From Orbicella franksi (Eukaryota): 64,000 nucleotides of DNA. Made by a program: the position numbers and the translations under genes. The notes under the pieces are model-generated. The model had not been told where the DNA came from. It saw nothing but the letters and a program-made list of their open reading frames with translations, and searched no databases. Below are positions 1 through 64,000 of this stretch, in pieces (position 1 is the first letter of the stretch; the number at the start of each line of letters is the position of its first letter). The stretch covers positions 16,492,001-16,556,000 of the forward strand of contig OZ116702.1 of NCBI GenBank assembly GCA_964199315.1. Direction: 5' to 3'.

Positions 1-269
1 CTGTAGGGTACGAGGGAACTGTACGGAAAGGGGATCTCACGAGGGAACGCCAACTTCGTTTTCAGATCTTTTCCCTGGGAATGAGGTTGGATAGAACGCA
101 CAGACAAAAACTTCACAACAAACGATCGACACAACGTTCGGAGTTGGAAAGGTACGAAGGAACAGACCAGGGAACGCAAGAAGAACGCTTTGAACGCACA
201 CTGAAACAAACGAATTCACGAGATTACTTGTCATTTCGCGGTTGAGGGAGAACTCACACATGCAGAGAA

Positions 270-403
270 AGGTTACCCCGGAAATAAATTTGCCTGTGGT
301 TAGAAGCTCTGTGGCAGTAAGTGTCTTGCCCCAAGAATACAACACAATAACTCTGGCCAGGGGTCGAACCCAGACCACTGAATCCGGAGTCTAGGCCACG
401 GCG
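270..403 (-). mobile_element. SINE fragment of the same type
   Basis: Minus strand: GGTTCGACCCCTGGCC...GTATTCTTGGGGCAAGACACTTAC. Confidence 0.65.
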
Positions 404-1327
404 ATAAAAAAGTACGTAAAATTAAGCGCACAGGACAAGGAGAGAATGTAGGAGAAAGCGCTCGGAACACACAGGGGAAAGCATGTGGGTTGAATTGGAG
501 AATCAACCGCATCAAAAGGCGGAAAAATGGAACACCTTTTGGTGGTTATTGAATAGTTATGAGCTTTTAAAGAGATTGTGGAAATACTATTCCCGAAGAA
601 TATTCTTTTCACTCGGTTTCCTAATCACAAGCACTAATCTTGCCGTCTTGCCTACAATCACTTTGCTTAGTTCTAACTGAGATTTCTTCCGTCTGTCTGA
701 AGAACTGCAAAAGTGCTTCCTTTCAACGTTTTTTTTTTAACTTGCGGCGTCTAACATTCTTTCTTCAACGTACTTCTTACAAAAATACTGGTCAAGCGAC
801 CACCAGGATGAAAAGTGAGTACTCCTTAGTGATTCAAAAAAGACTAAAAGATGTTTAAGCAGGTAACCGGAACGATGATCCTGTTGGTGTACGTTGGATC
901 AATCACGTTGATCTAATCGGCTTCCCATATAAAATGAAGAATAGAAAAGCGGAAACCGACACAAAGTAGGATGATTTTTTTGAGGGTGTACTATATTTAT
1001 TTAGCTTAGTGATTCAGTTTTAGAACAATCTTCTATAAGCTTTTTGAAGGTAGCAATATACATATACAGTACCATGTAAGAAGCCTTGAAGACAATGAAG
1101 GCTTTCTTGCGACTGACTCTAAGTTGCTATCGGTGTCGTAGGTATAAAATACAACTTCACTTGCCGTGTTAACTCAAAGGAGAGGTGGAAGCAAGCCGTT
1201 CGACTATCACTACCTAGGTTTTGCTATATTGCATCCATGAAGGATTTTTGGCGTGTTTAGCTTCCACACATTTTTCTAACAAAGCAATTGAATGACACGA
1301 GCGTAAACTAAAGTTCCAACACGACAT

Positions 1328-1329
<2 letters not shown>

Positions 1330-1371
<42 letters not shown>
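1330..1371 (+). repeat. (CAT)14 microsatellite
   Basis: Direct reading. Confidence 0.98.
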
Positions 1372-1792
1372 TTCCTATCGCAATATCAACACTTATTGGA
1401 CATTTACAACAAGGAAGATGTGACTAACTCTTACCTTTACTATGGCTATTTTTAAGCAGGTGCAAACTACCTTTTACCTTAGCTACTGATTTAAGCGTTC
1501 TTTAATCTCTGTTATTTCGCTACAGTTTAATGTTATAATAAATATCTCTTATACTACAACTTCTACATAGTCTGGATCCTGAGACTCATATATCGCGTCT
1601 CATATATACAGCTATTTCCGCTGACGTTGTCGCATCAAAGCCTCAAGACTGACAGCTGGTATGGGTAGAAATAGTGACCTGCGCTGATCACGAAATGCAA
1701 ACGAGATTCCTTTGTTGTTTTGTTCTTCATATTAATGTGATAATATGGTAATTACAGCCACGCCTATTTCGCCAGGCCTAAAAGCGGAGCTC

Positions 1793-2047
1793 CTGGGCCG
1801 CTTTGTTCAAATCCCGATTAAGCTAACCCAGGATAAGCGAGAATTTTGATTTGACTTCTGTAACTTTGCGGTGAGGTTTTCTGTTTATATTTTTGGGCTT
1901 ATGTTTTGATTCTGAATAATCTCAAACTACACCAGGAGCCCTGAACCTTAAGCAGTGAAAAACACTTGTATAGAAGATCAATTTAAACTTCGGTTAACTT
2001 TTAATCCTGGGTTAGCGTTAACCCAATTCCCGAACAACCCGGCCCTG
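1793..2047. mobile_element. MITE with imperfect TIRs
   Basis: CTGGGCCGCTTTGTTCAAA...GCTAACCCAGG versus CCTGGGTTAGCG...GAACAACCCGGCCCTG. Confidence 0.55.
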
Positions 2048-2777
2048 ATTACAACAAATTAACCTGATATGAGCCCGCGATCCAATCGAAAATAAATACT
2101 TGGTCAGTGCTCAACTTTAAAAAACACATGGCCTCGATGAGCTCTAAACCTGAGCCCACGATATGGTCACGTGATACTGGTCAGCGGATACCTTGTTCTG
2201 GCAGGTGTCAATTGACTATGACATGGATGTCAAATATCAAAGACGTTGTAAACCAACACTTGGTATTAGCTGGAGAATGGCCGCCATGTTTCGCGACGTC
2301 GTCGTCGTCGTTGGGCGCACGCGCTCGCGATCCATGCATGGGATCCATGGGATCCATGCATGGGTTTCTATTTCTACATGTGGTTCTGTTCCTATAGTTA
2401 TGGTGCTCCGCTTGGCGGCCCTTCGGGCCGCCGGAGCTCCGCTATAACAATGAAACAAAGCTTCAGAAAGCTTCCTAACAGGAAAACAAATACGTTGTGT
2501 GCAAAAAATTAAACTTTTAGACTTCTCACCTGCTAAAACTGGGGATACCCTGGATTATGTTATAACTATTCTATGAGCTATAAAATAATATGAACTATAA
2601 AACTCCTAAATCAAAAACTCACCCTACAGCAAATCAAAAACGCTTGGCATAGAGCTCCTTTTAACGTCCAAAACTGAACTTGTTACTGTCACTTCACTAA
2701 CGGCTATTGCTTACTTGATTAATAAAATTTAAACAAAGGGCGGTCGTTGCTTGTCATCAGACGTACAGTGTCTGTTC

Positions 2778-2900
2778 TCAATAGTCAGAATTCTTTAACT
2801 CGAGTGTTTCCTCCATCCGCATTTTCTTTTGGGAGCAGAAGATGTCCTTAAGAGTTCTCAGGAGTCTGGACCCGAAGGCTTGACAACAGGTATGGCGTCC
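2778..2900 (-). CDS. iGluR exon 15 (cytoplasmic tail + stop; below the ORF-track threshold)
   Basis: TAG acceptor; GRHTCCQAFGSRLLRTLKDIFCSQKKMRMEETLELKNSDY-TGA; the 15 exons sum to 2784 nt = 927 aa + stop. Confidence 0.75.
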   Translation of the reverse strand, partial: GRHTCCQAFGSRLLRTLKDIFCSQKKMRMEETLELKNSDY

Positions 2901-3421
2901 CTATAAGTGAGGCAAATAGGCTTATTATCTCACTTTCTGGGGCGTACGTCACACAACGGTGACGTGGATGCTGCAAAGGAGACTAGGAAAGGGTTGCGAA
3001 AAAGTTTGCTTATATCTGTCAACACTGTATTACTGCGTTGGTGAACAGTTTTTAAATAACCTTTCTGCTCTGAGTATGAAGTCCAGAGCAAACATTTTTG
3101 TGAAAGCTTACCATCAGAATCATTATTTTCAGCTAAAAAATGCTTTCATTATTGCTTATTGCAATTTTTCCTCTTCACGACATCACTTTTTTTTTATGAA
3201 AAAGAGTAATTCCATATTACACAAAGGTTAGCTGATATCAATCACCATTCACTTGGACATTCAGTGGTTTGCTCATAGGGCACTTTGATTATACTCCTGG
3301 ATCAACACTTGGGAAGATTCAAATAGTGAATATTTGCTAAGCTTCTCTCAATGCTCGGACGTTTAACCCTCTGGATATCATTTGAGCCTCGTAAACGCCT
3401 GACAAAGCCAGTTCTACTCAC

Positions 3422-3561
3422 TTTCACTTGCTTTCTGCTATCCTTGGCTGAAGCGTAGATCCACTCGATGATCAAAATAAATAAACCAACCACGACGCTG
3501 ATGACCAACAGGATAAATACTCCCAGCATGCCTTGCAACGACATCTTTTGCACGGTATTAC
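3422..3561 (-). CDS. iGluR exon 14 (M4)
   Basis: CAG acceptor, phase 1; MSLQGMLGVFILLVISVVVGLFILIIEWIY (M4); donor AAA|GTGAGT. Confidence 0.92.
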
Positions 3562-3944
3562 CTGGTATCGAAAGACAATATCACGTGATTAATGTCGTCA
3601 TGAAAATGAGTAGCACATACAGCATTTTAAACGGAAGAACAACGGCGAGTTAGAAAAGTCTTTTACAAAGATTTCGGTTGAAGTCTCCTCTAACGAATTA
3701 AGCGTGACATATAAAGTGAATTAGGGTAGCGGTGTTAACCATGCAGCTTTGCTACATATATGGCATTCTTAACGTTTTCCTGTGAAGCAATCGAAGCTAA
3801 TTTTCTGAAGTATTTGAAAGCGAACGTGAAAACAGATTTTCAGCATAACATTAAGCTGAACACTGTAGAGTTTGTTATCTTACATTTGGGTTTTGTCGTT
3901 TTATTCTTCAGTGCGTTTGATCGATTTTGAGTAACAAAATTGTG

Positions 3945-4313
3945 GAGCGTTTTCCAATCAACAAAAAATTCCTAAAATTTCCAAATGAGGGCAAATGATA
4001 CAGAAAGACAGTGTTGACCGAAAGCGAGTATTGACCGAAATGGTAATAAACTTGATTGACTGAAAGTACTGAAAAGTTTCCAGAAAGTCGGGAAACTTTT
4101 GAATTTCCGAAAAGCAAGCCATTTAACCAAAACTACCAGAAATTCCGACAAATTTCTAATACAGCGGAAATTCCCGTTAAAAAAGTTTGGAAATTCGGGT
4201 ATGCCTGGCGAGGCTGTCCTCTTTTCCGGAACATTCCGGAAAATGCTGTTCCATTTGTCACTGGAAATTTCCAAAAATTCAAACCACAGTTTTTCGTTGA
4301 ATGGAAAGCACTC
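3945..4313. mobile_element. MITE with internal TTTCCGGAA-type repeats
   Basis: GAGCGTTTTCCAATCAAC ... GTTGAATGGAAAGCACTC inverted ends. Confidence 0.55.
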
Positions 4314-4903
4314 ATTTCGTTTACACCACAAGAAAACAATTATTCCATTCGCCCTTGTTGGATACGGAGATGATTACAAGAAACTCTGCGCCACGCGCTT
4401 CGTTTGTCATTTACCATCTCTTATATTTCAGGAAATATTTTATTCTCACGCCATTGGTCTAAACCCGTCACGTGACTGAATATGCCACAGCCAAAACTGG
4501 GGAATATCCAATTTTCAAAAGGATAAAAAAGGATAATAAAGGCAATAGACCCCATTTGCTCTGCTATGCTCTGATATTTGTCCTCGAACACTATCTGTTC
4601 CTCGAAGCTCACAGTTTCCTCGAGCTTCGCTCTCGGGAAACCGTTCACTTTCCGATAGATAATATATGCGGACAAATATTGGAGCATATTTTCCTCCCAA
4701 TGGAGGCTATTGTTTATGTATTCAACGCAGGCTTAAGCATCAATTGTAAATTAACTTCTCGACCGAATATCACTACAGCTATCCTTTGAAAACGAAGATG
4801 GCTTGTTCCGGAACTGTTTATTTCTCTGAACAACGTTTGCTTTCTAGTTATCCTTGTCTTGCAAAGAAACTCGTTTTATTTGAAAAGTGCTAACATGGCT
4901 TGC

Positions 4904-5085
4904 CTTTGTCCTGCTGTTCCTCAAAGTTGTCCATCAATTCACATTTCACTTTCTCCTCTGTCCACTTATGAGTCAGACTGCTGATTATAAAATCATTTTG
5001 AAGCCGAAACAACTCCATTTTGAACAAGGGCGTGTAGGGAGAGTCCCGAGCAAAAGCAAAGCCATACCCATAGGTGTTTCCAAAT
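4904..5085 (-). CDS. iGluR exon 13 (S2 end); donor is either GC at 4903 or GT at 4894 (then the exon ends at 4895)
   Basis: CAG acceptor, phase 2; FGNTYGYGFAFARDSPY...LFRLQ...HKWT...KC (second Cys of the conserved S2 disulfide). Confidence 0.9.
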
Positions 5086-5215
5086 CTGCAAACAAGAAGT
5101 GCATTTACTTTTAGGAATAAGGACGGGATTTTGTCAAAGAATTTACGGTATTTAACAATAACAAAGTTTTTCTCGGCTAACCCTCTTGCCGTGGCACGAT
5201 TCACATGTCTTTTAA

Positions 5216-6158
5216 AGGTCAAATGAACCAAAATTTAGACATCTTTTCTTCAACCATTTTATAGCGACGAAATGTTAAAAAAAAACTGTAAAAGGAAACT
5301 TATGGGGAAATTTTTCTTTCTGAGCCGTGAAAAGGAGTAAAAAAGTTAAAAGTACGAAGACAGCCGATGGCTTCACGAAAACGTTTCCAAAATGACCGTA
5401 CACTTTAACGGAAGGAATGGAACTGAGACTCTGCTTTGTGACGTCATTGTTGTCTTGAACATTGCTGTGTTTCTGCGTCAGTGAGTCTTTCGTGGGAAAG
5501 GTTTTGGATCTAAATACGAACCTTATTTTACTTGGGAAATGGCCGAGGAGTTCGCCCGCTGTTTGGCGGGCATTATTCGCTTGTTTTTCGTTGTTTTTTG
5601 TCCAGTTGCCGGCTTGCAACGTTCCATAATGAAGTTAAAAATCGTCGGTTCCGCGTCTTTCTTAACTACAAATTGACGAAGCTTGAAAGAGGTCCCGACA
5701 AACTCCTTACTTCAAGATTTTGTTCAAAGCTATCTTCGGTAAAGTGTTTTACACAAACGCGCGAATGCTTCGAGGGCATGAAGCATTTTCTTTTCATTTT
5801 ATAAGCCATTCTCTCTTAAGTTTTGGGTCCTGGGGAAACTTGAAAGTGCTAACTTTTAATTTTGAGTGGTTTTCCTCTGACGTTCACTGTGAAGTTGAAA
5901 GCAAAACAGTTTTAAATTTCCTGCATTTCTTGAGCTCACCAACAGAGACGTCACAACTTTTATTTCCGACAATTACCCCACAATTTTCCCGACCGCTTTA
6001 CGATTATGAAGGATAAAAAAAACAGTGATTTTAACATTCCAGTATCTCCGCAATGCTTCGTCCAATTCGTTTGAAACTTCAGAATATGTTTATTTTATAC
6101 TTACTGAACACATTGAACTCAAATGAAAAAAATGTCTAAATTTTGGTTCATTTGACCT
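5216..6158. mobile_element. Kolobok-like non-autonomous DNA transposon
   Basis: TIR AGGTCAAATGAACCAAAATTTAGACAT at both ends; TTAA on the left, TTTA on the right; AG...CT termini. Confidence 0.7.
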
Positions 6159-7383
6159 TTTAGGTGAAGACAATCTTTAGGCAAGACGACTTTCATTCCG
6201 AAATGACAATTTCCTTTGTCTTAATTTAAGACTAAGAAAATCTTGCTTAATATAAAAGGAAAGTGGCTCTTAATTTAAGATAGAGAACATGTTTCAAAGC
6301 AAGACGTTTTCATCCTATGTAAGACGCTTTAATCTAAGTTTAAGAAAGAATATATTATTTTAAGATATTTTCTTTATCATGCCATAAATTTATGATGTTT
6401 GAAAAATCTTTAAGAGAGTAGGACCTTAATTAAGATGTACAGCATCTTACAATTCATTTGACTTGAACAAGGAATTTAAGTTTCAGTTACATCTTCCGGT
6501 TAACCTTTTTCGTTTGTCACATTTTTGAGTTATTGAGTTAAAATACCTCTTAGTCAACGGGTCTTGGGTATGTTATGAGCGGGTCAATGAATGAGTGAGT
6601 GAGTAAGAGATGTATGTATGTCACACCAATCATATTGGGGCTGCTATAAACAACCAATCAAATTGCCGCTTGTAAAGGTGAATCATGTTTGTGAAGATTT
6701 CATCCTAATTTTAGAACGGCCATCTTTGTTTTTCAATAAACAGAAACAGGCATTCTTTTATTGGCCTTATTCCGACCTTTCCGATGCTGCGTTTACTGTG
6801 GTTAAGCCCAGGACTTTGTAGATGGGTTTCAAAACATTTCAAAATTCGATGATCAACCGAGGAATTATTGTCTTTGGTATACACAAACATGTCATCAAGG
6901 CTCTGCTTTTCGCATTACTTGACATTTCGAACGAAATGACCGCTCGACAACTCGGTGATTTCTAGGACAGGAACGATTCTTTTTAGTGCAAAATATACTT
7001 TTGCGATGGTGAGGGGGCTTTCATCCGTGATGGTATTCGCCAGGTCAGTTCTCATGGATATCATTTGCATTACGTGCAGTTCACGAAAAAAGAATTCAGT
7101 CGAAACTATTTATGTTGGCGCAAAATTTTCAGTTTGTGAATGGAAGTCTAGCGCTGTTTACGGAGTAATACTGGCTTCTCGTCAAAACGTTTCTTGGAAT
7201 CAATACTGAGATACTCATCTCCGTCAAAAACAAAGAAATTACCGACGGCTAGTTATGAATGGGAACACTGCTGGAGTTTTGAAGTTTGTTTTTGTCGCAG
7301 GTAAATGTAACGAGTTATTTTTATTTGTTAGTTTCAAATGGTAACTTGACACTTCTGTTTGCGGCATGTCCAGACTTAATATT

Positions 7384-7575
7384 TAAGAAATGGTATGCGT
7401 GCAGCGTGCAACTATCGAGTTATATATGCACGCGGGAGGTTGTTAAGCACGAAAGAAGCGTAAGAGTCGCACGAGGCGATAGCCTGGTGCGACTCTAGCT
7501 TCTTGAGTACTTAGCAAAACCTCCCAAGTGCATATATAACTCGATAACTGCACACTGCAGGATTACCATTTCTTT
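7384..7575. repeat. Palindromic MITE-like hairpin
   Basis: AAGAAATGGT...GCAACTATCGAGTTATATATGCAC / GTGCATATATAACTCGATAACTGC...ACCATTTCTT. Confidence 0.65.
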
Positions 7576-9700
7576 TATAAATTGAGACTTTTGAGATATA
7601 TTGAATATCGTCCGGCTAACATGAAGTCAAAAGCGCGATACACCGCGCGAAAATGTTCATTCAAAAATATGACAAAGTGACACATCAAAATTTTTCTTGG
7701 ATCACAGCGAGTTTATAGTTTGCATTTTCTTGATCTGGGGCAAACAAAAAACTTCAAGCTGCTCGTTAACCTAAATATCAAGCTGACAACAAACGAAAAT
7801 TGCATTCGGTAAATGTTTTCCCAACAGTTAGTCAAGCTTAAATCTGGATCAGTTTTCCGAAGAATTGAAAACCAACTGCTTTTGGTTGCTGAGCTCTCTG
7901 TCCTTCACGGCCTTTTCGGCAAAAGAAAAGAACAATATGGAACCAGATATTTCTTAAAAGCGAGAGTGGAGAAGAAAGCGAACAAAGACCCTTGGCTTTG
8001 AGCTGTTTGAGATGCTCTCATTCAATAGCAGGTTTGTGGTTTCGTTTTCCTTACCATTTCGTTTTAAATTGAAGAGTTGCGCGTCTAAGGCTGAACTTGA
8101 ACACATGAATGGCTTTCTTTCTTTCGTTGTTTGGTAAAATAAGCTTAAATGAAGAGAAGACTGAGTCTTAAAGGAAATTGTCAGAATTGTAAGCTTATAT
8201 TTGTGCACGATGCAGTCGCTCCTTCGAGCGGCTGTTTCTTCAATTTCAAGAGTTCAATTCACGATCGAATACGTCGAGCGATCGAGCAAAACTGAAACTA
8301 GGGAAATAATTCATCATCAATATTTGATAAAACTTCTTTTATCAAAGCTCAAAAAAACTATTATCTTAAAAGGTTTTGGAACAGAAGGATTTCGTAAGCA
8401 AGACTTATAACAGAAGTTTGTTAAAGCTTGTGCTGAATTTTATTGTTGCCAAATCGCTGAAAAATTCTCTCTCAAATTCCGCTATGCATTACTAACCTCG
8501 AAAGGTTGATACAGACCAGTTGGTGCTTTTTTGGTCCGTCTCCGAGTGCCGAGTACCTTTGTTCAACCAGCTAATTCAACTCCTTCTCGCTTAAATTAGC
8601 AAATCTCTTAGAGGTGGAGACCCGTCAAAACACTTGAGCTCGAAATTTCGTAGCTCACAGGAAAAATCTTCCTCATATCCGGAAGAATGATTAAATCTTT
8701 CCATATTTTAGGAGAAAAAAAAGGAATTATGCTTTAAAAAGTGTCAACATCGATAAAAAAAATTGCCGAGAAAAAGTACAATTAAACAAACTGACGTGAG
8801 CGTGCAACAGGGCAAATGGATCGAGCGTATTAGCCAATCAGAACGCGCGCTTCGCTAAGGCTGTGTTATAAAAATATTTGGAAGTCTCTTTTTTTGGTCT
8901 CTTCAGCGGCATTTTAATATCTTGCTTTAATGGCGCTTCTCAACGGAAATTTTTAGCACAGATTTTTTAAAGTTTTCTTTTATGGAAACTCATCAAATAT
9001 TCCTAAGACTCCATGGCAGCAAGTTAAACCGCAAATTAATTAGATTAAACTTTGAGGCGACACAGTGGTTCTTTCGTTTTGAAACAGACTCCTTGCATAG
9101 TTCAACGAGTTAAACTTACGTCTTTTTAATGGGACGAGGAAACTTCCCATAGTCTACAGATTTCACGGCGTCCTGTAAAATTTATACAGTTTTTCATGTT
9201 TCTGGTTGTTTCAAGTCCTTAATTAGGTAACGCTCTTTACCTTCAATACTGTCTTCTCATTTAAATGGATTTTGAAATGGACATCAATTTGAAGTGGTTT
9301 CGTGGAATATCAAAACGAAAAAACTACTATCATTGCTGGCAACAGAATAAGACCGTGCTATTGTGTGACGATGTTATAATTTAATTGGTTCTTGTTATAA
9401 AATGAGTCAGAAACATTATGCAGAATCGACACCAATCTGCCGTTTGCTGGTATAAACAGCTCCATGTAGTTCTAATAAACAAAGCCACTTATCGACTGTG
9501 CCCGAAGTTCCAAATAAGCTATGTGCTGAGGCAGTATTGAATTTTGCGAAACGAAAGAGCTCATTTTCCAACGCTAAAAATACCATTGTATTGGAACAAT
9601 AACATGGCCGCCGTGACGTCATGTGATAGCGCTCTATAGGGAGATCCCAAACTGGGTGGCAGCCTGCTAATGAGTCTGCTTACAGGTTAGTGCTCCTTAC

Positions 9701-9871
9701 CCGCCAGTGACCTTCATTTTGCCACAGTACTTCTTTTGCCGTGAAACATAATCCAAAATGGGCCGGTCCGAGATAAAGGCAAAGTCACCCTCCATCGCTC
9801 TGTTGATGGCAGCTTCGTAACCAGGCATCCATGTCTTGTGCTGCTCCATGAATTGTCCCATTACCAGGTAA
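9701..9871 (-). CDS. iGluR exon 12 (S2)
   Basis: TAG acceptor, phase 2; YLVMGQFM...GYEAAINRAMEGDFAFISDRPILDYVSRQKKYC; donor GG|GTAAGG. Confidence 0.93.
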
Positions 9872-10464
9872 CTAAAAACCAACCAATCACAACAGCGTTT
9901 AGTAAAAGCTAACAAATTACGGGTCTTACGCCATCGATACTTGCGTCTTTTATGCACACTAGACTTCGAAAACAATATAAAAATAATTAAATCGCAGTAG
10001 ATCGTGCGTGTCAATAAATAACGAATGTCTTGTTCTTCTCGTTATTCCAACTCGTTCCTAGCTTCAACGTTTGAAATTTCTCAATAGAATCTTCAAATGA
10101 AGTTATTGGTTAATAAGCGACATCGGGCTATCTTTTTGCTTTCCGTCAAACCGAGGTAGACATACACGGTCATTTCTGTTACTGAGAAAACAACAGATGT
10201 ACAGGCCAATTCCTCTGTTATCAATTGCGAAAGGACATGGCTGTTCTCTCTGACTACATATGCTCTGACTACGTTTTGCGAATTAAGGTTAGATTTGACA
10301 CAAACTGCTCAATAGAACGAATATATCGTCATGGATGAATAATTTAATGTGCGTGGTGAGTTGTCTGTCTCATCATTATCAGAGGATGCTCATATGAAAT
10401 TCAGAAACCGTCTATTACGAGAGAAGAGGAAGGTTTACCAAGCGATTTCAAAATATTCCTTTAC

Positions 10465-10781
10465 CTTGGAACATCTGTTTCTTTAAAAAACGTCTGGAGC
10501 TGTGAATCTTTGAGTGTTCCGTACTCAATGCGAGTTTGACGCGCCAAGTCAGAAATAGTTTCAATGGGTGTTTGCATCCGGGACACAGTGAGATGAGCGG
10601 CCAGATTGGCTGTGTATGTGGCGTTGATGATCATCACAGCGAACCAGAAAACAGATACCGTCATTCTCCCGGACCATGACCTAGGATGTTCGGCGCCCTG
10701 TCGAACATACGCCTTCCACGATGACCAAACAGAGTTGCTTAAGCTCAGGGTTTCAGCTTCCTTGATGACTTCTGGTTTAAG
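10465..10781 (-). CDS. iGluR exon 11 (M2 pore loop, M3, S2 start)
   Basis: SLSNSVWSSWKAYVRQGAEHPRSWSGR...ATYTANLAAHLTVSRM...EYGTLKDS; donor AG|GTAAAG, phase 2. Confidence 0.96.
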
Positions 10782-11110
10782 CTGGAGTGAGCAAGTGAAA
10801 GCAACGTTATCCTCCGAATTACTGATTATCACAACAAAATTTGTAAATAACTAGTGACAATTTAGACCACTTCCTACATCTGTTGAAAAGCATTTTGCAT
10901 TTAGTCTGATGTAGACATGTCGTCTCACAGAAGATTTCTGCATAAAACTAATTGGCTAAACAGTAATTTTTAAGCAAAGTTGTGGTATTTGGGGTAATTT
11001 TGGATCTGCTATCACACAGACGGTTAGTATTCTTCCATCTTGAACTGGACACAAAAATACTCGCCGTATCCGTGCAGTGATAAGTCTGAAATAAATTGCA
11101 CATCATTCAC

Positions 11111-11386
11111 CTGTTTGGATGGTTTAACTTGAAGGCATCTTCCGTAATATCCCCACGGACTAAAGAGACTACAGATCCACAATAAAAACCCCATAACCAT
11201 CACCAGCACACAAATTGCTATCCACAGATTCTGGCCGAATGGTAACAAGAATCTGAAATAGTTCACTTTCACTTCCTGAACACGCATCATGAAGGCCAGT
11301 CCAAAGGTCATGTACGGCTGAGTGAAATCCAACACTGTTTGACGATCAGAGCTAATAGTCATTGGTGCAATACTCATGTCAGCTGT
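11111..11386 (-). CDS. iGluR exon 10 (S1 end + M1)
   Basis: ADMSIAPMTISSDRQTVLDFTQPYM...FLLPFGQNLWIAI (M1); canonical splice sites. Confidence 0.95.
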
Positions 11387-11728
11387 CTGCAAGAAGTAAA
11401 AAAAGGAAAATGAACCAAAAAAGGAAATATGCGTAGTTTTTAACTTGGGATCCTGGGAGTATACCGTCATGGACTAGTACCCCACAGCATTTCTTCCCTT
11501 TAGAAAGGACAAGAAACCTGGGGCAAGTCTCGTTTCGCAATCGCTTCTGAGACTGTCAATGAGGACAAAACAACTGAAAAAGATGTTATGCTGTCTCCAG
11601 TTACGGTCCCAGAAGGGGTGAGAGATGAAACAGATTACATCGTCTTCGAAAAACAGATTATCGAGATGGAGAAACACTGTGAAGTCTGAAGTTTGGTTTG
11701 TTTGTTTTTTTTTTTAATGTAAAAATAC

Positions 11729-11938
11729 CTGACTAATTATCTCTTCCACTACACCATTCCACTGTAAAGTATTTCTGTCTCTCACTCCAAATTTTCCATC
11801 AGGAACAAGATATATCCTGTAATTGAACTTCAATTTCTTCTTCATCTCCTCCAAAATATCGATGCTAAGGCCTTCAAATTCCTCAGTTGTATTCGGGGAT
11901 GAGTTACCGTCGTTTTTCAACATAACGAATGGTGGAGC
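11729..11938 (-). CDS. iGluR exon 9 (S1 ligand-binding segment)
   Basis: APPFVM...FEGLSIDILEEM...FNYRIYLVPDGKFG...WNGVVEEII; canonical splice sites, phase 0. Confidence 0.95.
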
Positions 11939-12418
11939 CTGTGAGGAGATAGGGAACGTTCAATAAATTGCATCGCTCTGTACATGTGTCTACAAAGTAG
12001 ATTCCACTCGTGTACCTGGAAATCGCCGAGGAAAGGAAACAAGAAAATTTAAAAAAAAAACAGCCTTTCCACACACTTCACACGTACGCAGACCCTCGAT
12101 ACTTCTGGTATTTGCAAAAGGAAAGGCATGGCCTGACCACGGATTAGCAGACGTGAGAAGTGGGACATATTCAGTACAAAAAAGACAAATTACAGACAAT
12201 TTACTCAACGATGCTTGTGTTAGTAGTATAAAGCAATAGCTGAATCACTTCCCTCCAGTCCACCTTTAGATCTGCTACCAGGAACTTGCAGCTCAGGATG
12301 GCTGATTATGTACCATGTGACCGGCTCGTACAGTAAGGGCACATTATTTTGCAGTACGAGATAATCTACCTCAGAAATTGTCTAGATAAAGCAATTGAGT
12401 TGTCTTCATACTTCTTAC

Positions 12419-12550
12419 CAAAATCGTGGCTATGTTAAGAGTTTTGCCTTTGAGGATATTTGGGATGTCAAGTGGTGTTCTTGTGCTGCCTGACGACCAC
12501 ACTGGTGTTTCGTTCTTAAACATATCTATCTTTTCATTCCACTCTCCAAC
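12419..12550 (-). CDS. iGluR exon 8 (ATD-S1 linker)
   Basis: CAG acceptor; VGEWNEK...LKGKTLNIATIL; donor TTG|GTAAGA. Confidence 0.9.
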
Positions 12551-13038
12551 CTGCAAACGCAGTAAAGCTCGATATACAAATATGAAAATACCACAAGGAT
12601 GTCTATTTGCTTTGACTAATTAGAATGCACGTCTAAAAAAGGATTTTTAAATGCACATGTCCAAGTAATATACCTTGATAGCGGAAATAACACGAATCCA
12701 CTCATTTCATTAAAAAAAAAATAGCTAATTCTGTTAGTAAGTAATTTAATTAATCGCTCTTAGCAATTGAAGGTATTGGTGTTTTAGAATTGTGGGCACA
12801 ATGGACATTGTCACTAACAGGAAACATTTCAATTCACCATAAAATGTCTTTGTTGTTTTAAATAATGATGAAAACTCCAGCAAATCGCTAATTATCTCCT
12901 CAAATTCTGTAGTGAAAAGTCAGTTCGGAAAATTTAAAGTGATGCAAACAGCGACCATACACGAAAAAATAAAAACATCAGCAGACGCTTTTACTCCTTT
13001 GAGCTAACATACAAAATTTTTCAAAAGACTGTGCTTAC

Positions 13039-13137
13039 CTTGTATTCTCCACTGCGTCTCAGATTCACGACATCAAATTGAGCTGAATAATCTGGATCGT
13101 TGGCGTGAATTCTACCCATAACACCGTCAACTCTGAC
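13039..13137 (-). CDS. iGluR exon 7 (ATD end; below the ORF-track threshold)
   Basis: TAG acceptor; VRVDGVMGRIHANDPDYSAQFDVVNLRRSGEYK (GxxGxI...F.VVNL motif); donor AAG|GTAAGC. Confidence 0.88.
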
Positions 13138-13394
13138 CTAAAGAAACCACAAAATTAAGTTAAATGAGGTCAGCAATGAAAGTAAAATAAGTTAGCCTAT
13201 ACAAGAAGCAAACTTCTCGTTGGTTTGCGTACGTTTTCTCTCAAGTTCGTTAATAATTCATCAAGTTTAAACAAAGAAAATCACAACTGTAAATAAGGTC
13301 TTAATTAGCATAGATCTTAATTAGGTCTTAATTAGCCTTGATTTTGACGATTTTACCTCTCCGGTTACTCCTTAGTTTTTGATTCGATTGAGAA

Positions 13395-13545
13395 GATATA
13401 TCAAAAACTTGAGACAGTGTTTCATCGGTTATCCAAACACCTCGAATTTCGTCAAAAATACTCCGTTGCGCGTCGTATTTTCAACTCTCCTCTCGGTGTT
13501 TGGATATCACGATGAAACACTGTCTCTCGTGTTCGATATATTACG
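13395..13545. repeat. Palindromic MITE-like hairpin
   Basis: GAGACAGTGTTTCATCG...TATCCAAACACC / GGTGTTTGGATA...CGATGAAACACTGTCTC. Confidence 0.65.
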
Positions 13546-14621
13546 TATAATTCTCCTTTGAAAAATTTGGGCAAATTAAATATTCTTCGAGCTGGCCAGA
13601 TGTTCCTTTCTCACAACTTGCCTTCTTATTCTTAATTACGCTCGAGCAAGAAACAAAAAGAAAAAATAAATCGAAAATAGAACCAGGGAGACCTGGGGAG
13701 CAGCACTCGTTTTAAATCATTACTGTCTTCTTAAATTATTATTGTCTTCCCTTCGTTTAATTTTCCTCTGTGAAGCTTTTAGTTTTATCTTTCTACAGCA
13801 GTCCTAAGAGTTTTGATCAAGCTAATTCAGGCGAAAAAGCTCGCAAGTACGAGCAGAGACAGGAGGCAAAGATTCCTAGAAAGGACCACCACAGGAAACC
13901 TACAACCCTGGTCAAAATTGTTGTCGGCAGTGGAGAGAGAATGTTTTCCAGTCACGCATAACATGATCCCTCCCCTACACCCCCTCCCCCTTTCAATTTT
14001 GATCTCTGTCAGCTGAACTGGTGGCATTTCAATCGCGCTGATCTACGGCAACATTGTGCAGGGAGACGGAGGCGGGCTCAAAACTTAACTTGAAAGAAAA
14101 TGTTTATATTTTGTAACATGTAGTGATAAAAATATCGGCGTTTTTAAGCCACACCTTCTTTTGACCGGGATTGTAGTGTGATCATATTTCTGTTGCTTGT
14201 CCTTATACTAATGAGGAGTTCGCTTGTAAAAGCCAGGTCACAGTTCCTAGGTCACAAGGAATAATTTAACCCGGTGACTGAGAAACGTTTTTAAAAAATG
14301 CAATAGTGAACCAACAGAGATTTTGGGAAAATCAATCACTTTTAATATCGAGCAAAGTCAATTTTGTGTTAAGTAACTTGAATGTTTGGAGCAAAACTAA
14401 GCATCTAGCCTAATCAAGGAGAGTAACTAGCAATTTTTACGACTTCATGTCTTAAAACAATTTGGCATTAAAAAGTTGTTAAAGACAAGCTAATCTATCC
14501 ATAGAGAACATTCTTTAGCTGCGATCAAACAAAAACATAACGCCAATACCAGGCTGATGTAAGATCAGTATATAGAAAAGCTTGAAAAGGGGAAGAAATT
14601 TTTAACACCTAACCCCGTTAC

Positions 14622-14795
14622 CTCGTTCAAGTGTTTAGCCAGTTCTTTTCCACTGGTATTTTCCTGCTGTGTCTCAGAACTGCTACAAAAACCCCGATAA
14701 TGGCGACTGCTGGATAAAACCGTTCCGTTTTTCGTGGCCATCTTGATTCCTTCAGCAGCCAATAATACTGAGTCATATACTCGACCTGCCGATAC
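14622..14795 (-). CDS. iGluR exon 6 (ATD)
   Basis: CAG acceptor; VSAGRVYDSVLLAAEGIK...GKELAKHLNE (YD(S/A)V motif); donor GAG|GTAACG. Confidence 0.88.
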
Positions 14796-15560
14796 CTGGC
14801 CATGGAAAGCGATAAAACAATACGTATAATAAAGCCTGTCCGATGATCGCCTTAAGGCGTGAAACAGAGTTACAACCAACTTGTGTTTCATCTTTGATTT
14901 CCCCATAAAAGAATACGTACCAATATAACCAATCACCCATCACTAGTTCATTATTTCCTACATTCAAAACAAAATTTTCGCTGATGCAAGTTTAATCTGG
15001 AATTATACAATATTTCCCCTAACTCTGTTCCAGAGGCATAGCAAGTATTTAGTATTCGATGCAACCTTTCATTCACCGTAACTATATAAGAACCATTTTC
15101 TTTGTTGCATTATCTTAATTTGTTGAATGTTTATTTGTCACACAAATAAGGCTCTTTAACAGTACAAAGTGCTGATTAACATTGCCGCAAAATTGTAATT
15201 TTGTGTAATCCCAATTGTACGTTCTGTACTTGTCTTCATTCAAAGCATGTTTTGTTAGGCTAATTTTTCTGGTCGGGGAGCGTCATTCCGGGAGGATATT
15301 TACGCTTAAACTTATGCTGGGATAGAATGTTGCTTCCCAAAAAAATTTACAGGTTACACGTTGATAATGATGTAAAACATACAGTAAGTTCTATAATCGT
15401 TAAGCGACATCGCAAATATCCATGGTTACTGCTAAGAAACAAAATCCAAACTAATCTCTACACTAGGGAGCTTTATCATCGGCAGGAGTTATGTCCTTCT
15501 TTAACAGTTAAATACATCGTAATACAGCAAACTGTAACCATGCGAGCCTTTGTTCAGGGG

Positions 15561-15593
15561 TTAGGCTTAGGGTTAGGGTTAGGGTTAGGGTTA
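15561..15593 (+). repeat. Short interstitial telomere-type repeat TTAGGC(TTAGGG)4TTA
   Basis: Direct reading; lies in iGluR intron 5. Confidence 0.95.
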
Positions 15594-15824
15594 TTATGGA
15601 GAACGTTTGCCTCTAAGATATGGGGTTCTTGCTACTTTCTTGAAAGGAAATTTTCTGTATGATGTAGTCAATTACATTTTGGCATCACGTTTGTGCACCC
15701 TTACAAGACATCAAAGACGTTTTATTTTGATCCAAAGCAGAGAGTTTTGCTACTTTTACAATAGGCCAAACTTAACCATCATTGGCGGTTTATCGTAACG
15801 TGTCTAATAATAAGTGAAATTTAC

Positions 15825-15968
15825 CGATATTTCTTTTCCCGGCATGCGCTGTTCCCAAGCCTTTTTGAAAGCTTGATAGCGAGCTCCCTTACCAACGGAT
15901 GGCTTGATACCGAGCAGTCCCCGCATGTAGGTCGGGACATCACCGGAGGCATCGTCGAGGAGGTCTCC
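15825..15968 (-). CDS. iGluR exon 5 (ATD; below the ORF-track threshold)
   Basis: TAG acceptor; 48 codons GDLLDDASGDVPTYMRGLLGIKPSVGKGARYQAFKKAWEQRMPGKEIS; donor TCG|GTAAAT. Confidence 0.85.
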
Positions 15969-16264
15969 CTATAAGAAACAGACAAATATAAAACAGGCCA
16001 ATCAGGATGTAACAGGAAGACAATGTTAAAGGGTAAAAATTACGGAAATTAATTAAGACAATTACAATGGTAATACATAAAGGATTATAATTTTAGGTTT
16101 AGGATCTTAGACATTTTATTGGAATTTATTGTACCTGATGAATTTTTTTTTTTACCGTGTATAAATAATGATTAAAGATTAAAGATAAATGAAAAGAAAG
16201 TTCTAAATTAAGGTGTTTGTCTTGTGCGTTAAGTGCTGGTTAAGTACTGGTATCTCCCAAAGTA

Positions 16265-16625
16265 TGTGTACCGTCCGTACTACGCCAAAGGAATTTGAAA
16301 ACAATGTTTTCACTGGGAAAACGCATCAAATGTTTTCCGTTCGCACTATGCCGGAGAAATTTGAAAACGTAAGAATCACAGGTCATTTTGCATTTGTGTT
16401 TGAGGAAAACTCAGACAGGAGAATATCATGATTATCGTGACGTCATCGTTTTCGAAAAGCTTCGTTTTCAAACTGTTTTCCGTCCACACTAATACGCAAA
16501 GCCGGAGTTTTAAAATTCCTCGGGTTTGAAGAGCGTTTTCGAAAGGCTTTCGTGGACGGTAGGCCTAACTGAAGAAAGAAAGCTCCGTTTTCATATTCCT
16601 CCCGCGTGTTGTGGACGAGGTCTGA
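16265..16625. repeat. Harbinger-like MITE (tentative)
   Basis: Repeated (C)CGTCCACACT.CG...GAATTTGAAAAC subunits and a terminal GTGTGGACG.GG. Confidence 0.5.
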
Positions 16626-17491
16626 GAGCAACTCACGAGGAGGCCTAGTCGATAACGGAAAATTTGTCATGGTAACACGCAGTGCGACATTCTTTTGGGT
16701 TCTCAAAGTGCCTCAAAATGCGCGGCCTGTCGGTTTCAAAGTGTTCCCGTACACATGTGTACACCTGCATTGTCTTGTCTTAATTGTTCACCACTAAATT
16801 TTCTTCCGCGCGCCAGTTCAAAAATCATGTTGAATTATTTACAACTTTTTTGGATGAAAGGCGTGAAAGTCAAATGATAAAATTTGAAAAATATAAAACA
16901 GAAAAAAACCCATTAAATACAGATCAGTCAAATATTTATTCATTCGTACAGTCTGTTTACAGAAAAATTTTCACGGACGAGTACTATCCATCCGGGTATT
17001 CTCCAAACGGGTACTATGGACTGATAGCGTCTCTCCGCCGATGAACGCTATCGCGTCACGTGATCAATTTAAACCAATAAGAACCGGAGGAAATCCAGTG
17101 GTGAGCTATAAGAGGTGATATTTTGTGAGGCCGAAGCCCGAATCAACTATAACCTCATTGGAAACGATAATAGAACTGTAACTAATTTTCTCACAGACCA
17201 TATTACTATTCTCGGTATTGGACTGGAACTAACTTGGAATTGAGGATCATGGGCCGGAACATCATTTGCATTTGAAAACACTCCCCGCATTAGCCTCAGT
17301 TGCAAGCTAGTTCCAGTCTAATACCGAGTACGAATACTCACGGAAAAGTACTTAGCCTCGAAAACACACTGGTAGTATAAAGAGGATATCATTCCTTACT
17401 CTTCCTCTCAATCTTAGGACATTGACACGCTCTGCAAGTTAAACCTCCCTCCTCCGCTTTCTCCGCAATCCTACTAAACCCCGTGTTTTAC

Positions 17492-17769
17492 CTTCTTGTT
17501 TCCTAAGTCCGAAAATATCCATGTCCAGTTGCTGATGTCGAAATCCTTCACACTATCTGCATATTGCATCAGCTTGCTGACGGTCCACGTTGGACAGAAC
17601 GCGACCAACAGTCGGGTGGCTTGAGTTTTCTTCAACTTTCTTAGCACCAGTTCCGCTGATATGAATTGTCCCACTCGGCCCTGTGGCGGCGGTGGGATAA
17701 GAGAGGCGATAACTACATTCCACTCATTCTTGCTTGCAATGAAACGAAACTCGGATTGTCCTTTGGACG
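17492..17769 (-). CDS. iGluR exon 4 (ATD)
   Basis: CAG acceptor, phase 1; (A)SKGQSEF...VLRKLKKTQATRLLVAFC...WTWIFSDLGNKK; donor AAG|GTAAAA. Confidence 0.85.
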
Positions 17770-17952
17770 CTGTGGTTAACAATCACGTTTCAGTGTAGTA
17801 TCTTTACGTTACGGTTACGTAATAACTAGGATGAAACTGGCCTTAACAGAAATATTGAGATTAACATTACAGTTGCGGAAACGAGTCTGGAATGGGAGTG
17901 AAGCCCAATTACGCATAGTCTGTTGGAAACATACCGAAAAATATGATATTAA

Positions 17953-18340
17953 AGGGACACTGTCGCGATATATTTGCTTTAAACTGTTGTAAATTCGCGA
18001 AATGGTCCCTAAATATCTGTAATAAGAACCTCATTAGCTTTAACTAAATGATTAAAAGCAATTTCTTGAGGAAAGTCCACACTGCAGCAACATTTTTGCA
18101 AAATTTCAACGATTTTCGAGCCATACTTCAACCTTTGAAAAATTGACATCCTGAGGATTTTTCAAAAATCCATATCGCAATCTGTTTGCATCCTCACCAT
18201 CGCTAGTCATCCTCAGTTCTTAATGGGTTTTTTTGATGAGTAATGCTCTACATAATGAAACCATTATTGTTCAGCTTCCAACGATCGATATATGTTTTTG
18301 AGATTTCCAAACTCATGCTAAAAATGGTGACAGTGTCCCT
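17953..18340. mobile_element. Kolobok-like MITE (388 bp)
   Basis: TTAA-AGGGACACTGTC ... GACAGTGTCCCT-TTAA. Confidence 0.8.
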
Positions 18341-18844
18341 TTAAATGATCAAACATTCATTAATATATCTCGAGTAAGAAGGAACTCTCAGGTATACATT
18401 ACAGGCGAACGTTCTTCATACCTTTACTCAAAACGTAGAAAAATAGGTAATAATGGCGGATAATTTGTTTGCCTTTGATTTTCAATAAAGCATGACCCCT
18501 AGATAAATACGATCGAGGCGATAATACTGGTAAACCAACCAAATAAGCCCTTTATTGAACTGTTTATTGAATTTTAGTTAGGCTCATGAGAAACACGCCT
18601 ACTCATTTTTATTGATGTAACTCAGTTGTATACTTGTGAATAATCAAAGGCTCCCTGAGCCAGCTTATGGATGAATAGTTGACTTTTGCCTGTGGCAAAA
18701 CGAGTCTTTGTGCAAAACTATTCGTATGAAAATACATGTCACCTGTACGTTCATTCTCTTGAAAATCAAGTCATTTTCATGTAAAATGTTTTGCACGAGC
18801 ATTCGTTCTGAAAAAGAGGCAAGCAGCAACTCCGAAGTGAAATT

Positions 18845-19095
18845 AAAGTCTGCATATGAGCCAAGTCACCCATCAGGTCAGCACTTATCCCAGTTTCTGT
18901 AGCATGACGCGACTAGGAGTATTTCTATTACCCCCGGATGGGATGCTAGTCCATCGCAGGGTTACCCTGCAATATTAAATTTGCCAGTGCTTATTTATAC
19001 ACCTGAGTGGAAAGAGGCACAGTGAGAGTTAAGTGTCTTGCTCAGGAACACAATAAAATGTTCCCAGCCAGGGCTTGAACCCAGACTGCTCGAAA
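18845..19095 (-). mobile_element. tRNA-derived SINE (truncated head)
   Basis: Minus strand: B-box GGTTCAAGCCC followed by GTGTTCCTGAGCAAGACACTTAACTCTCACTGTGCCTCT core. Confidence 0.75.
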
Positions 19096-21736
19096 TTGAA
19101 AAGAAATACAAAAATCAAATAACAGGTTGTTAACACAGACAGCTTAAAAATTTTAAAATGGATAATAATTATTTTTGATTGGAACTGGAACATTGTTATC
19201 ATACTAAGTAGTGTCAAAGAATAACAACAGTCTGTTTCAATATGAAATCATTAAATGAGAGTTCACCATATTTACCAGTCAGTCCAAAATTGACAATATA
19301 TAATTATGTATATGAGTCAGCAGTGCATTTTGGGTCAAGGTAAATTGGTTATGGTCCTTGATCAGTTAACATTATGAAACAGCTGTATAACAATGATTAC
19401 TATTATGTAAAAATTACAATACATGATTTTGAAATTTATTTTGGACATCAACTTGAGAATGCCAAGACTGCCAAGAGTATTTTGCCCAATTTCACTTAAG
19501 TGCGACATGGATATTAGCAAAATCTTGTTTATTTTAAGCTAAGTCAAACATAAATAATTTGATTGTAGCTTGTGGGTAAACAGGAAATCTATAGAAAAAA
19601 TAAGTATTTCCGTCAATATTATAAGAATGATTTCAGACAGTTTTGTTTCAATCATGAACCTGAAGTCAAGGGAATGTTTTTATTTACAAGGTTTCTTTCT
19701 ATAGAACTATGTTCATGGAGAGGAGGAAGGGAGTAGCAAAGTTTTATACAAGGAGGCTCTGGCCCAGGGTCAAAGACCTATCCATTTAACAATGTTTTTA
19801 ACAGGAAAGGCTTTCCTTTCATATACATGTAGCTTCTAGCCTGAAACCCCTTTCACAAACCTAATGTGGCCCACTAGATCTTATTTGTGGGATAAATAAT
19901 CAATTAACGTTTGAAATCCCTGCCCTGTTAAGTCTTATAATACCTCCAGCCTGGAAAAAAGTGCACCTTGAGTCAACTGTACGAAGAAGTCCCGCAGCTT
20001 GGTGTAATACAATAATAAGGGTACTACATATTGTAGTGCATGCAAATAAAATAACAACAATTTTCTTTCTTGGAAACAAAAATCACGGTACTTTATTCCT
20101 ATATATCTTGGTAATTGTTTGTGCTAGTGTCACTAGCAATGCAGTAATATTCAAAAGGATTGCAGATATGTCTCTGGTAATAGATTTTTGCAACGATTAC
20201 GAAACATACTTATGTTGACACGTATCAAGCATTCTCTTCTCCATAATTCAAGTTTTGATGTCAATTTCTTTAAATTTCTCATTTCTAGGAGCAAAAAAAA
20301 AAAATCTACATCACCAGCCACCATGCGTCCGGCTTTCTGACACAATTGGACAGCATATCTTTCTCGCAAAAAAAATAGATCTACACAGTCTCTTTGTTCA
20401 TCCATCACCAAAATATTGGAGTGTATATTTACTCAATCGTACATGTAGGTTGCCTTGCACATCATCCGTGAAGAAATTTTCACTCTGGTCGAGCTGCATG
20501 GAATACAAAATAAATGTAGTGTGAACAACAACAAAACTAAAAGATAAGGCAATATATTTCGATTTTTTTTTCTCCTAAGTATTTAAAAACAAGCTTACAA
20601 ATTTCGAGCCTGCGATATTAACACAGGCAGAATTTCAATGTGTGTGTACAAATAAAACAATAAAGAAACAATGAAACCAAATCTAACAAGAATTTAAGCT
20701 TACCTTTGACTACACAACGAGAGAAAGCGAGCGGAAACCATCAAATACTCTTGCCAAGAAAAAAGCTAATCACGATCTCACTTTCTGGCTTTGTCTTCCC
20801 GGGTGTCTTGTATCAATTCTTTGACCTCGCCGATCGTGTTGTTGTGAACGATACATGACCACAGTCATAAATACCTCTAACAGCTTTCATCTAGGTGTGA
20901 GCAAAAGCCGATAGGCAAAAAACAACATATTTACGAAAGAAAATCACATGAAACCAAAATGGCCGCCTTCAATCTTCGAAGTGTTCGATAAACTCGTACC
21001 CAGGCTCTCAATTTATCGGGCAAAAATGTACGCGAACACTCTTGGACAAAAGAAATACTTAGCAGGGGAAGTAGGAGAAAATTGTTTAACCAGGTTTAAT
21101 GAATAAATTAATTAAAATGGAGTGAGTGAGTGAGCGCCATCCGACTGCCTGCTAAGCTCATGGATGTTACATAACATCCATCAGCAAAAAAGGGCTAAAT
21201 ATAAAATTTTAAATCTGTTGTTGTCATAGAAGACTTTTAGTTCCAATTTAATAACAAACATTGAGGTTTATAATGCAAATCTTTCTTTAGGTGGTTACAC
21301 CGGTGAAAGATTGGAGGAAAAAGAAATGCTGCGACCATCTCCAGGGCTATTTGTAGCTCTGGAAAACTCGCACAACATTTCGTGAAAAAAACACTCGGAA
21401 TATTTAATCTGCGTGAAGTTATGATTAACACCTTTTTGAACTTAAGATACATCTTAACAACTGAGAAGACGAGAGAAGAACTTGAATTTGAGTTTTAAAT
21501 CAGTTTAAAAAGTTTATTTCATACAAACAGTGTTCTGAGGTGACGAAAGAAAAAATACTACTAAAATACATAGGTAGTATATTTTTAAATCATAAGAAAA
21601 TGTAAGAAAGCCTTAAAAAAGTGTACTTGCAGCAATACTGAGAAAATATTGGACAGGCAAAAATCATTCTAACGGTGAAATATCAGTCACTGGCCTTTTA
21701 GCTGCCCCTTCATTAAACGTAGATCACATACTTTAC

Positions 21737-22006
21737 CTTGGTCATCTTGGTATCCGACCACTGCCATCGTTTCCCACTTGTAATTCTTTATTATTTCTGC
21801 TAATACCTTTGCCTTGAGCATCTCTGTAGGACTCATACGTACTAAATAGTTTGAGTCAGTATTACCTACGGGTATCCCTTCCAGACTGGTCAGCGGAGCT
21901 ATCTGAGGGACACCCGCTCTGCTACAGAGAGGGTGGGTGACAACAACGGCAGACGTTTCCATTGGACCAATCAGTATCGAGATGTTACTGTTCAGTAAAC
22001 TATTAA
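21737..22006 (-). CDS. iGluR exon 3 (ATD)
   Basis: CAG acceptor; ILIGPMETSAV...LCSRAGVPQIAP...LVRMSP...YKWETMAVV is a typical ATD/ANF-receptor motif set; donor G|GTAAAG. Confidence 0.92.
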
Positions 22007-22181
22007 CTGTGAATGAAAATAGAAATAACAGTTGTCGTAAATAACTTGGCCACAAGAAGTCTGCGAACGACATTAGAGACTTCGATAGCCAACAGCTAAA
22101 GGTAACGGCTCTTTGTTTCAAAGTATTTTGTGTGCGACCTCATAAACTACGAACATCAAAAAGACTTTTGTTCTTGGGCCA

Positions 22182-23610
22182 TCGTAGTTTAAGGAGGAAT
22201 AAAACTCAAATAGCGGTGATAAACATATTAAACTTACGCATTTTAATAACTTGACGTTTCGTATGCTACGCAACATACATTTTCAAAAGTGGAATAAAGA
22301 CCGTTACAATTTTTGAAAACTATATATGAAATGTAAATAGGGAGTCTGGAAACGAGATTAAGAAACATCTGTTTCTTAACAGTAAAACAATAAAAGCCTA
22401 AGCTTATTAATAAAGTATCAGCTTCTCATTGTTGACGTTTACATTAAGAGTCGGCTTAAGTTCTTGGATGAGCAAAGTTTCTTTAATTTTACAAAGATAA
22501 TCTGTTTTACCAGAAGCTAGAATATCAAAATGATCCCACTTGATGTAGTGACCTGTGGCTTTTATATGGTTGGCAATGGCTGATGTGGGGTCATTCTTAG
22601 TGAGAGCCCTGAAATGTTCCGTTTTCCTATCACGAAGCCGTCGTTTTGTTTTGCCCATGTAAAAGTCACTGCAGTCCCAGCAAGCAGCTTTATAAATGAC
22701 CTTAGATCTCTGTGAACGATTTAGACGGTCCTTGTATTGAAAGAAAGATTTGATTCGGCGAGAGCTTCGAAAAATTATCTTAAGATTGACAAATGAACAG
22801 AAATTGTATACACATGATCTCAGACGCTTAGAGATTTGGTAACTTTGCACACCTAAGTAAGGTAAAAAGATGATAATATCTTTCCTCGGAACCGTAGGGA
22901 CAGGGCTGCTTGGCTTGTTTCTGTTTCTGTTTAGGACGTCGTTAATGTTGTAAGTGATAATACCTTGTGGGTAGCCGTTTTGAAGCAGGAGTTAGCGAAA
23001 GTCATCAAGGGCAGATTTAAGCAGGAAAGCGGAGGAGCAAATTCGGTAACAGCGATAAGTAAGTGTACGAATGAGATTTATTTTGTACTTGCGTGGAGTG
23101 AAGGACTCCCATTTAGTATAAAGGCCAGCAAACGTCTTTTTCCAGTAGATGGATGTGGCAAAAGTGTTGTTTGGGCAGCGTTTGATGAGGATGTCTAAAA
23201 AAGGAATTTCATTGTCTTGTTCAAAATCAGTAGTAAATTTGATACTCTCATGACGACTGTTTAAATATCGCAGGAACTCATTAGCAGTGTCTTTGCTGTC
23301 AAACATGGTGAAAGTGTCATCAACGTACCTATACCAGAGTGACGGACGAATTTGACCTTTCGTGACCCATCTTTCTTCAAAGTGACACATGAAAATGTTC
23401 GCCAAAACTGGGCCTAACGGTGAACCCATGGCTACTCCATCTATTTGGTCGTAGTATTGGTCATCGAAGAGAAAATGGCTTTTCTTAGTGGCAAATTCTA
23501 ATAATTTATGCAGAGCATCACAAGGTAATGTCGGAGGATCGGGTAGAGAATACAGTTTTTCAAGACAAATCTGTATTGTTTCATCGAATGGCACATTTGT
23601 AAATAGTGAG
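22182..23610 (-). mobile_element. Penelope-like element, left arm (5'-truncated RT + GIY-YIG + 3' UTR), same orientation as the host gene
   Basis: SLFTNVP, GVAMGSPLGP, WYRYVDDTF RT motifs; VIYKAACWDCSDFYMGKT GIY-YIG; RT and endonuclease are in one frame, broken by a TAA at 22992-94. Confidence 0.95.
22249..22290 (-). ncRNA. Minimal type-I hammerhead ribozyme (U3-A8 variant) in the PLE 3' region, host-sense strand
   Basis: Minus strand ACTT-TTGAAAA-T-GTATG(ttgcgtag)CATAC-GAAA-CG-TC^-AAGT: stem I ACTT/AAGT, stem II GTATG/CATAC, palindromic ACGT stem III, GUC cleavage triplet. Confidence 0.72.
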
Positions 23611-23616
23611 CAATAG

Positions 23617-24250
23617 TGAACAAGACAATGAAATTCCATTTCTAGACATCCTCATCAAACGCTGCCCAAACAACACTTTTGCCACATCCATCTACCGGAA
23701 AAAGACGTTTGCTGGGCTTTGTACTAAATGGGAGTCCTTCACTCCACGCAAGTACAAAATAAATCTCATTCGTACACTTACTTATCGCTGTTACCGAATT
23801 TGCTCCTCCGCTTTCCTGCTTAAATCTGCCCTTGATGACCTTCGCTAACTCCTGCTTCAAAATGGCTACCCACAAGGTATTATCACTTACAACATTAACG
23901 ACGTCCTAAACAGAAACAGAAACAAGCCAAGCAGCCCTGTCCCTACGGTTCCGAGGAAAGATATTATCATCTTTTTACCTTACTTAGGTGTACAAAGTGA
24001 CCAAATCTCTAAGCGTCTGAGATCACGTGTATACAATTTCTGTTCATTTGTCAATCTTAAGATAATTTTTCGAAGCTCTCGCCGAATCAAATCTTTCTTT
24101 CAATACAAGGACCGTCTAAATCGTTCACAGAAATCTAAGGTCATTTATAAAGCTGCTTGCTGGGACTGCAGTGACTTTTACATGGGCAAAACAAAACGAC
24201 GGCTTCATGATAGGAAAACGGAACATTTCAGGGCTCTCACTAAGAATGAC
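23617..24250 (+). mobile_element. Penelope-like element, right (inverted) arm, part before the BEL insertion
   Basis: Reverse complement of 22589-23222 with about 12 substitutions by eye; shares the same TAA stop. Confidence 0.95.
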
Positions 24251-24445
24251 TGTTACCGCCGAAGAACAGTATTTTATTTTTGTTTTATTTTGATCGTGAC
24301 GTTTCGTGTCAATCACATGAAGTAGCTTGCAAAACTTTGTAACCACCCGGACGGACTCACGTGGAACTGATTTTGTAAAACTTGGACGTGTCTTTGGTTA
24401 TTAAAAAAGTGTTAAAATCAAATTTGTTGTCGTTATGCGAGTTCA

Positions 24446-26617
24446 TTGGGGACTAAAGAAGTAGCGGCAACATTTTCTGGTCCTTCGAGCCGGATTAGAA
24501 CGAGCGAATCGAAGAATTTGGAATTTGGTGTGGCGAAGATTTTGGAATTTGGTATGGAATCGACCGAAGCGACTGATGGCGGTCGCCATCTTGGCCATTT
24601 GGATTCAGCTCGTACTGTGAGTACTAACATTGTTACTTTAAAAAACAAACGGGCAGCCGTCAAAAGAAGGATCACGAACACGTTGAAGAAATTAGAGTCC
24701 ACCATCGAACAGTATGGTCGAAAAGCGATTATACGTGGATATGTCAACAACTTGCAGGAATATCTTAACGAAGCGAAAGGCCTCAATGATGAACTCGTCT
24801 CAGTGATCCCAGAGAACGAGCACGAAGCCGCAATAGATTGGTATGAAGAACAACTCGATAGAGTCGAAGACGCTAAACTTCAGGCCAACGCACATCTTGA
24901 CGAGCGGGCAGAGGAAAGTTCTAGCGGATTAAGCTCGGTGAAATCATGGAAAACTTCTTCGACAAGAAATGTCTCCCAAGCGGCCGAAATTCGCGCCAAA
25001 ATTACTTCAGCAGAAATTAAAGCAAAACAACTTGCCTTGGAGGAACAGCGAAGAAGAGAGGAGTTCGAAAAACAACTGGAGGTTAAAAGGAAACTTGAAC
25101 TTGTCCAAGATGAAGCTCAAAGGCTAAAATTCATGGCTGAAGAAAGAAGAAAGACTCAGGAAGCCAAGGACGAGGCTGCACGCCTCGCAGCAGAAGCAGC
25201 AGTGTTACAAAAGGTACAAAATGAAGTTAATGATCCGGAAGCTTTGTCTAATCGATTGCTTGATTTTGAGGATGATTCATTGAAATTTGTTCCATCATCT
25301 AATCTTGATGAACCGTTAACAATAATTCCTCCACTACTCCCTGGTTTGTTGCAAGGAACTGGAGCAAATCATGGAACTGCATTGCCACCTGACAACCCTA
25401 CAAAAGTTGTTACACCTTCACCTTTGTTACAACAGCCAAAGTCAGCTGTTTCATTTATTGCACCTCAGGGCACGAAAAAACCTAATGAAACATTGCCTTT
25501 GTATCACTCGTGGATTGGAGATTTACAAAGTGGAGTACAGCATCCAGCTTTAACTAGTACGGACAACCGAAAAACAACCATTTGTGGTCATTCTATTCGT
25601 GACTCTCTTCCAAAGTTACGCCTAAGTAAGTTTGATGGTGACCCTTTACACTGGTCTGATTGGTCCTCAATGTTTAAATCAATTGTTCATGATGCTAATC
25701 TGTCCCTTAATGGCAAAATGCAACATCTTCAGAACTCTGTTATTGGTAAAGCTAAGTCTGCAATTGAAGGATATGGATACAGTGGAGATTCCTACTATGA
25801 AGCACTGAAAGAACTGGAATCCAGATTTGGCAAACCTTCCCTTGTTGTGAAAGTCACACTTGACAAACTGAAAAAAACAGCTCGATTACAAAATGACAAA
25901 CCTCAAGAAGTGAGAAATCTGTCAGATGTTGTGTCAACTACTGTGTGGACATTTAAGAAGTTTGGATATGAAAGTGATCTGAAAGCAGAAGCAAATGTTT
26001 CCCTTGCCGTTGACAAACTGTCCCAGGAGCTCAAAATCAAATGGAAGGACAACACCAAAGCTACCAAACTGGAACGACCTAGTCTTCATGACTTCAGTGT
26101 GTGGTTAAAAGGTCAGGCGGATATTTATGATGATTGTTGTTACCCAAAAATGTCAAGTAAGTTTCCATTCCAACCTCATAAGAAACCTCGGTCTGGTGGA
26201 TCAAATGGAATGACTGAAAAACAGAACACTTTCTCAAGTAACATTTCACCTCGCCCCAGGCCAACAAAGTCCTCTTGCATTATGGGTGATGGGAAGGAAC
26301 ACAAGTTATCTTCTTGTCCCAAGTTTAAGGCTCTAAGTGTGGAAGAACGCCTAAATGAAGTACAGAAACATAAGTTGTGCTTTTGTTGCCTCAGTCCTCC
26401 ACATTGGCTTAGCAATTGTTCAAATCAAAAACAGTGTGGTGTAAATGGGTGTACGCGATCACACAATGCTCTGTTGCACAACTTGAGAAATGTTTCGGTG
26501 GAAAGCAGTGATGCAGTGTCTGCTATTAACCCAGTAGCACAAGCCGAAGTTGGTTCGTCTACTGAACATTCTAACACATCTCCAGAAGCAGTCACACCTC
26601 TGTTTTGTTACAAGTAG
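24446..26617 (+). CDS. gag: BEL/Pao gag (coiled coil, DUF1759-type capsid region, three zinc-knuckle-like motifs)
   Basis: LPKLRLSKFDGDPLHW...MQHLQNSVIGKAKSAI; CFCCLSPPHWLSNC, CGVNGCTRSHNALLH; the true start is probably a downstream ATG (MESTEAT). Confidence 0.9.
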   Translation: MGTKEVAATFSGPSSRIRTSESKNLEFGVAKILEFGMESTEATDGGRHLGHLDSARTVSTNIVTLKNKRAAVKRRITNTLKKLESTIEQYGRKAIIRGYVNNLQEYLNEAKGLNDELVSVIPENEHEAAIDWYEEQLDRVEDAKLQANAHLDERAEESSSGLSSVKSWKTSSTRNVSQAAEIRAKITSAEIKAKQLALEEQRRREEFEKQLEVKRKLELVQDEAQRLKFMAEERRKTQEAKDEAARLAAEAAVLQKVQNEVNDPEALSNRLLDFEDDSLKFVPSSNLDEPLTIIPPLLPGLLQGTGANHGTALPPDNPTKVVTPSPLLQQPKSAVSFIAPQGTKKPNETLPLYHSWIGDLQSGVQHPALTSTDNRKTTICGHSIRDSLPKLRLSKFDGDPLHWSDWSSMFKSIVHDANLSLNGKMQHLQNSVIGKAKSAIEGYGYSGDSYYEALKELESRFGKPSLVVKVTLDKLKKTARLQNDKPQEVRNLSDVVSTTVWTFKKFGYESDLKAEANVSLAVDKLSQELKIKWKDNTKATKLERPSLHDFSVWLKGQADIYDDCCYPKMSSKFPFQPHKKPRSGGSNGMTEKQNTFSSNISPRPRPTKSSCIMGDGKEHKLSSCPKFKALSVEERLNEVQKHKLCFCCLSPPHWLSNCSNQKQCGVNGCTRSHNALLHNLRNVSVESSDAVSAINPVAQAEVGSSTEHSNTSPEAVTPLFCYK
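24478..24495 (+). promoter_or_regulatory. Primer-binding site complementary to the 3' end of tRNA-Tyr
   Basis: TGGTCCTTCGAGCCGGAT is the reverse complement of ATCCGGCTCGAAGGA-CCA, the canonical eukaryotic tRNA-Tyr(GUA) 3' end; it lies 5 nt after the 5' LTR. Confidence 0.9.
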
Positions 26618-29600
26618 TACCAGTAACCCTCTATGGTCCAAAGGGATATTTCAACACATATGCTATGCTGGACACAGGAAGCACTTGCAGCTTGCTGTTA
26701 GTAGATGTTGCTGGAAGACTTGGTTTGGATGGTCCTTTGGAAAGTGTGGTCTTAAATGGAATTCAGAAAACATCTGAGCTTATGACAAAGCGTGTTAATG
26801 TACAAGTCAGCCGATTGAATGACTTTGGTACCCAATTTGATGTGAATGGAGTTCTTGTAGTTGATCACCTGAATGTGCCAGAGAAGAAAGTGAAACTTGA
26901 TGAGCTACAAGAAAGATGGCCACACCTATCAGACTTGGAGCTCACTGAAGTCGCTGGGACTCAAGTCACTTTGCTCCTTGGTAGTGATGTCCCGGAACTT
27001 ATTGTTCCCCTGGAAACTCGACATGGTCCAAAGGGTTCCCCTGTTGGTGTTCGCACTAGGATTGGATGGACTGTTACTGGTCGCTTACCTGGCCATATTC
27101 AAGAATGTGAATCTGTTTGTAAAGTTCATGTGGCGACTCCGGATGAGGAACTCAATGACACCGTAAAAACTTGGTGGCGAACAGAGAACTTTGGTTGTCG
27201 TTATGACAATGATACGCAGCGCTCAGTTGAAGATGAAAGAGTCATGAAATTCTTGAATGAAAGTACACGTAAGGTGGATGGTCGTTATGAGGTTCCTTTG
27301 ATTTGGCGTGATGACAAAGTCAAACTTCCTGACAATTTTGCTGCAGCTGCTCAACGTCTGAATTTTCTGGAGAAGAAGCTTAATCGTAATCCCGAGTTGG
27401 CAGAAAGATACAGGAAAACTATTGACATGGATATGGAAAAGGGATACATCAAAAAGCTTACTAAGGAGGAAGCAACTGCACCAGCCATGCGCAAATGGTA
27501 CCTTCCTCACCACCCTGTTCTGAACCCCAAGAAACCTGAGAAGGTTCGTCGAGTATGTGATCCCACTGCAAAGTTTCAAGGCTCATCATTAAACAGCCAA
27601 CTTCTTAGTGGCCCAGATTTGCTGAACAACCTTGTTGGAATTTTCATGAGGTTTCGAGAAGAAAAGGTTGCGCTTTCAGGAGACATTGAAGCGATGTTTA
27701 ACCAAGTTGCTGTCCCAGAAGAAGATCAAGCTTCCCTTCGATTTCTGTGGCGTCAATCTCCTGAATCATTGACAGAAGTCTACCAGTATGTGCGTCACAT
27801 ATTTGGAGCCAAATGTGCGTCAACCTGTGCTAACTATGCTCTGTTGAGAAGTGCAGAAGATAATGAGAAGCAGTTTCCGAATGCTGCCTTTGCCGTAAAG
27901 CGAAACTTTTACATGGATGACCTTTTCAAGTCTGTTAAATCAAGTGATCAAGCTCTGGAACTGCAACAAGAACTTGTTGAAATGCTAAACAAAGCAGCTT
28001 TTCACTTGACCAAGTGGATCTCTAATGAGACAGAAGTGATCGAGCGAATACCAGAATCGGAAAGAGCGCCCTCTATCAAGGTTGTGGAGGAAAGCATCGT
28101 AATGCCTATGGAACGTGCTCTTGGTGTCGTTTGGGATACCAGCTCAGATTGTTTTGTCTATGAAGTGGTGAAGAGAGACATTGCGGACACGCGTCGGAAG
28201 ATTCTGAGCTTGATAGCATCCCTCTTTGATCCGATTGGATTTCTAGCTCCATTTCTGGTCAGAGCAAAAATCTTCCTCCAGCATGTGTGGCAGTTAGGTA
28301 TTGGATGGGATGATGCACTGCCACCAGAGTTTCTAAAGGAGTGGTCCAAATGGCAGGAAGAGCTGGATGGAATTGCACAGTTTCACATTCCCCGTTTCTA
28401 TCGTCACATACCAGACAACCGGTCTGTTATTGACCTTCACATCTTTGGAGATGCCAGTGAACAAGCATTTTGCGCAGTGGCTTATTTCAGATTCTGCTAT
28501 GTCAGTGGAGCAGTGCGATGTGCATTTGTTACAGCGAAGACTCGGGTAGCCCCGAAGAAACCCTTGAGCATCCCAAGGCTTGAACTGCAGGCTGCTGTTT
28601 TGGGTGCAAGATTGGCTGCTGTAGTGATTAAGGAACATGATTACATCATTGATTCCACCTATTATTGGACAGACAGCAGTACTGTGTTTCAGTGGATTCG
28701 TGGAGTGTCTAAGCGCCACTCCGCCTTTATTGCTAATAGAATTGGAGAGATCCTGGACAGCACCGAACCCAACCAATGGAACCACTGTCCTGGACAGATA
28801 AATCCTGCAGATGATGGCAGCAGGGGACTTCCAGTGAGCTCTATTACTTCTGGGAGTCGTTGGGTAAATGGCTCTGCCTTCTTACACTTACCTGAAGAGA
28901 GATGGCCAAAGGGAAATGCAAAGCTTGAAATTCCCAAGCCGTCCGATGATGACCCACAAGCCCAAGAAATGGCCATTACTTGGACTGGTGTGGTGAAAGG
29001 TTCAAAGAACGATTTCTTATCTCCAGCGAAATACTCATCTCTAACAAAGCTTCTCAGAGTAACTGCTTACCTGAAACGGTTTATATATAACTGTAAGCAC
29101 CCCAAATCTGAACGTCACATTGGTTCTTTGTTGGTTGAAGAGATGGAGCAAGCTCGAAAGTTTTGGATCTGCGTTGCCCAAGCAGAATCCTTTCCTCAAG
29201 AAGTTGCAGTTCTCAAGTCGAAACAGCATGTTTCAAGCAAGAGCAAATTGGTATCTCTCTCACCATTCCTTGATGGGCATGAAATCATTCGTGCAGGTGG
29301 TCAAATTGAGAGAGCCGATATTCCATTTTACAGTCGTCACCCTGTGGTACTAGCACCAGATCATGAGTTGACCCGTCTCATCATCATGAACTGTCACGAG
29401 AAATTGAAACATGAAGGAGTGGACCAAGTACGAAATGAGTTGAGACAACAGTATTGGATCTTACGCTGTCGTGCTACAGTGCGAAAGATCCTTCATCAGT
29501 GTTCTTACTGCAGAAGGCGAAAAGCGAAACCAGAAGCACCCTTGATGGCAAGTCTACCATATGATCGCTTAAGTGTTGCACCACCATTCTCGAAAGTTGG

Positions 29601-30486
29601 CGTGGATTTCTTTGGTCCTCTTAAAGTGAAGCATCTTAGAAAAGAGGAGAAGAGATATGGTTGTCTCTTTACTTGCTTGGTGACTAGAGCAGTTCATTTG
29701 GAGGTTGCATTTGACTTGTCAACCGATTCCTTCATCATGTGCCTTAGGCGGTTTATGGCTCGAAGAGGTAAACCAACTGTGATTTACTCCGACAATGGAA
29801 CAAACTTTGTAGGAGCAGACCGTGAGTTACGTGAATGCATCGATGGCTGGAATCAGCATAAGATCGGCAGTGAGTTGAGCCAAGAGGGAATTCAGTGGGT
29901 ATTTAACCCGCCTGCCGCACCTCATATGGGAGGTGTATGGGAGCGCCTCGTACGATCATGCAAGAAAGCCCTTAATGTTGTTCTACAGAAACAAGTTCTT
30001 ACTGATGAGGTGTTGCTTACCGCCTTTGCTGAAGTGGAATGGGTTGTGAACAGTCGTCCGCTTACTGAAGTCAGCTCGGATGTGGATGACCTTGAAGCTC
30101 TGACACCGAATCATTTCCTCATTGGAAGAGGATCTCTCAACTTACCGCCCGGTATCGTTGACGACAAGGAGTTGTCAAGTCGCAAACGTTGGCGACAAGC
30201 ACAAGTGGTGGCAAATCATATTTGGAGTCGTTGGTTAAGAGAGTACCTACCTGGGTTGATTACTCAAAAGAAATGGACTCAACCTACTGTAAATGTCAAG
30301 GTCGGAGATTTGGTGTTAGTGGTTGATCGGGCAGTTTCAAGAGGTTTCTGGCCCCTTGGCAGGATCGTAAAAGTCTTTCCTGGACTTGACAGTATTGTAA
30401 GATCAGCAGACGTGAAAACGAAGTTTGGAGTAATGAGACGCCCTGTGACAAAACTTGCCGTCCTTGAAGAGTGTTCGACCAACTAA
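26605..30486 (+). CDS. pol: BEL/Pao pol (aspartic protease, RT, RNase H, integrase)
   Basis: MLDTGS protease; DIEAMFNQV and FYMDDL RT; DASEQAF RNase H; HHCC zinc finger plus VDFFGP / SDNGTNF / WERLV DDE integrase. Confidence 0.96.
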   Translation: MLQVVPVTLYGPKGYFNTYAMLDTGSTCSLLLVDVAGRLGLDGPLESVVLNGIQKTSELMTKRVNVQVSRLNDFGTQFDVNGVLVVDHLNVPEKKVKLDELQERWPHLSDLELTEVAGTQVTLLLGSDVPELIVPLETRHGPKGSPVGVRTRIGWTVTGRLPGHIQECESVCKVHVATPDEELNDTVKTWWRTENFGCRYDNDTQRSVEDERVMKFLNESTRKVDGRYEVPLIWRDDKVKLPDNFAAAAQRLNFLEKKLNRNPELAERYRKTIDMDMEKGYIKKLTKEEATAPAMRKWYLPHHPVLNPKKPEKVRRVCDPTAKFQGSSLNSQLLSGPDLLNNLVGIFMRFREEKVALSGDIEAMFNQVAVPEEDQASLRFLWRQSPESLTEVYQYVRHIFGAKCASTCANYALLRSAEDNEKQFPNAAFAVKRNFYMDDLFKSVKSSDQALELQQELVEMLNKAAFHLTKWISNETEVIERIPESERAPSIKVVEESIVMPMERALGVVWDTSSDCFVYEVVKRDIADTRRKILSLIASLFDPIGFLAPFLVRAKIFLQHVWQLGIGWDDALPPEFLKEWSKWQEELDGIAQFHIPRFYRHIPDNRSVIDLHIFGDASEQAFCAVAYFRFCYVSGAVRCAFVTAKTRVAPKKPLSIPRLELQAAVLGARLAAVVIKEHDYIIDSTYYWTDSSTVFQWIRGVSKRHSAFIANRIGEILDSTEPNQWNHCPGQINPADDGSRGLPVSSITSGSRWVNGSAFLHLPEERWPKGNAKLEIPKPSDDDPQAQEMAITWTGVVKGSKNDFLSPAKYSSLTKLLRVTAYLKRFIYNCKHPKSERHIGSLLVEEMEQARKFWICVAQAESFPQEVAVLKSKQHVSSKSKLVSLSPFLDGHEIIRAGGQIERADIPFYSRHPVVLAPDHELTRLIIMNCHEKLKHEGVDQVRNELRQQYWILRCRATVRKILHQCSYCRRRKAKPEAPLMASLPYDRLSVAPPFSKVGVDFFGPLKVKHLRKEEKRYGCLFTCLVTRAVHLEVAFDLSTDSFIMCLRRFMARRGKPTVIYSDNGTNFVGADRELRECIDGWNQHKIGSELSQEGIQWVFNPPAAPHMGGVWERLVRSCKKALNVVLQKQVLTDEVLLTAFAEVEWVVNSRPLTEVSSDVDDLEALTPNHFLIGRGSLNLPPGIVDDKELSSRKRWRQAQVVANHIWSRWLREYLPGLITQKKWTQPTVNVKVGDLVLVVDRAVSRGFWPLGRIVKVFPGLDSIVRSADVKTKFGVMRRPVTKLAVLEECSTN

Positions 30487-30731
30487 ATCGGGCGAACACG
30501 GGGGGAGGATGTTACCGCCGAAGAACAGTATTTTATTTTTGTTTTATTTTGATCGTGACGTTTCGTGTCAATCACATGAAGTAGCTTGCAAAACTTTGTA
30601 ACCACCCGGACGGACTCACGTGGAACTGATTTTGTAAAACTTGGACGTGTCTTTGGTTATTAAAAAAGTGTTAAAATCAAATTTGTTGTCGTTATGCGAG
30701 TTCATTGGGGACTAAAGAAGTAGCGGCAACA

Positions 30732-31144
30732 ATGACCCCACATCAGCCATTGCCAACCATATAAAAGCCACAGGTCACAACATCAAGTGGGATCATTTTG
30801 ATATTTTAGCTTCTGGTAAAACAGATTATCATTGTAAAATTAAAGAAACTTTGCTCATCCAAGAACTTAAGCCGACTCTTAATGTAAACGTCAACAGTGA
30901 GAAACTGATACTTTATTAATAAGCTTAGGCTTTTATTGTTTTACTGTTAAAAAACAGATGTTTCTTAATCTCGTTTCCAGACTCTCTATTTACATTTCAT
31001 ATATAGTTTTCAAAAATTGTAACGGTCTTTATTCCACTTTTGAAAATGTATGTTGCGTAGCATACGAAACATCAAGTTATTAAAATGCGTAAGTTTAATA
31101 TGTTTATCACCGCTATTTGTGTTTTATTCCTCCTTAAACTACGA
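30732..31144 (+). mobile_element. Penelope-like element, right arm, part after the BEL insertion (GIY-YIG end + 3' UTR)
   Basis: Resumes at (D)PTSAIANHIKATGH exactly where 24250 left off; mirrors 22182-22590. Confidence 0.95.
31036..31077 (+). ncRNA. Second hammerhead copy (right arm), probably impaired
   Basis: Same motif, but GAAACGTC has become GAAACATC, which destroys the ACGT palindrome and the C-G pair of stem III. Confidence 0.55.
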
Positions 31145-31164
31145 ACATCAAGAAAAACGTCTGC

Positions 31165-31440
31165 TAATATAATCGTATGGATGCGAGTGCAATTAAGGAG
31201 TCACACTACAAGTGATATTTGAAAATTCTCTCAAAACTGCACGAGCCTTTAGGTGAGTGCAATTTGAAATATCATGAGTAGTGTAAATCCTCAATTGCTA
31301 GAGCTTTCATACGATTACTCATTTATTATGTGACTGAGAAAATTACGAATACGGGCGCGTTAATTTGCACTGCAGTGCAAATTAAAAATGAACGATAAAT
31401 TGGCCTGCACTCAACCAATCACAATGAAGTAATTTTGTCA
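31165..31440. repeat. Interspersed repeat with an inverted copy at ~38240-38550
   Basis: ATCGTATGGATGCGAGTGCAATTAAGGA...ATTCTCTCAAAA versus TTTTGAGAGAATT...TCCTTAATTGCACTCGCATTCATACGAT. Confidence 0.6.
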
Positions 31441-31639
31441 GTCACAGAAGAAAGCGACACACAACCACGCCAGCTAAACATAAAACGCACACAATACCAA
31501 CAATTCTTAAGCTTTTAATTAGATGAGGAAGCAAGTATGATTCCATCACGCTTCGCTGTTCTACATCACCATTTAATCAGAGTGCAAAAAGGACCTGAGT
31601 TAAATTTTTGTGATAAATTCTAAATAGACGATTTCTCAC

Positions 31640-31807
31640 CTTGTTCTATATTATCAAAGTCATCAGTCGAATTTGCAAACCTTATCAAACCTCGTAGTTT
31701 GATCTCCGGATAGTTAACTGTGTCGTTATTAACGTGATCAAGAGCAATTCTAAATGCTTCTTCTTCCATGGTTCTGTTCATTCCAAGTTCTGTAGAAAAC
31801 ACCGCCC
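31640..31807 (-). CDS. iGluR exon 2 (amino-terminal domain)
   Basis: CAG acceptor, (G)AVFSTELG...EEAFRIALDHVNND...DNIEQ; donor G|GTGAG; phase 1 to phase 1. Confidence 0.9.
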
Positions 31808-34539
31808 CTGAAATACCACAGTGACGGGCATATTAATGCATGGAATGACATGATTGACCTTATTACTGATTATTTTAGCAAAAGTAGATTTCCTGCTGTC
31901 TTAAGAGGTGATACTGAATTTAGTCTAACAAATCAGTTTGGGGAGTTATTTTAGAAACCTTACGAAAAACATAAACATGATTGTGGCGGCAAGCCGACAA
32001 ATACAATGGAGAAAATGGTAAAGAAACTCAAAAAGATGAGTGTTCAGTGAGGCTAAAAATATGACTTAAGGTGGCTGATTCTTATTATAGAAACCTATGC
32101 CAAAGCGCGGTAGTATTGATTCCGACAAAGTATAGGTGATGGAAAGAGCTGGAAATTACTGTCAACCCCAATAAAGTGTATATGACAGATATTTTCTTAT
32201 TTGCTTGATGGAATCTACATGACATCATGATATGGAAATCGAAAAAAATTGGATATCATTGTTCCTTTCACCGCGTCTTAGCTATCTGGAAACGTGAAAT
32301 TTCACTTCCGGTTGGCTCACAGGGTGTGATGCCAAAAATACATATCTTTCGTAAATATTTACAATTTTGAGCCAAAATTGGAATTACGCATGATTGCCTA
32401 ATTCCTAGTATATTTCACTTACTTTTTTTTTCGTTTCTATTTGTTTGGTTCTAAAAACTATATCACGTTCTCATATATATACCGTCAAGCAAATAAAAAA
32501 TATGTGTATTATACACTTTAAAGGCACTGCTTCACTCTAATTAATAATTAATTTTTATCATTCTGTGCGATAAAGTTTTTGAACAAAAACTACTTTAGAG
32601 GACAGCTATTAAATTAGGAGGAAAATATCGAAGGCGTAACTTAATAATTGATAGAACAGTGATTCAAAATAGGTTTTATCAGATATCAACATTTATCAGA
32701 TATCAACATTCAAAAGAAAATAAAAATTAAAAACTGATATAGTAGAAAAATATCAGTGTCATCATGTCGTCGTGCCTTAATTAGCCTCTAAAATTCACAA
32801 TTTCCTTTTCAAGGATAGTTATTCTGTTGTCTCTCCAATTTACAACCGCTTGTTAGTATTTCAATTATTCATAAACTTCTGGAGTTAGAAGACGACACAA
32901 ATCAGGAGCAAGTACTGGCTTTTAGCACCTGTTAATATACGAAACGTTTTTGGCAAAGATGTTTGACAGTTGTGCTTGCGTAGCCAATAAGATTGCGATT
33001 TTGGTTCATTGCTATGTTACTATCTTCATTCGTGTTAAATCATTGTGTCTTATTAATGTCACTAAACTGTCTTGACCATCCATCAGCTAAACAACTTAGG
33101 TTGATTCATTGACAGATAGAAAGTAGCTGCAGGCGTTAGTGGTTGGTTCAACCGCAAGACCATTTATTAAACACTCACGCCTGCTGTGTACATCCTCCAT
33201 AAATCAAGTCATATGGAGAAAAATACTTAAATTGTTGTCCAGTTCCACTCTGCAGAGTACAAACAATGCACAAAACAAGTGCAAATATCTCACGCTATTG
33301 GTACCCTGAAAGGACGGTTCAACTGTTTTTTCTATAGATCTCTTAATCAATGCCCCTTTTCACCACGCGAGAGCGACAAAACACAAAATTTCGAGAAAGA
33401 ACAAAGCTGGAAAAAAAGTCGCTCATTGAATGTTTAAGTATATAGCTTCACTGCACATTTTTACTTGATTGTGTTTTGACTCTGAGGCTCGTAGATATAC
33501 ACAGCAATACCACATTCTGGAATTTCTAATATTTCTCTCAACTGTTAAAAGGCACGTCCTGCTTCTAGCTGCCGGAACACGTTCGTTCGATACTGTCCTC
33601 CTTCTTTCTAGATACAGCACAGAATGTTAATTCGAGTTTTAAAGTCGCAATTCAGTTTTCGTATGTTTCTTGAATATAGAAAGGGCCATTATGAAAAGTG
33701 GGCAGTAACGAAGAATTTTTTTACAAAAGAAATTTGAAAGGTGTTTTTTTTCTGTTATCACAAATTAAAATTTTTGTTATCATTAGTCATCCATAGATTA
33801 CAGAAACCCTACAGAGCTTTCACTTATTGCTTATTCTTTGTTTGAATTTCAACCGCTGTCATATATGTCACGTTATATATGTCAGTTCACTCAAATATCT
33901 AAATTGCTTTAAATGAAAGCTCCATGATTAAATAACGCCGTTCTTATTTATTTAAGACTTCAAATATTAGAGACCGAATTTAAAAGCCTTGGCCGTATGT
34001 TCTCCTGTGCATTATTAATGACTTCAAAACCACCGTATGCTGTGTTCATAAACAACTGCATATTTAAGGAAGCTTTCTGTCAACCCAGTCAACCTGGTAA
34101 TCCCAAACATTTCACAATATCGAAGCTTTTATCTCCATACACATTTCATTATAACTCTAGATCAGTTAAACATCGCCCTTTAGAACTCTCTGTTGATGTT
34201 AGTTAGTTATAAGCATATGCTAACGGTAAAAAGAAATGTTATATAACGCTGACTTGAAATTTCGTCACACCGTCTAGCGATTAGCGCACATCCAAAATGT
34301 TTTGTCAACTCCCAAAGGAGATTAAGAAATAGCGTCCTTATGAGATCGAAAAACTGTCAAGCGGACATTTTACGCATACGAACAAAGAGAAAACAGATCA
34401 AGAATCAGATATAGTCTACCACATAATATTAAGAATTAGCATTGAAGTGACACAGGAAAAATTGCGTAGCTATCATTACAAAGAGGATTAATTTTTAGAC
34501 CTTCACACGGTGTAAACTTTGTCACGATATGCAACTCAC

Positions 34540-34639
34540 CTATGGATATTTCAGTCAGTCCTTGAGTTGGAGTCACCATATTCAGGGAGAGCAGGCACAG
34601 AACAGCAAAAAATCCAAGACTTCTCAAAGATGGAGACAT
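34540..34639 (-). CDS. iGluR exon 1 (signal peptide)
   Basis: ATG at 34639, MSPSLRSLGFFAVLCLLSLNMVTPTQGLTEISI-G; hydrophobic signal peptide; donor G|GTGAGT at 34539, phase 1. Confidence 0.85.
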
Positions 34640-34879
34640 GACGGTTCTTCACAAAGGTTCCACTAATAACACTTCAAATGAATGCAAAGTGTCAGGCATT
34701 TAGCGATTATCATTTTGCTTCATGGCTAAGACTAAAAAAAGAAAACGTTTAAGCAATTTTCCCATATTATCATCAGAAACTTTACCACATTGAATACTGT
34801 TGTTAATAATCAAATTTTGAGACTTTCATAAACGTTAATCACTATCCGCTGGGATTTGTTTACGTTTAGCCTGAGGAAA

Positions 34880-34899
34880 CCCCCCCCCCCCCCCCCCCC
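34880..34899 (+). repeat. C20 homopolymer (G20 on the iGluR sense strand) ~240 bp upstream of the ATG
   Basis: Direct reading. Confidence 0.95.
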
Positions 34900-36509
34900 C
34901 GTTGAGTCCAAAACTTCAGTGCGAATCGAACCTTCCTGAGAGGCAGCATATACAATTCCGTTCTTGTGTTCAACATTCGACCCAAATTCATTTGGTCACA
35001 TATTACTATATACCGTATTCACTTTGTTTTCGCTTTTAACCGTATTGGTTTACAATAGTCTTTGTCTGAGACAATCTAAGCAGGTGCTTGGCCTATATTC
35101 AACATCAGCAACGCGTAATTCCAACCTGCACCTACAGCAACGTTAACATAACATAAACCAGACTTCACCGAGACCACTTTGTTAAAGCCACGTTCTTTTA
35201 TAAACGAAACGAAGAAAAATTGTCTGTAGAAGACACTTACTTTCTACCTATTAGACACAACAAATAGCGCATTTAATATAAACTGTGTTAGCAAACTCGT
35301 CTTGTTTTATAATAGCATCGGTAAATTTTATAACGGTGATGAACGATATATAGCAAAATCAGTTTTCTTGAATGAAACCCACAGTCACTTTTCTTACCTC
35401 AATAGTCGAGGAATGGGCCCTTGCAATAACTTTCAATTTGCAGCTGATCTACCGTACCGAATTTGAACCAGCTCTTTTTCAAATTACCATAGTAATTTAT
35501 TCTATTAAAAAAGTTGATTGCCAGAGTAACAACCGCCTTGTGCCAGCGACAAGCCGTAGGAGTCTATTCAATCACAACTGGGTGAACGTTTGACAGGAGT
35601 AATAGTTATGAGAACAAGAAAAGCAGCCGAAATGTCTCTGCGGTTGTTTCAATTTCAATTTTCTCCAATAATTGCTCTTGGCTAGTACTAGGCGTTTTGA
35701 ATGATTTTCTGACATACTTGAAATGTTAGTGGTACATCAATAGAAGTGTTAAATTAATTAGAATTTCAGTTCAATTTATACAGAATTTTGTGGCTTTAGC
35801 GCGGTGGTTTTCGATTGCCTGGTGTTTTAATGGGGTTGCCACATTTTGTAATAAAAGTTTAAAAGGTCCATGGTAAATTTTTAATACAGAAATCGTATGG
35901 AAATTTCGAACTGCACATCCCAACTTGTGTAGTTTTCAAGCCGGAAAGAGGACAAACCCAATTTTTTTCAAGGTCAAGACATGCTGAATACTGCGAATAT
36001 TGTATTTCTATAGTTTTTACACCATTTAATTAAACGTGTCTATGGCTCATGGCGAAAGCTTATGTCCTTATATACAATAGACCATTTACCGGTACATGTC
36101 TACCAGAAATTTATGTTGCAGTTAAAGGTTAAGGTGTTTAAAACACGCGACTAAAAGAACTTACGTTTTAAAGAAACTGTACGGTCACGTTTTTAACTTT
36201 CCATATATTTGATTGTCAACCCTTTCCAAGATTCTCTACAGAGTAGGCATAGAAATTTGAAAACGAGACTGCATGTTTTTATGCAAATCCACATCCCTGA
36301 AATGTGTTCAGTAAAGTCTCTTTGCGAGACTTCGTACCCAGGCAAGGGTTCAGTGCCCAAATTCTGGTGTGAATACTTAGAAAAAAGGTGCCTTCACATT
36401 AGTGCCTAGCGAGAATCGTTCTTGGGCAGTGTGAACATAGCCTAAGTAACAGCAATGGAACTTTAAGTTGGAGTCACAACCCTCTTTCTTATTTACAGCA
36501 AGTTGGCGG

Positions 36510-36690
36510 TCTGTTTCTCCTCCAAATTTGATATACCAATTGATTTTTACAAAGAAGTTCTATATGCCTGGCAAAGAATGAATTGCAGTGCTCTTCACAG
36601 CAAACAGGAAGTATTAAATGAAATCGTCTGGAAAAAACGTAACATTAAAATGGAAGGATATTCAATGTCTCACAAATCAAAGTGGCTTTA
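36510..36690 (+). pseudogene. Possible L1/Tx1-type LINE ORF2 C-terminal fragment
   Basis: FYKEVLYAW...EVLNEIVWKKRNI pattern, recognised from memory of this clade. Confidence 0.35.
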
Positions 36691-37479
36691 AGCCACTGAA
36701 CTTGGAAAATGAGTTATGAAAGGCTGAAAGTTGTCTTTTCATTTTATTAGGTCATAAGGTCCACTTCCAGGAAATTCCTGTAATGCTCTTACTGAATTTT
36801 CAGTAGTTACTCGAAAATGATTGGCTCTTAGGCAGCTAGGCAACGGTGAAAAAAAAATGCTTTGCTATTGTTTTGCAACAGTGGTGTCTCGTATTTAGAA
36901 GACTGGCGAATTTATTGAAGAACTAAGGAAAGGAGCAAAACACTTAACACCCAAAGAATGTTTTTGTGGAGTAGAGAAGTGGAAATCCGAGCCAAAGAAA
37001 TCAAAACGAACGGCCAGTTCTACCTTTCGGTGTAATCGATTATCTCTGCCAATCTGGTACAAGAAAACACCAAAGAGCAAAACTAGCAAAGACATTGAAA
37101 CAAAGAATATGAAGGAGAACTCACCACTTAAAGACGCCTACTCTTAACTGAGCAGTTACCAACCAAAGCGCAAAGAAGATTACGCTAAAAGGAGTTTCAG
37201 TGCACCGAAATGCGCAATAAAAAAAAAAATCAGACGTCAAAGACTTGACGGCCACGACTCCGGAGGCCAACGAGAACAACAAATGATTTCAAGAATAACT
37301 AACAGCAGAGTTCCGCATCCAGGAAGTGTCTTGAATCAGTTGTGACCACCAAAGTTATCCACAGTTTATTAAAAATACAGCCTCTGTCGCTTCTTCGCTC
37401 CCGGCCCTATTGTAGCTGCAACAAACGGCTGAGAAAAGCTCACCCAGATTTAGTGGCGCTAAGCATGGTCCATACTTAG

Positions 37480-37622
37480 CTCTTATTAACCGAGCAGGAG
37501 GTCTGTATGGGTGAATCTTGACCGAGGTAGTGAGTACAGACAGAACGCAGTGAGGTCTGTACACGGCACGACCGAGGTCAAGATTCTCCCATACTGACCG
37601 ACTAAGTTCGGTTAATAAGATG
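37480..37622. repeat. Palindromic MITE-like hairpin
   Basis: TCTTATTAACCGA...GTATGGG.GAATCTTGACCGAGG / CGAGGTCAAGATTCTCCCATAC...CGGTTAATAAGA. Confidence 0.65.
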
Positions 37623-38901
37623 TTTATTTTATGGCAAACAAGAACAATTTAATTCGCTTAATATAACCGATTTGTACTAACTGACATTTTTCTCGCGAAC
37701 GGCGATGAGGCGAACTTAATCTTGTCAAAGTTTGCCGTTTACTTTTTTTCTCTTCAGGCTTTTTGGCTCTTCCATAAATAAACATTGTTAGAAGAAAATA
37801 GTCAATATTTTTGCGTTTTAGTTTGCAACTTTTTCACCCGAAAATGTAACCGGTCTAGGTGTCTGTCTAGACGGGAAAATATAGACCGCTTTCAATACCG
37901 ATTCCAGCCAATCAAATTCGTGAATTCGCTAGTTCCCAGTCCTTGTGTGACACAGCCATATAATAAAAGAGGATCTTCACTAAGGAATCTGATTCCGAGT
38001 AACTTCTAATCGTCTTCAAAACGTTTAAATCAAGTTTAACTTTGCCCAAAGAGGTGTCTTATCATTAAGTCGAGGGTTTTTCAGGCGCATTACATTGTTC
38101 AAAAATAAAGTTTCATTCAGCTGATTTGTGCGTTTTTCAGCTCACTGAAACTCACGGATCACTGAAGTGGTTTCCTACAAAATTACGCAACCCGCAAGTT
38201 TTGCTTTTTAATAAAAGAAATTTGACCGTCTGTGTTATAAACAAGTAATCGCATGATTCTTCGTAAGAGGCTATGACTAAGGAAATCACTTCCTTCCAAG
38301 AGCAGGCCAATTTATTATTAATATTAAATCTGCACTGCAGTGCAAATTTGCGTTCGTTTATTTCTCAGTCTTATAATACAGGAGTAATCGTGTGAAAGCA
38401 CGAACAATCAAGGATTCACATAACTCGCAATATTTGTGATTATTTCAAATTACATTCGCCTAAAGGCTCGCACAATTTTGAGAGAATTTTAAAATATCAC
38501 TCGTAGTGTAAATCCTTAATTGCACTCGCATTCATACGATTACCTATACAAATTGAGGATTAATATTACTTGTGTTTTCGGAAGTTGCAGAAATTGCCCA
38601 CGTACTACAATTTCGGCAACTTCCGGAAACACGAGTGATTTTAATCCTCAATTTTACTCGGCCTCATGCGGTTATCCATACCACATGCTTAATTATTGAA
38701 GGATTTGAAAAAAATTGCTTTTACGTTCGTGCATATACACGTATACATTTCAGAAGGCGTTTGCTTTTAATCAAACAGACATGATCAATTCAAATAACTA
38801 TTTAACAAGAACTCTTCAGTCAAGTTAAGAGTGTTACTATCAAGGAGCCTGAAACTAAATTTTCGATCGCCACGAACAATGCCGCCAAAAACATCGAAGG
38901 A

Positions 38902-40540
38902 TAGCCTGCGTAGCAAGCGTTTCCGTGGAGTTGGGGAGCAAAGAAAGACCGAGGAAGGGGATTTTCGGTGTTTTGCCCGCCCGAAAAATGGGGCGAGAGC
39001 CAAAAAAAGAAAGAGGGGCTTGGGGGAGGGGAAGGAAGGAAACGCTTGTAGACAAACCCCTGGATTTTGAAAACCCCGTTCACCAGCGAACGGCGCTCGT
39101 GATTGGCTTGGCTAGTCGAACATTTTTGACATGTGTTGATCAAAGGTGAGCCAGAATCCAACATGGCGGAAGAAGGAGTAGACGCGTTCAGAGCTTGATT
39201 ACAAAAAGCTTTAACTTTTCTCGCCGAACGGGGATTTAGATGTGAGCTTCGACAAGAGACATAGAGACTCCTAAGCGATTCAGTCTTACGAGATCTTCGC
39301 GTTTTGCACCGCTGTGGAACAGTACGGTAGAAATCCTGTAGTGCAATGCCGACGCTTTGGGATTTCGAAGCCTGTACATTATTGCAGAAGCAAGTGACAC
39401 TATTTGCAGCTGTTCCTTATATTTTAACATTACTTTCTTGAATGCCACATGCGCCAAGAACAAGATAATAAACCACGGGACAGAAAATTCGCACCTACTT
39501 CCTCCAAGAATACTGTGTTGGAAAACCAAGTGATTTCGTCTGGCTCATTACATAGCAACATGCTTTCGGATTTTATCGTGTAGGTACTCTGACATTTCAT
39601 TGAAAGCATTTTTGTTGACAGCATTTAAAACCTCTGGGTACAACTCTGAATGATTTGTTATAGTGTTAGCTGCTACATGTTAGTTTTTGTCACATATTTG
39701 CTTTACCAAACATTTAGTCTTCTCGTCGTGGGGAATTCTTAAGCGAACATTTCCGGAGTTGGTTTTAAAACCAACTTTGACTTGGAGGCCGCCTTCGCCG
39801 GAAAGATTATCTATATTCAGATACCGGTCAGGATTATCGTTGTTTTCCTTCTCAGATGTTTGAAGTCTCCCCTGCCCAAATTCAAGCGTGTCCAGCAAAC
39901 GCTTCTTTACTAGAATTAACTTTGTAGGAGTTGACTAACTTTACTTTGTATAGCTTCCTGGACGAATGAATACAGTGATCCAAGGTTTCGAATCTTGCGA
40001 GCACAAGGATTACAAACACGACTTGAATACTTCTCACATTTTACCACCTCAACACCAACTTTCTGGCAGATTTGTGCTAAACCTTCACCCTTGCAGTCCT
40101 TCCTTTTAAACGGACTGAAAAGAGTTTCCGTAGAAATATAGCTTGATTTTAAATTACCAAATTTAACTTTGAAATTGTAATTACAATGCTTACATTGGTA
40201 GATCGGACTCATCGAGATTTCTTCATGCCCACCGTACGCTTGTTGTTTCGGAAATATTTTGAAAAGTTAAAGTTTGTTTTGGTTCAACACGTGCCCTCGA
40301 AAGTTCACTTCCGCCACGGAAGGCCAAAGATTTTATTGGTTAATTTATGACAGCCGATGACAGCATGAAATCTCACTGTGCGCACTCAGGCATGAAAGGC
40401 CAAGTGGGCGGTTTTTCAAAATCCAGGAGTTTGTCTGCAAGCATGTCCTCCCTTCCCCTCCCCCCTCTTTTACGCGCTCCATTTTTCGCGGGGTAATTCT
40501 TTGCTCCCGAACCCCACGGAAACGCTTGCTACGCAGGCTA
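38902..40540 (-). mobile_element. Internally deleted DNA transposon, AcademH-like (tentative)
   Basis: 27-bp perfect terminal IR TAGCCTGCGTAGCAAGCGTTTCCGTGG within ~180-bp imperfect TIRs; 9-bp TSD ATCGAAGGA (38893-901, 40541-49); minus-strand coding fragments (CxxC...CxxC finger; SALHYRISTVLFHSG...RLNRLGVSMS). Confidence 0.8.
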
Positions 40541-42599
40541 ATCGAAGGATAGAGAGCATCTTTTGAAATTCAAGACTTGTGTGCTTCTCTCAGTATCAAC
40601 ATTCAACAACAAGTAATTTAAAAAAACATCAACGGCAAAGTAATTTTACTAAATGGAATAAGGAAGATATCCGCAAGATCCTCAGGGATCCATATGTCGA
40701 TAAGTTAAAATCTTCTCTGGGAAATATTTGTCAGTGAAGTTCAAGAACTATAAACGATTACATTCACTAATATGAGGCTGAAAAAGGACTAACTGAAACA
40801 AAATATTCCACTGTGGAAGGATGTAAAACTGTACCCGGTGGTGTATTCTTGAAGTTAAAGCGAAAACCCCAAGAAGACACACTCGTCCACTTCAATCATT
40901 AGTAAAATAACAGGTCATAATAATTCAAGCACTTATTATTCATGCGAAAGCTGGAAAAAGTTGCGTCCTGAACAGTCGACCTTTGTTAATGTGAGAAATT
41001 CTAATACCGAACAGAAACCTTCTACTATCATTTGCATCATAAACACATGCAAAAACCAAGCTTCGACTGACTTTTTTCATCTCATCAGTAACAAAACATA
41101 GGAGCAAAAATTCTTATAGCTTGGGGCGTTTAGAAGCGGGCGATCGATGGGATACACAATTTTTCGCGGGTCCCCTTTTCTCCAGATATTGAAAGAGTTG
41201 ACGTTTATTTACAAAGGCGTTTGGTGAGAAGGAATGTTCAGTTCCATAGTCCAATGTATTCCGATAGAGGGGAAACAGAATATTGGAAAAAAACCTGACG
41301 GAACTTCAGCATCCTTGACAACGGCAATAACTTGCTTAAGCACGTAAAACAGCGAATCTGTAATAAGTCCATGAACACTGTTTGTCGTAATATCAGTAAA
41401 AACTAACTTGCATTCTAGGAAGATGTCTTGGAACGTTTACGTATGGTTGCTGTTGCGTGTTACGCATAAATGAATTTCATGGCCTTTACTTTGTTTTAGC
41501 TTCCATATGTGCTGATAGTCAACACAAACGGAGACGAGCGTGTTGTCACGACTTAGAAGTTTGCAGGCCACATCTGTTTGCATTTACAATGGGAAATAAT
41601 ATTTGAAATATATTTTCTGTATGTAATAGAATAAAGGAAACGTGCTAATGAAATCAATTTTTTTTTTCTATAGACGGTTGGCAACAATGCCTCTTGTCGT
41701 TGAATGGTTGATTAATTGAAATTATTGAAAATAAATGGAGGGAACATAGCTGAGAAATTCTAACATTAACACTATTTTCAAATATTTGGTTTTGCTATAA
41801 AAATTCATTTGTGGTTGGGCTTTATGTTTGTGAAAAATGTAATGTGGACTTAAGGTATTTTCGCGACAAGGAACGGGTTTCAGAAATAATTCATTTTCCT
41901 TCGCCTGGTTAGGATTGGATATCCGAATTAATGAAATCATATATCCAGCTGCAGGTGTTATAAATTCCTACCTTCAAACATGACTTACTGCAATAGAGAT
42001 TTCTGTTCCGGTTTTTGTGCCTCAGAAGTCAATCTAGTTCCGCGATAAGGTAACCCTCTGTAGCAAGTAAGGCTTCTTTGTTCTGAGGCATACATTAATA
42101 CTAACTTGAAGCTTGACCGCTGACTACTACATAGAAATTATGCCAAATTAGCACATAATGAATAGCATAGTACCGAGAAAAATAAATCAATGATTACTCG
42201 TATTCTTCTCACAACGTCAAATCCTTTCCTGGTTAGGAAAAAATCTATTTACAATATTTGTTTCATAATTCAAGTCAAGAAATGAACGATTTTATATTTA
42301 CCAGTACTTCACGCTGCGAGTGAAGTAACCTTCACTGTGCGTGCTATAATCCGATACAGGTGGGCACGTTTAATGGGACAATGCCAGTAACAATAAGGCT
42401 TTTGAGACAACTTCATTAGTTTAACCTAAACATGAAAACCACCATCAAGATATGCTTTGTCTAGTTCAATAGACAAAATGTAACCTAAATATAAGATATA
42501 TAAACAGGACATGCCTTGAATCACTTATTTCTATCTTGTACTCAGCTGCAAGGCTAAGGTTGTAACTCCATTCAAGCCTGTACATGACAGTCGGTCATT

Positions 42600-45500
42600 T
42601 TGCAAAAATGTTGCTGTAGTGTGGACTTTCTTCAAGAAATTGCTTTTAATAGTTTATTTAGAGCTAATCAAGTTGTTATTACATGAGTTTATGGACCATT
42701 TCGTGAATTTATAACAATTTATAACAGTTTTAAGCGATTTTATCGTGACAGTGTCCCTTTAAGTGATATTTTTACCGCCACAAAATAGCTTTTAAAATTA
42801 CGGCACGAACCCAAATGAGGACTGCAGTATATATTTCTCTTGCTGGATCAAGGATTTGCGGACTTTTTAAGTTTTACTCATATTCCGCAATGCCTTTTGT
42901 CTCGTGTCATGTCAGATAGCAAACTTTCTTCTTCAACAAATATACTTTGCTTCCTATTTCGTTGCGGTTAGGTCCAATCCTGTTTGCTTGCGGTTTGCTA
43001 TTATATCACAGCTGGAAAGGACGCGGAATATTCCGTGATCCGAACTTTTCCGACAGCCTATATATGCTTGAAATTTGCAATATAATGCTCTAAAAGTTCG
43101 CCAATTTTGTCTGGATTAAACTTCCACTAGAGTCGACGTTCACAGATAAAACCTCAAGTGTACTTGTTCTTTGTTATCTGCAAGTGTCCCGAGAATCCGA
43201 TGATCACTTAACGACCAAATGTTTTTTAAGTATGAGCACAGATAATTTTCATACACAGTCATTGCTTTGAAAAATATCCAAAAAATATTGCTGAGTGAAG
43301 GGCAAGAGTTTTTAAACTAGACAGACTAAATAGATAATGTTTGGCATAAGCACGCTCCATATGACAATGACCTGCAATTAGTGGTCGACACCTACTAAAG
43401 TAGTGGTTGACACCTACTAAGTATGCTAATTTCAGACGAAGCTGTGAAATTCTTCGTTTTATCAACACGGGCTATTTAAAATCATTTAAACAGAATCAAA
43501 AAATTCATACTAAAGATTTATTGACTAATGCTAAAAATAAAATCCATTCTGACCAGGATGAATTTCAGTTAATTGGGTAAAAATAGGAAAATATCGAAAT
43601 TAACATTTTACAGCAATTAACGTTTTAAAAACTTCTAGAAACTTCAATCATCGTTAAATATCAAATCGCTTCCATAAAAATGAAACATTGCTAAGTGAAT
43701 ATATATCTTAAGAGCCACTGCCTACAAATATAAACTAAACACCAGCACAAGTCGAACATTTTTTGCCCATAGGTTGGGCCTAGCTAGAAAACAAACGGAC
43801 CATAGTTAGTTTCTGCTAATACAGCTTTTTTGGAAGAATTTTGCAAACAACGATTACACCCCGATTGGGCTTAAAATCTACTTCCAGTTATGCTGAATTT
43901 TCTGAGTATATTTGATCGCATCGCACACCACACAACAGTTTCTTGAGAATCTTTCAACAATATCTTTATTCAGCTCAGTTCTTCATGGTACCATTAAACG
44001 AAAAGTAAAATAAATCGAAGTTTAAGTTTTGAGCCCGAAACGAGATTGAACAGACACGCAAAATTTGACAATGTGTTGCAAGCGAATTATAGCACTAAAA
44101 TATCGCCATAATTTTCTATGGGCTATAACTTTAAATGCCTGAAAACCGCTTTCTACGGGTTAACCATACACCCAACTGTTTGAAAATCAAAAAATATCTC
44201 TGGGCAAATAGTTTTAAGTAGGCCGCCTTGGCCTGTGTTTCTCATTTACCTGGACAGAGTTGCCCAAACATGAAACAGTTTTTATTCTGTTCCTCTACCC
44301 ACAATATTACGCAAAGTTCCTTCTTATGTTTCGCACAGCAAAATCCGACACAACCGAGACAGGTCGACGCTACGTTTCCTTTTTGTTTTTCACCGATTTT
44401 AAAGGGACACTGCCACCATTTTAAGCATGATTTTGGAAATCTCAAAAACATATATCGCTCATTGGAAGCTGAACAATTACGGTTTTGTTTTGTGGAGCAG
44501 TACTCTACAAAAAAACCCACTAGGAAGTGAGGATGGCTAACAATGGCGAGGATGCAAACAGATTGCGATATGGGTGATATGAAAGAGCGTCAGGATGTCA
44601 GTTTCTCAAAGGTTCAAGTATGGCTCGAAAACCGTTGAAATTTTACAAAAATGTTGCTGCAGTGTGGACTTTCTTCAAGAAATTACTTTTAATCATTTAG
44701 TTAGGGCTAATTAAGTTGTTATTACATTAGTTTGGGGACCATTTCGTGAATTTATAACAGTTTTAGGCAAACATATCGCGACAGTGTCCATCTAAACGAT
44801 ATTTTTACCGCCACAATTTAATTTTTAAAATTACTGCACGAACGCAAATGAGGACTATAATATTTATTTCTCTTGCTGGATAAAGGAATTGCGGACTTTT
44901 TAAGTATTACTTAACTTTCGCAATGCCTTTTGTCTCGTGTCATGTCAGATAGCAAGTACTCTTCTTCAACAAATACACTTTGCTTCCTGTTTCCTTGCGG
45001 TTAGTTCCAGTCCTGTTTCCTAGTTCCGAACTTTTTCGACGGTCTATATATGCTCGAAATTTGCAATATATTATGTCCTAAAAGTTCGCCAATTTTGTCT
45101 GGATTAAACTTCCACTAGAGTCGACGTTCACAGATAAAACCTCAAGTGTACTTGTTCTTTGTTATCTGCAAGTGTCCCGAGAATCCGATGATCACTTAAC
45201 GACCAAATGTTTTTTAAGTGTGAGCACAGATAATTTTCACACACAGTCATTGCTTTGAAAAATATCCAAAAAACATCGCTGAGTGAAGGGCAAGAGTTTT
45301 AAACCAGAGAGACTAAATAGATAATGTTTGGCATAAGCACGCTCCATATGATAATGACCTGCAATTAGTGGTCGACACCTACTAAAGTAGTGGTTGACAC
45401 CTACTAAGTATGCTAATTTCAGACGAAGCTGTGAAATTCTTCGTTTTATCAACACGGGCTATTTAAAGTCATTTAAACAGAATCAAAAAATTCATACTAA

Positions 45501-46145
45501 AGATTTATTGACTAATGCTAAAAATAAAATCCATTCTGACCAGGATGAATTTCAGTTAATTGAGTAAAAATAGGAAAATATCGAAATTAATATTTTACAG
45601 TAATTAGCGCTATAAAAACTTCTAGAAACTTCAATCATCGTTAAATATCAAATCGCTTCCATAAAAATGAAACATTGCTAAGTGAATATATATCTTAAGA
45701 GCCACTGCCTACAAATATAGACTAAACACCGGCACAAGTCGAACATTTTTTGCCCATAGGTTGGGCCTAGCTAGAAAACAAACGGACCATAGTTAGTTTC
45801 TGCTAATACAGCTTTTTTGGAAGAATTTTGCAAACAACGATTACACCCCGATTGGGCTTAAAATCTACTTCCAGTTATGCTGAATTTTCTGAGTATTTGA
45901 TCGCATTGCACACCACACAACAGTTTCTTGAGAACCTTTCAACGATATCTTTATTCAGCTCAGTTCTTCATGGTACCACTGAACGAAAAATAAAATAAGT
46001 CGAAGTTAGTTTTGAGCCCGAAACGAGATTGAACAGACAAGCAAAATTTGACAATGTGTTGCAGGCGAATTATAGTACCAAAATATTGCCGTAATTTTCT
46101 ATGGGCAAACAGTTTTAAGTAGGGCGCCTAGACCTGTGTTTCTCA
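42600..46145 (+). repeat. Local tandem duplication: ~42600-44245 versus ~44640-46145
   Basis: Long near-identical collinear blocks (track ORFs 43259-43468 and 45237-45455 are almost the same); copy 2 lacks ~80 bp at a TGGGC microhomology. Confidence 0.9.
44403..44791. mobile_element. Second copy of the same MITE, opposite orientation (a partial third copy ends at 42758)
   Basis: TTAA-AGGGACACTGCC...GACAGTGTCC; internal similarity to 17953-18340. Confidence 0.75.
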
Positions 46146-46198
46146 TAAATTTTGCCTAAAATCCACCGTTGGAATGTAAACAATTGGGTGACGCGGCC

Positions 46199-49100
46199 AG
46201 GGTCCGTGCAGGGTTCGGCCAATTCAATTTTTCAATTTTCTTGAAAAATGGAATAAGCAAATATTACTCAACTAAACTGTTTGTACTCATTTTCAGCTGA
46301 CCAAGAAAAATGTTAAATTAGCACAGGGCCAGTAAAAACGCATCATTTTTCCACTTTTCTAATTTAAAGATAAATCTAAAATTAGAAAAATCTTGTTTAT
46401 GGCTAAAAACGATATTTTTGTCCATTTTCCATTTTTCCGTTTTCCTAATCAACTGAAAAAACGCCAAAATGGAATATACTTGTGGCCATTTTCTGTTTTT
46501 TTTTTATTATTATTTTTCCGCTTTTAATCAACCACGAAAAAACCAGAAAATTGACATTTAGTCTATTGAATTTTCTATTTTCGTATGTTTGGCAAAAAAT
46601 GGAAAAATTGTAGTGGTGTCTATTTCTTGTTACGTTTTCCATATTTCGGTGAATTGGAGAAATGTCATCGATCTTGTTAAACATGCTGTTGTGATTTTAA
46701 ATGTACATGCAAACGATTTACTGAAATATCTAGCTTTTAATGGCCGCATACGCGCAAGCCGCGTCGAGGGACTGGGAATGCCCCAGTTCTTGGCAGGACC
46801 TTCGAAAGGTGGCGGGGATTGAGAGAGTAGTGACTGCTAGTTACATAAAGGAGCTTTGTCGAAAAGCAAGCGAAAACACACAAAGAAGTAAGTGGGATAT
46901 TAAGGCAAGGATACAACGTGGTTCTTCTGCAATTCTTTGTTTTTACCAGCCATGTGATCGAAACTAAAAATCGTAACCACTCAATAAATAAATTCAAGAA
47001 TATGGGATATGATAGATGATTGCTATATAAACAACCTCGCCAAGAATCAGGTTTCTGCTGTTTTTTATTCACCCGTTATTCGCAGAAGTGTGTCACCCTA
47101 ATTTATAGAGCTTTGTATGGAGACGCCATGTTTGTGCCCTTCGGAGGGGCACAAACATGGCGGCCGTACATTAACAAAAATATTTGTCGTCGAGTTTTGC
47201 TATTGAAACGAAAATTTTCACTCTAGAGCTCCGAAACATTCAAATGAATGCTTCTTCTAGTGCAAGCACCGTTTATTTAGCGAAAACTAAAGCGATAGCT
47301 CATCTTTTGACCTACGCGACAGTCTTTTCGGGCCGCCATTTTCATGTCACGCAACGCAAAAGCTTGGAGCGCTCTATTACAAAAAGAAGAACTCTGTCGA
47401 GCTAAAACATTGTCAAACTTCACGTTCCTTTAGGGTCTTTTATCAGAAGAAACTAAAACCTCAAAAGGAAAGATAATTTCTAATTTTTGAATATGACTAC
47501 GTCAAATGAAAACCAAGAATTGCTAAGGTGAGAGCATGTATTTACTGTCTCCTTTCGAAATATCATAGAAATAATCGGCAACTGCTTAAGTGATACTTGG
47601 GGAGAAATCAAGCTAATACTGCCGCCAAAAACGACTTGTTTGTTTGTTGACGAGAACTTATGTCTTGTGTGAGTCGTCACGCAACACTGATCAGGAGAGG
47701 GGCGTTGCGTGACGACTTCAATGAGACTAACGAGAACTACGCTTCTGAACGTTATGCTATTAAATTATGTAGTTTAACTCTCATAAAACTTGGTTCTACC
47801 TGGAACTTGGGAGAGGTGTCCATAGGGCTTGTCCAGTCTTTGGATGAACAACTGTAACTTACCTTCTTTCTATTTTGTCTTCCACTATTTATAAAATAAT
47901 TAGTTCCCTTTGTAACGTCACTGCTACCCGACGGTACCCATTTCGATAACCCACTCCCACTCCGTGTCCCCAACAACACCGTGAACGGCAGACATCGATT
48001 ACTCGCCACCTCAATCCTGTGCCATACTTCGCTGAATACTTTGGGCACAAACTTAATCTTGACCAGAACGAGAAACCTGGGCGTTATGGCGTCACCGAGG
48101 TCATAGCCGTGGATGGCTACAGTTCGTTTATAACTGGCAAATCGGTTATGACTTTAAAAATAATATCATCATTTACAGGGATGTATTCAGGTTAGCCTAT
48201 CATCCCGTTATAATTAACCCTCGTGTGCATTAGAGAAAGGTATATAAAATTATATTAAGTTGTTTCAAAGCAAACACAAGCTTTTTAGGCTCAGTTTCTT
48301 TTTTGCTGTCACCTGGTATGTTTGACCAAGTCCGAGTCGACTATGGCAGAGAGTTTTACTTGGTATTGGCAGTTCAGAGTCACATGAAGAGCATGCAAAA
48401 TAACGCAAGCAGACAGGCATACATAGAGACACAGTCAAAGTAGGTAATTAGGCTAATGAATCTGTGGTAACAATATTAATAGGTAGAATGCGATTTCAAG
48501 GAAAAAACAATCCACAAATTAGCAAAAAAACGACTCAAACACCTGCAACAGCAAATTTCTTCATCAGGTTTTGTGGAATTTAATGTCGCTTGGCTCAGGT
48601 CAAACGAGACGAACTAAACTGAGCGAATTAAGTTCATAACATAAGTTCGACGTTTGACTCGGCTGAGTCAACTGAAGGAGATAGTAGATCTAGATTTGAA
48701 TTAAGTTCGACGTTTGACCCACTTGGATCTACTCAGATTGCAATTTTGTTCGCCTCATGTGAATCTGGGCCAACAGGTAGGATAGTTTTACGTGTCAGTC
48801 ATTTTGTTCTATACTGTTTCTTTAGAATCATGCCGTGGAACAGCTTTGGGTAGAAATGAATTGCCGAACCAATATCCCATAAAGCGTGAGATGGAAAATA
48901 ACGGCATCATTCATATGGAGCATGACGTGACAAAATTCTACGTCTCATGGGTTACAAGGCAAGTTGTGGAGATGGGACTTGGATACGCAGTCAATTCCTG
49001 GAATTCGCATCCTATTCCAGGTAATTCATCTCTTAACCTCTTGAGATTAATAAGGTAATACGAGACTTCTGACTGACAGGCACTTTATTATTGTACAGGG

Positions 49101-49850
49101 CTTTTGCTGTTGATGTGAACGTTGTTATACCGACAGTACAAGCAGCTCTACAGATGTTCAGTGGCACGCTGACTCCAGAGCAAACCTTCGGTAGAGATCC
49201 TTTAGCGCCTTACGTTACAAAAACTGATGCCAGGCAAAGGGAGTTCAAGAAATACTATCGAGTTTCATAGTTTTGTTCAGTGAAATTGCCAATACAAATT
49301 ATACCCCTTTCCAAGATGCCGTACTGTACTATTTAAGGCTGACGAATTATCTTGCCTGTAGGTAACTTGATAATTCATTTTCAACTATGTCTTGTGAGAA
49401 TCTATATCATTAACTTCAGGGTCTGTACTCCGATAGAGCAACAACTGCTGTCATTATTAAGTTACTTTTCTGGTAACCATAAATTTAACTTTTATTTGTT
49501 AATGTGGGTTTTACGCATATGATTTGTCAATGTAAATGGAAAAATAGAAACTTCAGTGGAATAGATTTCAATTTTTTGGTTTTTTGGTTTTTTCGATTGG
49601 TTAGGAAAACGGAAAAATGGAAAATGGACAAAATATCGTTTTTAGCCATAAACAAGATTTTTCTAATTTTTAGATTTATCTTAAAATTAGAAAAATGGAA
49701 AAATGATGCGTTTTTACTGACCCATTTCTAATTTAACACTTTTCTTGGTCAGCTGAAAATGAATACAAACAGTTTAGTTTAGTAATATTTGCTTATTCCA
49801 TATTTCACGAAAATTGAAAAATTGAATTGGCCGAACCGTGCACAGACCCT
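46199..49850. repeat. Pair of long inverted repeats (~46199-46590 and ~49530-49850) bracketing the transposase remnant
   Basis: AGGGTC(C/T)GTGCA.GGTTCGGCCAATTCAATTTTTCAATTTTC... is present in opposite orientations; no TSD seen. Confidence 0.8.
47960..49360 (+). pseudogene. Decayed intron-containing rve/integrase-core DDE transposase
   Basis: 48001 frame: NPVPYFAEYFGHKLNLDQNEK...YGVTEVIAVDGYS...NNIIIYRDVFR|gt; 48850-49020: YPIKREMENNG...AVNSWNSHPIPG|gt; the middle is missing. Confidence 0.7.
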
Positions 49851-50522
49851 TCTGAAACCGAGCAGAACGAGGTGTCACGTTTCCCGAAATGTAGATTACG
49901 GTTTGTAAAAAACAATCGGTTAAAACAGCATGAAGTGGAGTAATTGGTACGACTACTGTAGGAAGCAGTAATGTATGCATCTTTAAGAATTACCGATTTA
50001 AAATTGGCAATGAAGTCTAGGAAACTTTGCATGCGCGGTTTTTCGCACGTGCACTCAGGCTTGTTCGTTTTCGCAGTCACACAACGCTCCCCTCAATTAA
50101 TACGTGGCCCAGTCAGGTTCAAAAGAACAATAACGCAATTCACCGGGTAGATCGTTACACAGCAGATGGGTTTGTTAATTTAGTTATCCAAGATTTATCC
50201 AGAGACTAATCCGGTAGATAATGATAATTAAACTTTGTGATTGCTGAAGTGTAAGTAGCATAGTAACAGAGCGACATGGTCACGCAACCATAGCGTATGG
50301 TTTTCTGTATTTCATGAACAAGAAGTTACGTTTATTTCTAAGTACTTCTCCGTTTTAGGTTGTTCTTCAAACACTATACCTTGAAGATGATTTCACTAGG
50401 ATTGCCAGATTTCCGAGTGACATCAGTGGTGGTTTTGATGCTACATTTTAGCAAGACAAACTTACCGTGCAGGTCATGGGTGAGAGCGTACCTGATCAGT
50501 TCACTGGGCCAGCTGGGGCGTT

Positions 50523-50760
50523 AGTAGTAATGCACGCTTATATTAGCGGTAACCAATCGGGAGCCGAGAAAGACAATAGGCTATTGTTTCGAGAACAATG
50601 GATTCTATTGTTCTCCAAATCCAAGATGGCAGCTTGAAAAATCAGACCAATCAGGAGTCGAATTAAGAATTCAAGATGGCGGCACCCAGGAAAGTCGGCC
50701 ATGTTGGAAAACAGCCCACCAGCCTCGATGGAGGACCTGGGATCGGTCTCATGGATTTTC
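50523..50760. promoter_or_regulatory. Putative left terminal inverted repeat / origin region of the Polinton
   Basis: Starts AGTAGTAA; two CCAATC boxes and two CAAGATGGC (YY1-like) motifs; the partner TIR lies outside the window. Confidence 0.6.
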
Positions 50761-51279
50761 ATGGTGACACAAATCACGCCAGGGTCACGCAAAAAATGTC
50801 ATGCAACTTCAAACTCGATACTTACAGTGTCCTGTGGTCCTTAACAACAGAGGTCCGTCCGACAAGTGGCCATGATGACGACTGAGTGACTTGGGTCCGA
50901 CTGCAGGTTAGAGAGGGTGTTGCAAAGCATCATGGGACGATGACCTCTTCGTGAACCAATTAGAATGAATTAAAGTACTTACAGTGGTTGGCTTCCCCAG
51001 TCCCCCTCTCTTAAGGAGAGCACTAAACCCCGAGCGTGTTGATAAGTGGGGCACTCCCCGAGGGTTGGTTACCCCGGCTCGTGGAGGAAATCCTGGACCG
51101 ATCAGCACTCCCAGGGTGGGTATCATTGAGGCGCAACCTCGACTCTTTGTCCCGACCCTTCCCTAATTGAACCTTGTCCTGCAGGCTAAGCGATCCGTCC
51201 AAAAACTATTTACACTATGCACAAAAAAACTATTTACAAGTTGCCAGGGGTGTTGTCGGACTTTGGAAAACAAAACTAT

Positions 51280-54200
51280 TTACAATTCCAATAAGGTTTC
51301 AGCATTTTCCATGTCCACATCGTTGAACCCAGATGGTGTGTATCCATAAGGATAGGACTTGAAGGTGTCCGGATCATCCACACGTTTGTCAAACACCAAT
51401 CCATATCTTTTGGTGCGAGGACCAACTTTTAGCTGTTTGGTGGCCGGATGTCTGGTGAAGAAATTGGGATTGACGACATTGATGTTTCTGCGGTCGTCAA
51501 GAGGATCCTTCAATTCATCTAGAAGCTTCTGGTGCATTATGTTGTAGTTAAGTTGTTGCTGACCACTAACATTGAGGGTGAACCGTTTTACCGTTTACCT
51601 TTACCGTTTTTGGTCTTGTATCCATAATTCTTTGGTCTTGCTGAGGTGAAATCGATAATGTAATCCCCATCGTCAATTCGTTGGTCATTTCACCTAGAAA
51701 GTCTCCCAGAGGAATGTTGGGTTGGCCAGGCTTCCACAAGAAAATGACAGAGTCCGTGTTGAAGTATAAGACTTGTTGTTGCAGCTGCTCTAGATAGGAG
51801 TACAACTTTAAACAGGCCCAACAGGTAGTGAAGGCAGCAATGAAAATGTTGACACGTCCGTTGTCAGGCTGGTTTTCCTTCAGATTTGAGTAGACCACTT
51901 CCAAGGAATCTTGTAAACAAATGCGCACCGTTTGGATGTCTGTGAAGGTGTTTGACACTAGAGCAAAGATATAAGGGGGTGTGGTGACTGCCTCAGTGGT
52001 TTTCTTGTGAAGATTTTTGCCAAATTTGCCCAAAAAGGAATTCAACATTAACTTTGCTGTACATGTACCTTTACGTCTTGGATTTTTTTCAATGAGGAGA
52101 GGATTTAAGGTGATGCCTTTTTTGTCGTGGTAGTCACGGACGTATTGCTGTTTTTGTTCCTCAGTCTACGCCCATCCAGGATACCCGGCTGATTCCTGTT
52201 TCATTTTTAATTGTGTTGACATAGTCAGCAAAGAGCCCTTCTTGACATTGTTCTTCTGGAAAATGCCAGACCTCGTGGATGTGTACTGATGTGGTACCCG
52301 ACCTCTACTGCTTTGACGAGTTCAGGGGTGCACCACTTACCCCTAAGAAGACGTTCCTCTAGAGAGTGAGGACAAAGATGCAATTTTTCCAAGAGGCCCT
52401 TGGTCATCTCTTCCATGCAGGTTCTGCAAAGAGGTAATGACAGTTTACCACGATGTCGGAAGGGCAAGACAGGATGATGCAAATGATAGGGAGGAATCAC
52501 ATCTACTTTTGCTTCATCAAAGTACGCATGGATGTCTTGGTTCTCTGGGTTGGTGATGATGATGGCATGACCAATGGGGTACTCTTGTGTCTTGTTAACC
52601 CACGGGTACAAGGAGGTCACGTCCACGTATTGGATTTGTTCACCCTGGTCCTCATTGGCCACATGATGGAGGCGAACGCCGTTGGTACATCCCCCAAAGA
52701 AGGCATCTCTTGAATTAAGAGATTCGACCATCTCGTACGATGCTAGGAACTGTTTGAGATCTTCATTGCTTTTGACTTCACGATCCCAATCACATTCCCA
52801 CATGATTTTAAGGTTGTACCCGTGCTGGTGAAGAAGACGGTGTTTCTGTTGAGTGACTTCATACAATTCTTGGATGGTACGATCAGGATGGAATTTTGAA
52901 TGTCGGTCATGATGATGGGGATGACAACGAGGACAACCGTGCCATAGACATCCATGAAATTCATAGACAATGTGGTTCTGTACATCGAGGCCATCTACCA
53001 GGAAGTGGAGCACTCTCTGTTCGCCACCATTGCTCGCATGTCGAATGCAGTCTGCTTGAGGCTCATTGTTGGGGGAAGAGGGACTGTCACGACAAAGAAG
53101 GTGTTCCTGCCATGCTAGCCACTTGTATGCTTTTACAGATTGGTTGGTACGAGCTCCTTGCCATCCTTGCATGGGTTCGGTGGCTATGCTGTTGGGAGTC
53201 AGGAGTTTCTTCCACCAGAACTGATTGCACGCAGACGCTATGGTCACACACTTCTCGATGGGGTCAAATTGAGCATGTTGCTGGAATTCTTCTCTGAACT
53301 TTTGACATCCGGCTTTTAGGAGTTTGACATCTGACTCACAGTAGGCTCTTATTTCTGTTTTAAGATTGAAGATGTAGTTGTTTCTGACCTTCTCTGCATA
53401 CCACTGTTCAAATTCTACCTTCTTCTTAGCTGACATGCTATCAGGATTATACATCTCAGCAGGAGGTATGGGTCCTTCATAGTCTTGATTTTCACGAGTA
53501 TTGAATTTGTGTGGAAAGAACCCTTTGATTAATTCTTGGATGCCAAAGGTAGAAGGGAAGTTAGCAAGAGGACAGGGAAGGAAGCAGAGTGAATCTTTGA
53601 AGGTCAATTGGTCTGATTTGAAGGACAGCACTTTGGTGGCGACGGTGATCTGATCCGTGACTTCCCGATACTTCGCCTAGCAATGTTGCATCGGGAACAT
53701 CCCGTCATATCCTTTGAGGTTATGGAAGACAACAATCACACTCCGATCGTCCCCGTCTTGATCCACAGCCAAAGATTCCAACCATTCAAAGAAAGGCTCT
53801 GTACAGTCTGCAACACAGAAGGATTTGTTCTGGTCCTCTTCGTCGCTCTCTGTGCTAAGCAAGATGGGAGTTTGCACTCCCTCGTCGTCCACGGTCGCTT
53901 CATAATCACAACAGACTTGGAGGGGTGGATCTCTCTCTACCCACACTCTGGTATCTGCATCTTCAGGATTGGGTTCTTCAAAAAGGATGCGTTCCAACTT
54001 TGTTGTGTGGTACCCATTTCATTTTGGTATCATCCTCCTCTTCTGGAATGGTCTGGATGTAACATTGGTGAGAAGCGATGTGCACTTGTTGTTCACAAAT
54101 GGGGCACTAACTCCAACCGCAGATATGATCACTGGATTTTCTATCTCCTCTGTGACTTCTTTTTCTCGGTTTTGCCTCATAGGTCTTGCAACACTCCAAG

Positions 54201-54590
54201 CAGAGTGTCACAGATAAAAGGAATATTTTTACCGCGACGATGAAGATGGTAAGAGTAACAGTCTTCACCGAAAAAGGATCGATGATACAGACGGCAAAGA
54301 GAAGAGGGTGAAGGGGATTTGCCCAGACCCAACGGTCGTTTAGCCTCTGTGAAATCCAGGCAGTCCTTTTGATGACACGATGGACACCATTTACCATCGC
54401 AGGGATGATTTTCATGATCATCGTGATCGTACCCCTGATTGCATTTATCACAGAAATATGATTTGTTGAGGAATCCCTTAAACGAGTTACACCCATCCTG
54501 ATGGTCATGAGCACGTGTGGTGGAGTGACCGATAAGACTTTTATTTGATGTTCAGGGAGTGCTGCTTGGAACTTTTGTAGTTCGGAGATG
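51280..54590 (-). pseudogene. polB: Protein-primed family B DNA polymerase, main body (exonuclease + polymerase, with a Vsr-like nuclease insertion), frameshifted
   Basis: CDYEAT / FHNLKGYDG / FKDSL exonuclease motifs; YCESDVKLL; VDG...VYEFHGCLWHGC insert; YVDVTSLYP; LNSFLGKFG; YFNTDS (decayed DTDS). Confidence 0.93.
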
Positions 54591-56772
54591 GTAAGGTAGG
54601 TAAAACTTTATTTATGCAGGGTGGCCCATTCAGCACAGTGGCTGGTATCCAGAGGGGCCCTGCTAAATACAATTTCTAAAAATATAAAATGTCTAATAGT
54701 TTAAAATAGTTATAAAAATAGAGTTAAAAAAAAACTAATGTCTAGTAGTTGAAATAGTTATATAAAAAGAGTTTAAAAAATTGAAACGAGTTACAAGCAT
54801 GAACTGGTAGGGAAAAAAATAGATATCATAAATTAGGTGCTATAAATAAAATGGGCTTTGACAAGATTTTTAAAAGAGGAGAGTGATACAGCTTGTTGGA
54901 TTTTACAAGGTAGTGAATTAAAAAGGGCTGTGCCAGAAAATATTAAAGTACGTTTGCCAAGGCTAAGTTTGGGTTTGGGTAGATGGAGGTCAGCCTTCCT
55001 TCGAGTGTTGTAACCATGTACATTGTAGTTCCTAATGAAATAGTTACTTAAATACTGAGGAACTAAGTTATGCAAACATTTAAAAACTAAAACACATTTG
55101 TGGATTTTATGGTTTGTTTCTAAGTCAGTCCACCCTAAAACATTAAAAGTATCTCTAGAAGAGTCACGCTTGAGAATGATACGGGCAGCACGGTTTTGCA
55201 ACCGCTGCAGACTTTTGCTGGAGCCAACAGACAGTTCACCCCAAGCAGTGTCAGTATAACTTAAGATTGGCTCAATAAGGGTATTGTCGACACACTTCGC
55301 TGCTTTAAGAGTGAGGCAAGATCGTATGCGTGCTAGAAGTCCTAGACGCTTATTAACTTTTTTACAAGTAGTGTCTATATGCTCTTTCCAGTGAAGCTGT
55401 TCATCGAGCATAGTCCCAAGGTAAGTGAACTTCGTCACTCTCTCTATGTCCTTGCTTTGAATCTGCAGGACAAAGTCTGAGGTGGTTTGCAGCAGTTGTC
55501 TTGTTCCAAAGAGTAATCCTTTGGTTTTGCTCTGGTTTAGTATTAGCTTACTGTTCACCAACCACTGCTCAACACGGTTGAGGTCTTCTTGTAAATTTTC
55601 CCTGATGTTGCTAACCTCAGATCCAGAATAATAGATAACAGTGTCATCCGCATACATGCTAATCGACGAGTGCAGTAAACATTGAGGCAAATCGTTTATG
55701 TGTATCACAAATAATAGAGGCCCCAACAAGAAACCCTGAGGAACAGCGAAGTCGAGAGGAAGGCTGGATGATAACTCCTTTCCATATTGAACTCGCTGCG
55801 AGCGGGTGGTGAGCTAGTTTCTGAACCAGCCGAGACTGTGCCCTCTAACTCCATAGTGCTCTAGCTTGTGAAGGAGACATTTGTGGTCAGCAAGATCGAA
55901 AGCCTTTTTTAAGTCAATAAAGGCAGCGCCAGTCAGCTGTTGTTTGTCCATGTGTTCTAATATATGATCAACCAAGTGGACAACCGTGGTTTCAGTAGAA
56001 TGCTTCTTACGGAAGCCGGATTGATATACCGATAGAACTTTGTTAACCTCAAAAAATGCTAACAGTTGAACTTGGACCGCACGTTCCATGACCTTGGAAA
56101 CGAGGGGGAGAACTGAAATCGGACGATAGTTGTTCTCGTCATCCTTTTTTCCTGCCTTAAAAATGGGAGTTACGTTAGCCTCCTTCCACTGAGATGGGAT
56201 TTCGCCAGACGAAATTGTGAGGTTTATGAGATAAGTGATTGGCTTGGCTATTACAGAGGATGCGTCTTTGAGGAGTTTTGCGGGGATTTTGTCAAGCCCG
56301 GTAGCTTTGGATGATTTTAGCTCTGACAGCTCATGGCGCACAAAACTGGCGTTAACTTCTTGCAGAGTAAAGTCATTGTTAACTCTGGGGGCTAAAATTC
56401 TTGGCAAGGTATGGTCTTTGAAGACGCTGCATAGATTCTTTGCAATTGATGAAAAGAACTTGTTAAAGTTCGTTGCCGACATTGTTTCTGATCCTCTGGA
56501 CGCAGATTTCTTTTGTTTAGGTAAGATCTTGTTTAGTGTTCGCCACATTTCTTTAGAGCTTTGATCATTTGAGAGCTGGCTGGAGTAATAACAACATTTT
56601 TCTTTACGTATTTTTGTGTTCACAGCATTACACAATCTTTTGCAGTTGCTCCAGTGAAGCTCTTTGTTTGTTGACATCGCTTTTTTGTGTTGATGATCAC
56701 GCTGGTGCATGAGGTCTTTTATTTCTGGCGTTAGCCATGGCACGGATCTTCCGCGGACACGGCGCGTGACAA
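54591..56772 (-). mobile_element. 5'-truncated LINE (L2/CR1-type RT) inserted in pPolB
   Basis: PWLTPEI, NYRPISVLP, FIDLKKAFD, VPQG.LLGPLLF, YADDT; one nonsense TAG at 55814-16; 3' tail AATAAA then TTACC-like repeats; TSD CGGAGATG at 54583-90 and 56773-80. Confidence 0.95.
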
Positions 56773-57796
56773 CGGAGATGCCACATGGTCCCTCAGGGAC
56801 TCCCGCTAAGTGATGGAGTTCATTGGCCAATCGCTCTTGGACAGGATAGCCTTGTTTGAGATTATGGTAATGATGATCTCGGGTATTACCATTTGCATCA
56901 ATCAAGGCTTTCATGGTCACAATGGCCCAAGCACAAAACAGCTTGTCCTTGTTTTTGATGGGGACGCGGGACGTTTTGACAATCCCAGGAACAGCTGTGC
57001 TGCTTGGTTTGTAGCGTTTGCCATTTCCACTACCAGGTGCAGGGGTATGAATAAATGTTGTCTCCACCGTGAATGAGTTGTCAGGAATGAATTCCTGGTT
57101 GGAGTTTAACTTCTGCGCCAGGGCTTGCAGATATATGTCTAAACGCTCTGACCCGTCCTTGAACTCCCCAATGGTAAACGTCATCAATTGGAAGGCATGG
57201 GTGAATGCGTCTGATTGCATTGTGAAATGCACGGTCGAGTGAGGAGTGAGGTTGCTGTCGGCCTCGATCTGATGGCGGATGGTCCGTCGTAATGCCTCCA
57301 TGACCTCTCGTCCCAAGTCGTCAGTGGGATTGGCTTTGCAGTGTTGCTGTATGTGAGCCTGATATCTGTTTATGCAGGACATCGCACCATATCCTTCGAG
57401 GTCCCACGGGGCGCATCTCAAAATCCAGCACGGCTCTGGTGGTGGTGGTGGTGGTGCCCCACCGACCATTACCCCTTCCGGAGGCAAGGAAGGTCCGTCC
57501 GAAGACGCGCCAGTCGATGGGGACTTTGACATCTCCATGTACAGGTCTAAAGCTGGATGGAAGATCCAATTGTTGTCATCATCAAAGAACGCATCGTCGT
57601 GTGACCTTTTAGTTCCTACAAGACCTGGCTTTTGCCCCAGGGAACGGCTTCAACGGGGTGTGATGACCAGGGGAAACGATCGCGGAGGGGATAGAGATTG
57701 GCTTCAGAGCAAAACACGCTGATGTGGCTGTGAAGTGAACATGACTGCCTCACGACTAGCTATGAAATGACTCAATGATACACATGCACTGCTCAT
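56773..57796 (-). pseudogene. pPolB gene N-terminal region (before the LINE insertion)
   Basis: One frame from ATG 57796 (or 57742) with TGA at 57704-06 and 57650-52; IKNKDKLFCAWAIV...GVPEGPCGIS; rejoins ELQKFQAALP at 54583 in frame once the LINE is removed. Confidence 0.75.
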
Positions 57797-58305
57797 CTTA
57801 CTTAGAAGATGTCGTATCTGACCAATCATAACAAAATGTGACCAAAAAAGGAAACAAGTATATGCCAATAACCATTTAGTACTTTTACAAAGCGCGTGAG
57901 AAACGCGTTCATCTACATATGTAATATCAAACACGTGAAACTATAGCATGATGTAATATTCTGAATCAAAAACACTGGAGTAACACATTCAATAATAAAA
58001 TAAGTAAACCCAATGTCTTAACCACTAGACCATCATTGAAATACTTCAAGTGGAAATGAATTGCTAATGGATATATAGTCCTTTCAAATTCCTCCAATGC
58101 ATCGCACAGCTCTTGATCACTTATATCCACAATCGCCAAGACAAGAATGAGAAGACGTGTGTCCAACTTTGTCACAAGTAAAATGAATTCTCTCAAGACC
58201 GTTTGACTTATAAACGGGTATTCACAAAAAAGTACACAATGTCACGTAGTTAACAACCAAGAAGAAGATGGCGATAGGGGGTACGCAATATCACATGGTT
58301 AAGAA

Positions 58306-58800
58306 TCAATGAGAAGACGGGGGATAAGGGGTACCATTTGCCATTAAATTGTTATAAACAAAACAGAGTCTGGTGCTTAATTTATACCGTTTATTGAATA
58401 ACGTGAACTCCAAAGGGAGAAATTGATTATAACTTAACTTTTTCTTAGCCTGCATGATTCTCTTCACAATCTTTTCAGTCATGGTTTTGCTGCCAGGTAA
58501 CTTATCAATGGCCTTGATCATCTTTGTATCCGCTTTCCACTTGTCTTGCAAATTCTTAGGGTGACTGTAATCGATATCATGTTGTTTAGTGATCTTGTCC
58601 AAACGATTGATGCCTGGATCGCCTTGTTTCAGTCTTTTGGCCAATTTGGTCCCAGGTCCCATGTACTGGTACCCAGGCCAGTGAAATTCCATTCCCGTCT
58701 TGCCCAGCCATTTCTGAATGTCGACACCACTCCCGTGTTGCTTAATAAGTCATCGGGTCTTGATGCGTGCACTATGTCGGGTCTTGCTAGTTTGAGTCAT
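58306..58800 (-). pseudogene. Parvovirus VP1u-type phospholipase A2 domain protein with a basic leader
   Basis: PGYQYMGPGT Ca-loop and HDIDY catalytic motif; upstream in frame MTQTSKTRHSARIKTR*LIKQHGSG from ATG 58800; the true C-terminus is probably near 58430. Confidence 0.85.
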
Positions 58801-59381
58801 AATCGCGTTGTAGATTTCTTTTTAGTTTCTTGCCCTCAGCCCAGTCTTCCCAACCACTCGTAGGTTTTAAGCGTTCGGCCTCGTTTTTACGTTTTCCCTT
58901 ACCTTTGTCTTTACCCAGGAGAATGTTAGCTTTTCTTAGGTACATTCCCAGTTCTGAGTCAGGCAATGGAATGGGTGCTTTAGACATAGACATAGACATA
59001 GACAGTGTAGCTTCTTCCTTGATCTTCAGTGTCTTCTTACCTCGAGAAGTGTTAATCAATTGTTTGGACATGGTTTCCAACAGACCCTTCACCAAGGCTC
59101 CTTCCTCGTCTTCCTCTTCGCTGACATCAGCACTATTGCTTGACTAAGCACCAATGTCTCATACGTTTGGTTAAACAACCTCTTTGACGAGCTAAAGGTT
59201 TAATTTTCTTGATAGCAATCGAATCTGGAATCGATTTATCGCAGAGTATCACATGATTTTCGGCAGCCAAACGTCCTGCTTTGTTTAACAAGGCATTGTT
59301 GGTGATTTCTGCTTTGTAATACTGAACCAATTGGTCAAACTCTTTCGTGGGTACCATCATGACTTCTTCTGTCATTTTCAA
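58787..59381 (-). pseudogene. Unknown viral protein (probably one gene split into track ORFs 59133-59381 and 58787-59095)
   Basis: Co-oriented, tightly packed ORFs; acidic linker SEEEDEEG leads into ALVKGLLETM in the second frame. Confidence 0.45.
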
Positions 59382-59494
59382 AATGTTGTTGGAGTAGTGT
59401 TTCGTAGCTGTCTTGCCAGTAACGGAGTTCAGTCTCTTTTTTCTCGTGTTTGAGTGTCAAACTGGCTGTTGTGTCTTTATCTCGACTACAATTC

Positions 59495-59764
59495 CTACAC
59501 AGAGTAATAGTATCTCCAGGTGGTGTGGTGTCTGATAATATGACACCTTTCGCACAGGTCCTCGAACTTAAAAGCTAAATACTCTTGATTGAAGTTCTCG
59601 TACTTCCTTTTCCAGTACTGCACATTGTTTTTCAATTGTTCCACTCTTTCGTTGGCTTGTTGTAATAACTTTACCAATTTGCTCAAGGTTTCTTTGAGTT
59701 TGGGGACGAAGTCGTAACCTTGCAGAGGATAACCGAGGGCATTTTGGGTGTTTAACATCCACAT
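59495..59764 (-). CDS. Small coiled-coil protein of the viral element, function unknown
   Basis: LKETLSKLVKLLQQANERVEQLKNNVQYWKRKYE heptad pattern; position inside the viral gene cluster. Confidence 0.4.
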   Translation of the reverse strand: MWMLNTQNALGYPLQGYDFVPKLKETLSKLVKLLQQANERVEQLKNNVQYWKRKYENFNQEYLAFKFEDLCERCHIIRHHTTWRYYYSV

Positions 59765-60078
59765 GCTTGGAACACGTCGTTCAAACCTTGCCAGAATCCA
59801 CTACCTTTTTGTTCTTGGAGATGTTCTCTTCACCTCTTGATCGAGTTTCTGCATTACCCCACCTTGCGTAGCGTTGTCTTATAGTAATGTAGTTTTGCCA
59901 TGGTGATTGGGTGAACGGGAATTCTGTTTCGTAATAGATTGAGAACCATTTCGCTCACGGCATTGATTTGATCTGCATTAGCATGATCTAACATCTCCTG
60001 TCTCCTATTCCGATTGGCCTATTTGAGAATAGCCTCCAAGAAAGGGCGTTGTCTGCGTAATTGAATCATACTTCCCAT
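59752..60078 (-). pseudogene. Small conserved Polinton-type basic protein (109 codons, three in-frame stops; absent from the ORF track)
   Basis: MGSMIQLRRQRPFLEAILK*ANRNRRQEMLDHANADQINAVSEMVLNLLRNRIPV...LRKVG*...KR*REHLQEQKGSGFWQGL; resembles the recurrent Maverick 'LN.L...P...KL...LR.L...Q.GG' protein as I recall it. Confidence 0.65.
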
Positions 60079-60148
60079 GGTGCAGGATGTCTGTTGTAAG
60101 TGCCTGTGACCTTCGCCTCACTGTTTACTTCTTTTCTTGGTCTTTCGT

Positions 60149-60367
60149 TTATTTTTCATTGTCGACGTTTACGCGAAGCAGCTTCCAAACCCTTTTTACA
60201 CTGGAACCAGCTACTCTAGAGATTCCTCCTAGAGCCGCCGCCTTGCCTGCTGCTACTAAGGCTGGAATGAGAGCTGCCAATGGTAACAATCCCCCTTTTT
60301 GTGCCTTTCTTCGTCTCGTTGGTTTTCTACGAACCGTTCGTTTGCTCATCATGACACATACTACCAC
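60149..60367 (-). CDS. Small basic/amphipathic putative virion core or membrane-lytic protein
   Basis: MSKRTVRRKPTRRRKAQKGG followed by LLPLAALIPALVAAGKAAALGG, an architecture like adenovirus pX/pVII precursors. Confidence 0.6.
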   Translation of the reverse strand: MVVCVMMSKRTVRRKPTRRRKAQKGGLLPLAALIPALVAAGKAAALGGISRVAGSSVKRVWKLLRVNVDNEK

Positions 60368-60850
60368 TCACACGTGAGTGCTCCCACTTTTATCAACGTG
60401 GTCATAGTGAAATCGTTGTTTGTATTCTTGTACGCGCTTGTCAGATACAGAGGGTGTGAAATCAGTGATTGTGTCATCCAAGGTTTGCATCTTGATCAAG
60501 AATCTGTCAAACTCCTCCATGGGAAGTCCTCGCACATAGGTTCTCAATCCGATCAAAGCTTTGTCATAAGTGGTGTACGCAAAGCGACACATGTCGATTT
60601 TGAATGAAAATTTTTTGAAGTCGTTCCACCCCTTAATCACAGTTCCAGCGGCTGTTAAACAGGCAATCAGGAGACCGTTTTCCAAGACGCATCCTACGAC
60701 GATGCCAGTTGCCATGATGATCAATGCCAAAGCATTCAAACAACTGTGGCAACACTTACAGTGGTAAAACATCTGGCGATGACACCACCACAGACGGTGG
60801 TAAAAGGCAAACAACCCATCCAATCGGTTCAGCAAATGTTTGTTTACCAA
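60368..60850 (-). CDS. Two-transmembrane protein, SLATT-like
   Basis: N-terminal helix, two hydrophobic segments (LNALALIIMATGIVVG; LLIACLTAAGTVI), then the helix KIDMCRFAYTTYDKAL. Confidence 0.5.
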   Translation of the reverse strand: MVNKHLLNRLDGLFAFYHRLWWCHRQMFYHCKCCHSCLNALALIIMATGIVVGCVLENGLLIACLTAAGTVIKGWNDFKKFSFKIDMCRFAYTTYDKALIGLRTYVRGLPMEEFDRFLIKMQTLDDTITDFTPSVSDKRVQEYKQRFHYDHVDKSGSTHV

Positions 60851-61600
60851 CTGGGCGCTTTTCTTGGATCATTCATTAGAGATACGGTAGTGATTGAATC
60901 TTGGGAAGAACTCATCACGATGTCTTGACGAATTTGTGACATCGCATACATCCTTCGTCCTTTAAAAGGTGGTGGAGAATCCTTTGATCCTCCAAACTGC
61001 CAGGATGTAATCCAAGACCATGTATCCAAATGGAAGATCTGTCAAACGTTGAAACGTGTCTTGTAAAACTTGCCATTGGGTGGGAAATGCCTGTAACAGT
61101 AAATTCTTCATCCCTAATTGATCTTGTGGATTCTTGAAGGCAACGATGTAGCGGGCGTTTCTGGGAATAGTCTTAGCGTATTTTCCTGGTGGAAACATGT
61201 CTTAGCACGAGTACAACACTGTGACGCTCTGATGGTGAGAATGTTTGGTGAGCAGATCCAACACCCGTTTATCGTTTCCTCCTTCAGCCATTAGATCATC
61301 CAACACGAGTAATCTGCCTCTAGGAAACCACGTTTTCAACTAATCTGTGTCAGCAACGCCTTCGTAAAACTTGATCCCCTGTTCTTTCATGGGTTGAAAC
61401 CCATCTTGCCACACCCCATAGCAATAATGTATTTGGGAGGGTGGGGTATGAGACAAATTGAGGTTGTTCAGTGAACGTTTGGTGGTGAACACTGTCTTGC
61501 CACACCCTGAAGGACCCACCACCAACAGACTGGAAGGGGTGTGAAATTGAAAAGCCTTGCGTTGTTCTGTGAGTCCAAATGACCAAAGGCACATGGGCAT
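60844..61600 (-). pseudogene. FtsK/HerA-family (A32-like) genome packaging ATPase
   Basis: Walker A GPSGCGKT; Walker B LLVLDD and KHSHH at ~61200-61310; RNARYIVAFKNP; broken by frameshifts and a TAA. Confidence 0.9.
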
Positions 61601-61747
61601 GCAGCTTTTGTTACCACATGGAAAAATTGACCCTGCGGGGAATCAAGTGACATTCAAGGATACTAACCATTGTACTACAAGATCATCACACAGAACATGT
61701 TTTCATCGTATTTTAATGTCAAACCAACAATCATTACGCTAAGTGTC

Positions 61748-62290
61748 TCACACCGCAATGTCTTGGTGATGTTTCACTTTATGCACTTTATCCCATTCTA
61801 ACTCTTTCTCAATCAACTTCCTTAACATCTGGCCTACTTTGTGATCATTGTCAACATAATCATATTTCGAGAAACGCCTCAAGAATTCATCCATGCTTTG
61901 ACCTCTCACACTGTCTTTTAAATAGAACAAGGTGTAATCACCACAACTTTTACTGTAAATCGATTGCAGAGACTCTCCGTTGTAAATCACATATTTCCAT
62001 TGACTTTTTAACCAGTCTTGCAGGGGCTCTGTTGTCTCGTAAGACTCCAAAGGTAGGGCGTAGCTGTCCATCACCTAGCACACATTCCCACTATGGGTCC
62101 AAAGCACCAGCCAGTGTCGGCCCGGTCTATCGTGTGGATCCGTGTTCACAATGTACCCACAAGGTTCTTTCTTGATCGGTCGACATGGCAATCGATCACA
62201 AGCCACTGTCCCATAAAAATAGGGTTTCAGGATGGCATCTGCTGTCACCAAATGATCCAGTTGTACGTTATTCAGGGGTACTTTCTCCAT
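61748..62290 (-). pseudogene. Adenain-like (C5/Ulp1 clan) maturation cysteine protease
   Basis: NTDPHDRPGRHW, DSY, LQS...SCGDY triad motifs; one in-frame TAG at 62075-77; ATG overlaps the MCP stop (TAATG). Confidence 0.9.
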
Positions 62291-63202
62291 TAGCGTTGGT
62301 AAATGTTGTACAACACAGCATTGTTCTTGTCTATTTCCAAGAGACCCCATCACGATAGGTTGGGTAAGCCACTATGGTTCTCTTGACATTCATTTTCGTC
62401 ATCAACTCTCAGTAGACGCTGGGGTCGAGCCTTACTTGACACAGGTACATTCTTACTTTGACCTCTTCATGCGTCAATCTGCCAGCTACATTCACACCAT
62501 TCAAGAACAAATTGGGAGAATTAAAATACATCTGGATTCCAATCCGCATGCCAGGTGCCAACAATTTGTTCAAGTGAAACACCTAGATGTGGGGTGTGAA
62601 CCTTAGCACGTGTCATTTTCCATCCGTGTAATTGCCTTGTTCTGCTTTCATGAGTCGCACTGAAGCTTGTTGGTTGGAGGACAATGCTTGGAAAGCGTCA
62701 TGTCCATCTCCTTCCGTGTTTGTGTTGTACGCAGTCAATGGCATTGGAAAGTCCAGGGCATTGTACCAATCTTGAAGTTTAAGCACGGTTTCTCCATCAT
62801 CTCTGTTGTAGTTAAGCAATGTTTCCAAGTATGCCTTGTAATGATAGGTGTCGGTTTGAGGACTGATAAATGTACCATTGAGTCTCACACTGACCTGTTC
62901 AAACAAAGTTTGGGCTAAATTGTTCACGGGCCATAGCCTCGGGGCCTCCACAACGTTATCACCATTCGCCAGTTTGAGTGCCAACTCAATCTCAAACTTC
63001 AACTGAGGACCACGTAATCTTCTTGAGGATCCACTTGGAATTCCATGGGGTTGATGCCTGTCGTGTAGGTCTGAACAGGTACGATGCAATAACGGGACAT
63101 GCTGAGATCAGTGGGTGGAACGGTGAACAGGCTCAGTTGAGGATTCGGGACTAATATGGAACCCGGATGTAACAACCCACCGTCCATCAAAGTATCCGTC
63201 AT
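62290..63202 (-). pseudogene. Double-jelly-roll major capsid protein (hexon-like), with stops, a frameshift and an internal deletion
   Basis: LSLFTVPPTD...PMEFQV...PVNNLAQTLFEQVSVRLNG...YKAYLETLLNY; after AYPT it jumps to the C-terminal LLEIDKNNAVLYNIYQR*. Confidence 0.85.
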
Positions 63203-63654
63203 TTTTTCTTCTTCTTCTCCTTTCTCTTCTCGCTAAGATGTGATCCCAGTCGTAGCCAACAGGTTTACTGACCTCAGGACCAATCCATCTGCCTTTTTGT
63301 ACCTTTTGTTGACGTTTCGAGGTTTGTGGGAACCCTTCAAAACGTGACGTTGACAACCCTTTTCTAGATTTGACGACTCTCGAGCTCCTGGAGTAGACAG
63401 GATTTATTAGTCGCCGAAGATGTCGTTGAATTTTCACTTGATGTTTCTATCTAGGACTTTATAAGTTTTACGTTTCACTGCTTGTTTAGTGCTCCGTGTT
63501 GCACCCTCTTTCGCCTCTTGAATGCTATCTCGAACACCGCAACCGTTTTTTAACCCTTTCAGACCTCCCTAACACTTGCTTTCAGCAATTCTTGAACAAA
63601 GCCACCTCCGTCTTGTGGGTCAGGTTTGAAACGTGTTAAACTTCCACCTTTCAT
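63200..63654 (-). pseudogene. Two small basic proteins between penton and MCP
   Basis: 63654-63407 MKGGSL...QDGGGFVQELL...(frameshift)...K*KFNDIFGD*; ~63400-63200 is an Arg-rich ORF with QKGRW and RRERRRRR; ATGA overlap with the penton stop. Confidence 0.5.
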
Positions 63655-64000
63655 GCTCGTTTGAAGTGAAGGGTGAGAATCATGTTTCCTTCACCAAATT
63701 CAGTCAATTCACCTGTTGTCTCCGACACTTGCGTCTAAATAATGTCCAACTGGGCCTTGCGTAACAGAATATATTGAACGTGGAGTGGTTCAAAATAGTG
63801 ACTTCCATCCCCTGTGTGTCGATAATTGACCTCTCGCAATAGATCCGTGACTTGATTTCTAACCATTGAACTTCCTCCCACATTGGAATAAATGAACAAG
63901 GAACGTGATGTCGAACCCATCAGTTTTGAAAGGTTTTGTTGAGATTCGTGATGCGCCAATCGCAAGTAATGCTCAGCAAAAAAGGTCTCCTGCTATCAGC
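63651..64000 (-). pseudogene. Minor capsid protein (penton, single jelly roll), C-terminal part
   Basis: SLFIYSNVGGSSMV.NQVTDLLREV...YFEP...QY...LDII*TQVSETTG...F.EG...LTLHFKRA* matches the Polinton penton C-terminal pattern. Confidence 0.8.

Follow-up and report, generated by a model that had tools for sequence, protein, structure and literature searches.

The receptor gene and its subfamily

The window, i.e., the whole stretch of 64,000 nucleotides of Orbicella franksi DNA that was analysed, has a G+C content of 39.9% and is free of N runs. It holds a receptor gene of 13 exons on the minus strand, extending from about 31.8 kb to 3.3 kb, with a frame that is open throughout. The exons were found by tblastn with the nearest full-length homologue (P0009) together with enumeration of frame-compatible GT/AG junctions. 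They encode the ATD, S1, M1, pore, M3, S2, and M4, and the frame ends at a TGA stop (3302-3304). The gene is single-copy in the window's genome. Its exons are:

31640-31832, minus strand: E1, start of the ATD (tblastn; the N-terminus parallels the published GluE4_Adi)
22006-21737, minus strand: E2, ATD (tblastn to P0009, junction enumeration, Pfam ANF_receptor)
17769-17492, minus strand: E3, ATD (tblastn to P0009, junction enumeration)
15968-15825, minus strand: E4, ATD (tblastn to P0009, junction enumeration)
14795-14622, minus strand: E5, ATD (tblastn to P0009, junction enumeration)
13137-13039, minus strand: E6, ATD (tblastn to P0009, junction enumeration; E6/E7 joint RNA-supported)
12419-12550, minus strand: E7, ATD-S1 linker and start of S1 (tblastn to P0009; RNA joint 11937/12418; loose end matches E6)
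11729-11938, minus strand: E8, S1 of the ligand-binding domain (Pfam Lig_chan-Glu_bd, 8.5e-19; RNA joints)
11111-11386, minus strand: E9, end of S1 (PMTISSDR, R485 equivalent) and M1 (Pfam Lig_chan-Glu_bd; RNA joints 10781/11111 and 11386/11729)
10465-10781, minus strand: E10, 317 bases, M2 pore helix, selectivity-filter limb, M3 (TYTANLAAH gate) and start of S2 (Pfam Lig_chan, 9.6e-24; both splice joints in RNA contigs)
9701-9871, minus strand: E11, S2 (AFISDRP, Asp705 equivalent) (tblastn; RNA joint 9871/10465; loose end matches 5056-5085)
4943-5085, minus strand: E12, end of S2 (GYGFAF..., conserved Cys) (tblastn; RNA loose end identical to 5056-5085)
3302-3561, minus strand: E13, M4 helix, short C-terminal tail, TGA stop 3302-3304 (tblastn; junction by GT/AG and frame alone)

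The pore exon is present in nine RNA runs. RNA contigs from two polyA runs and one further RNA run join 9701-9871, 10465-10781, 11111-11386, 11729-11938, and 12418-12552, and the overhanging ends correspond to the predicted exons E12 and E6. Among the joints of E2-E6, the one with RNA support is E6/E7. The RNA joint also sets the E9 donor at 11111, not 11129. The signal-peptide exon or start codon was looked for and not located.

The gene is a member of the ionotropic glutamate receptor (iGluR) superfamily. The ATD is of the periplasmic-binding-protein type, with E2 matching PF01094 (ANF_receptor) at 8.3e-09, above the curated cut-off. The two-lobed S1/S2 domain is matched by PF10613 on E8 and E9 and possesses both the backbone-fixing Arg485 (PMTISSDR) and the acidic residue 705 (AFISDRP). 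The membrane part matches PF00060 at 9.6e-24 and contains the gate TYTANLAAH, and the M4 exon aligns to P0009.

Within the superfamily, the gene is the coral orthologue of GluE4_Adi, a member of the Epsilon subfamily (GluE), and is neither an AMPA nor a kainate receptor. In a maximum-likelihood tree of the LBD and TMD, from which NMDA sequences were left out, the window protein groups with the coral transcript P0009 and with amphioxus, hemichordate, and crinoid proteins (SH-aLRT 90-97). It lies outside the 39-row clade of AMPA and kainate receptors (SH-aLRT 98). Sister to the clade that holds it is Trichoplax TRIADDRAFT_55165; TriadG55165 is GluE1_Tad in Ramos-Vicente et al., 2018 (PMC6307864). 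A motif search of the alignment published there identified the orthologue labelled GluE4_Adi (Acropora digitifera aug_v2a.00972), and thus the receptor has already been catalogued. The two genes match exon for exon and share the SWKAYVRQ-GADH-PNC-WSGR pore, the TYTANLAAH gate, the S2 residues, and the glycine-type positions 653 and 655. They differ in that the published model is 798 aa long with a transmembrane part of 93 aa and no M4, whereas the window gene has an M4 exon (3302-3561). The public GluE4_Adi model is therefore probably truncated, rather than the protein being naturally short, and the window supplies a gene model with M4 for this receptor. The pore of GluE4 is not singled out in the published study, and the functional tests reported there include no cnidarian Epsilon receptor (PMC6307864).

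The ligand pocket is predicted to be of the glycine type, as the sequence-only reading of the window had proposed. Under the published rule, Ser653 with a non-polar residue at 655 indicates glycine, while Gly653 with Thr655 indicates glutamate (PMC6307864). The GluA2 triplet GST aligns to SQL in the window protein, which gives Ser653 and Leu655, and both Arg485 and Asp705 are kept. Predicted glycine selectivity is common among Epsilon receptors and does not define the subfamily.

Basic residues in the pore exon

The pore lies in E10, where the minus strand at 10733-10680 of the window translates to SVWSSWKAYVRQGAEHPR. The residues at and around the pore apex are:

10701-10703, minus strand: Arg at the Q/R/N site (pore apex), codon CGA (HMMER alignment, W(-8) spacing, model, RNA contigs)
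10713-10715, minus strand: Lys at -4, codon AAG, final turn of the M2 pore helix, where Gly/Ala/Ser is usual (HMMER alignment to GluA2)
10689-10691, minus strand: Glu at +4, codon GAA, the acidic polyamine/Ca2+ site (D590 equivalent), retained (GluA2 alignment, orthologues)

A phmmer search against all PDB chains aligned E10 to GluA2 (E 1e-22). The window Arg falls on the GluA2 Q/R residue (GluA2(R) 'afmRqg'), and the Lys falls on the conserved Gly of 'sLGaf', four residues upstream of the Arg. The alignment contains one gap only, of a single residue, in the descending limb after QGxx. The register of the site is fixed by invariant landmark residues, since the Trp at -8 stands exactly eight residues ahead of the site in 260/263 homologues. 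An AlphaFold2 model of the exon, with 58 homologous segments in the input and a mean pLDDT of 70, has a helix at exon residues 14-26, coil from exactly R27 onward, and the M3 helix at 36-69. As modelled, this is the layout of a re-entrant pore loop whose apex is the Arg, with K23 belonging to the final turn of the helix. With the isolated exon model as query, the Foldseek matches were AMPA and kainate receptor membrane domains only (TM 0.35-0.43, rmsd ~12 A). Folding the fragment on its own accounts for the low TM-scores, and for the same reason the model backs the layout and fold class, not the side-chain geometry.

The sequence-only reading had described a genomic CGA Arg at the Q/R site (10703-10701), on which the HMMER alignment, the W(-8) register, and the AlphaFold2 model agree. 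It had also described a Lys for Gly four residues upstream in the pore helix, and the AAG at 10715-10713 does lie on the GluA2 Gly. Both phmmer and the exon model put Arg at the apex. The earlier side-by-side comparison with edited GluA2 holds in its register, but the two strings are unequal in length, the descending limb being one residue shorter in the window protein.

Between the site and YTANL, the limb of the window protein counts 29 residues; AMPA/kainate types have 30, and NMDA-like sequences and the other cnidarian Epsilon sequences have 31. Counted from the alignments, a 29-residue limb occurs in 6/263 sequences and is thus rare, not unique; this length is shared by just one amphioxus Epsilon group. 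The filter limb RQGAEHP (10683-10703) is two residues shorter than that of sister coral Epsilon receptors (GQGPDGYHP) and one shorter than that of GluA2/GluK2. NMDA receptors have Asn at the site, W-G at -5/-4, and a long limb (31), in contrast to Arg, W-K, and 29 in the window protein, where the residue at -5 is Trp. By sequence reading, the cavity-lining positions of M3 (as given in PMC2931155) carry no added charge. The gate motif TYTANLAAH (10596-10622) ends in His, or in Tyr in some orthologues, where SYTANLAAF ends in Phe.

Both basic residues are conserved. About 10 coral orthologues keep K and R (P0151, P0152, L023-L026, L028-L030), all of them within WSSWK(A/G)YVR. These orthologues are exon-sized ORFs and genomic contigs from coral-associated assemblies, and they are genomic because their introns align too. 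Among them, the codons of Arg (CGA/CGT, with CGT in L023) and Lys (AAG/AAA) show synonymous changes, and the acidic codon at +4 is GAA, GAG, or GAT. The dN/dS of the pore exon is 0.03-0.09 at a dS of 0.9-2.2; low dN/dS with high dS indicates old divergences under strong constraint. The retention of K and R exceeds chance. A distant relative on a 582-bp metagenome scaffold (L027:40-354, exon 66% identical) keeps the Arg and has Leu at -4 and Gln at +4, which suggests that the Arg is older than the Lys. An exhaustive protein-database search, run with queries other than the spliced protein, returned no full-length orthologues, only exon-sized fragments (P0001, P0002, P0010). In two orthologues the Q/R-site Arg is directly followed by another Arg, at +1: VRRS in L023:9878-10192 and VRRG in P0152. 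This is the same position as the functionally proven genomic Arg of an acoel AMPA subunit (PMC13520880).

The residue at the site varies among the paralogues of the same genome. Epsilon paralogues have G (L002, L003, L008), E (L005), or S (L015), and AKDF-like paralogues have Q. Across species, every cnidarian Epsilon subclade has one fixed residue of its own. The G type occurs in ~25 species, Nematostella among them; Actinia, Oculina, and Acropora have the E type, and Desmophyllum has the S type. The coral Epsilon receptors thus constitute a natural mutagenesis series at a key selectivity position (Gly, Glu, Ser, and Arg), with each variant conserved across many species. A survey of paralogues and transcripts, as the earlier reading had suggested, is thereby in hand, with G, E, S, or Q in the paralogues and Arg in the RNA contigs. 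That reading had framed the subunit as GluA2/GluK2-like. The gene is an Epsilon receptor outside the AMPA/kainate clade with G, E, or S in its sister genes, and so to speak of the 'hard-coding of an edited site' misframes its evolution. One of the G-type paralogues, L003 (G000:C13:13402301-13405603), has an uninterrupted frame of 956 codons and thus appears to be intronless, unlike the 13-exon gene in the window.

The site also varies in other receptors: of those newly described in the 2018 study, no more than roughly a third have Gln there (PMC6307864). In our survey, a genomic Arg was found in insect kainate-type subunits (P0243, P0272, P0239, P0234, P0237), Lys in a mite, and His in spiders. 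Some fishes have a genomic Arg at the site, as cited in a 2026 paper (PMC13520880), which itself describes an acoel AMPA subunit with a chromosomal Arg at the next position. In heteromers, the acoel Arg linearised the current-voltage relation and removed Ca2+ sensitivity (PMC13520880). The acoel, fish, and insect subunits share with the window protein a fixed basic residue at or beside the apex without editing. They differ in being bilaterian, AKDF, and glutamate-gated, and in having no basic residue at -4. Given these genomic arginines, a hard-coded Arg is not a new kind of variation. Lys at -4 was found in 0/~260 other receptors (141 + 119 iGluRs), in which the column holds Gly, Ala, Ser, or Val. 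The conserved Lys is, by sequence comparison among these ~260 receptors, the sole unprecedented detail.

Possible function of the basic pore

We found no electrophysiology in the literature for any cnidarian Epsilon receptor, and thus all functional statements are by analogy across subfamilies. The closest in kind is the Trichoplax GluE1alphaA, an Epsilon receptor activated by glycine and alanine in which the non-canonical Q/R/N residue tunes Ca2+ permeation and polyamine block (PMC12226733). It differs from the window receptor in that its native residue is Ser, that it has no Lys at -4, and that its R form is artificial. The engineered S642R receptor had very small Ca2+ currents and was poorly expressed (PMC12226733). 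Edited GluA2/GluK2 share with the window protein the apex Arg, the QG that follows, and the acidic residue at +4. With their Arg, Ca2+ permeability and conductance are low, polyamine block is absent, and homomers let chloride through. The window receptor differs from them as an Epsilon receptor with a genomic CGA/CGT, not an edited CAG, a glycine-type pocket, Lys for Gly at -4, and a filter limb that is one residue shorter.

For the Lys, the nearest evidence is an arginine scan of GluK2. Arg at -4 was tolerated and gave functional homomers, and -4 lies on the face of the helix that thiol reagents reach from the cytoplasm (-3/-4, -7/-8, -12; PMC2442176). Chloride permeated only those channels whose Q/R site itself had a basic side chain, and Arg at -4 alone gave no chloride permeation (PMC2442176). 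Trp at -4 (G586W) abolishes polyamine block (PMC2931155). A molecular dynamics paper (PMC12377769) contains nothing on chloride or the pore helix.

By these analogies, we lean towards the reading that the GluE4 orthologue is a hard-wired subunit that lowers Ca2+ flux, polyamine block, and conductance, probably in heteromers. The Arg would act as in edited GluA2/GluK2 and GluE1alphaA S642R, repelling divalents, relieving polyamine block, and lowering conductance. The subunit would most probably co-assemble with Epsilon subunits of the G, E, or S type that the same genome encodes, and serve as their hard-wired 'low-calcium' partner. A heteromeric role is the most economical because all-Arg pores conduct and express poorly. 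The Lys would face the cytoplasmic vestibule and make the potential at the inner mouth more positive, which would hinder the entry of cations and polyamines still more. Its orientation is taken from experiments on kainate and AMPA receptors, and the shorter limb and the Trp at -5 could alter the packing. If this reading is right, the 'calcium-impermeable subunit' solution, reached by editing in vertebrates, would also have been reached by an ordinary coding change in a non-bilaterian, glycine-type lineage. For coral biology, it would bear on whether glycine-gated signalling can be uncoupled from Ca2+ entry.

The alternative that survives best, which we nonetheless consider unlikely, is that the protein forms a homomeric glycine-gated channel of very low conductance and mixed cation/chloride permeability, in which rings of Arg and Lys make a shunting or inhibitory receptor. 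GluK2(R) homomers and all GluK2 mutants with a basic residue at the Q/R site are chloride-permeable (PMC2442176), the Lys at -4 is a conserved feature of this orthologue group alone, and the second Arg at +1 in two orthologues (L023, P0152) suggests selection for more positive charge. These points are offset by the failure of Arg at -4 alone to give chloride permeation in GluK2, by the retained acidic residue at +4, by the lack of added charge at the cavity-lining positions of M3, and by the poor expression of all-Arg pores of the placozoan Epsilon receptor (PMC12226733). The sequence-only reading had offered the Lys as a possible source of anion permeability. The GluK2 scan (PMC2442176), in which a basic -4 came without chloride permeation, weakens that proposal: the Lys alone is not expected to confer anion permeation, and if the pore passes chloride at all, the Arg would be the cause. 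The earlier interpretation as a whole is partly supported.

Less plausible still is a subunit that conducts barely or not at all and serves, in the manner of GluD, in signalling, structure, or assembly, with basic pore residues that reflect a lost need to conduct. Such a role would fit the departure of the gate (TYTANLAAH/Y) from SYTANLAAF and the two or three basic residues in the pore, and no currents were obtained from GluE7, an Epsilon receptor of amphioxus (PMC6307864). The constraint on the exon speaks to the contrary, as neither a dN/dS of 0.03-0.09 over the pore and M3 nor the constrained QG, E+4, and P of the filter is expected of a dead pore.

A bolder extension of the chloride argument, which we hold to be very unlikely, is that the stacked basic residues (Lys at -4, Arg at 0, and in some species Arg at +1) and the short filter make scleractinian GluE4 a predominantly anion-conducting, glycine-gated, fast inhibitory iGluR. 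An anion-conducting or inhibitory role of GluE4 is speculation by analogy. If the bolder reading is true, GluE4 would be an inhibitory receptor on a glutamate-receptor scaffold that evolved independently of the Cys-loop glycine receptors.

The genomic reading of the pore would mislead if RNA editing recoded it, e.g., by changing the AAG Lys to Arg, Glu, or Gly. In principle, A-to-I editing can recode AAG. The contigs of three RNA runs, assembled independently, agree with the genome at every position of the pore exon, and in one orthologue the Lys codon is AAA, which is still Lys. The comparison uses assembled contigs, which hide minority variants, and hence it is at the consensus level that editing neither makes nor removes the Arg and that the mRNA encodes Lys and Arg just as the DNA does. 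We regard recoding as highly improbable. The Arg is thus independent of editing, as had been claimed from the genomic letters, being genome-encoded and read with the same letters in three RNA-seq assemblies. A decaying gene copy or an artefact of assembly or alignment merits practically no credence: nothing favours it, the sole gap being the signal-peptide exon, and it is contradicted by the open frame over 13 exons with spliced polyA transcripts, by orthologues conserved with low dN/dS, and by an alignment register fixed by invariant residues. A pseudogene or misalignment is excluded by the spliced RNA, the low dN/dS, and the W(-8) register.

Mobile elements around the receptor gene

The introns of the receptor gene hold a BEL/Pao retrotransposon and other reverse-transcriptase ORFs. 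The BEL/Pao-type LTR retrotransposon lies in the first large intron (24416-30483) and has long open frames that encode DUF1759 (gag-like), Peptidase_A17, RVT_1, integrase, and DUF5641. At 22410-24322 are two near-identical ORF sets in inverted orientation, with a reverse-transcriptase match at 22995-23651 and an adjoining ORF of 194 aa that has no Pfam match. This arrangement recalls Penelope-like retroelements, a group known to carry hammerheads.

Downstream of the 5' end of the receptor gene, the region 51500-57650 looks like a Polinton/Maverick-like element with an inserted retroelement. An ORF for a protein-primed type B DNA polymerase (DNA_pol_B_2, 52228-53676) adjoins two reverse-transcriptase ORFs there (54836-57649).
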